Assembly: GCA_964035545.1 (NCBI GenBank)
Contig: OZ037766.1
Coordinates: forward strand, 1,860,001 to 1,924,000
DNA length: 64,000 nucleotides
Reading direction: 5' to 3'
From: Bugula neritina
Lineage: Eukaryota > Animalia > Bryozoa
Within the stretch, counting starts at the first letter, position 1, and every line of letters starts with the position of its first letter. Positions 1-64,000 of the stretch are shown here, one piece after another. The position numbers and the translations under genes are program-made. Under the pieces are notes generated by a model. That model did not search any database. It had not been told where the DNA came from and worked only from the letters and a program-made list of their open reading frames with translations.

Positions 1-1197
1 ACTATTAGTATTAGTATAATTAAATTATTATAATTTATTATTTATATTTATTTCATTTTTTATTTTAAGACCAGCAGTTCAAATTAATACTTGTTTCGTT
101 TGCTTTATACTATAACTTACAAGTATAACTATCAACATAATAATATTACATTTGCTATTAATATTACTATGAATATAAATATTTATACTAATATTGCTAT
201 CGATATAACTTATACTTATAGTTATAACTAATATTATAAGTATTACTATTAGTATTAGTTTCGAAACTGATCCTGCTCCGTAACATACTGATATTGTCAA
301 ATGTCATATGATTATCATTATGATTATTAATAGTATTAATAAATATAACCATTGAATATTATTAATAATACTAATAGTTCACCAATAGGCGATAGTCATA
401 GACTGAGTGAGAGTCATAGACATAGTGATATTCATAGTCATACTCATACTGATACTGTGATTCACTGATTCAGTTACAAATTTTAAAACTTGATTTTACG
501 TAGACAACTACTAACCTATAATTCATCACAAAACGGTTGAAAATCATCATTTACTGCATATTTAAAAGTAATTTTCTGGTAGTGTGGTCGACGTGATAAT
601 TGAAATTAAAATAGGGAAGATAATTATTTTGTGATTTACAGCAAGTTACAAACCAGCGAAATGGAATAGTCCATTTGAAAACAGTCAAATTAGTTACCTT
701 TCTTGATGTTGCGTAGCTAACGTTAGTTATTAGTAGCCACCCGAAGAGTAACATTCATGTGATTTGAGCTACGAATGACGAGAATCTGAGACAAACCCGC
801 CTTTAATAACTTTACGCGATATAAACTCACGCTACAATAGGGCTATTTTGCCATCCCCACGTCAGAATAGGACACGGAGGGCAAGCTCGCGGGCAAGTCT
901 GGGCAAGTCTAAGACACCTAATGTGACCACTTTTACTTGCATTTTTGTAGTATTTTCGTATAAGAAATTGGATGAAATGCTGATAAAACAGTTGAAAAGC
1001 ATGCAAACTTGTGCTCAAATGTAATAAATAATCTGGATGCTTACGGCCTTTAAAACTTTCCTAATATTCATAGATTCTTTAAATAGCAAACTCATACCAG
1101 GCAAGTTGATGTTTAGAAAACGCATGTTGTTATTGTGATGACAACTCCTGCACAATGCATACTGTAAATATTTAGCATCGACTTTGCTTATAAAAGT

Positions 1198-1500
1198 ATG
1201 TATAGTGTAGTATATAGTATACAGTATAATATTATATTATACTGTATACTATACTGTATTGTACAATATAGTACTATACTGTATAGTGTATACTATAAAG
1301 TATACTATATAGTATACTTTATAGTATACTGTACTATATACAGTATACATTATAGTACAATATATTATACTCTCTACTATACAATACTGTGTAAAATACA
1401 GTATAGTATACAACATACAGTATACAGCATGCTATACTGTGTACTGTATAGTATATACAATACAGTACATTATATTATATAGTTACATTACATATAATAT
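1198..1500. repeat. Degenerate AT-rich low-complexity repeat (TATAG/TACAG/TATAC-type) in an SCP2 intron
   Basis: Short-period repetitive sequence; produces the spurious Y/I/S-rich ORF 1198-1482. Confidence 0.8.
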
Positions 1501-1524
1501 AGTGCGCCATGTTTCATATTGTAG

Positions 1525-3056
1525 GGATAACTCCAACAGATGTAGATGTTGTGGAGCTTCATGATTGCTTCTCGACTAATGAACTGATAACTTATGAGGC
1601 ACTCGGGCTATGCCAGCCAGGTTAGTATTCTCAGCCACTGATTGGCTGTTCACTCTCCATACATCTTGCTGATTGGCTGTTTAGTCATACAGCTTGTTGA
1701 TTGGCTGGTTGTTATAACATACTATTGTCTGAGTTGAGAACATTTTTATTCACTTGGCAGGTGAAGGCGGGGCTATGGTAGACAGAGGAGACAACACTTA
1801 TGGTGGAAAGTATGTAGTGAATCCTAGCGGTGGACTCGAGTCTAAAGGTCATCCTCTTGGAGCTACAGGTAAGTCGGGCTGCATCAATACCCCCCTCCTT
1901 TATTCTATTATCTAGCTTCAGAGTACTGGTTATATCGACTGAACTTGTTAACACAGGACTGGCCCAGTGTGCTGAACTCACCTGGCAGTTGCGGGGAGAG
2001 GCTGGCAAGAGACAAGTACCTAAGGCTAAGCTAGCCTTACAACATAACATTGGTTTGGGTGGCGCTGCAGTGGTGACTCTGTATAGACTGGGCTTCCCCC
2101 AAACAAGGTATGTTTTTGAGGGTGGATAAGTGTGTCCCTTGATTTAAGGATTGCTACAGGCTGCATATATTGAACAGATATACTATCCACTTACTGTAAT
2201 AATGCATTAGTATGTTTCTTCTGGTATCACAGTTATGTAACACTTTAGTTGTGTTCCTAGTTCTAAGCAGGTGGAGGGAGGGGACTTTGAATGTGCTGCG
2301 ATGTTCTCGGAGCTCTCGAATGTCTTGAGAAAGGTGGGCCTCAGTTCTCAGTCTACAGTATAGTTCTTAGTATATAATGTAGTCAGCTGGTTTCATAGTA
2401 AAGAATTTAGTTTAAATTCTTACTATGCCATAGTATGTATGTACATAGTTGGAGTTCCTAAGATGCTGTTACAGGACGGGGCGGCTATTGTGAAGCGAGT
2501 CAAAGGAACTTTCAGCTTCAAGGTAAAGAACTCGGCTGGTCGGGAAGCTGTTTGGTTTGTCAATTGTAAAACAGGAAATGGATCCGTAGAATGTGGGTCA
2601 ACCCGTAAGTAGCTCTCGTTGTGATTTTTCTTGCTATCACTTTTATGATATGAAATGTACCTAGTTAGAGTTACTATGGGATATAAATGTATATTGTGTT
2701 TGCAACGTGAACTTCTAACTAATATATACTGCTGCTGGTATTTAGAGAAAGCAGATTGCACCATCACCATGTCGGATAGAGATCTAGTAGATTTACTCAC
2801 TGGAAAACTCAATGGACAGAAGGTAAAACAACTCCCAATATGTTAAATAGTACAGTAACTTCATGAGCTGTAAAAGAAGCAGTTGCCGTTAAAATATTTC
2901 TTTAAATAAAACTTACCTTTTCCACGAGCAGTCGTTGAAGTTGTGTCTCGTGTTTTGCAGGCGTTTATGCAAGGAAAGTTGAAGCTGTCAGGTAACATGG
3001 CTCTGGCCACTAAACTAAAGGAACTGCAACCTTCAGCCCCGACCTCTAGACTGTGA
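1525..3056 (+). CDS. SCP2: Sterol carrier protein X / SCP2 (SCP2-type thiolase C-terminus + SCP2 domain), 3' portion; 5' exons lie outside the window
   Basis: Frame-consistent GT-AG exons 1525-1620, 1761-1868, 1957-2107, 2261-2333, 2475-2604, 2746-2822, 2961-3056. Translation includes [53 protein letters not shown] (SCP2-thiolase motifs), [12 protein letters not shown] and [19 protein letters not shown] (SCP2 domain), ending in PTS1 SRL*. Confidence 0.96.
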
Positions 3057-3200
3057 ACCTCCTTACCTCTAGACTATGAACCTTCCCACCTCTAGACTGT
3101 GAACCTTCCCGACCCCTAGACTATGAACCTTCAGCCCCGACCTCTAGACTGTGAACCTTCCCACCTCTAGACTGTGAACCTGCTCACTTCTAGACTATGA
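3029..3200 (+). repeat. Seven tandem 23-28 bp units spanning the SCP2 terminal codons and stop
   Basis: Units end in TCTAGACT(G/A)TGA (CCTAGA in one) at 3056, 3079, 3102, 3126, 3154, 3177 and 3200. Confidence 0.9.
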
Positions 3201-4297
3201 ACCTGCAGGTTACTGCCAGTCAATGAAACGTGACTGCTAGGAGTGGTACTGTTACCTTAAGATGTATTCAACGTATTCAATCAGACTCTTGGTGCTACTT
3301 GATTTGTTGATTGTAAATGATTATTTTACTGTAGTATATTATTTTACCATTCTAGTGATATTAGTTTATTTCATTATATATAATAATTTATTAAAGTAAT
3401 ATAAAATAATGCTGCAATATATTATGATATTGTATTACATTCTATGACATATTATTTAACCAGGTTAATGAGACACTTTCACTACTAACTATATTACTAT
3501 TCTTCATATTATAATTGTATATTTAGTATTTCCAATCATTGTCTGCCATTCTATATCTCTGAAATATACCATTTATCTACAATCAAGTTATTCTCTTTAG
3601 TTAAGTTTTACTCTAACCTCGCTCAAGGCAGCAGTCAGGGAGTATGACTTAGAATTTTATGTCAAATGTTTCATTCAGGGGATGTCACCAAATGCATTCA
3701 TATTCACTGTTTCATTTGGTTCATAACCAGAGCTCATGTTGGAGACAAGCATTTAATGGCCACATAATGCCTGGTATAGGTTTAGTTGTTGAACAGATTT
3801 CAGCTTAGACTATATGTTGAGTCATTCCTGTGAATATAATACCTTCAACTGTATTGAGAAGTCATGCTGATCAGGAATAAATATTATACATTATATTTAT
3901 CCGAGGTGCATTCAGAATCATGTATAAAAGGTGGAGAATAAACTAGAAGATATGAAATAAACTAGAAGTGACCTAGCTGTGAAGATAGTAAGTAAAAACC
4001 AATCTGGTATTTATAAAAACAAGTGGAATCTATACACAATATATTAGTACAGTACGTAGTGTAATATCAATGCAGTAATATATTAAATATATATCTCCAT
4101 AATGTATTTCATCTATTCTAAGGAACCATATAATAGACTATATAAATATAATTCTAAAAACTAAAACTTTCTGGAAAACGGAAAATGGCAAAACAACATT
4201 AATTTGTCCTAAATCTATGGAAGAAGTATAAAACAAAAAACAACAGTAAAATTAACTACAGTTCACTATACTAGTAACTCTACTAAGAGTGATGGTC

Positions 4298-7200
4298 TCA
4301 AATAACAAAGTTAGGGTCTTGTATTTTGATCTGACCATATCTTATGAAGGTGGTTAAGTTACTAAGTCTATCAGTGTACGCCAGCCCCGACTGGTAAGGC
4401 CTACGCCCCTCCGGTGGTTTGAAATAGCTGGTGTATCCATGGCTAATGTTACTCAAGGTTAAGTAAAACAAGTAAAGCGTGTTGCAGAACGATAAAGACA
4501 TGCCCATCAAAACCACGAATAGCAAGCCTTGATTCATGAAGATATACTTTACACAGCACCAGTAGAACAATGGGGAGGGCAACTCCAGCTACAAAAAGAC
4601 TGCTCAGTCACATGCCTCATCATTGAGTAGTTTGAACCAATAGCATTATTAAAAAATTAAATCACAAATGCTTTAATTTCTATATCCAAAGTAAAAGTCA
4701 GAGGATAAAAAACAATACACATAAAATTGGATATTACAAACGACAATTACAAATTACTAATTCAATATAAATAAAGAAATACAAACCCAAGCATGTTTAT
4801 AGCCCAAGTGTTCAGCATAGCCAGGGAAAAGGAGAAGGGTTTGTCCCAACCCAGCCACTAACACGAAGTTAAACCAGACAAAAGTGTAGTAGTTTCGCTT
4901 TCCTATGCATCTCATGGTGTAGAGGCAGTGGTGGTCCATCCAATAAACACATCTGTTACAGAGTTTACAGTGCTTGCTAGGCTTTGTGGGTATCAGCTAT
5001 AAATAGAATAAACCAGAGTTGTTTGCTCTACACAACAAACAGGTAAAAGGAAATTTACACTACGCCACAAAAGAAAACTCGGTCTCACTGTGAACACATC
5101 CACCGCCTCCCCAGGCATCAAAGTTACTGCGAACCACAGATTACAAGACTCCGTGAGTGGCGCTACAGCCATGTCTTTGCAACAGATCTGATGCATGAAA
5201 AGTGAGTAACTGTGTGTTCAACATGACAAATGTTGATATCCATAACATGGAACGTATAGTGCATACCTAACTAAGTACTCATTAGAAATAAACACACAGT
5301 TTTACTAAAATAATAGCAAATATAACAGTTTGAAAGTCACTTGCCAAAACTATATTTACAAAAACTGAAAATACAATAAAATTGGATGACCTTCACACTA
5401 ACCTGGCAGACAGTACACCACACTCCTGGCTTTCTTAGCTCAACGAGATCTTTCATTGTGTAAAAGGTGCCATTTTCTTTCCTCTTCGATTCGAGAGTAA
5501 ACCCTAACATACATACAGCAGGTTATTATAATTAAATAATGTAACACAACAGGGAGATCACAGAAAACCTGAGCAATAAGTGTTGAATGTCCAACCATGG
5601 GAGATATTGTCAGTTAGGACATATGCAGTACCTTAGATTATCCAAGACTATGAGTTTCCATTCAAAATATAAAAATATGACGCATATACTTCCTCCCTCG
5701 ACTTGACTGTATATAAAAAAGCTGATTGAATCTCAGAGATTTGAGTCCAAATCATCACCAAACACAGTTTTAAATTATGTTACATACTTTCAATTAACTT
5801 ACTGAAACTTCTTATATGGTACATCATGCATTATTATAACAAAATAAAATATGGAGTTTATAGAATAATTAACATCACCTATACTACTTTTCAAATTAGA
5901 ATCAAAACATCAACACATAACTCCATCCTTTGTAAATTAATATCATGTGAAGCCAGAGAAATGTTGATTTAAATTGAAGTTTATTTCCCCAATCAGAATT
6001 GTGCGTTACAAGGCCATACCTGGGTCACCAAACACCAGTCTGGCATAGAGGACAACTCCCACAACCAAACAGAGACAAATTCCAAAGATGAGAAGCATAC
6101 GACTATTTGTGAGGAGATCTTCAAAGTCAAGGAAGGAATATTCACTGCACAAGACAATAATAGAGAGGGCAACTCCAGTCAAGAATGATGCCAGCCTAGA
6201 AGGGTCAGGCAATCTGTAGAACAAATATAGCTTCTGTGAGTAGAGATAATCTACAGAATGAATACTATTTTTAATTTCCTAAACTGCCTCTCCAGAAGAG
6301 TTGTTAATTTCATTACTCAAGTCCTAAATGTCTCGCTAATTTCACTTGAGTTCATATAATTTCCTATTGCTTAGAAAACAACAATAAAACAAGCTATTAA
6401 TATTTCTAAATGCTTATTTAAAAATTGCCCATTAGTGATTTTATTTGAGGAAATTAAGATAATATTTACTAATTAACATTTTTCACAGTATTGAATAGTC
6501 TAATTTTACCATCTAGGACAACTGCTTTGCACATTATTACGTGAATATCTTGTAACAATAATAAAACTCCCAAAATTTCCTGATAAATCAACTTCTGCAC
6601 ATATTATAGCCTCATTTCCTTACCTACTAACATGATTGATTCGGGCCACTGCTGCAAAGCTACAGTTATACCAGATAATGAAGCCAAGTAGACTGAGGAA
6701 CCCTTGACACTGTGGAGTGAATATGCGGGCGGAGATCAAACCAGCCCCCAATATTAGCACAGGCAGCAGGAGACGTTGGTAAAACTTGAAAGGATATGAA
6801 GAGGATGGTTTATAGCCTTGACCTTTAGCTAGCCACGCCTCCATTTCCTGTGACAACGCAAATCCTCTGCAACAGAATGTGATCATAGCTTATAAACAGT
6901 AGAAAGTAAAGCTTTTCTATTAGTACCGGGAGCGGTGGAGGGAAGAGGGGTGCAAAGGGAAATACAGCTCCTAACAATTAATTATTACCACTTGCTAATC
7001 TCAGTGGTTATGTTCACAGGGGTTTCTAACTACCATCAAAGTAGAGAGTGGGCCTCAACTGCTGAAAATAGGGAGGGGTTATTCATTTAAACCCTCATCA
7101 ACCCCTCCCAAATATCTGAGCCATAATCCACCCCTACCCCAAGCAGCTTAGTCATGATCCACCCTTGCATTAAAATGTCAAAGAAATTTACGAGTGAAGA

Positions 7201-10200
7201 TGCTTTTAGTGCGCAGTTATCCGACAAAATCGAACAATATACACCAATATTTGGACACACCCTATTCCCATAGAAGATTTCTCACAGAAGACTATGAGCA
7301 AGGTATTATGGATACGTAACTGTGTTAGAATTGTACTAAGTGGACACAGTAGACAAGGTACGCAGGATGTACAGAGAAGGGGGCACTTACTCCATCTTGT
7401 GAAGGGTTTTAGCAATAGCCAGAGGGGTTTTGCCGTCACTGTTAACTGAGAGAGAGAGTTTAGCACCTTGACTACACACCAGCAGGTAAGACATGTGGGT
7501 TTGACAAGTCTCCACAGAGTAATGTAGAGCATTCGAACCGGAGTCGTCCACCCAACCCACATCCAACTGTTAGAGAAAAGTTCATCTTAGTAGGAGGTTA
7601 GTAGATTGTTAGAATAGATCAATAGATATTAATATATTGTTAGAATGGACATAGATATATTGTTAGAATAGATATTGAAAGAGCACAGATAAGATGGACA
7701 TGAGGTCAGACAAGTCAAACTTTACCTCGGGTTGTGACAGCAATAAAGACAGCATCTGTCGGTTGTTCTCCTTTTCTGTCTGTGCTATGATGTGCAACAG
7801 ACTCTGTCCGCTGCCAGTACGGGCAGCGTAACTCAGTCCACAGCATTCTGTGAGATAGTGCAGTGTTTGGCTGAAAGACATAATCTGGACCAATCAGAAT
7901 CAGTGTTACTTACTCTCATATGATAATGTACTAATAGCATACAGCTTAGTAGAGTATACAGAGTAGAGTATACAGAGTACACAGAGTAGAGTATACAGAG
8001 TATACAGAGTAGAGTATACAGAGTAGAGTATACAGAGTAGAGTACACAGAGTAAGTACACAGAGTAGAGTACACAGAGTAAGTACACAGAGTAGAGTATA
8101 CAGAGTAGAGTATACAGAGTAGAATATACAGAGTAGAGTACACAGAGTAGAGTATACAGAGTAGAGTACACAGAGTAGAATATACAGAGTAGAGTACACA
8201 GAGTAGAGTATACAGAGTAGAGTACACAGAGTAGAGTATACAGAGTAGAGTATACAGAGTAGAGTATACAGAGTATACAGAGTATACAGAGTAGAGTACA
8301 CAGAGTAGAGTATACAGAGTATAGTAGACAGAGTAGAGTATACAGAGTAGAGTATACAGAGTATACAGAGTAGAGTACACAGAGTAGAGTATACAGAGTA
8401 AGTATACAGAGTAGAGTACACAGAGTAGAGTATACAGAGTAGAGTATACAGAGTAGAGTACACAGAGTAGAGTATACAGAGTATAGTAGACAGAGTAGAG
8501 TATACAGAGTAAGTACATAAAGTAAGTACACAGAGTAAGTACATACAGAGTAAGTACACAGGAAGTACTCACGGAGCAAGCTCTGCTTTACTAGAGGCAG
8601 CGTAGTGTAAACTAGAGAGACCCTCAACATCCAGTGCTGCCACGTCTGCTCCGAAATCTTTTAGAATTTGTATACTCAGCAGCTGACAGAGTAATATAAT
8701 AATATATGATAATGTAATAAGGGATAGAGTAATATGGTGTGATATAATGTAGGATATCCTATATTATATATTCACATATACACAGTCTAATACGCATGAG
8801 AAGTGGAACAGCTGTAATATTATACACAGGAAGTCATGACCTATTAAATATAAATTAGACTGAGATTCTCAAATACCTGACCCTCCCTGGCTGAGAAATG
8901 TACAGGGGTCTGACCCTTATGGTTCGCAATGTTAGGGTTGGCGCGATTTTTCAACAGAACTTCCACTAGTCCCTCCATATTAGCAGCACAAACTCTATGT
9001 AGGAGAGTGTCGCCATCTTTATCTGTACATAACATACAGAGTAGCAAGTCTGGTGTGTAGAATATACATTACAATGTGTAGAATATATATTATAATGCGT
9101 ACAATACTACATCAAATGGGTAGAATAATAGATTAGAGTATAGAGAACATAGATTAGAATGTGTAGAATAAGCTCTGTAAGGAAATGCCAGAATAAAACA
9201 ACCCACAAGTAGACACATACCCTGGTGATTTATAGAAGCGGGATTTGTCCTCAGCATGTCACCCACTTCCTGTATCAACGACTTTTCCGGTGTTTGTGTC
9301 GTCATAGTATCTGTCACTATGGCAACATAACAACAGTAGAATCTCTTTTCACAAAGAGAGAATACAACAATATATTAACAGAGGAGTCAATGCGCGAGTT
9401 CTACAGAAGCTGCTGCAGGACCAGAAAAAAATCTTGGATACAAAAATCTAGAGATAAAACAGGACTTTGTGAAAATCACAACCCGGCCCCAAACTACAAT
9501 TTATATTGCGTGGAATAGAACTCTGGTTATTAAATGAACTCCACATTTACAGTCACACTGAATGACAACCCTGAATATTAGGTCAATATGTAAAGACGTG
9601 AAGACTACTGTCTTTGTATATCCTGCAGTATTTTAATGGTAAAACAGTTTTACAATATGATGTTTGTACTTCCTTAATCAACTAATTGTAAATCTTTTAA
9701 TCACAACAATTACTCTGAAAAGTACTGTGAAAAAAACAGCAAATTAGGCGTGAGAAGACAACTCCTGAAGGACTCACTGTGACCAGAAAGAGGAGCGGAT
9801 AAATATGAGGGGTTCACAAGTCTTCCCGAGCCCACAGGATGTGCCAAGGAGGCGGGGACTGAGGCCATATCTGAAGGAGATGGTAGGAAACCAGGCAAGG
9901 CTCCTGGACTCTGTGTAAATAGAAGACAGCCAATAAAAGATTGAGTTCAAACATAACCATGATTTCTAGCACAGTATCACATATGGCTGTATAACAATAT
10001 GTAGGCTTGCACATTTTACTCTCAAGACCACTTGACATGAAACCCACAACTACAGTGCAACACCCGGCCTCTGCCTCCCTCACCTCACTATGATGTGTTG
10101 CAAAAAATTTCAGCTTAAAGGGAAGGTAATCAGTTGATCAAATTTCAGTTTACGCTTCACAGAAAAATAAAATTCTTTTAGGAAAATAATTTAAGATCAT

Positions 10201-11989
10201 GACGACAAGTCTTCAATCAACCAATATTTATGGGGCTGAACTGAAACGTTATGTTATATTCTCAATATCTAGCATCACAATAACCCCACCACACTGTCCC
10301 ACTGATTCACACAACTCAGCGCAGCTGGTTTTTTGAAAATCAAGTCAAGTATCAATTTGAAAGATAAATCAAGTTAAGCACATACTTAAGTTATTTTGAA
10401 TTGTTGCTCAAATAAGAAGTATTGGTAGCTGTGTTTGGAGTTATTTTAAAATGTATACAACCTATTGATAACTGATAAAATATAATAAAAGTAAAAATGC
10501 TCCATAATTAAAATAATCATTTAATTTCTCTAACACTGACCCATACATTTGAAGTTCCTAGCATTTACTAGGCCAGTGCTTTAACCACTAAAACGTAGCT
10601 GCTCTATTTTCAAGCTCTTTAGTAACACTAAAATGGTAGTTGGTTGCCTGACAAGATTTACCAGTTTTAAATCACTTCAATTCAACAAACATAACTAATA
10701 GCATACTACTGGCACTCAATAGCATACTACTAGTACTCAATAGCATACTACCAGTACTCAATAGCACACTCTACTAGTACTCAATAGCATACTACCAGTA
10801 CTCAATAGCACACTCTACTAGTACTCAATAGCATACTACTAGTACTCAATAGCATACTACTAGTACTCAATAGCACACTACTAGTACTCAATAGCATACT
10901 ACTAGTACTCAATAGCACACTACTAGTCCTCAATAGCACACTACTAGTCCTCAATAGCATACTACTAGTACTCAATAGCATACTACCAGTACTCAATAGC
11001 ATACTACTAGTACTCAATAGCATACTAATAGTACTCAATAGCATACTAATAGTACTCAATAGCACACTACTAGTACTCAATAGCATACTACTAGTACTCA
11101 ATAGCATACTAATAGTACTCAATAGCATACTACTAGTACTCAATAGCATACTACTAGTACTCAATAGCACACTACTAGTACTCAATAGCACACTACTAGT
11201 ACTCAATAGCATACTACTAGTACTCAATAGCACACTACTAGTACTCAATAGCTTACTAATAGTACTCAATAGCGTACTACTAGTACTTAAAATTAAATAG
11301 TTTCAGATTTTAATGCCATAATCAAATGCTTGCTGCCAGTCAAATGAAACCTGTAATATTTATGCTAGAAGTAAACTTGGGGAGAAATCTGATAGTCAAA
11401 ACTGAACTTCCTCATGTCATACTCAAGGTTGTTATAAGGTCATCATTCACTACCTGCACTAAATATCTCTAATCAACATGCTTTACACAATAAACATTGT
11501 TTCTACAGAGCAGAAAGCCAAAGCAGTCTGGAACAGGAAGTTGATGTACGTTAGTGACGGACACAATGCCATGAGAGTTGTCCACACACCTGAACATTTT
11601 CCTCTGCCTTCTGCTTCAGTAGGTTATAGTGCATAGTATACATCAGTCTTCGATCATTTGCCTCAGGAGGGACTTGGCCGTTTTTCTATCATACAATAGA
11701 TGGGAATTTCCAGGAATTTGCATCGCAGGAGTGTGCGTTTTGGCACATACCACACAAGCAGCTTTAACTTATTCAATACTAACATCATGTTAAGAAAACA
11801 TTATAGCATAATATACTATACCTTCAATTCAGCAATCATTTGCAGCAAAAACACAGCTTTATCAGTGGGAATTGCCTGTTCCATGTGAATATCATCCTCG
11901 TCATTGGCAGCATTAGCAAAGCTAGCAAACATGTTGGGTGATGCAGGCTTCGTACAATCCTTCCCTTGGCAGTGTGAATGACTCATCAT
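4298..11989 (-). CDS. Ankyrin-repeat DHHC protein S-acyltransferase (ZDHHC13/17, HIP14/Akr1-type architecture), ~670 aa, 12 coding exons
   Basis: Exons (-): 11822-11989, 9778-9910, 9221-9316, 8877-9022, 8573-8682, 7726-7870, 7391-7566, 6624-6866, 6020-6213, 5403-5503, 4787-4996, 4298-4588; all phases consistent. Ankyrin repeats (DKDGDTLLH, GQTPVH, GLSSLHYAA, GSNALHY, DGKTPL), hydrophobic TM segments, DPG, CTVC...SKHCKLCNRCVYWMDHHC..RCIGKRN, C-terminal PY..G...NL..F. The first two exons rest on splice signals and phase only. Confidence 0.92.
7946..8560. repeat. Minisatellite, ~14-bp unit AGAGTAGAGTA(T/C)AC with shorter variants, in a ZDHHC intron
   Basis: Directly visible tandem array; explains ORFs 7833-8630, 7906-8559 and 7946-8572. 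Confidence 0.95.
10551..10605 (-). mobile_element. 5' fragment (tRNA-like head) of the SINE family at 12419 and 34937
   Basis: Reverse complement AGAGCAGCTACGTTTTAGTGGTTAAAGCACTGGCCTAGTAA resembles GGAGCAGCCGGGGTCTAGGGGTTATAGCGTTGCCTAGTAA of the longer copy. Confidence 0.55.
10696..11288. repeat. 21-bp minisatellite (AATAGCATACTACTAGTACTC), ~28 copies
   Basis: Visible tandem array; explains the STSSMLL ORF 10802-11269. Confidence 0.95.
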
Positions 11990-12418
11990 TAACAGATACA
12001 ACCTAGCATCATCAGCGTAACAACTTCAATTATACAAATTAATAACAAACAAAATCTTCTGTGTTTGAGCATAAATTACATGCATTATACAAGTTCACAA
12101 AAGCAGAATTTTAAATTAAATTTTAAGCCTGGGTTATAAATTCGTGTTATGGACATTGAGCTGGGTTAAATAGTTTTAATTTTAAATTCATTATTTTAAA
12201 ACCAGTAAATTAACTCATTGCAGTTGAAATAAGACGTGGATACATGATAATAGTTTCTGAAAAGCAGAGTATTATCTATATATAAAATTTCTACTTGAAT
12301 AAAAGAGCATTGGTGCCAATTTATAAAATCTATAAAAGTCGGGTTGTTGTATTAAGCAGCACATTTAACACTAAGATTATTAAGTCATGCAGCTCCATTG
12401 CCAGTTACAGTCAAACTA

Positions 12419-12657
12419 GGGAGCAGCCATGGTCTAGGTCCTAGGGGTTACAGCGTTTGCTTAGTGAACAAGAGGGCAATTGGTGATGTTAGGAAGGGCA
12501 TCCAGTCCAATGAACTAAAGCTTCCCATAGTTATAGGTGATAGTTCCATGATCCAGTCATATTTGCTCATGTGCTTTATTTGAATAGGTCCTCAGCCCGA
12601 TTTAACAAAAAACCCTTTCCACCAGGGGTGTCTCACAGGAATGGCGACTATAAACTT
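12419..12657 (+). mobile_element. tRNA-derived SINE with V-SINE-like central domain (copy 1, internally rearranged)
   Basis: Homologous to the reverse complement of 34937-35138; head GGAGCAGCCATGGTCTAGG (A-box-like); core GGTGATGTTAGGAAGGGCATCCAGTC resembles the V-SINE AGGAAGGGCATCC motif; shared tail CCTTTCCACCAGGGGT...GACTATAAAC. Confidence 0.75.
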
Positions 12658-13171
12658 GTTTGAGTTTTTGGACAGTTTAACCAAGTCAGTAACTGCAAGC
12701 ATGATAAAACTAACTCATGTTCAATTCTGAAGGCAAGACCAACAATCATTTCAATTTTCACGCACTTAATTTTATAATTTTTAAGAAAAAAGTTACAGTT
12801 CTACAACACAAACATCATCATTATGATAGCCATTATCAGTAAGATTATTACCAGTAAATTTAATTATTATAATTATCTCTATTGCCAAGTGTCTATAAGA
12901 CGAGTATTTATATTTGTTTTAAATTAGGATTAATTTTAAATCAGGCGTGGATATGGTGAGTGGATATGGTGATTATCGTATTAATTTAATTAAACTCATA
13001 GACCTATCACTATGGGCTATGAGTATGATCATGATCATAATGGTGTGGATACTAGTACGGGTATGAGAACTACTACTATCACTACAAGTAGTATTAGAAC
13101 TGTTATTAGTACTCGTATCTGTATCGAGTCTCTAGACCCTCCAGGGGAAAGAGGAGACCTTCATGGAGGAG

Positions 13172-13602
13172 TGTTATGAAGGCGTGACTTTAGAGATTCT
13201 AAAGTCTCCAATTGTCCTGGGAAGGAAACTATTAAGCGTGGGTGTGGCTTGTGTGAGTGTTGTAGCTATATAAACTAGTGTAAATGGGAGAATTGAGAGA
13301 CTTTAGACTGATTGAGGAACGATTGAGGATATTTGTATAGAATGTATGCGACCCAATTAGAATGTGTTAGAGTACGTCAGTGAGTGCTGACTCAGGATCA
13401 TAGACTGAGGAGCACCACCAGCCAACTACTCTAACCCGGAGTCTCAACTTCACCCCTACCGGACGGACAGGAGCTGGAGTTACCTCGCAGCCAAGCCAGT
13501 AACCCGTAACTGCACACCGACCCCGAGCTCACCCCAAGGCTACGATATATATATTATTCGGTGAGTTTACGATACTCAAAATCAGTAAAACCCACCACAA
13601 CA
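13172..13602 (+). mobile_element. Possible solo LTR (~430 bp)
   Basis: Begins TGTTATG and ends CACAACA (imperfect terminal inverted repeat, TG...CA); TATATAAA at ~13267; AGTAAA near the 3' end; higher GC than the flanks. No matching target-site duplication found. Confidence 0.3.
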
Positions 13603-15600
13603 ACAGTTAGTTAGTTTTTGAAAGGTATTAATAATTTCAGGACAGAAATCTGCATTAGCTAGGGATTGAAGCAGCACCTTTATATGACTTGACTTTCTAG
13701 GTGACGCCAACGTTTCTATATATTCAACAATAGCTGTTCTCGAGCCTTGGTCATACTTTTAATTCCTTTTAAACTCAATATAAACCGCAGTGCCTTGTTC
13801 AAGACTAGTTTGAATATATCTTTCAAATACTTCACTGGAGTATTCTAGCACTAGTCTAACTAATGTTAGATACGCCAACATCTCAACTTTTCAGAAGCAT
13901 TATGTAATGTCGACTTTATGTAACCTAGGATTTTAGTGGCTTTGTAATTGTAGAGTTAATATGTTTTTCCCATTCAAGTAGGCAAATACTAAATTTAATA
14001 CACTATACACTATACAGTAATACTAATAACAATAATATTTATAACTATAAGCTATAAGATCAAGTTATAGTTATGAACTACATCAATTTCAAATTCAAAA
14101 TCAATATGAATATCAATATCAATATGCATGTATAATCATAATCATAATAATAATGTATTTTACATTTATAATAATAATATTTAATAAGATATTGCATTAC
14201 TATTAATCAAAAAATAGTGGTTTTAATTTGGAATTTTGCATAAGTTTTGATCTAAAGAAACAAATGTTAAACACGCACAAAATCAATACAAAGGTAAGTA
14301 GTAATTCAAAATAATATTGCTTGCTTCAAAAAGAAACTTCCTCCCATGCACGCGTGGTTGCCAATAAAGCTATAATATCGGCAATAAGCTTGCGCCTATC
14401 AACTGGCATATTAGCGATTATATTATATACTTCAATAACGTTGCAAGCGAACAGTCATCATCCTAATGGGGAAGTAACTCCATGTATCACCTTAACCCTG
14501 ACAATCCGTCATTTATCACATGAAATAGCATTACGATGGCTTTGGAGCGAATAATTATTATATGTATAAAACTTCCTTTTTTAAATAAAGAGGTCTGAAA
14601 TAACACAAATTGCAACAAATATTATGCTTTTCTGTTAAAAACAAAAAATTGACTACTCAATTGGCTGAAAATATTTATAAATAAATTTTGCAGTCATAAC
14701 CGATAGAAATTCTAGTAACTAAACAATAGCAATGCAAACACACACAAAAGACTGTTTAAAATATAACATACAGCAACATAAAACTGCTGCTTTATGCTAG
14801 AAACTTTTATTGCAACATAAAATCAGACTGCTTTCATTACTTAGTTACTAAAGAGATCGGATGTTTGCCGTGTACAGAAAATCAAGTAATATGTATTTAT
14901 GTCAACAAACCATAATTTAGAATAATGTAAAAAGAAATTATATTGCTAATCCATAGCCATGTTATGTCTATTATGTAATTTTACACAATATTTTATATTG
15001 TATGTCAGATAAGCTTAGCTCATGATTTGTTATTAATATTCACAACTTAAAACAACTACAACACATTGTATCTAATTAGAACTTTGTCAATATTTATTTA
15101 GTTTTAATTTTATTTAATAATTTCCAGTAAATATTCAGAAAAAACATAAGTGTAATAATATATCATCTACATTCTAAAGTTGGTAGTGACTGCTGTACTG
15201 AAAAGAACCTACCCAGAAGTGTAGAAATTATATTCACCTATTATTCAAGGGTAAAATATTTATTGGTTCAAATACAATATAAATAAGACGTGCACATGAA
15301 CATCAATTATGACAAATGGAAAAGATAGTTCCAGGCATAGTATATACATATATTAACATATTTAGGATAAAACTAAACCAATTTTAAGTAGAATTTTATT
15401 ATTACAACTAATAATTAGTAATAATAACATGCTAAAAAGAGTTGATGATGAATAACATTGCCCAAACTTTAAAAAAATAGCAGCAACGTAATTGATGCAT
15501 TTATACAAGCCATATCTGTCAGGAGTTGTCTTCTTGCATGAAAACTATCAAGATACTGATAACTCCCAATAAAACAAAGAAGAAAGAAAAGGTAATTTTT

Positions 15601-17972
15601 TCACAGTCCAGCGCCAACCCCACCAATAATGGATTGCTTTGTTTCCTCAGGCAGTAGACTGTATTCTGCGGGACGTAACCCATCCTGACAACAAACAACA
15701 GTTGAGCCTGAGTCTATTAGGGGTGAAACACGTTAGTGATTTTAACTATAATTTCAAGCTTTCAAAGCTTCAAAATTCAAGTTATTAAACCTCATATATA
15801 TGTAACACATGCAACATCTACTGCTACGCTAACAACACAACTAAAATATTCAAGATAAGCAGTTGAATTATATTTGAAGCACATGTTGGATGAAGACAAC
15901 AAGATGTAAAGAGTAATTAATTTTTGAAAAAATTTACTTAGCAATATTGAATGTGATTGAAGATTCATTACACAACCAGATAAATTCTAGAAAAGAAAAG
16001 TTAAACAGTTCATTTTCTAAATATAAACAGACAGCTATTTCTATACCTTATCTGTCACCATCTCGTAGCACTCTGCGTTTCTCTGTAACAAACAGAGGAG
16101 AATTTCCTGTCGTGTCTCGGAATCCGGTAGTAAGAAAGCAAAGTGTAGAGGGTACCTGCCATGCTGTAACAGGTACTTGCAAGTTGATATGTCATATTAC
16201 TGGCAGCTATGATATAACAGGTACTTGCAAGTTGATATGTCATATTACTGACAACTATGTTACAACAGGTACTTGCAAGTTGATCTGTCATACTACTGAC
16301 AACTATGTTACAACAGGTACTTGCAAGTTGATATGTAGTGGTACATTCAGCTATTGTAACACTGCAGTTAATGAGTAAGTAATAAACATAAGATGGTCAC
16401 ATAGCATTTATTCTGTATCCAAAAAATTAGTTTAAAGGTCAAGAAGCTTTACTGTTAGGGGGAATTTCACAAGCTAGTTCTAAATATGTATAAGAAAGAC
16501 TGAGAAGGAGTCCTGCATGCAACAGAATGTAGTCACCAACTATCCCTATAAGATGTTTAGCTTATATTATGACTATTAGGTGGGTATTTTGGTATGGCTA
16601 TGGTATGCTATGGTATGGTATCTCATTTGAAAAACTAAAAGCTGCACTATATTTGTGGATCATAAAACAGAATTATAAACATTAAGCGTACGTTAGTTCA
16701 CTAACAATGATGCAAAATCACCTCTAAAGCTCTAGTGCTTTGGCAAGTTGTACTAAAAGAAAAACTCTGCAATTTAAATATTTTTCCAATGACAGAACTG
16801 TCACAGAAGGTTTGTTAGGCTTCACAAAAAAATACACTTTCAGAATTGCTTTTCAAATTTCTCATCTAGATTTACTCTGAGACAAAAATTACTAACATAT
16901 TATTTGAAATGAACACATGTTACACAATATTTAGAGAGTTAATAGTTACCAGTAGTAAGTAAGTAGGCAAGTGGCCAAGATTGCCCTCAGAATCATGACA
17001 TATGGTTACCTTATTGCCTTAAAGAGTGATTTAGTGAATACGAATGAACCAGTAATTATAACATATAGGCAATTTCCTGTATGTTTCATCAAACACCTCT
17101 AGTAGTCTATTATAATCATTATTAGATAACTGAAGCTTTACTGCTCCATTTGCCTTCAGTGTCATCCATCACAGTAGTACAGCACCCTCATTGTATAGGC
17201 AGTTAGTCTGACACTTGACTAGCCTGTTGGAAAGTTGAAATTACTGAACTAATTACTGACCAACACGAACAAACCCCTCATTCAAGCAAACTGGTCTACT
17301 TCTCCTCTATTATAATAAATTCCCCTTCTTATAGCCTGGTGATGAAAAGGAACAGGTATTTTAGTTTTATTCTTGCTAGTTGATTCAAATTCAATTTCTA
17401 TAATTTCATGAGTTGCAAGAAAGTAAAAAATATAAATATTTTGATAAGGAAAAAAGTTACAACAATTCTAATTTAAAAGTTGATTAGACCTTCGTTACAG
17501 ACCCCTCCCTACCATGTTCATAAACCAACATTATAACTGCAAAAGTGAAAAGTCCAACAGCTGTAACAGAAATATGTGCAGGAAGATTTTCCTAGTTTTA
17601 AGAAGTTGTCCACCCTTAGTTTGCCAACCAAATATAGAGATGAAAAAATCTATCTTTGCACTCAACTAGTGCCGGGCAAGGCAATGCTATGCAGGTGAAG
17701 CATGAAGCTATAAAAGTGTTTCACACCGTAATGTAACAACTAGAGTATAACATTATAATCCGGGCAGGACATTCAACTGGACTTACATTATCAGATATAG
17801 ATTTAAGTGCAGGCCTGCAGTTGACTAGCCTCTTAACCACATTAATTTGGTTGCATGTAATGGCTTTGTGTAGAACTGTATGCCCTTTCACATCTTGGTA
17901 GTTGGAGGTATTATAATTGGTCACTCTCTCTACATCTCCATTCTTAGCTGCCGTGAACAAGGTTTCAATGAC
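15601..17972 (-). CDS. Last two exons of an ankyrin-repeat protein (probably the gene starting at 51953)
   Basis: Exon 17787-17972 (VIETLFTAAKNGD...DVKGHTVLHKAITCNQINVVKRLV...SISDN) splices in phase 0 to 15601-15684 (DGLRPAEYSLLPEETKQSIIGGVGAGL*), rebuilding the ankyrin hairpin DNDGLRP; AATAAA on - at 15395-15400. Confidence 0.8.
16168..16335. repeat. 48-bp tandem repeat, ~3.5 copies (intronic)
   Basis: Unit AACAGGTACTTGCAAGTTGATATGTCATATTACTG...; gives the TGTCKLICH repeats in ORF 15947-16378. Confidence 0.9.
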
Positions 17973-18729
17973 CTGTATATACATAATATCATGACATCAG
18001 GAAAGATTTATTGGCTGTGTTAAAAGGTCATACACTATAATAGCTCTGTCACCATATAATATAATTAATAGTATTGACTATTGAATAATTAGGACATGTA
18101 TATACACAAATCTATAGCATTTAAATTTCTAGTTGAAAATATTAGGTGTTTCTAACGAAAATCATTAACATCAGAAAAATAAAAAAAATCAAGATTCATG
18201 TTTTTGAAAGCTGGTAAAATTGTTCTGCTTCATCTGAGAATTTTTTTATTACATTAACAAGTTAAAGTTGATTGCAAAATATTATAAAAACCACTGCACT
18301 ACTAAAATTCGGAATATTTTAATATTGATTGACTCATGCTGCAAATACGCAATATTCAAGAGTAGCTTTTTGGAGTTGTCTACCACAACATGAACTCTTG
18401 TAGCCAACAAAATACTGCGGTTGGTGGCAAAGCTATTTATATGCTAATGAGTGGCGTGAATTTGCCCAGGCATCGTTATTTTATAAACCTTGATAATTAT
18501 ATCTATACATGTGAATAATGAGTTATTAAACTAGCCTCGACAAAAGTTAATTATAAAATAGAATTTGCATAAATTAATATCTCAACACTTGGGCATTTTT
18601 TAAACCTTATCAAAGTATGTTTTATTGAGTTTAGATTTGTTTTTTTTGGCTTAGCAATATCCTAAATTGACTTCGAAATAAGCTTAAAGTTTGAAAAATA
18701 CTAATTACAACATTGAAACTAGGTCCGAG

Positions 18730-19235
18730 TCGCATGTCATGCATACAGTTGTGTAAAAAGTACGCGTAGCACCTCTGGTAACGGTTCACTGGTTTGTGAT
18801 AATCACAGCTGGTCACAATACGTCAACTAAGAAGCGTAAGTACGTTCCTGCAAACGGCCAATCCGGCAACGAGACTTCACCGGGTGGCGTTAGCGCGACC
18901 AATAGGAATACAGCAATACAGTACAATTGCATGACAAGCTGCACGTGGTTAGGTGCGCGTATATTATTGAATGCATAACTGCGTTTAATCATTTCTGATT
19001 GATACATCATTAGAGCAAGTAGTAGATTAATTTAAAGACTTAACAGCTGAAAGAGCCGCATATTCCACAGATCAGCTCGTTTTATTAAGAGAACATTGCT
19101 TTTCCACTACTTCCACTGAAGGATTTTATTCATAGTAAACCTCAACTGCACCAAAGCAAAGGATTCGAAAACAAGGAGTATACAGTTACCCGATTAACTG
19201 CACTAGAATATCTCACTTATCTGGCAATAATTTTG
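18730..19235 (+). promoter_or_regulatory. CpG-rich promoter and probable non-coding exon 1 of the SERTA gene
   Basis: Local CpG enrichment, CCAAT boxes (~18858, ~18899), TTAGCGCG, E-box CACGTG (~18942); strong donor TTTG|GTAAGT at 19236; acceptor TTACAG| at 20314 upstream of the ATG. Confidence 0.6.
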
Positions 19236-19864
19236 GTAAGTTTTCATAGTCATAGTTCTACTTCAAGCAGTAGCTGGTTTATTATCCCAAGTCGCAGATG
19301 ACTAGTTTTGTCAACACTCTAAAACTTGTGCTAACTACTTTTACTAAAATTTCGCTAAAAATAAAAGTAAATCTCTATAAAACATGAAACTTTTTACTGC
19401 AAATGTAATGTTATTTTCTTAGCTCCAATAATTGATAATAGATGATAAAGTTTCAGTTAAGTTATTAGTTAAGGCTAGGAAATAGATATATGGCTATGTA
19501 TTGCATTTACTGTATATAATAATGACAATCTGTAAAATAAAAATGGAAATTCAAACCAGTGCTGTTAACTAATGGCCAAAGCAATTAAAAATATTTTGAT
19601 TGAAACTTATACTTTAGTTATCTCTACTTTTTAATGAAGTCAAGTTTGATGGATTTCATAACCAGTACATGCAGTAAATGAAGCAATTAATATCAATAAT
19701 AATTGATGTAAAGTTATTCTCACAAATCAATTAAATAAACTCATTGCTTAGTTTCTAAGCCTGCCATTGCCAGTTGTGGAATTACCATTATGATTATCAA
19801 TAATTAAAGTATAAGTCTAGAGATAGTAACTGAGATTAAGATAATGGGTGTTTCTTTCGTAGTC

Positions 19865-20239
19865 TTATGTAACTTAGTCTATGACTATGAGTAATATTAG
19901 GAGAGAAACACCCTGTATCTTCCTTCAGTCACTGTGTGGGTGGTTGATTGGTACTGTAGCTACATGAGTCAGCCCAGCTATTGAAATTTTATGCGTAATC
20001 CTGTCTTCAAATGGAGACATTATAACCTGTGACTGGCCAAATATTGCGCAATGGATAAATTTCCTCGACTGTGATAGTTTCCCACATTTATGCAATCGTG
20101 AAATTTCCCTATATTGTTCTCCCTCATTACTAAAACAATGGGAAGGATAGCTTGTGGTGTAAGGTGGGAAAACCCGTGATAAGAACGATAGCGTCACGTA
20201 TAACTGGAGTTGATTCGACTACATTATAGAAAAGTTCCC
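19865..20239. promoter_or_regulatory. Cluster of bZIP, Rel/NF-kB-like and GATA motifs in SERTA intron 1 (candidate inducible enhancer)
   Basis: TTATGTAA 19865, TGAGTCA 19965, ATTGCGCAAT 20043, TTATGCAAT 20088, GAAATTTCCC 20100, GGGAAAACCC 20166, TGATAA 20177, CGTCA 20192, GAAAAGTTCCC 20229. Confidence 0.5.
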
Positions 20240-20378
20240 TTCACTCATTTGATTAGTTAACAGGCTAGTATCTGTGTACTAAATCTAAGACTAATAGTTT
20301 GTTATATATTACAGAGAGAAGTTATTAGCACCAGATATACTACAACCTGTTTCCTGTACTTAACTATAATCAGCCATC

Positions 20379-20792
20379 ATGAAGAGAAAGCTGATTGAAC
20401 CACTCAATGATCCATGCAGAGTAGTGCTGAAAAGATTCAAAGAAAAGAGAACCAAAATACTAAAACAGAGTTTAAAGAAACTAAAAGACATTCCCGATGC
20501 AGAGCAATGCCTTCGTCAAGCTGTCCTCATCAGAAACACATTTATCAGAGCCAAAGACCTTTCACCTAAAACATTCGAAAGACAACTCCCAACACTGACC
20601 GCCGAATCTCTAGACCAGGACAATAGTGATTTACTAATAGACTTAGAGCCCGTTGACAAACAGATGACCGACTCAAACGGCAATAGTTCCAGTTATCCCG
20701 AGCAATCTCATTACGTCAGCACAGAAAGGTCACAGTGCGGCAGCAGTAAGGACCTACAGATGGACAGCAGACAGCTGGTGGCCGTTTCATAG
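20379..20792 (+). CDS. SERTA-domain protein (SERTAD/CDCA4/taranis family), 137 aa, single coding exon
   Basis: N-terminal MKRK, then RTKILKQSLKKLKDIPDAEQCLRQAVLIRNTFIRA, matching the SERTA pattern R..IL..SL.KL.....E..L.R.VLI.NT; good start context GCCATCATGA; AATAAA near 21229; a non-coding exon plus one coding exon is typical of SERTAD genes. Confidence 0.85.
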   Translation: MKRKLIEPLNDPCRVVLKRFKEKRTKILKQSLKKLKDIPDAEQCLRQAVLIRNTFIRAKDLSPKTFERQLPTLTAESLDQDNSDLLIDLEPVDKQMTDSNGNSSSYPEQSHYVSTERSQCGSSKDLQMDSRQLVAVS

Positions 20793-23700
20793 TCCTTGAC
20801 ACAAGTTATTTATTGTACATTTCCACCTCAAGAGTATTCACAGCCAGTAGATGTGTCGGCCCTGCTTATTGGTCCAACTTGCCTACATTAGCCAATGATG
20901 TATGCTGACACAAATCTAGATTAACCAACAGGATAAATCATACAATCCAACCAAAGTTATGGCTAATTTATAATGCAATTAACCTGAGAAGAATTTTATG
21001 TTATACATTTCAATGTACATAATTCCAATTATATTTATTCATAGATGAAGCTATGTAATTTATGCATAATTATCAGAGATGAGTTTTATGTGATTTTGAT
21101 GGGAATGCAATATCATTTAAATGTACTATTTTTATAAATTTAAATTATTCAACTATTACAATACTTATGTAACTGGATGCAATGACCTTATAATGTTTAT
21201 ATTGGACCCATTCAAGTCACTTTACAAAAATAAAATTCTAAAAATATCATGATTGCATAATTAATATTGTACCACAGTGTGGTATTGATTAAATCTTAAT
21301 AAGCCAATGACAATACTAATTTCCTGTTGATTCACAAATCTTAATTTCCGAGAAATTACACAGAGTGGAAGGCGCGCAAGAGTCGCGTCCATTATTCGGA
21401 TGTACATTACATAATATATATTACATTACATTATTCGGATGTATATTATATACATAAAACTACAAACCAACTGACAAAACACCAGTTACAACCTGCAAAC
21501 TCCTGTACTAACAAATAGCAGTATATCTGCCAACATAAACAGTGCACAGGTCAAACGATGAACTGCTTTTGTTGAGCCAGCTTAAAAAGAACGACACATT
21601 TTGAGACTTTCAAAATCCGTAACAGTTAACAAGACCAACATATCACCAGGTTGACAGCTAAACTATCAATTTATCATTTGTACTACTCATTCAACCAGTT
21701 GTTACGTTACTTTCATATTTGCGTAGGCATTATATGTGAGTGTGTAAACACTTAGGCTTGACAACGTCACACACCAGGCCTGCAGCTATCGGAGTTCGTG
21801 CTATTAAAGCACGTTTTTCTTATCTCAAACTCCAACCTTTACTAGAAAAGTTATTCCTTCATTAATTCAATACATTTAAATATTACCAATTTGTACGCAA
21901 CTTCACACACGTGTCATAGAAATATTCCTTGTATATTATAGACCTTTTATTGATAAACTTGACCAAGTTGATTATCTGCTACAAGTTCAACTCTCAGCTA
22001 AGTTTGTGTTTTATTTCCCAGTTTATAGTGAGAGTTTACTTGACTGAATAGGCTGCGCCTGTAATGGGCTGCAGCTATTAATAAAACATATTGGCAAACA
22101 GTTTCACAGCTGTAGCTGAGACAGCCCAGTAATATAATACAGGAGGGGAGTAGAATTACAACCAAGTATGAGCCGTAAAGGTATGCTGGTGAAATATCAG
22201 AGAGCTGAATGGACACACTGCTACTTCCTGTGACCCTCCGGTGTACATAACGTCAGCAGAGCAATGCTGCCGGAATGCCATAGTTACGTTAAATTAATAA
22301 CACCTTTAAAGTAATGAGATACCCTTGCCCTGTTGAACACTCTCAGCTCATATCGTGATATACATCTAGCTTGTGGCTTCTTTACAACTTATTGTATGCT
22401 GATAGAACTAATTTATATCTCTGTGACAGTTTCAAATAAACTGTTAAAATCCCATCAGCAGATGCAGGGACAAAGGCAATATGGAGGAAAGTACAATTAG
22501 GGAAAGTTGGTGGGTTTAATCCTTGCGTGAATTACTTTCCATGCTGGGAAACCACTGAATACAAATTACTTTGAATACAAACTTTAGAAAGCTCAAACAA
22601 AGCGTTTCGGAACAAAGGAAGTTTATCTGATACTGTGTATAGCTGTACCCACACTTGTATAACCTAACAGATAACAACACTAATGGATATATATATGCTG
22701 GATCAGCTGATAGGTGCCTAAGTAGGGTCTATAAGAGGGTAGAAAGTAGCTAGCAACAGTGTGTCACCAGAATTCAGCCACAAGTAGTCTTTGGGACTAC
22801 TTCGTGTCATCTTTGGTCTACTGGATATTATTCCTGCATTGCTTTTCTAGATGCTCATTCTTTCTTAACTCTTGATTTGCTAATTAATTATGAATATGAT
22901 TGGTTCCACTTAGTTAATGTTGAATCTACAAAAAACTAAACTTCCTTTTAACCAGCCACTATGACTGATAAATGTTGCAAATTTCTGCTGATATCTGTAA
23001 TAGCGTTTAAATATAGACACAGTAAGGGTTACTTATTGATAATAATATTGATTTCTGAGTGCATACTAAATTTTATTACTTGAGGAATGCAGGAGAAATT
23101 GTTTAATGATGCTGTATTTAGGAAGTAGGAGATTGATAGGGTGACAATATATTGGATGGATGAGTGTATGATTGGTGGGGTTGGTGGTACGCCCCACTTG
23201 GTAGGTGAGAGTAGAAGCATCCCTACCAGGCCCTCAACTTAGCATGATTGAGTAATTTATAAGATTTAAATAAGAAAATCAGTACGCCTGAAGTGCATAG
23301 TACTCCCAAGTAATTTTTGCAATTAATCCATCATTTATAGTAGATTTATGGTAATTCAAATGGAAAATTACCATTCAGGTAGGTTACCAGGCCAGAAGCC
23401 ATTTCCTTTAGAGTTAAGACTTTACAACTGCAACATTCTTTAGCAAATCTTACTATGTAGAGCAAATTTTGGGCATTTTAAAACAAAGAACCTGTTTTGA
23501 TTTAATTGTATAAAACAAACATGAAGAACAAGATCCTAGCGACAAGAAAAGACTCATTTTAGATAATTGTTTAGCTTGTTTCAGAGAAGGTAATTCCAGT
23601 CTTTCAGGGGGAGGTAAGGTTGGTAGAGACCACCAGTTATGATAAGTATAAGATAAGAAACATGACAATAATAAAACTGCTAAAGATTAGCGAATAGACT

Positions 23701-26325
23701 AGGTTTGTATTAATCACAATGTTTCATATTAATAGTCTACAAGATTGACCCACAATACCCTGCTTACTAACAACTAGCGTTGCTATAGCAACAACAGCAG
23801 CTGCCAGAACAAGCACATATTCCTTTCCAGTGTTGGCAGCATATAACATAACATTACATAACGTTGCATGTTGAAACTTCCCAAAAAGTAGTTAACTAAG
23901 ACTGAAACTAGATATAATTATAACATTTCTAATCAAGATTCTGCAGCTTCCCCCACACCGATTTCTATGAAATTACTGATACCACCTATTAGTATATAAT
24001 TTGTTGCAGCAGTTCATGGAAAGCACAAGGTACTGTCCCAGTAGACTGAATACAACCTGTAGACTTTCCTAGTCCGGTCTCTACCAGCATTCAACCCCAA
24101 TGGGGTTCTAGACTAGGAATTCCTGGTATTTCACATGAAAGCTAAACATGCAGGCTTCAGATTGTATAGGCCATAGGGTAAAATGTAGAATAAATTTACT
24201 AAAAGAAGAACCAAGGTGAAGGACAAGTTGTCAAACAAGCAGTAAGAGAGGTGATGTGAAATCTGTCAGAAGCTTCGTGGAATGGCAAAGAAATTGCTAA
24301 GATAAGCATTTTAGCCAGTAGATAGTACTGGCAGGTGATAGCAGGTACCCTGCATGCATCGAGGTATGCCATAGAAGTCATTTGCCAAGGGTCTACAGTT
24401 TGCAGTGACAGGTTTTAACACGTACTTGATAAAAGCCTAACAAGTGTTGTGACATGCACTTGCTAAGCAACAACTTAATGTCAAGTGAGAAACCCCAGCA
24501 AGTGCTAGCAGGTTCTGGATATGGCATGAGCAGTCCATGCTTGCAGAAGTTGGGAAGTTGGTGCTGAGATAGTTGAATGAAGCACAAGATAGATGAGTCA
24601 GTGACACTTCCTAGCAGCAGTGATTGAGTCAGCAGGCCATGAACAGTGTGTCATCAATCGTGAGAATATTCTGCCAGTTAATCATCTATGATGACACATC
24701 AGGAGCTAAACATGATATTACTAATCAACTGAAACTGTATTATGATAATTTGAATTTAAAAGTTAATATTCTACTAGAAATTATGTAAATAGTAACAGTT
24801 GGAGCCTAGCAATGATAAATGCCAGAAGTATGTGAGTATATACAAAGCTCTGATTGCATAGCACTGGTGTACAGTCTAATAACAGATACTTAAAACCCCA
24901 TTTCAGCAATTATAATAATTATTATCCAAGCAGGAATTTATTATCCAAAGAAGAACGAATGATAACAGGAGATAAACAAAGAATAATAACGGATGACCTG
25001 AAAATGGTGCTATAATACTGTGTAATTGGAAGTTTGGGGCATTTGTCAAACAATAGTATAACGAAGCTTTAAAAGCATAATCACCATTAATTCATAAGTT
25101 TAACAGAAAATAAAACTAATGGGCCAGCTATCCTCATTTTTTCCCCAACATACTATAGTAAGCCAAGATGAATCTTACTGCATTAGAATGGAAATTTCCT
25201 TTTCCTGAATGAACAACTAAATATATTTGCTGCTGAGAAAAACAAGAGCTGGACGGCTGCCAAGAAAGCTTTTCCTTATCTTCCTTCTCACTGGACTGTT
25301 ACTAGTAATCAAATAATGCATGGGATTCTTTGAAAAGAAAGGAGATTTTGATTTGTAGAAAAGTTGAGTTGTGTGGGATGGAGAGTGGGCATGAGTTACT
25401 ACTAGTTGACAATGGACTGAGCTGCAGTATAATGATGCTAGCACAGCTGCAAGTGATTGTAGATATGTATGTGGGAGAGCTAGCAGTCACATCTAGTGGT
25501 ACTTGATACAAAGGCATACATAATTGTATCTTTCTTGTTATTAATTAGTTGCATTTCATTGTTCGTGAGTTTCTTCAGCCACACAATACAGTTTAGTGTT
25601 TAAATAGCCCACAAATGTAGATATCCAAGTGATTTCTACTTCCGACAGACAAACAGACAGACGGACACCGGAATTGACTTGTACAATACTGCTAGCTGTG
25701 CTACATAGTACCATATACTGGAGCAGATAAACTGAATTAGTAACATCACTAATGAAACAAGAAGCATATGTGAAAGACACAAGTTTTAGTCTATCTTGAA
25801 AGACTTTATACAACTATAGTATATAATATAATATATAATATAATATATAACCTATTATAATAATATAATATAATATTATATATTATATTATATAATATAA
25901 TTATATAATATAATATATAATATAATATAATTATATTATATTATAATGCTGATTCTACTACTTCCAACCAGGAGATATTTTTACGAGAATAAAACTTCAG
26001 TTTGGATACTGTTTAGAACATCACTACTGACAAAAGAAACGTTGAAGTTGTTCCTAAGGGATGACCACATTTGGGGAGGGCAACCAGGCGCCTCTACTGC
26101 CTCTCAAATCCAAAAGGCTTTATTCTATGCTAATTTCTAAGAGCTGGTGCCGATAGCCACTTCAGGCTGCAGAGTAACCAGTCCATAGGCTGTTATGATT
26201 ATCTAATTCCCATATCACGTGGGGGCCGAGTGCTCACTCACTCAACACCCCTCGTATCATGTTTGCAAACTTTACTGTGTAGAAACTGTTTAATCTAAAG
26301 TGTGTGTCTACATTAACACTTGATA

Positions 26326-27684
26326 GGAATCAAAACGCTGCAAGAGCTGCCAACGATGCTATTCGAACATGTACGACAGCACGCCTACTTGGACTGATGA
26401 CTAGAAAACTGTTACATAATCTACCTGAAGTATAAGAGAAACAGTTGGAATACCAAATTGAAATACTGCCTGCAGCAATTTGCAACACGGCAGGGCAAAT
26501 CATGGATGTTTGAATGTTACTGGAAAACATGCAACGAGTTACAACACAAAGTGTCCAAGCTTCACATTTTGAGAATGGATTTTTCATTGGTGTTTGGAAA
26601 CAGTTGTATGAATGAGACCACAACCATAAGTACATGCAAACTGCAACCACAAATTCATCATATGAGCACCCATACTGCATAATACAAGTCATGGGAATGG
26701 GGTGATTAAGCCAGATGCAATATTATATGTTAGGTTACCTATTGAACACTGAGAGCATGCAGGTAAGACGCAGGTAATGATACTAATCAACAGTATCGTG
26801 AGGTAACATGAGCTAGGACCATCTTGCTATGAAACTGAGTTAACTGATGAAATTCCCTGAATGCTTAGGGAGGACGTTGACATTTACACACATCACTTCT
26901 GTTGCAGACGTTCAACAGCTTGGGTTATCATTATTGACAATAAATTATAAGGAATAGCAATTTCAGCTGTTTGTTATCCACTAATAAGGCAATATCACAC
27001 GTTTATTAATAATTAAATTCAATAATAGTTCTACACAAGTGCAAGTATAATGCCCTTGGATATCTTACAGGCCGGTATATCATATGAAAGGTGATAAAAA
27101 CACTCTATATATCTGCACACTGAGGGTTAAAGACTAGATTTTATATACCTTAGTATTTCTGGGCTGTGATTTACTATACCAAGTGTACAGAGTTCAAGAT
27201 CTTTCTGGAACTGTTAGTTACGAGGCATAACTCCACCATTGTACATGTTCTACATTTCAATTGGTTAACTGAGAAAGATGGGCACTATTGTTATTACTGT
27301 TACACTGTTGTTCCATGGATCCTTCGCAGAAGTTGGATCTTTCGCAGTTGCTTTGGATAATCAGTTGCCTTGTGTACGTTCAGGCTACCGTTCTATAATA
27401 GTCAGGGCTACATTCCTCCGTGGAAATCATATTTATTGAATTGAGTTCTGACTGCTTATCTCATGGAGTTTACGTTATTTCAACAACTTGTAATTATTAT
27501 AATCTTTTACATGTTTGCAATGCATTTCAACACACTAACTCACTATCTTGCCCTGCTAGCAGTTGAAAATGATTATTTCCATCAGTTGACCGAGCTAATA
27601 CTTAATGAACTAGTAGAAAGTCAAAGTGATGACGAAGAATCTGAAGATGACTACGAACCTCCCAGAAAAAGAGCTCGTCACTAG
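26326..27684 (+). pseudogene. Degenerate spliced gene fragment with weak deoxynucleoside-kinase-like motifs and an acidic/NLS tail
   Basis: VIKPDAILYVRLPIEH* just before donor CAG|GTAAGA at ~26763 resembles dNK PD..IYLR; later VENDYFHQLTEL resembles dNK EYL.QL.E and is followed by SDDEESEDDYEPPRKRARH*. All frames of 26326-26762 contain stops and no P-loop is seen. Confidence 0.3.
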
Positions 27685-27954
27685 TGTAAGTCTGTGCTCT
27701 GTATTATTCTATGTACCTTTTCTTTATTGATTATATATATACATATATATAACTATATATGTATATATATATAATTATATATATATATATATATACACAC
27801 ATATTATATATATATATACATATATATATACATATATAACTATGTATATTAATTAATTTGTGTGTATACTGCTATAGTTAGTATAAGTATTACGAAAGAC
27901 ATCAACATGAATATAACAGAGTCTATTATCTACTACTCAGGTGTGGTGTTCACC

Positions 27955-27988
27955 CAGGAGACACAACTCCGATATAAGAAACAAGGCA
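27955..27988 (+). repeat. Interspersed repeat fragment shared with 49996-50030
   Basis: CCAGGAGACACAACTCCGATATAAGAAACAAGGCA versus CCAGGAGACATAACTCCGGTATAAGAAATAAAGCA. Confidence 0.6.
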
Positions 27989-28463
27989 CCACCATATTGA
28001 GGTCTATATATCAGAGCCCAGACACTTGGTAACAAAGAGACCACCAGAAACACCACATCTAGTTGAACATCTGTTAGCATCCAGACAGAACAAAAAGACC
28101 TGAGCTACATAAGAGTGCTAAAAGTGAGTGATTAGTAATGGTAGAAGACTGAACAATAGACAAGGGCCGGTATTTATTGCCTAATTCCACCAACCAACGA
28201 GCAAACAAAGAGCATGTGCCTGGTCACCTAGAGGAAGCTGTAGGTGTCATATACCATCAGAAAAATAAGGAAATGAGAAGTAGGAAATCTGAAATTTATT
28301 TATTGAGCCGGTTTTTGCTTACTAATCATGAAATTGAGCTTTTTTGCTGAGCCATAATATAATATTTAGAAATTGTATTCAAATATATTTAGTTGAACTG
28401 AGAGTTCCATACTGAAACTAGAGGGTGGAGTTGCCGAGTTGTGTAAGAAAATAATTAGTCCCA

Positions 28464-28548
28464 ATCTGCATATATTATGTTATCTGCATATATTATGTTA
28501 TCTGCATATATTATGTTACCTGCATATTATGTTATCTGCTTATATTAT
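28464..28548. repeat. 18-bp tandem repeat ATCTGCATATATTATGTT, ~4.5 copies
   Basis: Visible tandem array. Confidence 0.85.
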
Positions 28549-29375
28549 GAGTTGCAGAGAGTAGAGTGAACCAGTTGTATCATTTAGGTAAAGGCAGCAA
28601 TTTTCAATTAGATTAATTAAGAATTAAGTGCAATCATTATATAAACAATAACTTGGTACTGATATCTCTTCTTTCTCATTAAATAACCAACATTATTCAA
28701 TTCACCAATAAAAGAAGTTTCAGATGGGGGATAGTCTAAATTCTCAGACCTAGACTAGCCAATAACAAATGTGATTTCCAGCATCACTGTCCCTGCTCCC
28801 CATTGGTCACATCAGACTGTCCTTGTGTCTCATTGGTCACCCCAGACTGTGAAAGTTGATCAATAGTTTGATGGCATTTCCTTGAAGCTGGGAAGTTGAA
28901 TGATATTTGTCACTTTGGCTTTATCTGTAGTTACTTTATCTACAGTGACTTCACCTACAGTGACTTTACCTGCAGTGGTTTTACCTACAGTGGTTTTACC
29001 TCTACACAGAACTGATATCTAAAATTCTTAAGCTGATCTAATTTTAAACTTGTTTTCAGTTCCAAGAACCACTGAAAACAAATTATGATGGCCTCATTCA
29101 CACACATTTCTTTACACCCAGTCACAATCAAGTCAAGACTAAACTGTTTGTTTATTGTTTTGAAACTAAATCAACTTGGCTAAGATAAGCAAAACAACCA
29201 GCAAAGCAATGGGTTATGCCACTATGCTTTAAAAGACTGTTGATAGCTTTCCTGTCTTTGACTGCAAAATGCTCTTTTTTGTAAAGGAGGTAAGAAAAAG
29301 CAGTTCAAGAGTGCATTGCGTAGTTTTATCAATTCTTTGTACAATAAATTCTGAACTCAACTTTATGTTTTGGCT

Positions 29376-29480
29376 GGGTAAGTGAAGTAAGAATAGCAAG
29401 GGTAAGTGCAGTAAGAGTAAGTACAGTAAGAGTAAGTACAGTAAGAATAAGTACAGTAAGAATAAGTACAGTAAGAGTAC
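29376..29480. repeat. 15-bp tandem repeat GTAAGTACAGTAAGA
   Basis: Visible array; explains the LLLYL ORF 29229-29486. Confidence 0.8.
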
Positions 29481-31220
29481 GTGCATGGCAGAAGCATTGA
29501 TTCAAGCTTTAACAGTTTACACCTGATTTAGCTAAAACAAGACCACTACAAGCAGGAGACTGTAAAGAAACGACCATTCAAATAGATTTGCAAAGGCGAG
29601 TCTAGTGTGAGAGAAGAAGTTGCTGCAGCAGATGTTAATGCTACTTTCATTCACTCTGTTTATTTAATAGAACTCCAAGCTGTGTAAGATTGGGTTTCAA
29701 AAAGCAAATGATAATAGATGTTTGTTTGTAATGTAAGGCTGTACACAATATTGTGTAAGGCAAGTAATTACATATTCCCTACGAGTGAACATATCCCGCC
29801 TACAAGCATCCATGTTGGGTCATCTTCGGAAGTTGCATTGATCTCAAACTCATTCCCTAACCTCTATTGCAAAGGTTACCTATAATTGTTTAACAATTAC
29901 ATTAATTACCTACATAGACATACAACCTATGTGATTCTAATACCTACCAGAGTTTATGTATTCAAAATCCACTTACTGCATATATGCATTAGCATCCACT
30001 CTGTTCTTGCAATAAGTGGTCAATAGCTATTTATAGACAGTCAAAAAAGTATTGGGAATTCTATTTTTAGATTTCTATTTTTACATTGCAGGCAAACTGC
30101 CACTTTCTGTTTATTTATGCACTGGACTTCCTTCAAAGCAACAAAAAAGTTTCCAAGATGGCATTGAAATACGACATCTTCGTAAGTAGGAAATTTGATG
30201 AGGGAAAAAAGATTCAAAAGTTCCTGAAACAGTCGATTTCCCAAAACCCACTTGAAGGGCAATATGATCACATGGTACACATAGATAAGCTAGGAATTCA
30301 GCATATCAAAGGGAGATAATCCTTAAGTAGGTGTTACATATCCTAATAACAAACAACTAATATCTGTGGGTATTCCATATTCAAGATGGCAACAATTTTG
30401 GGTTTGGAACTAAAGGTTTGGGTTTGGGAGAAGATGGATGGTGACAGGTGAAGAAGCATGTAGAAAATGGAGCAGCTTGTTTTTACTAACCACTTGATTA
30501 AGTTACTGGGATTACATCATAATGTTTATTAATAGGATAATAACTTAACTGACCTATGAAAGACTTGTTTATACCAAACAAGGTGGTTGACCCATGTGGC
30601 CAGTTTGTTATTGCTGCATACTTTCAGCAGAGTAAAAATATTTTGCACCCAAAGACTATATCCAACAGTTATAACACATTGCTACTGAATGGCTGTTTTC
30701 GTGCTACAGCTATTACTATTGGCTAGTTTCTGAGTAAATAAATAGTCGTGTATAGTTTGCAGTAAAAACGTAAACAAGCAGAGTTCAACCGCAGGGTGGT
30801 CACGTGATTCACACAGTGGTAATCAGTGCTGTATGAGGCACGCACACTAGAGTGCACCTGCCCAAAGTATCACAATAGTCACATGTCAAAGTGACACTAA
30901 CATCAACCCATGGTGATTTTATTTTGTGCGCTTAATTCCTCAAATAATTACATCATTTGAACATGGGGTTAATTTTTATGCTTTATAGCATTGCATTGTA
31001 CTCAACAGTGAAATTAGCAAAAAACTAGAGATTGCAAAATTACTGTTAGTAATGATTTTGTATTTCTATGAGGGGGGAGAATGTTATAAAAACTATTACC
31101 CACACATCCACCACTTAGCAGTTCTCTATTGTGATTAATAGGACTATAATAACAATAAAAAGCTACCAATTTAGTGTTTATTTAGCACTGTCAAGTTATA
31201 GTCAGTTGTCTGTTGATGAC

Positions 31221-31342
31221 TGACTATATAAGTTATATATTATGTGTTTAGTTGACTATATAAGTTATATATTATGTGTTTAGTTGACTATATAAGTTAT
31301 ATATTATGTGTTTAGTTGACTATATAAGTTATATATTATGTG
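31221..31342. repeat. 32-bp tandem repeat, ~3.7 copies
   Basis: TGACTATATAAGTTATATATTATGTGTTTAGT starts at 31221, 31253, 31285 and 31317. Confidence 0.9.
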
Positions 31343-33831
31343 CTTTGTTGCATTGTTCCCAGCCTATGCAACAGTAGAATGTGGTTATTATTTGGTAGGA
31401 CAATGTGTGACACAGCACTTTCTTCCTGTGTACATGCGTTGCTATGACAACAGCTTCTAAAATTGCCATAGTGATATTTATAAACACACCCTAAAGAGGA
31501 AATCAGTGAAATTTGAGACATATTTTTAGTTGAAAGCTCAAGGAGTTGTAGCAAAACCATCCACAAACTCTCACCAGTTGAAGGAAATGTAAATATTCAA
31601 GCTTAATCAATCTATACAACTTTTCTAATTCTTCAACAAAGTTTCTAAAAAAACCAAGCTTCCAGACCAACTTTTACGGCTGCCAATAAAATCCATACTC
31701 ATTACTATATATAGTGACCCGTGACATTATAACGTAAATATTACATGGTCTTGGGTTACTGATGAGAAATATAACCTTTGGGCCACTTAACACACAATAA
31801 TCCTTGGGTTAGTAGGCCACACCACCCCTAAAGTCAATTGATACCAACTCTAACATGACTACGGCCAAATAGAACTTTATATTTATTATATTTCCAATAA
31901 AACAAACCTTTGCAACCTTTAGAGACTTGTCAGCATAAGGAGGTGGCAGGGGAGAGTAGGATTGAGCCAGGAGGATTGGAGCCAGCCTTTCAGCATGTTT
32001 CTTCACATACTACAATGTATACCAGAGTCAGTTTGATCAGTCTAAGTGATTAGGGCAGTAATATCAGTCTATCATCAGACGAGTGAATTAGAAACATTCC
32101 TTATATCTGGTGTAACATATTTGAGCTCATCTGTGTACTAACTCTTACGACTTGCGAAGATCTACATTACAAATAGATGTTTTCTACATTCTGGTGGCGT
32201 AATGTTGTCACAAATCTCGGTACAACTTGGAGTTTAGTAAAGCAGTATTACTAACAGCTGGCAAATCAGTAGAGATAGACTACAATACACTCCCTAGGGC
32301 CTAGAGCCCTAAGCTAATCTTCAATTTAGTGGTGAACTAGGAAATGAAGGGCTTTATAGTAATACTTCACCAACACGTGTTACATAATCAAGTAATGGGG
32401 GGGGGATATTAATGTGCAGGGAAGTGCAAACAAAGAACAAATGGCAGTGAGTTATATTCACAAATGATTCCAGAGTACCCAATTTCTACTTCATCCTGGC
32501 ACAACTTTGGTGTTAAAGGACTCCTATAACCTGACAAGAGGGGGGGGGGTGTGGACAGATACAGTAGCATTGGGAGGGACACATGATTACACAACATCTT
32601 AAGGATTACAGAGATGATGGGTCAACGTCTTGAACCCCTTATGGATAATCCGAATATACCAACACAAGCAAAGCTGTACCAGCAAAACTCAAAGAGAGGC
32701 TTGACTTGATGAATCAGGCCGGCTTAATAGAACTCCACTACGACTGAGAAGAAACTCAAGTTGAAAGAGATGGCCATTAGAGTTGCAGAGACTGGAAGTA
32801 TTAAGGTAATGGGAACCCATCAAGTAGAGGAAGTATGGCAATCGCCAGATACTTCAGATCGTCAGCTGGTTAGTGCCGAGGGAATGGTAATAGTATGTAC
32901 ACCCTGCAATAAATCATACCGCTTTCCGGAATCATCTATCCATTTCACGTTCCTTAGAAAAACTCTGGGATAAAAATAAACCACATTTGCACTATCGCCA
33001 CAATCTTGTGTGAGAGAGTGGAGAACATAGCCTTTGCAACACTGCTACGGTTTAGGAGAGCTGGTAGAGTGTCTCGAGCCAAAATTGGTAAAAATTGAGA
33101 GAACTCAGGTTATTTTTCTTAAATATCTACAATTTTTGAGAAGTTATAGCTGTGGGAGGGGATGTATAACCTCTCAGCAGCATCTAGAAAGGATCCTTCT
33201 AGAAATATACCTGCTCCATTACAATATAAAACCCCAAGTCTCTCTACTATCAGCTCTACTATCAGCTCTACTATCAGCTCTCAGTTTGTCAGTTTTTACT
33301 AAATAAAAAAAGAAAATACAACACAGCACAATTACAAGATATTTCAACAGACAATTGCACAGCATTTCAATAGTAGGCCCATACATCATTTCAGCTGGTG
33401 ATGCAAACAATGAGCTTGCAAAACATGGATGTGCTTCCTACCAGCAACGAATAGGAGCAGATTTCAAGTTTGGAACTGATGCAAAGCCATTTCAGCTTGT
33501 TGACAAAATCTCTACTACTTCACTAATGACAAGCTAATTGATTTTTCCAACTTACAATGGACAGAGTAATAACAAGTTATTGCAGGAAATTACCAAGTCA
33601 ACAAAACACTGGACAAGTTAAGGGCAGAGGGTTAGTTGACAACAACTTAACTACAAAGTTGGTGCGGTGATGGAGAAATTGGGAAAAGCCCGTGTTCTAG
33701 ATGGAGAATGTAGAAAACAAAGTATGTTTTTGTGAGAATCCAAACCCAAGTCAAGCATAAAAATTCCTAAATAGCAGCAAAGGACTTAGGCTATTATAAT
33801 TTTAGAGTTGAGTCACAAGTAAACAATAAAC

Positions 33832-34266
33832 ATTCCTACTCGTATAGCCCTAGTATTCCTACTCATATAGCCCTAGTATTCCTACTCATATAGCCCTAGT
33901 ATTCCTACTCATATAGCCCTAGTATTCCTACTCATATAGCCCTAGTATTCCTACTCATATAGCCCTAGTATTCCTACTCATATAGCCCTAGTATTCCTAC
34001 TCATATAGCCCTAGTATTCCTACTCATATAGCCCTAGTATTCCTACTCATATAGCCCTAGTATTCCTACTCATATAGCCCTAGTATTCCTACTCATATAG
34101 CCCTAGTATTCCTACTCATATAGCCCTAGTATTCCTACTCGTATAGCCCTAGTATTCCTACTCATATAGCCCTAGTATTCCTACTCATATAGCCCTAGTA
34201 CTCCTACTCATATAGCCCTAGTATTCCTACTCATATAGCCCAAGTATTCCTACTCATATAGCCCTA
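33832..34266. repeat. 23-bp minisatellite ATTCCTACTCATATAGCCCTAGT, ~19 copies
   Basis: Near-perfect visible array. Confidence 0.95.
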
Positions 34267-34936
34267 ACCTTACACAAACTAGACTGCTAAAATAATCTAA
34301 AACAAGGATTAGGTAGGGAACATTAAACTGAGTATAATACGAGATGGAAAAGAGCTGCCACTTAGGTGATAACATGACAGGAGAACAGCTGTTGGGACTG
34401 GCTAGAGTAGTTACAATAAACTATGAATGTAAAAGACAAAGGGCAGCTTATCTCAACTGCATGTTTTATTTCTGCATGAAACAGCCGAGCTCATTCACAC
34501 CGGCCTTTGTTAGCTAGCCGAGACATTCCTTTTATCAGCTTTAATTTACTGTTGAATTTTGCAGGCAGGTGTTACAGACTTTCTCTGATCTTATCACTAG
34601 CCTATGGGTTATAAATGTAGTACCTAACTGCACATTCAGCAGTGCTAAGGCTATACTAGGAAGGAAACCTTAGGCTTGGAACATCTCAACTCTATAAGTC
34701 ACCCAACAACATAAAAAGACCAAGCATTGATAATTATTGTCTACAGCGTGGCATACCATTACAATAGTGCTTGTCATGTCCTGCAGCTAAATTATATATA
34801 AATATTATTGTGGTTTCTTTGTATCAGCAAATCATGAAAGTACTCAGTTTCTACTCTGTGAAGTCATGTTAACCTACTCACTGTTCATACTTGGGGGTAG
34901 TTAATCTCAATTCCACTACTATTCATACTCACTAAA

Positions 34937-35138
34937 GTTTATAGTCACTATCCCTGTGAGAAAACCCCTGGTGGAAAGGTTTTTGTTTAAATCAGGCTAA
35001 GGACTTATTCAAATAAGGCACAGGAGCAATTATGACTGGATGCTCTTCCTAACATCACCAATGGCCTTTGCCTGGGCTCCAGCCCATGACCTTCATGCTT
35101 ACTAGGCAACGCTATAACCCCTAGACCCCGGCTGCTCC
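34937..35138 (-). mobile_element. tRNA-derived SINE with V-SINE-like central domain (copy 2, near full length)
   Basis: On -: GGAGCAGCCGGGGTCTAGGGGTTATAGCG...GGGCTGGAGCCC (A-box-like and degenerate B-box), then GGTGATGTTAGGAAGAGCATCCAGTC, then the tail shared with 12419-12657. Confidence 0.78.
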
Positions 35139-38100
35139 ATAACTCCACCACTGTTAATACTTGGGGGTATTCACAGCTCCTAAGACAAACCCTCCCCCCC
35201 TTCACACTGCCCCAAACCAGTGCTGACATAGAAGATTACAGGCTGAAGGAACAGTATATGACATGTGAGAACACAACTCCCATCTACATTTCATTTGCAT
35301 AAAATATTTGTTCAGTCAAGCGTGGCAAGTGAGACAAGAATGACTATTTTTGGACCGAACTTCAAAAAAATATTTTAATCCACAGAATTTCACAATATTT
35401 CATACGTTAGTAAGCTATTAATAGCTCGACACTGTTATTTAAAACCATAACGCTACAGTTAGCTAGAACAACAGGTAACTTTAATAAACAGCTATGTCTC
35501 AGTATGCACGCTTCTTTACTATCTGGTTTGTATCATGTGACCTTTTAATGCCAGTTACATTATCCTGGGGCCTATTATACCCTGTGTCAGTGCAGTTTGT
35601 ACATATACAGTACAGGTTAAAGGTTGCGGGAGACTTCCACCAACCTCCCTCCAAACAATCCCCACAGAAGCAAATAGCTGCAGCTAGTGCCCAACTGGTG
35701 CATAGTTTGACCTCAGTAGAGATATTCCAGTATTTTCTTTAATGAGTTAAGTATCAATTTTTGCGGACAGTCAGTATACTTTTCCTGGTATAAAACACAG
35801 TTTAGTGTCTTCTAGTTGGTTTTACTCTACAAAGTCTTAAGGTACACATGTAATAAGTTGCTAAAACACAAACAGTTCTTCAGACAATCAATTCAGGTGT
35901 CTTTGGTATTCCTGTAACTGCTCCAAACACTAGTTGATAAGGGAATTGAACTTTAGACCTAGAACTTAGTACGCATCATGAACACCCTAAAGGGCTAGAG
36001 TACTACAGCGCCAACTTGTATATTTCATAAATTTTTTAGAACTTGTGATGTATGAAGAAAGTACAGAGTAAAGAAGATGTCATCTATACAGCTCTGAAGG
36101 CATTTTCCTTGTTTAAGTACTAGAAATGTTGAGTCTAGCTGAGTTTAACTTACAGTGTTAACTCACTGTACAGTGTACAATCTAAAACTTGTAGGTGACT
36201 ACATTCATGGCACACTTTGGTCTAGTATATTGTGGAATTTCTCTGTCATGTCGACGTCTTGCTAATCTCTTCCACAACTGGTGAACAGTGAGTCCAACTA
36301 ACACCATTTTGACCACAAATGAGGCGCTAGACAATGCATGATGCAAGCAGAGGGGACAGAAGTAACACCTTAACGTAAGGCTGGGGAGGAAGTGAACAGA
36401 CTTGTACGTCAATCAAATGTAGCCTTACTGTTGCCTAGCAACAGCTGCGGCAATCCCACTGCAACTTGGTGACTAAAGACTTCCACCTGCAGAATGCTGT
36501 AATCCCGGGCAGACTTCATGCCTGGCAGAAGCTCTTTGGCCAGGGAGATTTCATGCTCCAGCTAGTGAGTAATTAATGCCGTAAAATTTGGGTGCCTTTT
36601 CAAAGTAATTACGACTAACCTGGTCTAAGAAATCCCGGACATCCTGCCGACCAATCTTCTCACACACTTCCCCTGCGGTTAACTTCTCCTAAAAAATACA
36701 GATAGGTAAAGATTCCATTAGAGTGAATGGAAAGATGTCTGAAACAGTTTCAACTGTGTAACACTCATTGAAAGAGAGTCCATCTATTAACATATCAGCC
36801 GCTATAAGGGAAGGTGGTGAAGGCGAGAACTTGGGGGCAAGAAAGAAGTATATAACTAGCATATGACACAGGGGAGAGTGAGTGAATGAGTAGATGAGTG
36901 AGTAGGTGAGTGAGTGATAGTGAGTGATAGTGAGTGTATCGGTTAGTAAAGGACTGGCAGAAGACTAAGTGACGTAGCCAATCTCCCTTGCAGCAATAGT
37001 ATCAGTATAGGGACAGTAAAGTAGCCCCAGATCAAAGCATACCCACAGTAACTACTAGCTATTAACTCTCATCAAGGAGGTAATAACTGGTATAGTAATC
37101 AGGTAGCTTTACAGTCTTCCTACACTTGGAACTTCTGCCAACAAACACTAGCAGCTCAAACCAACTTAGACAGGTCTTAGTAAAAACAAAACCAGAATGT
37201 AGTAGACATAGTCGACAGCTCAGTAATAATACTCATTAGGGACTAAATGGAAATTTTTGCTTAACTTAGGTTTTTAACTTTTAGCTGAAAACTTGCATTG
37301 AGATGGGAGTATTTGGCCTCCACCTCCAAGTAGCCAAATCTTTACTCAACAAATATCCACTAGTACAAATTTCTAGAAATTCTACCCTCAGTACACGCTG
37401 CCTGCTTAATAATAACCGCTGACAAGTGAAAGGGAGAAGTGAATCATCTAGTAGCAGCAAGATGGAGGATTTACCCCTGGCCTCATTAGCTCATCAGAAT
37501 GCTGTATCTAAGTACGTAACCTCAATTATTTGTCAGGGGTTTGTATGGGTGGAGAAGTGTTTAAAACATATATGATTACGTAGGCTTTTCCTACACTGAG
37601 TTACAATATTAATTAGATTGGTTATTATTAGAAAAATACACTTCAATCCCAGATTGGTGAGTAATTCAATGGGAATATATTTAATATTTATATATCGTAG
37701 GCAAGAGAGTAGGTGGTGGGACTCAGGATACAGGAAGTTGTGTCACAGTTACTGAAACAAGGGGGAGCTTCGTGATGGATATTATAATAGAGCATAGAGT
37801 TTACCAAGTGGACAGAAATTATGTAACTGTAAACTATTCAAGCAGTCATTAAATTCTGGTGCCTAGAATTCTGGCAGTTAAAAGTCTTGTCATATGGATC
37901 ATGCTTAGCCAGCCTTGTGTGCAGGATAGCTCTGTATGGCCAGAAGTGAGTGCAAGATTCTACATTCACTCAGACTATATACAATATACAAGTCATTATT
38001 TATGAACAGAAATGGGATGCAACAGCTTTACTATAGATATCAAACTGGGCGTGACTTATATAAGAGTCTCTGTGACCTACACCAGTATGTGTGTGTGACT

Positions 38101-41100
38101 AACACCAGTATGTGTGTGACTAAATATTAGATCACATTGGTATAGTTTCAACTTATATCAACATCAGTGTGACCTATAAAAACAATATTATACTTACACA
38201 AGTATTTGCCATATATAGTAAGAGTATGACCTATATAAGTGAGAGTCTGACCTATATAGGGTCCAGCACTTACCACATTCCTCCTAGCCAGTGTATAGCC
38301 CTCTGTCTGATTCACAACCCACTCAATAAAGTGTAGGGAGGCCCCATGGATGATGGCTCTAATCAAAGCTGTGTTGCCTTCCTACAACCAAATGCTAGGA
38401 AAATAAAAACCAAACATTCTACAGAAAATCATCCCATTGACCTCCACAGAACATAAACTCGTATTTGTGCAGAGTTACTGGAGCTCAGTTATTAAGGGGT
38501 CTCATTTTAAAGCCTTGAGGGAAATGCATTAGCATAGAAGAATTTAAGCGCATTCCACACACCTAGGTTTTGAATATTCCAACAAAACACATCAAATATT
38601 TCTTTTATCCCAACAACTAGTGGTGGTGATAGGAAAATTTTACTTGAAGCTGTACTTTTAGCTGTTATCAAAGATCAGTAGATGAACCCTGGGGATTCTA
38701 AATAGACTTGTAGGGCTTGGTTCGAACTTGCAGTAAATTACTATTATAGGTACATCCATTATGTCACGTATGCGAACAGCCTTGCATACTGTAACTATCA
38801 TATCAGATTAGTTAATATATAGAAACATCCTTAGCACAATCAGCTTGCAGGATATGCTTTGTACTGTTTATTTAATATTCTACATTGTGAGGAGCAGCAG
38901 ATGCAAACTAATTAGTGACAATAAGTTGAAAACTTGCATTCATTTCTCCTTTTTTGTGATGTAAATTACCTTCAAATATTAAAAAGTTATAGAACAATCT
39001 AGTCTCAAAATCAGCTTCAAAAGACTGATATTAAAGGCATAAAAATTCATTATTACATCACAAAGTGTAATAAAATCCTAAAAATTGTGTCTAATAGAAT
39101 TACAAGACTGCCTGGAAGTTATTTTACTACCTAAAGACATTTAACATGGAAGCCATTGCCCACTTCCTAGTATGAGAAATACCGGCAGTTTTGATTTTTG
39201 ATTTCTTATTTAATTTATATCATCTCTTCACTTGGAGCGAAGTTGATGAAGATTTAGAAAACTCCAAACTTCTAAAATTCACACTTAGCTAGACATGTCC
39301 ACCACTGAGTGTTTGGGAATTAGACTAGGTGCTCTGGGAACCACCCACTGATAGGTGGGCAGAGGGTACTCCCCCTTCTACATTCTTAGCTGCTAACTAC
39401 CCCCACACAAGATGAGTGTCCTATCTCCAGCCAATCAGGCAACGGATGTTCTAAGGAATTAATTAGTTTATTTCTATTGATTTTTATTTGATACTAAAAG
39501 AAAAGTATGCATGTCTACTTTTGGTCTCTGAAGAATTAAGTTTTATAATTTTCCAGCTGAAATCAGATGAGTAGACTAGTCAAACACTGATGCTAATTTA
39601 TTTCTGGAAACTCTTATATAAAGATGAATCTCAGCACATTAACTTTCTCCAACAAGCACTTTTGTTCAAGTCATTCATGAAAAGAAGATATTAACAGAGA
39701 ACTATTTGGTTAGTAATTAGTACAGCTGATGAGACAAACATAGACTTGCAAACCTCCCTCCCTAGGAAGGGGGGGTTGTACAGCCTCCCTCCCTCCCTAG
39801 GGGGAGGTAGGCCTTAGTTTGTGAAGATAAACCTTCAGCAAGGTGAAGCTAAGGCAAGTCTACTTCACTGTCTCTACGCCCTTTTCATTGGCCAATATCT
39901 ACTCTATTTCTATTTTGGCAGCGAATTTTTTAAACAAGAAAACTTGACAACCCACACTTCTATCCTCAGGGGCAGCACAACCCCCCCCCCTTATCTTGTG
40001 AGCCAATCAGCACATGGCTTGACCTCTGGCAGCATTCCTTAAGAGTTAAAATGGTGCAAGATCAGAGCTCTTTGAGTCCGGAGACCAGATTTATACTATC
40101 AGCAGCATAACAAGTTTACAATGTTGGTTCTATTGTACAGCTAATGATGGTAAACTGAACCACTAAAACTCCTGTCAAAGGGACTGTTTCCAGTCAAACT
40201 AAACCAACCTGCCACAGAGTAATCACAGCTATAGATTGATTATAAGAGGGGCCCAACACCAACCCTTAAGCATATTTCAAGAGAGATTTCGTTGAAACGG
40301 CTGTTTAAAGACTGCAAAGGAATTACAAGTTAATTGCATTATTCAGGGTACATTGCAGGGCCTTCAACTACTGCTTGCACAGTTAACGCTTGGTACATGA
40401 ACTTGGAATATAAATGTTACGCAAAGTTTTGTTTTTAAAGCTTTATTTTTTATTTCATTAAAGTACCTTTAAGCAATCCTGACTGAAACATAATTGGCAA
40501 AATAATTTGCATTACACAAGTTTTGTCATCACCCACATTTCTGTTGTTTCCGTTTGAGGTTCTGGGAGAATGACCTTCACCTAAACTACTTTATGTTACT
40601 TATTGGCCCAGCTATTCCATCAACTTGTATCTAAGTGAGCAGTTACTGTAATATTAAGACACTTTGCAGCACATGCAGCTAAGATGAGTGAGCATATGGC
40701 ATACTTTGACATCAAGCCTTGCACAAGTCCAACGTACACTAATGACACTAGGATACAACTATTGTTTACTTGCTGTAAAAACAAACCACAAGCCGTGTAC
40801 ATCTGCCCCCTGTGTATTTAGCTATTATAATTTCAATACAGAAATGAAATTTGAGAGTTAATTAAGCAATTGCTATGAATGCTTTTGAAGAGCTGGGTTC
40901 TTTGTTTGGGAGGCAAGCCAGCCAAGAGGTGGCAATACAAAAATAGCAACATCGGCTAGTATGATACTGTTAGAGAGCTTGGGTTACCTAGCACATCTTA
41001 CATCACACTGCATACTGTAGGGAAACAGAACTTTGATTCACTTAATCTTACATAATGTATTCCATTTCAACACTTAACTTGGAATAGGTTTTGCTGAGGC

Positions 41101-41223
41101 ATATGCAAAGTGGATGCAGTAATTTTCCAGTTCTCTATAGTAAGGATTAGGTGGTAGATGACCTCTAAAGTGTGAATTAACTACCCAAAATAGATCTCTA
41201 TATGCCACCAGCATGGGCGGTGT

Positions 41224-42445
41224 AGCATGGGTGGCCATAGCATAGGGTGGCCATAGCATATAATAGGGTGGCCATAGCATACAATAGGGTGGTCATAGCA
41301 TATAATAGGGTGGTCATAGCATATAATAGGGTGGTCATAGCATATAATAGGGTGGCCATAGCATACAATAGGGTGGTCATAGCATATAATAGGGTGGTCA
41401 TAGCATATAATAGGGTGGTCATAGCATATAATAGGGTGGCCATAGCATATAATAGGGTGGCCATAGCATATAATAGGGTGGCCATAGCATATAATAGGGT
41501 GGTCATAGCATATAATAGGGTGGCCATAGCATATAATAGGGTGGCCATAGCATATAATAGGGTGGCCATAGCATACAATAGGGTGGTCATAGCATATAAT
41601 AGGGTGGTCATAGCATATAATAGGGTGGTCATAGCATATAATAGGGTGGCCATAGCATATAATAGGGTGGTCATAGCATATAATAGGGTGGCCATAGCAT
41701 ATAATAGGGTGGCCATAGCATATAATAGGGTGGTCATAGCATATAATAGGGTGGCCATAGCATATAATAGGGTGGCCATAGCATATAATAGGGTGGCCAT
41801 AGCATACAATAGGGTGGCCATAGCATATAATAGGGTGGTCATAGCATATAATAGGGTGGCCATAGCATATAATAGGGTGGTCATAGCATATAATAGGGTG
41901 GTCATAGCATATAATAGGGTGGTCATAGCATATAATAGGGTGGCCATAGCATATAATAGGGTGGTCATAGCATATAATAGGGTGGCCATAGCATATAATA
42001 GGGTGGCCATAGCATATAATAGGGTGGTCATAGCATATAATAGGGTGGCCATAGCATATAATAGGGTGGCCATAGCATATAATAGGGTGGCCATAGCATA
42101 CAATAGGGTGGTCATAGCATATAATAGGGTGGCCATAGCATATAATAGGGTGGCCATAGCATATAATAGGGTGGTCATAGCATATAATAGGGTGGCCATA
42201 GCATATAATAGGGTGGCCATAGCATATAATAGGGTGGCCATAGCATACAATAGGGTGGTCATAGCATATAATAGGGTGGCCATAGCATATAATAGGGTGG
42301 TCATAGCATACAATAGGGTGGCCATAGCATATAATAGGGTGGCCATAGCATATAATAGGGTGGTCATAGCATATAATAGGGTGGCCATAGCATATAATAG
42401 GGTGGTCATAGCATATAATAGGGTGGTCATAGCATAGCATAGGGT
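41224..42445. repeat. 21-bp minisatellite CATAGCATA(T/C)AATAGGGTGG(C/T), ~57 copies
   Basis: 1.2-kb near-perfect array; explains the three ~400-aa repeat ORFs. Confidence 0.97.
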
Positions 42446-43553
42446 GCAGTAGGCAAGTTGCATAAAGCACAAACTTATACTATTTCCTCTACCTCCACAG
42501 CTACTATAATAATTACTAATCTACTTTCTCAAAATATTCAATTGTCACATTATACTGTTCATTATAATATCAAGGTGGGATAACAGAGTCATATGATAGA
42601 GTTAGTATCATGTAACCACAAGTGGGACTCCATATGTAATCATGGCAGTGATTTATTTCTCTCTCCTAGATTTGAAGTGTGACAGACTAACTAATCATGA
42701 AAAGCACAAACTAGCAAATAAGCATCTGGCACTCCTTATATCTCCAACCCCCTCCCCACCCCCCTGCTCACCCACCCCCTGCTGATCTGAGATGGAACAG
42801 TAACAGAACCTTAGGAAGTCAGAAAACAAAGGAAAACTTGATAAAGTTGCTAGTTTTACTGCAAGCTATCTTACTGCATGCTATATTACTGCATGCTAGT
42901 GTGTATAATAATAGTGTACAGTAAATAGGCATAACTCAGCAACTGGATGCCACCTAAAGCCACCATGAAATGCTGGTAGAGAAACTGCAAACAAAGAGGA
43001 AGGCCCTGGCACCATCAGCTTTGAAACCAGCTTCATTAATATAACACAGAGAGGCCCAGGGCAGCCTGGATGTTCAGTAAGTAATCCAACTCTGATAACA
43101 CAGCAACCGGCAGCAGACAATGTAGACAATGTGCGAAGAATAAGGAGACATTCATATTTCCACCCAACATCCAACTTGCATAAGGCTGAAAGGGTGATAG
43201 GTCTAAGGTCAAGGCAGGGACAGCGTGTAGAACCTGTTCTAAGAAAAGATGCTGGATGGAGCAACAAGGGATGTGCAGAGGCAATGTTTGAGCTATAAAC
43301 ATTACACAACAGTTCAACTAACCACACAATATGGAGCATCAGTTGCTGGGTAGAGAAGTCAATACAGACTAACTACAGGATAGTAAAAACTAACAGAACT
43401 TTCTTAACATACAAAATCAGGAATTATCCCCCCATATAAAAATATTCAACATATTGCTGCAATGAGATTACGGAGCTTTATTTTTAATACAAAAAGCATT
43501 TCCTGTGTGACACAGGATAACCTGCCCGTCTCACCGCTGAAACAGGGACATAC

Positions 43554-46500
43554 CTTGTCCAGCTCATGTCGACCGTGTATCCCATAATGCCACAGGAGTT
43601 GGGCAATGCTGAGGTGAGGAGTGTAGCTGTAGGCTACCAGAACGCAGGGCACTGTATCCTCTCCCTGAAAGACAGCAAATTATTAGACAGTTATCAGGGG
43701 TGTGGTATAACTGTATGTATACTATATATCTACTCTATGGTTAACCTATGCAGACACCCCCTAGATACCACTAACCAGATAGATATATCATGAAGTCAAA
43801 TGATAAATGGAAATGTGAAAGGAAAAGACAATTTAGATTTTAGATGCAGTAAGATGAGAGCTAAACACAAAAGTGAAAGAGGATTTTTGCTGTGATATAT
43901 TTTTCCTACATTGGCAGCACGGGCGCTGATGCCAGTCAAATACCTGGATGTTTTTGGACAAGTATTTGAAGGCTGCAATATATAACATGCCCAATGATAA
44001 TAACCCACATTATGCTAAATTATATGTAAAACAATTATCATTCATTATTATGATTACAGTAACAGTCTAATTACATTATATTATCATTACAGGTATGGGT
44101 GAGCACCTGTGGGTACCTGTAGCAAGTAATCATCATTATTATAACTATTAGCCAGTTATTATCCTGAACAGAGAAAAACCAGCCACTCAGTAATAACACT
44201 GACTAACGTGAGGGTGTGACTGACTTTAACATGGCTACAGAGTGCATCCCACCATCATGGCACTATTTCACCTCAATATGGCTGATGTTTATTTATAGCA
44301 CCATGTTTATTATTGTTTGAAGGAGCCAAAGTGTGTGCTAAGGAAATACATACTAATACAGCAGCCAGACAAACAGACAGACAGCCCTATTAGCAGGAGT
44401 CTTGACATGATGTATGATAGCAGAGACCAGAGCTGAAGACTCCTGTCTCCCACACACCAAGTCAAATCAATATCCTCACTGTGTGGCATGTCTAGCAGGT
44501 GCACTTAGCTGGGCTATTCATTGCGTCTCCCACCTACATAGCCAGACCACCCACGAGGATGTCCTTGAGCCAGCTAAAGGTCAACAGCACCACACAGCAA
44601 GACCCCCCCCCACAATCTCTTCTTTACCGGACAAGTTCACAGTCTTACAAGGTGCTACTTGGAGGGTGGCTGTGCAAAGCAGCTGCAACAACCGGTGGCC
44701 AGATGTGAAAGATTATTATTAAGACTTGCTGGTAGTAATTACCCTCCAGAAACCAGGCTAGGCTTACTGTAGAAGGAAGCAGGAAGACGCATACATGTCT
44801 GGCTAATACAACATGTCCATCATCACACACAACAGGAATGGAAATATGAGTAAATAATATTGGCAGTGCTTTATGAAGGGGGCAGCAACTCCAAATTGTA
44901 GATACTAGACTGTTGTCAAATAATATAAACTAAGAATTGTTTTAATAAGAAAAACTGCGTGACCTCAACTTGGCCTTGAAATGGGTATGATTTGAGGCTT
45001 GAATTTTTACACTGGAACAAAAATTTCTCCAGTAGTTTTCCGAATGACTACAGCATAGTTCCCCCCCCCTATGAGGATGTGATAGCTACGTGATTTGTCA
45101 CCTAAGGAAGAGCGTAGTGGCAGCCAGAGGCCTACATATACTGGAGGTGTGGGTGATGGATGGAGAGAGTGACAGGTACCACCACCTCCTTGTCAACACA
45201 ACAGGATAAACCTGACAGGGTAAGGAAACATCACTCTGGTTATTTAATAGCAATTTAACATAGGAAGTACAGCTTATGCTTGTATATAATATATACAGTA
45301 TATACAGTATATATAATATATATGTATAATTATATACATAATACAACATATGTATATAATACGAGTGGAGAACTGAAAGATATATCTTTCTGTTGCTATC
45401 TACAGTAGTACAACTCAAGTATACTGTGCTATTGTATTTCAAGTGAAAGAAAAGACCCACAATAATAATATTACATCATCAACAGTTAGTACGTGCTGGC
45501 AGCAACAGCAGTATCACCTACAGCAAAGGCAGCAGTTGAAGGAAAACACAACATTGTGTACCAGAGATGAACTGATTACATGAAATGTACTTTGGAACAG
45601 CCTAAACCATAGGCATAGGGCATAGAATATGCCAAACTATAATTACATGATGATACCCTGGCACAGTGTTGCATAACAATAACAACCTGCAACAACCTGC
45701 AAGGAAGAGCATTGCAAATGACACCAACTCCACGCACTGTTTTTCTTGGTAACTTTCCAGCATGGTCTTGGATTAAATTTAGATAATAATAAAAACAACC
45801 ACTAAACGGCCAATAGAAATCGAGCTGCTAACTAGCGAGTAACACGATTTTAAACCAATAAGAAAGCAGGAAAGCTCTGCGTATTTCACTCGACATCAAT
45901 CACAGTTTATAGAAAATAATAATTTTGTCCAGGCATTCGGGTGAACTTGCCTCAACACAATGCTTAAAAGTCTTAATAATTGCAAATAAACGAGCAACAC
46001 CCTGCGGGAGGAAACCATTGGTTCTCTTCAACTAACACACAGTTTATTGGTTGTGTTAATTTATGAAGTTGACAGACCAGGGCCACTGCTAATAATATTA
46101 ACATTTTCTTCCATAAGTTCAAATTGAATGAACTGTTCAGTCAATAAGGAAATCAGCCGCTGCTCTACTTTATGAAAGCTGCTTCAAGGCAGCACAAAAT
46201 AAACATTCCTAAAAATATCTAGAAATCCAACTTACAAACTAGACTGAGCTCTATGAATAGAAAGAGTATATGTTGGGGAGACAAGAAACCCACCCATATT
46301 TCTCGCATCCTCTTTCTGACTCATGTTTTGACATGTCATATCATCACCCAAGCATCCTCCCACCCTTAATTGGCCTCCATATTGTAAATATTTGTTTAAT
46401 GAGTTAATTTATGGAATTTCTCATATTTTGAAAACAAATCTTACTCCTCTTGACAACTGATAATCTGCAGAAGGTAATCAACTGATAATCTGCAGAAGGT

Positions 46501-49500
46501 AATCAACTGATAATCTGCAGAAGGTAATCAACTGATGATCTGCAGAAGGTAATCAACTGATAATCTGCAGAAGGTAATCAACTGATAATCTGCAGAAGGT
46601 AATCAACTGATAATCTGCAGAAGGTAATCAACTGATAATCTGCAGAAGGTAATCAACTGATAATCTGCAGAAGGTAATCAACTGATAATCTGCAGAAAGT
46701 AAAACATCAAAAAGTCTCAAAGTCACTGAAATAGAAGATTCAGAATTAGGAAACACCGAGAATTGGTACCATAATTAGGATTAACTAACAGAACCTTTAC
46801 TGGAACCAAGTCTAATAGGCTTCAATACTTCCCACAGCCAACACTTGTGAGATCTGCAGATCAACATTTGTGACAAATATTAGGCCCAAAGAGTTTTCTC
46901 AGGTTACGTTGACCCTTTTACAACTTTGAACTGCGCAGCAAAACGACAACTAAAAGCAGTAGCAGCTACTAGCTGCTGTTTAGGGCAGGCATGTAAAGAT
47001 TTGCTTAGCATGGGTTGATAGTTTATGGCCTGGGATCATATAGCTTGGTTTCACAAGCAGACAACTTTCCACGTTACAAAGCTCTGCTGGAACTAGTGCT
47101 ATTTCAAAACACTGCACGGCAGAGCTAACTGCTATGGTGAATCAGCTAGTTACCCGAGCCATCACCTATTCACTGCACTGAAGGTATGTAAACCCCACTT
47201 CAAGTGCACTAGGTTAACGAATGTGCCCAACACTGGATACCCAGGAAGATGTAGGAAAGTGAAATTCATAAGTTCTGTCAGGGAAGTGATAGTATTACAC
47301 AAGGCTTGTACTCAAACAGGGTATTCCGTGCAGTGGAGAGTGAATCAGAATAAACCTGTCTGACCATGTCATCTCAACTGCGTCAAACTTACTGACTGAA
47401 TAGACAGGACCGACAACTGGTAACTAGTAACTGGTAACTAGTAACTGGTAACTAGTAACTGGTAACTAGTAACTAATAACTAGTAGCTCACAACTAGTAA
47501 CTAATGACTAGTAACTAATGACTAGTAACTGACAACTTATTACTAAAAACTACTTGGCAATCCAAATTGTGATTCACACCACAATACAAATACGCAAGAA
47601 TATAGGATGGAAACATAAAGGCATTTCCTCATAGATATTTCAACATTTAAATTATAAAATACATATTTTAAGTGTACCTAACTCTATGCTATATGAAATA
47701 ATCAGGTGAGAGATGACTTTCAAAATAATCCTGCAGGTGTTTTGGTATGGCGCCAGTGTTAGCTGATAGAAGTGGTACGAAAAGTGGTCAGTTTGAAAAT
47801 AAACAACTGCTAGAGTGGCATAAGTCACGGATACATTACTTAATTCCTAATTCTTCTACACATATTTTAATATTATTGTAAAGACTAACCTGACTGAACC
47901 ACTAACATAACAATCTCCACTCACCCCAGACAGTCTGTGTTGAACTCTGCAGTTAGTCTTTACTCCGTCGTCGAGCAGCAACTGAACCAGCTGTTTGTTC
48001 TTATTCTCTAAGGCTATGGAGAGAAGACTCCTTTCCTGCCACAAACAACCAGTATAGTCCAGAGTACAACTTAACTTATACAGTATAGTCCAGAGTACGA
48101 CTTAACTTATACAGTATAGTCTGGAGTACGACTCAACTCACACAGTACAGTGTTGAGTACAACTTGATACACAACTAACAAAGGACGGTTTAGAGTACGA
48201 CTCAAAATATTTGGCCACATCATACTCTAAAAAGCAGCAGATTATTAAGAGTTATCATCTTTTAGGCCGAAAAGCTGTATAACAGACGCATGACTGAATA
48301 TAGCAAATATTACTCAAAAGTAAAGTGAATTTATGCAAACAAATTGCACAATCTTTAAAATGAACTAAGAATTCGCATGCATGGGTGTATACTAGATTAA
48401 AGACTCAGTGAACAACACACGAGACATATAATCACAAATCTGCAACATATTACATGAAAAACAAAGTTAAACAAGTCCAACAACCCAGCAGATCATGATG
48501 AGTTTCAAATTCAAAGAAAATTGCAAAACCACACAAAGCCATCAGCACTTTCAGCCCATTTAGTTTGTTTTGATATGAACTTTAGTAAGAATGCACATGT
48601 CTAAGTTATTTGATACCCCAAGAGCTTGTGGGGCATGTGTTGAACAGCACTTGTAATGTTTAAGTTGAAAAACAAAACTTGAAAGTTTGCCATGATTCAT
48701 AGATTTGCCGGGAGGAAACAGTCTGCTAATACTGACTGGGTTATAATTATTCTGGTCTAATGCAATTAGTAGTCAACTGCAACTGGCCATCTATTTATAG
48801 ACTGGTCAGGTTAAAAATAGTCATCAGGTAGACAGAATAGGTATAATCACTGTAACGGCTTCATTATAATTAAAAAATATATCAAAGAAATGCATCAGTC
48901 AGACTGTGAAAAACATGTGGGGATCAAAAGTTGATCCAGTGAATGGCAGGGTTGTTTGCTACTTGTTAGCAGACAACGGGATGTGCCAACAATTTGCATA
49001 AATTTACACTCAGCATCCAGAGCTAACACCAGGAGCTGACAGAACCTGGCAGACTCACAGGAGGTGACGAGAAAGATACGACTAATAATACTGTGAAGTA
49101 ATCTCCCCTGACTTAAGTTGTGTTTATACCTCTGCTGAAAAAAGTGCCGAGTTTCAGTTAATAACACTCGTCCGGGTACCCCTTTATAGTTTTACAGAAA
49201 CTCGGTAAAATCATATTGAGGCGGAAGCTTACTTTCTAAAAGTGAAATCTGACTTGTTTATTCGCTATTTGATGCCCTTTGAAAATGTCGTGAATTAGCG
49301 AAGTTGACAGCATAAAAACGATAATCGAGAAGGCGTAGGAGATATAATTATTAACATATAAGTACGTCTTCTAATCCCCATAGTCATAACTAAATAACGA
49401 TGTGTACAAGGAGTTATTACTCCTTTTGAGTATTATTCTGAACTCGGCTGATTAAGTTATCACAGTACAAACATTTTTACAAGTAGCTTTTACAATGCAA

Positions 49501-51953
49501 TGCAACTTGGGGAAATTTCAACTCGGCCAAATTGAATTTCTGACTGAAAATCGTGAAGGTATAAACGCAGCTTTAGTCATCCCGAAAATATTCCCATAAA
49601 AGTTAATTTTTTCCTTTAAACTCAGAGCAAGTGATAATAAAGCTAATCCTGTAGGTGTACAACCACTAATAGCAACAGAGAGTGAGTCACTAACAACAAG
49701 ATGTGACAGCAGAGTTGTATGAGTGACAAGGCAGAGCAGGTGCTCCATTATTGCCGATGGTGACACAACTCTTATAGAAAGTCCATCACTACAGATAAAA
49801 CACAACAACTCACTATAACATGTGGTTCTTGTTACTACACCGAGAGGAAGATAATTTGACTAAGAAGTTTACAAGGTGATGTTCCCACAACTTTCAGGCA
49901 GTTTCAATATTCATCACGATCGATGCTGAGATGAAAACCATTTCAATGTATTTCAACTTGTAGTTTACAGTCGGGACATTCAACTCCACTCCAAACCAGG
50001 AGACATAACTCCGGTATAAGAAATAAAGCATTGTCTACTTGGTCACAGGCTACCAACACTTTGTATACACACACAATACAAGCATAGAGGACAACTCCAA
50101 AACATAAGTAAAAATAGCCCAAGTACCTTGTATCTGGAGTTAACAGACCTCATTCTAGTTTCTTCTAGAACTTTTCTAACCGCTACCGTATCATTGGCCA
50201 ACACGCTGTGTATCAGAACCTGCAATAAGACCTCATATGTTTATCTCACTGAGTAACACTAATAGTACCTGCTTCTGACAGCAAAACACAGAGATGGGAG
50301 AATACAACTCCAAAGTGTAATGATTAAATACTGTTATGTCATAGTAGTATAATATTGCTAGAAGAAGCACCAAGTTGGGGGTGACTGAGTACAGTACAAA
50401 TACATAGACATCAGTTTCTAAACTGTACACTTGAGACCCCCAAACCAATGCACTCAGTGACCACCAACTCAATGCTTCTTCTAGCAACTTCTGTATAGTA
50501 GAGCTGGAATATTTACTATAGAGTATACAGCCACTACTAATTTAGTTTGCACGCATGCATTCAGTACACTACCTGCAGCTCATATTCTTAGACTACCTGC
50601 AGCTCATATTCTTAGACTACCTGCAGCCCAGCCTCAACTTACTGACTGATTTTTGTGCTCTGAAATCTTCTGAAGACATCGCAGGACAAACACCTCTTCA
50701 GTGCGCCGAGTGTTAGCCCAGTCGAGCACACTCTCACCGCTGCCGCCACTCTCACCGCTGCCGCCACTCTCACCGCTGCCGCCACTCTCACCGCTGCTGA
50801 CACAGATAGAGGTGACGCTGACCCAATTCCTGAGCAGCTTACAAACCATAGCGAAGTTTCCTGCAGACACAGCTTGGTGTAAGGGTGGGTTGAACTTCCT
50901 CACCAACTCCTTCATAGAACCTCTGCACAAGTCCAGCACACTCGTCCCAATCTACACGGAGAGAGAAGTATCAGTCCCACAATGCACTGGTAGTAGTACT
51001 TTGCATTCACACCATATTAATGAGGTCAGTCCCACAATGCACTGGTAGCACCCTCACCTTATTAGTTATTGTTGCGTCAGCCCCACAATGCAGCAGTGCC
51101 TCTGTCACCAGGTAATTGTGAGCCCTGACGGCAGCGTGTAGCGGTGTCTCCCCTTCCTGACAACAGAATAGTAGAGTCAGCACATGTCTGTGTACAGTTC
51201 TGTAGTACGGGGCTCACCCACCCCCCCCCTCACACAATCTGTGTAGCTTGAGCGAACAGTAGTGAATCTAATACTGGATCGGAAACACAGAAGGAAATGT
51301 AGTTTTTAAGAAGTTTTCCAGCTGTAGCCTTATTATTATTCAGAGAGTTAAGAGTAGAACAGAGTTAGTTCAGTATTAGAATCTATGAGTTTAACGCCAG
51401 AAAAGTTGAAATACGTACATCATTTTGCTTGTTGACAAGCGCCCCCTGTTGGGCCAACACATAGACAGGGGTGGGTAACTCCCGGGGGAACACAGATAGC
51501 CTGTGTAACGCGGTGTTTCCTTTCTACAAAATCATATGTGATGACATCACTTCCTAGATATATTTCCTATAGTGTAAGTACACAACCAAATCTAGAGCAA
51601 CATATTTTAGCCTCAATTTTCAATTTTAAACACAAAATCTCTCGACATGAACACTTTTACCCGTCAATACAATGTGATTCATTCATCTGATGTGAAATCA
51701 GCAAATCTCAAGCAGTTCAATAAAGTGACTTTCAACTGCCACTATCAGCAGGGTTTACAGGTTTTACACCTATTCCGTGAGAAACCTGAGTGTTTGTATC
51801 GCCCACCTTGTCTATCCCTCTATTAACATCCTTCTGTTGTAACAGTAGCCTCAGAGCATCGGCAGACAGATTTATCTCCACCTGCTTGTCACTGGAGTCA
51901 CGACTATCAAATACTTCTATCAGGAAGCTGTCCATTGATGTCTGACTGTCCAT
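43554..51953 (-). CDS. Ankyrin-repeat protein, exons 1-7 (~414 aa if joined to 15601-17972)
   Basis: Phase-0 GT-AG exons 51807-51953, 51419-51523 (KGNTALHRL), 51058-51156 (EGETPLHAAVRAHNYLVTEALLHCGADATITNK), 50643-50951 (PPLHQAVSAGNFAMVCKLL), 50127-50219, 47925-48035 (SLLSIALENKNKQLVQLLLDDGV), 43554-43664 (HLSIAQLLWHYG). A probable non-coding upstream exon ends at 52247. Confidence 0.85.
46453..46700. repeat. 25-bp minisatellite CAACTGATAATCTGCAGAAGGTAAT, ~10 copies
   Basis: Visible array. Confidence 0.95.
47414..47535. repeat. 14-bp tandem repeat AACTGGTAACTAGT, degenerating at the 3' end
   Basis: Visible array. Confidence 0.8.
48050..48165. repeat. 31-bp tandem repeat, ~3.5 copies, next to the acceptor at 48036
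   Basis: CAGTATAGTCCAGAGTAC(A/G)ACTTAACTTATA units. Confidence 0.8.
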
Positions 51954-52589
51954 TGATGTCTAATTGCAAATCAATGAGTTGTTTAACCAAATTAGTCTTG
52001 TTTGATGTCATTTTAAAAAGATACGGAAATATATGAATAAATTTAAACTGGAAAGTAATGAATGCAATCACTACACTCAAACAGTATATTTCAGTAGATA
52101 CTGAGAAGACTTCACATTTTCAATAGAAGCAACATCAATGTTCTGGCTTACAACAATTTCATCAAGTTTACAAAACAAAGCCTGAACTACAATCACTTTT
52201 ATTACATAATAAATTTACACATGAACATGGAAATAATACCACTTACCTAAAGCGGGCTAGCTGACCTTGTATATTCACATGGGGCAGCAAATACCACTAT
52301 ACCACATGTCATAACTACTGCTGCTGCTACTGCTGCTACTACTACTACTGCTGCCTATTATAACTATCCACTTAAGCAAATAGCAACCTTAGCGCTAAAA
52401 CATTCACTGAATACAATGCCTGTCAATATATCTCAGCAAATGTAAAGTTTTCACTTGCTGTCAAAAGAGCTGAAATAATGTCAATACAAATACTGTATCA
52501 ACAATTTGAGTTCAAACAAATAAAGTCAATTCTTAGTACAATAGCACCTACAATGTATTATAATACTGTGCTATATATTACTATATGCT

Positions 52590-52995
52590 AGCCAATATAT
52601 TACATATTATGCACTATGTATTACAGTATATTACATACTATACACTATACATTACAATATATTACATACTATACACTATATATTACAATATATTACATAC
52701 TATACACTATATATTACAATATATTACATACTATACACTATATATTACAATATATTACATACTATACACTATGTATTACAGTATATTACATACTATACAC
52801 TATACATTACAATATATTACATACTATACACTACAATATAATACATACTATACACTATATATTATAATATATTACATACTATACAGTATATATTATAATA
52901 TATTACATACTATACAGTATACACTATAATATATTACATACTATACAGTATGTATTATAATATATTACATACTATACAGTATACACTATATATTA
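52590..52995. repeat. 31-bp AT-rich minisatellite TATATTACATACTATACACTATATATTACAA
   Basis: Visible array; explains ORFs 52585-52929 and 52616-52867. Confidence 0.9.
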
Positions 52996-53612
52996 TAGTT
53001 ACCAAGGCAACAGCTATGAATATAACAACACTTGGAACAAAGAGGAGAAAGAATAATGTAAGGTGAGGTTTAAACTTGAGAAGATTTAACCAAGAACAGA
53101 GCAAATATTTCATGGGAATGAAGTAAGTAAAAGTTGCTAGTGATCTGCCAAAGAACCTCAACAAAACCGGCATTGTGTTGGTAGAAAATCTACGTGTTAG
53201 TGTGATCGAGGAAATGACATGAGAGACCATCACATCATTAATTTGATTGGTTAAACGTGAATAAATACTCACCATTAATAACTACTATAACATACTTGGA
53301 AGATAAAGTTGTTAGACTGAGATACTCACATCGGAGTCACTATGTTGTAACTAAGGGTAAAACTGAGACCTAAAGATAATTTTTCTGCATCTATTTTACA
53401 ACATTTGGCTGTACAAAACATTCTAAAATAGTCATTTACAACTTATTTAGTATAAACATATATACACAGCTATACTGGCCAGCACTGGTCTGTAAAGATA
53501 AACAGTCAAATTGTTAGTAAAAGTCCCCTTAGGTTCACCAATCATCATCACAGGAACAATGCTTCTTACATTAACGTACACATTACATCTAGCTTCCTAT
53601 AGGAGTTGTCTT

Positions 53613-55167
53613 CTATATAACCGGAATAGACGGAATATAGTCCCGGGAATTGCAGGCTAAAGCCATGAAATGGGATGAGCTCTACAAATAGGTAGATGTG
53701 TAAGAATTGTCCCCTCTTACTTCAACAGTCATGTATAAAATAACTGTGGAATGCAGAGTTACCTTCCCATGTAATGAGTGTGAAGCAAACGATAATCAGT
53801 AGTAATAAATATACTGCATGTAATAAAAACCAACTCAAGAACCAACTTTCCAAAATATAAGTGACTAAAACATTACAGAAACTTTTTGAATACTTCTGCT
53901 ACTTCCAGAGATGTTAATAGAGTTCTGTTCACAAGAAATTTTCATTCTGTTTACTCACTATATTTCTGTAGCATTGAAGATATTTTTGCCATCTGTTTTG
54001 CAAAATTAAAGACTTGCTAATCTTAACCAACACGCTGTCATGTAAAATATATTCTATTACTTAGGATAAATCATCATCTCTCAAATATCTTCTCTCTTGA
54101 ACAAACACATTTTACTGTCTCTGATACATGTATGCAGATTAGACATAGCAAATTATACAACGTGTAGGGTGGTAGCAGAAGGCCTCCGCTGTTGTCCAGA
54201 AAGCAAGTAGTTAGGACTCAAGCTAAATCAAGACAAGTACATACAGAGAAGAGGAGAGAAAGACATACCTGTGCGGTGTGTAGTGTAACCAGTGTATCTC
54301 CGAGCTGAGTAATAGTAAACAGGCTGGCTCTGATCTTCACATAAAACCTGAGGAACAAACATACAAGTAATAGCTACAGAATTTACACAGCTTTACCGCA
54401 ACTAGAATAAAACATTACGCTGTGTGCTACCTTTCACGCAGTTTCAACACTGAGTGGTGAATTGTAATAAAGTTAATATTAAATTGTAACAAATATAATA
54501 GCCGACAATTAAATTATAATATATAAAGATGAGATAGTCACATGACAAGAGATAAGAGCACTGATTGGTCAGCTAGAATTACTCACTTAGCCGGACATCT
54601 GATGATAGCCACTCGAGACTCAGAGCTAAACTTGATGATGTCAAACGTGACAGCCCCTCCTAACTACAAAGTAGAGTTTAAAAGTTACAAAATGAAACTA
54701 AAATCTACTTAAAAATAAATTTCAATTAACAAGAGGGAATAAAAGTATAACACAACATGAGCCTAGACATCCAAACTGAACTCTTCTCAATGGTGTGGAA
54801 AATTGGAGAATAAAGTAACTATTTCAAATTTTCTCTAATAGGCTATAAAAGTCATACATACTGTTCCAAACAGCGATCTCATGGACATGTTCATCACATG
54901 CTTCAATGCTTTGGCTGTAGCGTAAAGTCTCTGAGTACTATGAAGTATTCTAAAAACAGTATGGTCATGTGACTAAATGTTATATTATTACTACTTGCTA
55001 TTGTTAATCAGTTTGTGAACAACCAGAAGTGAAAAGAGAAGTTAGACATACATTTCCACCTTTAAATATCTGTAAGGAAGTGCATTTAACTTCGAAACTA
55101 TTCTTTTGAATTTGTATTTGGGATCTTCATTCACCTGCTGGCATGAATCAGCATTTTCATCTGCCAT
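53613..55167 (-). CDS. RPP14: Ribonuclease P protein subunit p14 (Rpp14/Pop5 family), 142 aa; not recoverable from the ORF track because the exons are short
   Basis: Exons 55052-55167, 54862-54949, 54587-54663, 54269-54347, 53613-53681 give MADENADSCQQVNEDPKYKFKRIVSKLNALPYRYLKVEIILHSTQRLYATAKALKHVMNMSMRSLFGTLGGAVTFDIIKFSSESRVAIIRCPAKFYVKIRASLFTITQLGDTLVTLHTAQSSSHFMALACNSRDYIPSIPVI*. This is colinear with RPP14 motifs as I recall them (YHYMKV, DLFGE, LDIL, AILR, VKLWSSL, LLALSGNSR). A possible exon 1 ending at 57000 would add MVHK in frame. Confidence 0.9.
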
Positions 55168-56999
55168 TTTGTGTACCTAAATATTATTTATAATGTCCAA
55201 CAGGTAATGGCAATAAATTTGTAGTTCACATCATTATTTTTAAAACCAAAATATATATATAATTTCACATGTAAAAACATTTATTTATAAAATAAACTTT
55301 TCAAACTGTTTTACATGAATCTAACACATTTATAGCACATATATAAACATATAATGTGTGCTATGAGCTATGTTATTTACCCAGGAACTAATGGAATTAG
55401 ATCTAATACTAAAAGGAAATCTATTTCAATCCAATTTACCAATCCCCAGCACTGAATAGGCCGATAGGTTAACTTGGTTGGTATGGCTGTATACTGACTA
55501 GATTTCTTTCATATGAACTAGAAATCTAAGATAAATCAGATACCAGAAAGGTATTAAAATAAACACCTTTGTGAGCACATAACTCCATAATACATTTTTT
55601 TTTATTTGATATTCATACGATGTCAATTATATTTTGTCTCACATATACACATTTGGTAAATAAATATACAGCAAAACTAAATTGAAGAGTTGCTTTAAGG
55701 AATTTTAATTCTTAAATTAAGTTCTTGGTGTTCTCTGCTAGGATATATGCAGCTACCAAAATAAAATCTAGCCTAAATTTATTTCCCCAAAGCTAATTTG
55801 TTTCAGAATCTATTCTTACCAGTTTAATAATTCAATTCTTAAAAAGAGAATATCATAATAACTGGGGCCAATCAGCCTGCAGTAAAAACAATTAACTTAA
55901 TGATTGCCATTGGTAGTTATAAAATACTATTTGATTGAATGACTGTGACATAAGATAAGTTCTGTAATAATAATAACAATAATATACTCACAAGCTTTAC
56001 TAGCCTTCATCTAATTATATAACAATGAGTGCATAGTGACAGCTCTAAGCCATAGTGATGGTATCAATAAACATTAATTTAATACTATCTACGTATCTAT
56101 TTTAAATTTATAGTTACTGTTATACATTAAATTAATACAGTTATAGCATTTAATAATTGATTTAAACTTATTTTCATTTATTTGTATTAAAATTATCTTG
56201 TTAAACTTGAATATCAAATTTAATTATAATTAAAGTTAATGATCACAATTCAACAACTACAAGATAATTTTAATGCAAATTAATCAAACTATATTTAAAT
56301 CAATTATCAAATGCTATAGCTTTATAATTACCGTTAGTGTTAGTATAGCTGTATTAGAGTAAGAGTATATATAACCATTAGTATTAAAATACTTTCAAAA
56401 TAAATAAAAATCTCATTATCAGTGAATCAATTTACTTTTAGTCAATAGCAATATCAATATGAATAATTGAATTTGAATTATTTGAATAATTATACCTATA
56501 AGTATAATAATAATGTAAATGAATTATGAATAGCCTTTCAATTTTCACTTTTACTCATGACTTTCACTTAGTCTTATCATTATTGATTATGACCATCATT
56601 ATGATTATGCCAAGCCCAATGCCAATGGTAATACTCACTAATAGTAATAGACTATCACTATCACTATGACTATCACTATGGTTATCAAATGTAATAAAGT
56701 TATCCTTAGAGTTAGTGTCATTATGATTAAGATAATTCAGATAATCATAGTTATACTTATTATAATCATATTGATATTCGCTATGATAATGAAATTGAAA
56801 TGACAAACTGAAACTCAAAGTGAAACCGAAAGTCAAAGCGAGTCACACTCACTGTCAGTGTGAGTGTCAGTGCAAGTGTCACCTCGTATCGGTATCGAAT
56901 CTGGCATTAAGTATTATTATAAGTATTATATACATTGATTGAGTAGATATTCCTCATCATTTTACGTCGAGAGAGTAATTTTAAAGACAATGAACTCAC

Positions 57000-57160
57000 C
57001 ATGCACTCTTATCACTATATCTCAAGTTAAACTTAATGTAAATGTCTCAACCTGAATTTTCCATTTTGAGTGTTCTTGAACTTTGCGAACGCGTGGAAGT
57101 TGGGAGTGGCACGTGTTAATTTGTTATTGCACCCGCGGGCAAGTTTTATCGTGAATGCAG
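57000..57160 (-). promoter_or_regulatory. CpG-containing promoter and probable first exon of RPP14
   Basis: ATG|GTGAGT donor at 56999; ACGCGTGG at 57089, CACGTG at ~57110, CCCGCGGG at ~57132. Confidence 0.55.
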
Positions 57161-57834
57161 GTAAAACATTTTATGGACTTCCACAGAGAAAGGATAACTC
57201 TTTATTCTAAATTTCGCAACCAATAGAATATTACAATGCAAGATATCTGGGTAGATAAAGTAGCTTTGTTTAACGAGTTGTCTTTTCTTGGCATCAACTA
57301 TTTCTATTGTTGGTCATGGTATCTTTTTTATCTCGCTGCATTTAAAAACTGACCTTAACAAATACCTGAAGATTACACTATTTTGATAACAAGACACTAT
57401 ACATGCTAATATTATTTTATTGCACCACTGTTTTTATACAATACACTATGTACATGCATTCATAAAAAGTAATAATAAATACACAATATGAAAGAGGTAT
57501 ATCAGCGCATCAAAAAGAATTATATAAAAAAATCAAAGCTCTTCAAAAATTAATCATCATAAATGTTAAAGTACTCAGTTTCATTTCATTTTTGTAAAAA
57601 GTAAAAAAACTAAAATTGATAGAAGATTTTTTTTATACATTGCTCAGAAAATTGCATAGCTCCCATTATCTTCAGTAGCTGATATTTGCTCACATTATTA
57701 TGATGACAAACAGTCTGCAGTTTATTTTATAAGACATGCATCAAGCTATGCCTGCATATGAGATGTCTATATTACAACAGCTTATAAGGTTGAGTAAAGG
57801 TATGCCCAGTCTTAAGTTACCACATACAGGCCTT

Positions 57835-57935
57835 GAATGAGTGAGTGACTAAATGAAGGAGTGAGTGAGTGAGTGAGTGAGTGAGTGAGTGAGTGAGTGA
57901 ATGAAGAAGTGAGTGAGTTAGTGAGTGAGCGAGTG
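57835..57935. repeat. (GAGT)n microsatellite in the predicted 3' UTR of the Tae4-like gene
   Basis: Visible; explains the SLTH ORF 57812-58030. Confidence 0.9.
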
Positions 57936-58064
57936 GGTGTTCGAGTGAATGGTGGGTGAGCGCGAGCGATAATAAAAGGCCGAGTGACTGAGTAAATGAG
58001 TGCCTGACTGTCTTCTTCTAGAATATCCAACGATTGCTTATAGATCTTGTTTCTCGCCGAACTA

Positions 58065-61000
58065 TCAACTTGGACAAGGAGAGCCTATCAAAAAATGCAC
58101 CACATACAATTTCAAACGCAAACATAAATCTAGTCTATGGCCTGAATTATTATAACTTTTACATGCTATGTCATATTGTGGATATCAATTATTAGTTGCT
58201 TATTGAGTTTGGAGTTATGTGTTTTTAATTGTAAAAAACACCCTATTCTGTCACTAATTTATGGATTTCAAACATAGTAGGGTCAAACTTGGTAGGGTCA
58301 ATTCATACAATCATTACTTTGGTCAAATCTTTATATTATGACACCAACCTTTACTTGTTGCATATGCATAAAGAAAGAATGTTTGCTAAAAGCAACTTCT
58401 ATAGCAAAAATGACAATACTTATACCTGAAAGTTCCCAGAATTCAATACTGATCTTATGATGCAAGTTGAAGAAGTATCTACTTTTAAAAGGCTTGTCAC
58501 AGTCCCACAATGCTATGCGGGCATCCACTCTGTTTCCATGACTACGGAATGTTAGTATTCTTAGAATCCCTCGCTTCTGGTGTAATTTCTCGAGAATTTC
58601 CTTTAAGCTGAACTTATTTGTAAAATAGAGCTCGGGGCTTTTGTATTTCTGAGCTAAGTAAGGTCCAAAGGCTGTGGTCCTAAATATGTACTGCAGGTTA
58701 TCAAACCCACGTATACTGTCTGCCGATTTGCCCTTACTGATTTCAATCGGCTTGGTCCCCATGCTATGTTCTCCACCAAGTTTGTTAAAGGCTACGGATA
58801 GCCTGAGAGCTGAAGTATCTGCTAGATTAAGGGTTGGATAATGGGCGTCTCCAACTATAAACTGTATCAACTCGTCTCCATAGGCCCCTCCATAATGTCT
58901 GTATCCAGGATATACTTTACTTAGTTCGTGAAATGATGGCAGAGGCATCTAAAATCATGGAGTAGAGTTTGATAGTATAAAATAAAGCCATTCCTGAGAA
59001 AATTTAGCAGCATGTGTTTTAGTAATTTTTATTTAAACTTTCATTGGATGATAGATTGAAGGTTTTTATTTTCAAATAAACAGTATGTTTATGGGCTCTA
59101 TGCTTTAAAAGAGCTGCATGGGTTTTACTCAAGTATGGATATTAGTTGTCATTACAAATTGAAGATGTTTTTGTTGGAAGGCAAACTCTGTAAGCATTTT
59201 ACAACTCAAATCTGAAGGAATGAAGTGTATCATGTAATAACATACATGTTATAGCACCTGTGTGCTATAGCAAACAATAAAGCGTAGCAGTAAGTACGGT
59301 AGTGTAGAAGTAAGTAGTGTAGAGGTAAGTAGAGTAGAAGTAAGTAGTGTAGAGGTAAGTAGTGTAGAGTTAAGTAGTGTAGAGGTAAGTAGTGTAGAGG
59401 TAAGTAGTGTAGAGGTAAGTAGTGTAGAGGTAAGTAGAGTAGAGGTAAGTAGTGTAGGAGTAAGTAGTGTAGAGGTAAGTAATGTAGAGGTAAGTAGTGT
59501 AGAGGTAAGTAATGTAGAAGTAAGTAGTGTAGAAGTAAGTAGTGTAGAGGTAAGTAATGTAGAGGTAAGTAGTGTAGAGGTAAGTAATGTAGAAGTAAGT
59601 AATGTAGAAGTAAGTAGTGTAGAGGTAAGTAGTGTAGAGGTAAGTTCACAAGTTGTAATATTTAGTGGATTATAGAGATAATCCTAACAGATTAAGGTGA
59701 GTAATCCTGTCCACTAATTCTCCTTTAATACTACGAATTAGCCGTCCATCACTAAATTCTTACCAAGGAGTACATATTGTACGTATACATTAGTGTATAG
59801 TATACATACAAGTGTGTATAGCAGGTATACATGTTCATTTATATTTCCTATTAAATATTATTTGTACATCAATTTTTTGTAAAGGATTAAGTCCAACAGT
59901 AACCAAGGTCTTCAGGTGCAGTTTGGGCTTCAATAACGTCTAACAAAGAAATTCGAGGCTTAAGAGAGTCCAACACATTTTTTCTAAACCAAAATACAAA
60001 CTAGCCTTTGGAAAACTGATAATTATGTTATTCTGAAAAAAGGATTATATAATTTCATCACATTATATAGTATTATATTATATGGTATTATCTACTCTAC
60101 TCTACTAGAATGGCATTCACGCTGTTGCGAATGTTTACTCAAGATCTCAATCAGTACAGGGCTAGCTAATAGAAAAACCTCCATTCTCTCTATCCAAATT
60201 TTAAACTGATAATTATAAACCAAAGCTCGGTCATAAACAGAGCCCCATGGATTGACATTGTTTTTATAAAGTCGCAATTTCAATGCTCTTTTATGGGCTC
60301 AAACCTCTAATAAAAGGTGATTTTTGTCTTACAGATAACATCTTCATTCAAACTCAAATCCCCAAACAGACAAATTAATAATCAAAATTAACTTTTAAAC
60401 AAAAGCTTTGTGCCAGCCAAACATGTGACACCCACTGCTATCCAAGACTAATCAATTTTCTTTTTATTTCTTAGAGCGCCAACTTCGAGACTAAAACCAC
60501 ATGATTGGCTGTGAATTAGTCAAACTGTGATTTCCTCCGCCTTTTTTTTAGGTGGTTTATTTGCAACTCTAACATCTTAAAGTTTGAATATGTTTGTTAA
60601 ATGTGCACCCATCATGGTGAATATTAACCAGTATATTATTTACCTTAACTGAGTTTTAAAGAGTAAAGAGAATACAATACAGCATTGAACTATAGGCCAG
60701 GTGTTCCATGTGCAGAGTTTTAAAAGCTGTTTGTTTGTGGATACTAACTGCTTTACTAAACAAACAAGCAACCATGTAGAAATGCCATTTGGTGTGAAAA
60801 GCTAGCCACAAGTATGCTATTGAGTACTCAGCCTATGTAACTATGTACTCAACCTAAGTTGCTATATGCTACAAGGTTAGGTGGCTAATGCCAGATACTT
60901 TCATTATAATATTATAAATGTATGAAAACTTAAAAACTATCAAACATACTTTATAGAAATATACTGATAACTGTTAGTATCAGGTTTGCTAATGAACTAT

Positions 61001-62011
61001 AAACACATTTTATATAGAGTACAGGTAGCACAAGCTAGAGAAAACAGAATTTGTCAACACAACTATATGAATTTGCAGATTTGTATTGATTAAACATATA
61101 TTCTGTAATAATATAGCAAGATACTATATAATATAGCAAGATAAACATACATTATATCATATAGCAATATATTATATCTAAAAGGTTCATAAGGTACATT
61201 TGCGCTTCTTCCTGTACATTACATTTATGTCTTTATGCTGGGTGATTTTCAAAGGTAAAAATAGTGCAAATTACCTTACTATTGTTGTGTAAGATATATT
61301 TTTGTAGAACTAAATCTTTAGGTCAGAAAATTATATTATAAATAATCATTAATTAGGTGTCAAAACTGTTACAAACCAATATCATTGTAGTTATGATATT
61401 ATTATCAAGTTTAAAACTCATAAGATAACAATCGCATTTTAAATCAGTTTAAATAAAAAGGAAAGTTAACCCTAGAGTATATTTGACTTGAAACAGCAGC
61501 TAATTGTTTTCTCTGTATACAATATATTACATATATATTATTTAGAATCTGCATTACTCAACATGGTATAATTAGCATACTAATTAGATGAGCATCTTCT
61601 ACTTTGCCATTTCAACTCTAAACAACTTACAATCTGTGTAAATATGTGATACATACTTCCATTGATGCTTTTAATAGTTTGCAATAAATAAATTCACATA
61701 ATTTAAGGAAAATTCATATAAGATTTACTTCACAACTACCCAAATCATCATTTATAATGTCTATAATGATCATTATACCCATAGTGTCTTAACAGTTACA
61801 CAACATTTTATATACATCAAAGCTTTACCACATGATTATAATATTTAATTTAATATAATAAAATTAGTATTACTTTCAATGTCATAAAGTTGTATTTAAC
61901 ACAGCAGCAGCAGCTGCAACAGCATGCAGTAACATATTATATACTTACCGTGGCCACGATGGTAAAGAGATGTGGAATAATTTGAGTAACTACGTAGCAG
62001 ATTAGGAGCAT
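58065..62011 (-). CDS. Secreted Tae4-family (T6SS amidase effector 4 / dae4-like) protein with substituted catalytic residues, ~201 aa, 3 exons
   Basis: Exon 1 61949-62011 MLLICYVVTQIIPHLFTIVAT (signal-peptide-like, donor GTAAGT, phase 0). Exon 2 58426-58948 (acceptor TTTTAG) carries the Tae4 blocks in order: LPSF..L, DTSALRLSVAFN (cf. NAC.IRMSY.LN), GFDNLQYIFR (cf. GSDKKRYMFR), KRGIL (cf. KQGII), DARIALWD (cf. TGHVTLWN), IEFWEL (cf. ATFWSL). Exon 3 58065-58084 (GSPCPS*) is less certain; AATAAA on - at 57721-57726. Confidence 0.82.
59300..59645. repeat. 15-bp minisatellite TAAGTAGTGTAGAGG, ~23 copies, in intron 1 of the Tae4-like gene
   Basis: Visible array; explains the LPLHY ORF 59230-59649. 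Confidence 0.95.
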
Positions 62012-62117
62012 GTTGACAAGTTGATCCCAGATAGTAAGATACCCTCTCAAACGAATTTATTACCCATAATATACTGTATAGGCTTTATCCTAGCTAAACA
62101 CTATGAGGTTGAAAACA

Positions 62118-62130
62118 AGGTCAAAGGTCA
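62118..62130. promoter_or_regulatory. Perfect DR1 nuclear-receptor element AGGTCA-A-AGGTCA
   Basis: Exact consensus, ~107 bp upstream of the predicted ATG (62011) of the Tae4-like gene. Confidence 0.55.
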
Positions 62131-63516
62131 AATAGTGAGATTACAAAATCAAGAGTGGATAACTCTTCAACTTCAAGTACAGATGAAACTTTTTTATGTT
62201 ATTAGTATGCGAAGCTGATTATATGAAATCAGAAACTTAGTATAATTTAGCATAGATGCATACCTATACCATATACAATATATTTATTATTAGGTATATA
62301 ATCACCTATATGTAATATATATTATTATATATACATTCCTTTCTCATAGCTCATGGATCTCTTTCTGACAGAGCTCGAGAAAGGTTTGAACCCCCTCCCC
62401 GAAGCTCTCTGCCTGACAAACCCCCTTTAGAGTAAGGTAAATAGTGTATTGGAAAAGTTGGGAAGTCCTGCATGTTATTCATAAAAAATATTGCAAAAGA
62501 AGTTATGTTATCCTGAGAAGTTTAACTCTCCCTTCCAAAAGCTAAAATTCCCGAAGACAACCAAAGTACACAGGCCATTGTATCTCTCCATTATTGTACT
62601 TGAAGCGCTAATAATCTGCCCTTACCAATTTTAGCATATAGAAACTTAGAAATCTCTTGTAATGGTATGGATATATACTACCAGAAAATGACAGGAGAGT
62701 TGTGCTACCTTGACTATGAAGACTTTCAGCTCATTATAACACTATTTCAATAGACTAATTTCTAATTTTTATTATACTTGAGAGCTTTTAAAAACATGCA
62801 TATAATATCTATTAAAAATTAAAAAAAATCAGCAAGAGAAAATTGATAATCTCAAAATTTGAAAATGATGTAATCAGTAGCAAAACCAAAACCGTTTGAT
62901 TAAGTAATGTAGGCGAAGAAGAAAATATTTTAAATGTGCGTAAAGTGCTCAAGCAAGAATGAGGTAGAAAAAGAAAACTCAAAAATATACACAAGATGAA
63001 TCTATGACTAACAACACGAATTAAAACTGGCATAATTTTGGTGTCATTGATGTAATACTGAAATATGATTAACGGTCTGCACAAGAGAATATGAAAGTAG
63101 AACAAAATCGAGCACATAGCTGTGTTAAAGTAGAACATTGTTTTAGCTAAACTAGATTAAGTAAATAGTATTTGCTAAATAACACTTTGAGTGTCACAAA
63201 ATTAAAAATCCACAAAAATACCGTATTTGTTAAAGTTGAAGCAAGTGTTGCACACAATACTGAAGGACATTACGAAACACTGGCATTTCTCCACCAGCAG
63301 TTTAAAAGTTGAAACTTAAACATTAACGAGTCTGTGAATAGAGCGTAACTTCTACTGAATTCAACAAAGAGTCACAACCAAAGTATCAGTGTATAAGGCT
63401 AGCTGCGTGAACGCCCCTTCCATATGGCTACCGACTAGAAATACAGAAGCACAGCTAGCAAGGAGGCTTGCTGCCGTTGCTGCTTCCAATTTCGCATACA
63501 AAGATCTCTGCATGAC

Positions 63517-63918
63517 TCATTCATCGATCTCTTCACTGTGCGCAGTCATGAGTTTCCCATTCACATCACCAAAATCCTCCGTCTGATTGGCTAGAACTCC
63601 GGGCATGTCGGCGTCGGGAACCGCCTTGTGTGAGAGCAACTTTCTCTCCATGAGTAACTTCATGACAGTGTCGATATCTTCGCACGGCACCTAAACAATA
63701 TACATGTGTCGGTACAGTGTATACACGTGTCAGTACAGTGTATACATGTGTCAGTACAGTGTATACATGTGTCAGTACAGTGTATACATGTGTCAGTACA
63801 GTATATACATGTGATGTACTCACCAGTGTGTGCCCGTAGTAGTACGAGGAGATGTAATATTCAGAGATGTTTGCTGATGCTATCGGGTCAGACATTTGGG
63901 CAACTATTCCAGCAGTCA
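63517..63918 (-). CDS. CASTOR: CASTOR/GATS-like protein (cytosolic arginine sensor family), last two exons; the remainder lies beyond the window
   Basis: Exon 63824-63918 TAGIVAQMSDPIASANISEYYISSYYYGHTL and exon 63517-63690 VPCEDIDTVMKLL...EEIDE* match the final CASTOR ACT domain as recalled (CGIVAQI..PLAAADISAYYISTFNFDHALVPED.I..V..L). Confidence 0.88.
63697..63812. repeat. 21-bp tandem repeat TATACATGTGTCAGTACAGTG filling most of the last CASTOR intron
   Basis: ~5.5 copies between the donor (63823) and acceptor (63691). Confidence 0.9.
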
Positions 63919-64000
63919 CTACAAATACATGATGTGAAATGTCATTGCAAGTACATGTTGCGACATGTCACAGTGTCATAGCATAATGTAACATGCCACA

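Follow-up and report, generated by a model that had tools for sequence, protein, structure and literature searches.

Tae4 amidases and their relatives in animals

Domesticated bacterial amidase toxins are known as bacteria-killing enzymes. The dae genes were reportedly defined by Chou et al. in 2015, who are said to list dae4 of molluscs, an annelid and Nematostella. A precedent of another kind is found in PGRPs of the PGRP-SA and PGRP-LC type, in which an amidase fold has lost its catalytic residues and binds peptidoglycan. The bacterial T6SS amidase effectors of the Tae4 family (PF14113) include Serratia Ssp1 (4bi3) and the enzymes of Salmonella (4jur/4j30) and Enterobacter (4hfk). Cys44 and His126 of Tae4 are each essential for activity, as given in the excerpted text of PMC3695027, and two positions are known for the third triad residue, an Asp (excerpt of PMC6277958). 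In Ssp1 the active site is lined by the loop between the first helices and by the chain after the LW turn (excerpt of PMC3852654). Nematostella encodes nvDae4, a secreted, Cys-dependent peptidoglycan hydrolase whose activity is abolished by C63A, and a second tae4 homologue, LOC5507684 ('Dae4-like'), in which the catalytic Cys is predicted to be missing; cGAMP induces this second gene (log2 fold 8.3) in an NF-kB-dependent manner, and it was left unstudied in the excerpted parts of that paper (PMC8713801). A recently acquired Tae4 is described in Giardia muris (excerpt of PMC7641422), and in the excerpted text of PMC13514124 Tae4 occurs only in the abbreviation list.

The gene described here lies in a window of 64,000 nucleotides from Bugula neritina, this window being the whole stretch of DNA analysed. 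Its product is predicted to be alike in fold to bacterial Tae4 over the whole domain, with which it shares the motifs xxxRxSxxxN, YxxR, G-I-(I/V) and LW(D/N), and it has in common with Ssp1 the long loop between the first two helices. Unlike the bacterial enzymes, the Bugula protein is without the Cys, the His and the triad Asp, is encoded by a three-exon gene with a leader, and carries the clade-specific residues His61, Arg130, Cys150 and Glu169. Non-catalytic PGRPs embody the same idea in an unrelated fold, zinc T7-lysozyme-like as opposed to papain-like NlpC/P60; their binding and signalling partners have been shown, whereas the Bugula protein is known from sequence and a model. As with nvDae4, this is an animal gene of predicted Tae4 fold with a probable secretion leader and a presumed bacterial origin, but nvDae4 has Cys63, cuts peptidoglycan and kills B. 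subtilis (excerpt of PMC8713801), whereas Cys is found in 0/88 members of the clade defined below. LOC5507684 is likewise a Cys-less animal Tae4 homologue, yet it is one Nematostella gene, as against a clade of five phyla, and its accession adjoins that of nvDae4. Translated by eye, the excerpted probe stretch of LOC5507684 reads like a canonical Tae4 around the His, so its Cys loss was probably a separate, local event outside the clade.

A spliced gene without the catalytic dyad

By tblastn against the window, a three-exon gene with a product of 201 aa was located on the minus strand, with both introns bounded by GT-AG (Table 1). The exon-2 translation (P0001) is 96% identical to Bugula neritina EB796_019845. 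The exon-3 tail corresponds to residues 191-200 of the model of a named B. neritina protein (P0002), where mean pLDDT is 94, and the 3' UTR extends to at least 57982. No second copy of the gene was found by tblastn in the 64-kb window, and no adjoining immunity gene was seen; this is a spliced three-exon animal gene and not a bacterial gene beside its immunity gene. It sits in AT-rich, repeat-rich DNA. Short-unit tandem arrays are present at about 59270-59650, inside intron 1, at 57850-57950, in or just beyond the 3' UTR, and at 52600-53000 and 41200-42500, and these yield spurious repetitive ORFs. Exon-like open frames of a neighbouring gene at 63359-63690, also on the minus strand, end about 1.3 kb upstream of exon 1. 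The B. neritina records (P0002, P0013 and P0014) comprise two near-identical copies and one paralogue of about 50% identity (P0014), all with the Ser/Arg pair.

Table 1. Features of the Tae4-like gene, in window coordinates
Feature	Position	Strand	Basis
Exon 1 (coding part), 21-residue hydrophobic leader, probable signal peptide	61949..62011	-	tblastn of B. neritina P0002, 75% over 24 aa; spliced X4 and X9 contigs cover exon 1, with loose ends running into exon 2
Intron 1, 3000 nt, phase 0, GT-AG	58949..61948	-	acceptor position common to related loci
Exon 2, 523 nt, entire Tae4-like domain (P0001 residues 1-174)	58426..58948	-	Pfam, AlphaFold model, Foldseek, VIA-align
Intron 2, 341 nt, phase 1, GT-AG	58085..58425	-	skipped by X1, X4 and X9 contigs; covered by X12
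Exon 3 (coding part), short tail, conserved Cys (58074-58076), stop codon	58065..58084	-	tblastn, contigs
Ser46 (Ser67 of precursor), catalytic Cys position, codon TCA	58811..58813	-	profile and joint alignments
Arg144 (Arg165 of precursor), catalytic His position, codon CGC	58517..58519	-	profile and joint alignments
His137 of RSHG, beta-hairpin turn (strands 125-135/140-150), poorly conserved	58538..58540	-	88-row alignment, model
Residues 13-24, YPGYxxxGGxY loop, kept in clade	58877..58912	-	matching Serratia Ssp1 loop lines active site; alignment to Ssp1 weak at sequence level
Cys150 of LWDC, 98% conserved (weighted) in clade	58499..58501	-	88-row alignment

Contigs from three sequence runs of three studies (X1, X4 and X9), presumed to be RNA, join exon 2 to exon 3 precisely and leave the intron-2 sequence uncovered, and one 819-nt X4 contig spans all three exons without introns. 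Divergence of these contigs from the window is about 3-4% (96-97% identity), and their differences produce the same amino-acid changes as those in the named B. neritina protein, so that expression is documented for a near-identical copy only. A further run, X12, matches the window exactly across exon 2 but is possibly the window's own source and therefore adds no independent evidence; in run X2, no sequence matching exon 1 or intron 1 was found. The Ser and Arg codons are without difference in four runs, all covering both, and both residues recur in the three named B. neritina proteins, which excludes a base error. Sequencing error was accordingly rejected as a source of the substitutions. The preliminary description, which had read a Cys to Ser and a His to Arg replacement, an unlikely origin by a single base error, an intact frame and intact splice sites from the letters of the window, was thus accurate on each of these points, with the replacements recovered by tblastn, profile and joint alignment. 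It had also called the leader intact, and here the reading frame stands, whilst its hydrophobic helix suggests a signal peptide.

Purifying selection was evident in exon 2, where dN/dS against X1, X4 and X9 was 0.28, 0.22 and 0.19 (Fisher p 0.02, 0.003 and 0.001), values drawn from 14, 16 and 17 counted differences, those near contig ends having been left out, in three comparisons that are mutually dependent. In the 107 of 435 pairs of related metagenome loci with pS of 0.02-0.6, dN/dS was invariably 0.03 to 0.44, with the qualification that pairs share ancestry. Comparisons of the window with loci L001-L004 were left out because pS was 0.65-0.81, near saturation. The Arg-type loci L002-L004 gave dN/dS of 0.03-0.10; these are relatives of the paralogue P0014 and have evolved more slowly than the window's lineage. 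The gene is an ancient pseudo-amidase under purifying selection. An expectation of dN/dS below 1 had been set against neutral evolution in the preliminary description, and neutrality was not borne out; its proposal of a pseudo-enzyme is upheld by the missing Cys in the orthologues, by selection and by the splicing of near-identical copies.

A Tae4-type papain-like fold is predicted across the whole domain. P0001 matches the Pfam Tae4 model (PF14113) at 23.2 bits (E 7.9e-5), under the cut-off of 27 that is exceeded by the paralogue P0014 (32.0) and Lingula P0065 (32.6). The AlphaFold model, built from 71 sequences, has a pLDDT of 93, and Foldseek gave E 2.2e-8, with all 11 of its matches at E<=0.001 being Tae4. 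With VIA-align, among 48,161 chains, Z was 17.7 for Ssp1 and 17.2 for Salmonella Tae4 as opposed to 6.6 for the next fold, and superposition on these two gave an rmsd of 2.4 over 148-150 residues at 18-19% identity. A single-sequence search of PDB sequences returned no match, whereas profiles did match, and a search of the ESM Atlas returned bacterial Tae4 clusters only.

Within this fold, the Ser lies in the context LADTSALR and the Arg in RVDARIALWD. A profile of 71 family members places D-T-S on N-A-C of Salmonella and Enterobacter Tae4, and (G/A)-H/R-V-A-L-W on G-H-V-T-L-W, both gap-free, and when the family is aligned jointly with 78 Cys-His proteins, Ser and Arg share their columns with Cys and His, equivalent to Cys44 and His126 of Salmonella Tae4. 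A mis-register of the motifs was rejected. In the model, helix 46-57 begins with the Ser and strand 140-150 contains the Arg, which we take to be the positions expected for an NlpC/P60 dyad. The third triad Asp is also absent from P0001, with Ala146 at His+2 and Lys155 at His+11, assigned by count and not by superposition (His+11 as counted from excerpts of PMC3695027 and PMC6277958). Judged from these residues and by established chemistry, the protein cannot act as a Tae4 cysteine amidase, and it is very probably non-catalytic altogether. Cys150 was considered as a relocated nucleophile and rejected by inference, since it is at His+6 and the tail of every named full-length member provides another Cys.

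A Cys-less clade across invertebrate phyla

Homologue searches and cluster look-ups produced 237 proteins, 236 of them with a domain match. Leaving out 40 of these (35 near-duplicates or extra cluster members and five fragments, multi-domain or misaligned rows), and a further 17 with a gap at either site, left 179 rows, from which the clade was defined as the 88 scoring >100 bits. These form one branch with support of 95 in FastTree, and in an IQ-TREE analysis of a 46-row subset, including 26 of the 88, clade support was 99/96. Twelve rows are attributed to species, namely Bugula (3), Littorina, Babylonia, Pomacea, Pinctada, Pecten, Paralvinella, Owenia, Lingula and Tubulanus, which we take to represent five phyla (Bryozoa, Mollusca, Annelida, Brachiopoda and Nemertea). 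The gene tree groups the molluscs together and most annelid-like rows together.

At the nucleophile column the clade has no Cys, with Ser in 41 rows, Ala in 37, Thr in seven and Asp, Gly and Lys in one each; nor was Cys found there in any dropped row scoring >100 bits. Codons at this site vary among the metagenome loci (TCN, AGY, ACN and GCN). The His column retains His in 69 rows, with Arg in 17, Phe in one and Tyr in one. Named Bugula and nemertean proteins are among the Arg rows, all of which fall in one subclade (99/89) together with one His row, indicating that Arg arose once and then reverted, or arose twice. Ser and Thr alternate within this subclade, 11 to 6. Conservation of both residues in orthologues had been proposed as a check in the preliminary description; the absence of Cys is universal in the 88 rows and Ser is frequent, but most rows keep the His, so Arg marks only a minority. 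Several residues absent from active Tae4 are near-invariant in the clade, these being His61 (87/88 rows), Arg130, Cys150, Glu169 and Gly95-Pro96. At the column of the RSHG His, by comparison, His is present in nine rows, three of them near-identical Bugula copies, and 45 rows have a gap. The post-W turn of the window protein reads DKPFKSRYF where the clade has DHFHQSRDW; on this ground it is possibly a paralogue that has diverged, with an end branch of 0.82 in IQ-TREE.

Intron positions, read by eye in 29 metagenome loci, are also shared. G|GT occurs at the intron-2 donor position in 28 of the 29, with L005 running through like a transcript, and an in-frame AG just upstream of the domain start, as for intron 1, was present in 24 of the 25 loci reaching the domain start. 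The simplest reading of these positions is one ancestral gene with these introns. Together with the tree, they point to loss of the Cys no later than the common ancestor of molluscs, annelids, brachiopods, nemerteans and bryozoans, so that the loss would be ancient and the change of His to Arg a later one within the subclade. The conversion postulated in the preliminary description therefore corresponds to a real loss, but one that extends beyond this gene and this species. Its description as possibly undescribed likewise holds in part, in that no description or test of a catalytically dead lophotrochozoan clade was found in the article texts searched (Chou et al. 2015 may show members), whereas a Cys-less, immune-induced Dae4-like gene of Nematostella is already published (excerpt of PMC8713801).

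Animal-type rows were set apart from the 13 Cys-His rows by a 93/80 branch, not starred, in the unrooted IQ-TREE tree, in which no donor of the animal gene was identified. The AU test did not reject a tree that joins the clade to two eukaryote-like Cys-His rows (p-AU 0.08), so the clade and active animal Dae4 may or may not share one acquisition. Eleven rows adjoin the clade and have D/S, D/V, D/L, C/S or C/D at the two sites; this sister branch, whose named relative is the coral Oculina patagonica, shares with the clade the YPG..GG.Y loop and the LWD..F.Q segment (hhalign 99.9%). Loss of the dyad may possibly predate the cnidarian-bilaterian split.

Other architectures were encountered amongst the relatives. 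In P0268 of O. patagonica and in P0135, the Tae4-like domain is fused to a Hint module (source label hedgehog-like), an arrangement known from hedgehog-type secreted proteins. In their branch the nucleophile Cys is kept and the His is missing; the majority of members have gained a Cys one residue before the His position that could bond the old nucleophile. P0173 and P0144 combine the Cys-His form of Tae4 with a eukaryote-like architecture; in one the domain follows a partial kringle domain, and the other has three Tae4 domains in tandem. Both are candidate active animal Dae4 forms. P0118 is a long-branch Cys-less relative outside the 88-row clade, with Glu at the nucleophile column and with the His and LWKC kept.

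Putative functions of the disarmed protein

The exon-1 leader has a best 11-residue hydropathy of 2.4 and forms helix 2-14 in the P0002 model, consistent with a signal peptide; clearer leaders are found in the paralogue and in orthologues. A hydrophobic leader is present in most of the named full-length members, and both the LWDC Cys and a tail Cys in all of them; net charge (K+R-D-E) is positive in every one, from +4 to +22. Together these features suggest a secreted, disulfide-tied, basic protein, in which Cys150 is the predicted partner of the exon-3 Cys. Long basic His/Lys/Arg-rich tails past the tail Cys were observed in P0033, P0036, P0065, P0093 and P0104 (mollusc, annelid-type and brachiopod); such tails are absent from the Bugula proteins and could be antimicrobial or surface-binding extensions.

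Conservation at non-strand positions of the segments matching the Ssp1 cleft was 0.64 (n 25) as opposed to 0.47 at other coil positions (n 60; p 0.001), a comparison confounded in that some of these cleft segments are helical, and in which a structural role may account for the conserved Gly, Pro, Tyr and Cys. Higher conservation of the cleft segments suggests a retained binding surface, although fold constraints could give the same result. Asp44 accompanies Arg in 16 of the 17 Arg rows. Its counterpart in Ssp1, Asn48, shares a water with the catalytic His (excerpt of PMC3852654), which makes an Asp-Arg pair over the old catalytic centre plausible, and a pairing of Asp44 with Arg144 could close the site.

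Our leading explanation, held at slightly less than an even chance, is that this is an intact, spliced, Cys-less Tae4-fold protein that is secreted, does not cut and would hold peptidoglycan stem peptides in its former cleft. The conserved cleft-lining loops, the leader and the basic charge point towards peptidoglycan binding, and a role as a recognition, trapping or scavenging protein is one that we consider nearly, though not quite, as probable as its opposite. On this explanation, a bacterial Tae4-like gene would have been acquired once, before the divergence of the lophotrochozoan phyla, and would have lost its Cys early, His being replaced by Arg later in the subclade containing the named bryozoan and nemertean proteins. 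The product would be secreted with a disulfide linking LWDC to the tail, and its conserved cleft-lining loops may still bind the D-Glu-mDAP/Lys stem or a similar anionic cell-wall ligand, such that the bound protein would coat, trap or flag bacteria. For the Arg, two roles are conceivable, namely to seal the former catalytic centre through a pair with Asp44 or to touch a carboxylate of the ligand. A link to immunity has a precedent in the Cys-less Nematostella Dae4-like gene by analogy only, that loss being probably separate, and retention of a single lineage over five phyla is also compatible with a non-immune role. A more far-reaching version, which we regard as rather unlikely in its entirety, has a Tae4-type toxin gene entering early animals, losing its chemistry before the lophotrochozoan radiation, perhaps even before the cnidarian-bilaterian split given the dyad-less coral sister branch, and being kept in five phyla as a second, PGRP-independent family of secreted peptidoglycan-recognition proteins, of which the Arg form would be the most fully disarmed.

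The strongest competitor, less probable than peptidoglycan binding but to be taken seriously, is a secreted non-catalytic scaffold whose ligand is a host peptide, protein or matrix component, with a part in development, secretion or skeleton building. Very old, low-copy retention, the grouping of molluscs and of most annelid-like rows in the gene tree, the newly near-invariant residues and the fusion of the coral sister branch to a Hint domain would all suit such a role, but the conserved segments match those lining the Tae4/Ssp1 cleft, and all characterised Tae4-fold proteins in the literature consulted act on peptidoglycan (excerpts of PMC8713801, PMC3695027 and PMC3852654). An improbable alternative is that the dead copy is a decoy or helper that would protect or steer a real enzyme by binding either an active host hydrolase or the Tae4-immunity proteins of bacteria. 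Tai4/Rap proteins do attach to Tae4 at the entrance of its active site (excerpts of PMC3695027, PMC6277958 and PMC3852654), a surface kept here, and the active and Cys-less copies of Nematostella are induced together (excerpt of PMC8713801); against this, immunity proteins are periplasmic and sequence-specific, and no active Cys-His partner from a named lophotrochozoan emerged from homologue searches that were all seeded with the dead clade.

Equally improbable in our view is a rewired hydrolase, with Ser46 as nucleophile and another base such as His137 of RSHG, as the preliminary description had entertained, or the clade-invariant His61. The combination of Ser with a retained dyad-site His and Gln/Glu at His+11 is found in molluscs, His137 is modelled in the hairpin beside the Arg strand, and His61 is almost universal, but a nucleophile column that so often holds Ala or Thr, alternation of Ser with Thr in the Arg subclade, the rarity of His137 and the loss of both known third triad positions from P0001 speak against it, and the RSHG version in particular is not supported by the alignment. 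Least probable of all, and by now largely refuted, is gene decay or faulty assembly confined to the window. The exact window allele has no recorded RNA source and its Pfam score is under the cut-off, whereas the frame is open, the introns are canonical, spliced near-identical contigs were recovered in three studies, dN/dS is about 0.2, and named orthologues and paralogues have the same residues.

These results identify a Cys-less lineage of domesticated amidase toxins that selection has maintained in no fewer than five animal phyla. Should its members bind peptidoglycan, they would constitute an unrecognised pattern-recognition family of papain-like fold in molluscs, annelids and their kin; should the ligand be another, a bacterial weapon would have been turned into a core animal secreted protein. 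Under either reading, annotation as 'T6SS amidase effector' overstates the activity of genes in this clade.

Follow-up and report, generated by a model that had tools for sequence, protein, structure and literature searches.

A three-exon Tae4-like gene lacking the catalytic cysteine and histidine in the bryozoan Bugula neritina

A textbook example of immunity acquired horizontally is the transfer of interbacterial toxins into animals, where the genes are called dae; to our knowledge, the dae examples that have been studied are active enzymes. Non-catalytic PGRPs, for their part, are peptidoglycan recognition proteins that have lost their amidase residues. In the bacterial amidase StTae4, the changes Cys44Ala, His126Ala, and Asp137Ala each abolish toxicity (PMC3695027). 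The closest described animal system is nvDae4 of Nematostella vectensis, a peptidoglycan-cleaving protein that keeps the catalytic cysteine (C63) and is lethal to B. subtilis (Margolis et al. 2021, PMC8713801); its C63A variant causes neither lysis nor killing (PMC8713801). A second, uncharacterised tae4 homologue of Nematostella lacks the catalytic cysteine (PMC8713801). Our literature searches brought up no study of Tae4 homologues in bryozoans, and a Cys-less Dae4 family was found nowhere beyond one sentence in PMC8713801.

The gene analysed here resembles nvDae4 in being an animal-encoded Tae4 homologue of bacterial origin with an added, putative secretion leader. Unlike nvDae4, its product lacks both the Cys and the His, and it is nearer in kind to the Cys-less second Nematostella homologue, which may or may not be an orthologue.

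Gene structure and splicing

The window (the whole stretch of 64,000 nucleotides that was analysed) covers 1.86–1.92 Mb of contig C2 in an assembly of 216 Mb. A preliminary description, made from the sequence alone, had placed in it a domesticated Tae4-type amidase toxin gene with introns, and a minus-strand open reading frame with splice signals is present at the claimed position. The Tae4-like gene of Bugula neritina comprises three exons (Table 1), and its product of 201 aa starts with a hydrophobic leader, continues with a body of the Tae4 fold, and ends in a short tail that bears a Cys. Exon 2 is contained in a minus-strand open reading frame (58331–58948). By sequence reading, its acceptor TTTTAG stands directly before the ATG at 58948 (phase 0) and its donor, TCAG followed by GTATAA, lies at 58426/58425 (phase 1); the acceptor of exon 3, GATAG, precedes 58084, and the TGA stop ends at 58065.

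Table 1. Features of the Tae4-like gene, in window positions
Feature	Positions	Strand	Remarks
Exon 1, leader	61949..62011	-	21 codons from ATG, then phase 0 donor GTAAGT; sequence reading
Intron 1	58949..61948	-	3000 nt, GT..AG; skipped by X5 and X9 contigs
Tandem repeat, 15-nt x 23	59299-59645		inside intron 1
Exon 2, entire Tae4-fold domain	58426..58948	-	174 codons + 1 nt
Codon of Ser46, Tae4 nucleophile Cys44 position	58811..58813	-	HMM, MAFFT, and hhalign alignments
Codon of Arg144, Tae4 catalytic His126 position	58517..58519	-	HMM, MAFFT, and hhalign alignments
Codon of Cys150 (WDC)	58499..58501	-	invariant column in alignments A1 and A2
Intron 2	58085..58425	-	341 nt, GT..AG, phase 1; skipped by X5, X9, and X2 contigs
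Exon 3, coding part	58065..58084	-	finishes Gly, then SPCPS, TGA stop
3' untranslated region	57942..58064	-	contig ends at about 57942, adjoining TGAG microsatellite

The exons are joined exactly at the junctions that had been proposed (61949/58948 and 58426/58084) in public-run contigs from three studies (X2, X5, and X9), the runs being presumed RNA. X5 and X9 both connect 58948 to 61949, skipping 3000 nucleotides with GT..AG borders on the minus strand, and 58083/4 to 58425/6, skipping 341. The contig of X2, from the third study, lacks the same intron 2: here the alignment jumps from 58065 to 58425, and the 20 intervening letters match the start of exon 3. The contigs are 90–95% alike to the window, which points to a diverged lineage under the same organism name. 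The gene is expressed and spliced, as seen in runs presumed to be RNA and in a lineage 5–10% diverged from the window. The earlier list of junctions already included exon 3. The idea that the bacterial ORF was kept as a single exon behind a leader holds for the Tae4 domain, which lies entirely on exon 2, but not for the conserved C-terminal Cys, which is encoded by exon 3.

Both the sequence reading and the junctions in X5 and X9 bear out a separate hydrophobic leader exon in phase 0. Its highest 10-residue Kyte-Doolittle mean is 2.27, it has no basic n-region, and the same leader is found in the NCBI protein P0001; hydrophobic leaders are also present in 25 of the 33 relatives that have long N-termini. 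In the hhalign alignment, the boundary between leader and exon 2 is at most one or two residues away from the N-terminus of bacterial Tae4. The Met at the start of exon 2 had been taken as ancestral, but it is absent in the Bugula paralogue, whose exon 2 starts with LKLPTW, and in the orthologues (LKVPKF in Tubulanus and KASLPEF in cuttlefish). The leader exon probably directs the product into the secretory pathway. Secretion is also supported by the conserved pair formed by Cys150 and the tail Cys, because such pairs are typical of extracellular proteins.

Kinship with Tae4 and age of the family

Full-length comparisons were made with the database protein P0001; searches and folding of the window's own sequence used its exons unjoined. 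The window protein matches the Pfam family PF14113 with 22.7–23.2 bits (E 1e-4), below the cut-off of 27 bits, whereas the Bugula paralogue exceeds it (32.4 bits) and all 12 members of alignment A1 match the family (best E 1.1e-9). The predicted match to the Pfam Tae4 profile is present, but under the curated cut-off. In the comparison of profiles, hhalign aligns the animal family with bacterial-type Tae4 at a probability of 99.8% (E 3.6e-29, 158 columns). The A1 profile also retrieved Tae4 chains from the PDB (E 1.4e-4), which were reached by the family profile only, since a phmmer search of the PDB with the single protein gave no match.

The structural comparisons agree with this kinship. 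The AlphaFold model has a pLDDT of 87.4 and a pTM of 0.86, and, as anticipated in the preliminary description, Tae4/Ssp1 structures head the list of its structural neighbours: the top 11 Foldseek matches are all Tae4/Ssp1 (E 2e-7 to 1e-5). VIA-align superposes the model on all nine Tae4/Ssp1 entries with Z values of 15.9–17.7 (rmsd 2.5–3.0 Å over 148–150 residues), against 5.5 for the next fold. The likeness to Tae4 at the level of the family is solid and far beyond chance. Bacterial Tae4/Ssp1 (PF14113; PDB 4HFF, 4J30, 4JUR, 4HFK, 4BI3, 6IJF) shares the fold across almost the entire domain, has a similar length, and shows the same order of motifs, with LPxF..YP at the N-terminal end and FWE at the C-terminal end. 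The introns, the leader exon, and the Cys-bearing tail exon set the window gene apart from these bacterial proteins.

The window gene falls within an animal clade of 73 rows, all lacking the nucleophile Cys, whose named members belong to molluscs, annelids, a brachiopod, a nemertean, and Bugula, i.e., to at least five lophotrochozoan phyla. Both intron positions and their phases are common to clade members. Intron 1 has the same position and phase in Tubulanus and lies one codon away in Acanthosepion, and intron 2 is identical in position and phase in the B. neritina orthologue, Tubulanus, and Acanthosepion. Most clade members carry the signature of read-through into intron 2, and the spliced relatives share the tail motif xPDSxCP. 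The shared introns imply that the gene was acquired before bryozoans, nemerteans, and molluscs, at least, had diverged. The distribution over phyla and the introns thus contradict a recent acquisition specific to the bryozoan lineage, and the date that the introns provide corrects that impression. This is an old animal family descended from bacterial Tae4, of the "domesticated amidase effector 4" kind. The genome holds two paralogues of the family, and the locus itself is compact, a gene of three exons that has a paralogue and whose transcripts occur in public runs (presumed RNA).

A scan of bacterial and archaeal genomes with A1 returned only Janthinobacterium loci, where the short motif DARIALWDCDxPF occurs in an unrelated protein of 380 aa; we treated this as chance.

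Catalytic positions and possible roles

The HMM, MAFFT, and hhalign alignments all place Ser46 in the column of the Tae4 nucleophile Cys44 (DTSALRLS opposite NTCAIRxS) and Arg144 in that of the catalytic His126 (DARIALWDC opposite ATGHxxLWDG). These are positions at which alanine abolishes the toxicity of StTae4 (PMC3695027), so the term "amidase toxin" used in the preliminary description is not supported. The nucleophile Cys is present in none of the 73 members of the animal clade, 34 of which have Ala at position 46. Position 144 is His in about 60 members and Arg in 11, including both Bugula paralogues and Tubulanus; the Arg is invariant in these 11 sequences, which represent at least two phyla, and a parsimony count gives two switches between His and Arg. 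Ser156 stands opposite Asp137 of Tae4 in the hhalign and MAFFT alignments, and the Cys135–Cys139 pair is absent. Although this loop is poorly aligned, the Asp137 loop and the Cys pair appear to be remodelled relative to bacterial Tae4. The non-catalytic Tae4 positions R49, S51, N55, G95, P96, and W148 are retained, and the animal clade has gained new invariant residues (Cys150, His61, and the tail Cys). The search of the Bugula neritina genome revealed no Tae4 copy that is catalytically intact. Because Ser replaces the nucleophile Cys and Arg the catalytic His, the protein is predicted not to be workable as a papain-type cysteine amidase.

Two other residues were considered for a place in the active site. 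Asp158, which is Tyr in the window protein, was dropped as third residue of the triad, since hhalign and MAFFT put Asp137 opposite Ser156; position 158 is Asp in 51 of the 60 His-bearing members and in 4 of the 11 Arg-bearing ones. Cys150, which does not vary across the animal clade and corresponds to Gly in bacterial Tae4, was rejected as a relocated nucleophile, as it lies six residues beyond position 144 on the same strand and co-occurs with the tail Cys. From these sequence patterns, we infer that Cys150 would be the partner of the exon 3 Cys in a disulfide. Separately, Ser46 could in principle act as a nucleophile, and most clade members keep the His, a hint of remaining chemistry in the family.

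We consider it fairly probable that the product is a pseudo-enzyme which is secreted and binds or senses bacterial peptidoglycan without lytic action. According to this proposal, the bacterial Tae4, a peptidoglycan amidase of type VI secretion, would have given rise to the old animal family; the three-exon gene, once transcribed and spliced, would send its product into the secretory pathway via the leader; and this product, with the Tae4 fold kept and Ser and Arg in place of the nucleophile and the catalytic His, would be devoid of cysteine amidase action and bind or sense bacterial peptidoglycan as non-catalytic PGRPs do. The proposed parallel with the latter is that a cell wall amidase fold would have outlasted the loss of its catalytic residues as a secreted binder or sensor. 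It is a functional analogy, as the folds are unrelated (zinc amidase_2 in PGRPs versus the papain-like NlpC/P60 of the window protein). If the binding to the cell wall holds true, a bacterial weapon would have become a sensor, in parallel to catalytic and non-catalytic PGRPs. Phylum-spanning descendants of Tae4 that lack the nucleophile and yet are under selection point to a second outcome of toxin transfer, and the bryozoan member has lost the His as well as the nucleophile.

An immune or microbiome role of the product is plausible. Bugula transmits a bacterial symbiont vertically. We tentatively raise the possibility of a lophotrochozoan, Tae4-derived, and intron-bearing secreted family that would have lost the Cys at or near its origin, with the His replaced by a conserved Arg in the bryozoan and nemertean members, and that might serve as a dedicated receptor of peptidoglycan or muropeptides; the two CASTOR-linked paralogues of Bugula could then recognise or tolerate bacteria instead of killing them.

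The fold may instead have been reused away from the cell wall, for another peptide or glycan ligand or in an extracellular structural or signalling role, which we regard as rather unlikely. All three triad positions appear to differ from Tae4, the animal clade has its own invariant residues, and the old family has diversified, with two copies in this genome, all of which would fit such a change of use. However, around the substrate cleft, the residues in common with bacterial Tae4 are still conserved, and both Nematostella tae4 homologues, including the Cys-less one, are induced with antibacterial genes via NF-kB (PMC8713801).

It is more doubtful still that the protein remains a peptidoglycan hydrolase with a non-canonical site (e.g., with Ser46 as nucleophile) and a true antibacterial Dae4 enzyme. 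The Tae4 fold and the motifs that line its groove are retained, a hydroxyl residue occupies the nucleophile position, purifying selection is strong, and nvDae4 shows that an animal Dae4 can be bactericidal (PMC8713801). Yet the general base His is Arg in the window protein, the Ala in nearly half of the clade (34 of 73) leaves no conserved nucleophile at position 46, the Asp137 loop and the Cys pair seem remodelled, with Ser156 opposite Asp137, and single changes of Cys or His to Ala abolish activity in StTae4 and nvDae4 (PMC3695027, PMC8713801). These points argue for the non-lytic binder or sensor over an active enzyme.

Orthologue, selection, and chromosomal setting

The orthologue of the window gene is the NCBI Bugula neritina hypothetical protein EB796_019845 (P0001, 201 aa, 96% identical), annotated without function or family. 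It agrees with the window gene in its three exons and in its neighbours and belongs to another lineage of the species complex, in which non-coding DNA is only 83–87% identical. Exon 2 is 95.6% identical in nucleotides between the two, versus those 83–87% in the non-coding flanks, and the comparison of the genes gives a dN/dS of 0.106 (16 synonymous and 7 non-synonymous differences). The Tae4-like gene is under purifying selection. This makes a decaying relic, i.e., a transcribed but functionless pseudogene, very improbable: the catalytic Cys and His are lost and the score of the window protein falls short of the Pfam cut-off, but the three exons, with their canonical splice sites, keep an open frame, the same replacements are seen in orthologues and paralogues conserved across phyla, and the structure model is confident.

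In the assembly GCA_010799875.2, the order of genes is CASTOR, the Tae4-like gene, RPP14, and an ankyrin gene, on a contig collinear with positions 49189–63971 of the window. The Pfam match of CASTOR lies 929 bases beyond the window end. The assignment of RPP14 as a neighbour relies on the collinear NCBI contig: single conserved exons in the window gave no Pfam match, and a search of the genome itself with PF01900 matched only elsewhere on contig C2. The eukaryotic neighbours that had been named are thus recovered, both in the second assembly and CASTOR also past the window end. With the introns and the 216-Mb assembly, they confirm that a gene of the Tae4 fold resides in an animal chromosome. 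The bacterial relative P0095 adjoins Tai4; the window gene differs from bacterial Tae4 in having neither a Tai4 neighbour nor a T6SS context. A search for Tai4 (PF16695) gave no match in the genome, although control genomes were silent too.

Bacterial contamination or misassembly, for which one could invoke that the nearest named ESM Atlas clusters are bacterial Tae4, has a negligible probability and is refuted by the spliced contigs (two spliceosomal introns removed in transcripts from runs presumed RNA) and by synteny (the same CASTOR–RPP14 locus in an independent assembly), in line with the lack of a detected Tai4 partner, the absence of the family's signature motifs from every Tae4-like gene of the bacterial and archaeal genomes scanned, the location of the window 1.9 Mb inside a large contig, and a G+C content of the locus like that of its flanks.

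A spliced gene resident in the Bugula genome

The Tae4-like gene comprises three exons with 606 coding nt in total (201 codons and a stop). Since the acceptor of intron 1 directly precedes the ATG of exon 2, the splice between leader and body is in phase 0; intron 2, read on the window sequence, is in phase 1. We checked splicing by placing Logan contigs from four public runs on window positions 57400-62400. Contigs of runs X5 (2020 study) and X9 (2015 study) omit exactly both introns, and the second joint is also present in contigs of X2 (2022 study). The skipped segments end in CT..AC on the plus strand, i.e., GT..AG for a minus-strand gene, and the contigs reach about 57942 (3' UTR) on one side and at least 62017 on the other. 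That these runs are RNA is a guess, although intron-free contigs are hard to account for otherwise; their contigs are only 90–95% alike to the window, which places them in a diverged lineage that carries the same organism name. On these presumed-RNA contigs, the gene is expressed and spliced at the junctions proposed in the preliminary description (61949/58948 and 58426/58084). Intron 1 houses a tandem repeat that also yields a spurious ORF, and a microsatellite, passed over as a repeat when the contigs were placed, directly follows the transcript-contig end.

Features of the Tae4-like locus, its paralogue, and a Janthinobacterium locus
Feature	Position	Strand	Description
Exon 1 (leader)	62011-61949	minus	ATG and 21-codon hydrophobic leader, ending at GTAAGT donor
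Intron 1	58949-61948	minus	phase 0
Exon 2 (body)	58948-58426	minus	TTTTAG acceptor immediately before ATG at 58948
ORF containing exon 2	58331-58948	minus	205 codons; GTATAA donor after first 174 (58948-58427)
Intron 2	58085-58425	minus	phase 1
Exon 3	58084-58065	minus	completes Gly codon, adds SPCPS and TGA ending at 58065
Tandem repeat	59299-59645		15-nt unit, about 23 copies, 92% matches
Spurious 'LHYLP' ORF	59230-59649		139 aa, product of the 15-nt repeat
TGAG microsatellite	57834-57939		26 copies
Paralogue pair site	G000:C1:7185464-7191985		second CASTOR-like match and paralogue
Paralogue locus (L002)	C1:7189967-7193485
Janthinobacterium locus	L012:2686-3828		380-aa protein

The best protein match is the B. 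neritina protein EB796_019845 (P0001; 201 aa, 96% identical, annotated as hypothetical), in which leader, body, and tail all have counterparts. Full-length protein comparisons were made with this orthologue; searches from the window and the fold prediction used unjoined exons. The P0001 contig (GCA_010799875.2) carries, on one strand and in this order, CASTOR, the Tae4-like gene, RPP14, and an ankyrin-repeat gene, and it is collinear with window positions 49189-63971, at 83–87% nucleotide identity in non-coding DNA and 95.6% in exon 2. The window itself lies at 1.86–1.92 Mb of contig C2 in a 216-Mb assembly, and a Pfam match to CASTOR occurs 929 bases past its end on the same strand. The shared neighbours and collinearity, the depth within C2, and the nearby CASTOR match exclude bacterial contamination or misassembly as the origin of the gene. 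Both neighbours had been named previously: CASTOR is supported by the Pfam match just past the window, and RPP14 is assigned through the collinear NCBI record, because single window exons, too short for Pfam, gave no RPP14 match. The non-coding identity, together with the divergence of the RNA-type contigs, suggests that the window's genome and the NCBI contig belong to different lineages within a species complex. Between the orthologues, dN/dS is 0.106 (16 synonymous and 7 non-synonymous differences).

Tae4 fold and catalytic columns

In fold and family the gene is a Tae4, as had been proposed, although the window protein alone scores 22.7–23.2 bits against the Pfam Tae4 family (PF14113), below the cut-off of 27. 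All 12 relatives compared match PF14113, and the animal family profile recovers solved Tae4 chains in the PDB. Profile–profile comparison (hhalign) of 26 animal with 25 bacterial-type sequences gave a probability of 99.8% (E 3.6e-29, 158 columns), extending from LPxF..YP at the N-terminus to FWE at the C-terminus. Exon 2 was modelled with AlphaFold (pLDDT 87.4, pTM 0.86), and the model aligns with all nine Tae4/Ssp1 entries in VIA-align (Z 15.9–17.7, rmsd 2.5–3.0 Å, 148–150 residues), the next-best fold reaching Z 5.5; Foldseek and the ESM Atlas concur.

The catalytic triad of StTae4 is Cys44, His126, and Asp137, and the Ala mutant of each is non-toxic (PMC3695027). We read these columns independently in an HMM alignment against PDB, a MAFFT alignment of about 140 proteins, and hhalign. 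All three place Ser46 in the Cys column (DTSALRLS opposite NTCAIRxS) and Arg144 in the His column (DARIALWDC opposite ATGHxxLWDG). Ser156 lies opposite Asp137, in a remodelled loop that lacks the bacterial Cys pair and where the alignment is weak. In Nematostella, the C63A mutant of nvDae4, a domesticated Tae4, fails both to lyse E. coli and to kill B. subtilis (PMC8713801). Because Cys and His are replaced and the equivalent mutants are inactive, the papain-type amidase mechanism is, judging by sequence, not open to the window protein, which argues against the amidase-toxin activity first attributed to it. Bacterial-type relatives bearing Cys and His sit in dense bacterial contexts, one adjoining the immunity gene Tai4.

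A search of the Bugula genome found no catalytically intact Tae4 copy. It holds a 51% identical paralogue on contig C1 (spliced form P0004), which passes the PF14113 cut-off and shares the Ser and Arg replacements in the catalytic columns. Its exon 2 begins LKLPTW after a TTTTAG acceptor. It lies 6 kb downstream of a second CASTOR-like match, an arrangement that mirrors the window locus, so CASTOR and the Tae4-like gene were duplicated as a pair.

An animal clade with common introns

An exhaustive profile search returned 139 proteins, 31 at E 1e-30 or better. On a tree, a clade of 73 sequences is supported (SH-aLRT 95). Its named members are bivalves (Crassostrea gigas, Dreissena polymorpha, Potamilus streckersoni, Sinanodonta woodiana), a cuttlefish (Acanthosepion pharaonis), a brachiopod (Lingula anatina), annelids (Owenia fusiformis, Ridgeia piscesae, Paralvinella palmiformis), a nemertean (Tubulanus polymorphus), and the bryozoan B. 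neritina. None of the 73 has Cys at the nucleophile column (Ala in 34, Ser next commonest), and in every one LWD is followed by Cys in place of the bacterial Gly. His is kept in about 60 members; in 11 others, the two Bugula paralogues and Tubulanus among them, Arg takes its place, which corresponds to two changes on the tree.

Intron 1 is in phase 0 and lies 5 codons ahead of the LPxF Phe in Bugula and Tubulanus, and 6 in cuttlefish; intron 2, in phase 1 at the third codon past FWE, is common to all three. Across the clade, spliced sequences read xPDSxCP after the latter site and genomic read-throughs xPGK or xPGE, the footprint of one phase-1 GTAAG or GTGAG donor. Their sharing across phyla puts the acquisition before these phyla diverged, so it was not a bryozoan event. 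Exon 2 opens one or two residues at most from where the bacterial protein begins (consensus MxxLPxF), consistent with a leader added to the original N-terminus. The supposedly ancestral Met itself is not kept: exon 2 begins LKLPTW in the paralogue, LKVPKF in Tubulanus, and KASLPEF in cuttlefish.

The nearest outgroups of the clade, the Tae4-like P0049 and P0187, also have odd residues in the catalytic columns: one group carries Asp/Ser, and the other Cys together with Asp or Ser. Both occur on long, gene-sparse metagenome contigs beside animal-type neighbours (Stanniocalcin-, Hint-, and C2-domain genes) and are probably further eukaryotic Tae4 descendants.

Possible function and previous descriptions

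Our results concern the anatomy of the protein. In the mechanism that we propose, the leader exon would direct secretion, and a likely link between Cys150 and the tail Cys would stabilise the Tae4 fold. The former active-site cleft, now lined by Ser46 and the conserved Arg144, would bind peptidoglycan stem peptides uncut, and an immune or symbiont-related role is plausible.

Dae genes and an active Dae4 from a cnidarian are already described, as is, in one sentence, a Cys-less Nematostella paralogue (PMC8713801), and the Bugula protein is present in NCBI without a name. Our search of the available literature found no account that identifies the bryozoan protein as a Tae4 homologue, shows how broad and how old the Cys-less clade is, or reports the further His-to-Arg step.

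A protein at the Janthinobacterium locus and at seven further loci (L010-L017) bears DARIALWDCDVPF, which nearly equals DARIALWDCDKPF of the window. We rejected kinship and treated the likeness as chance, because the scan had searched for that very motif and the protein is unrelated to Tae4.
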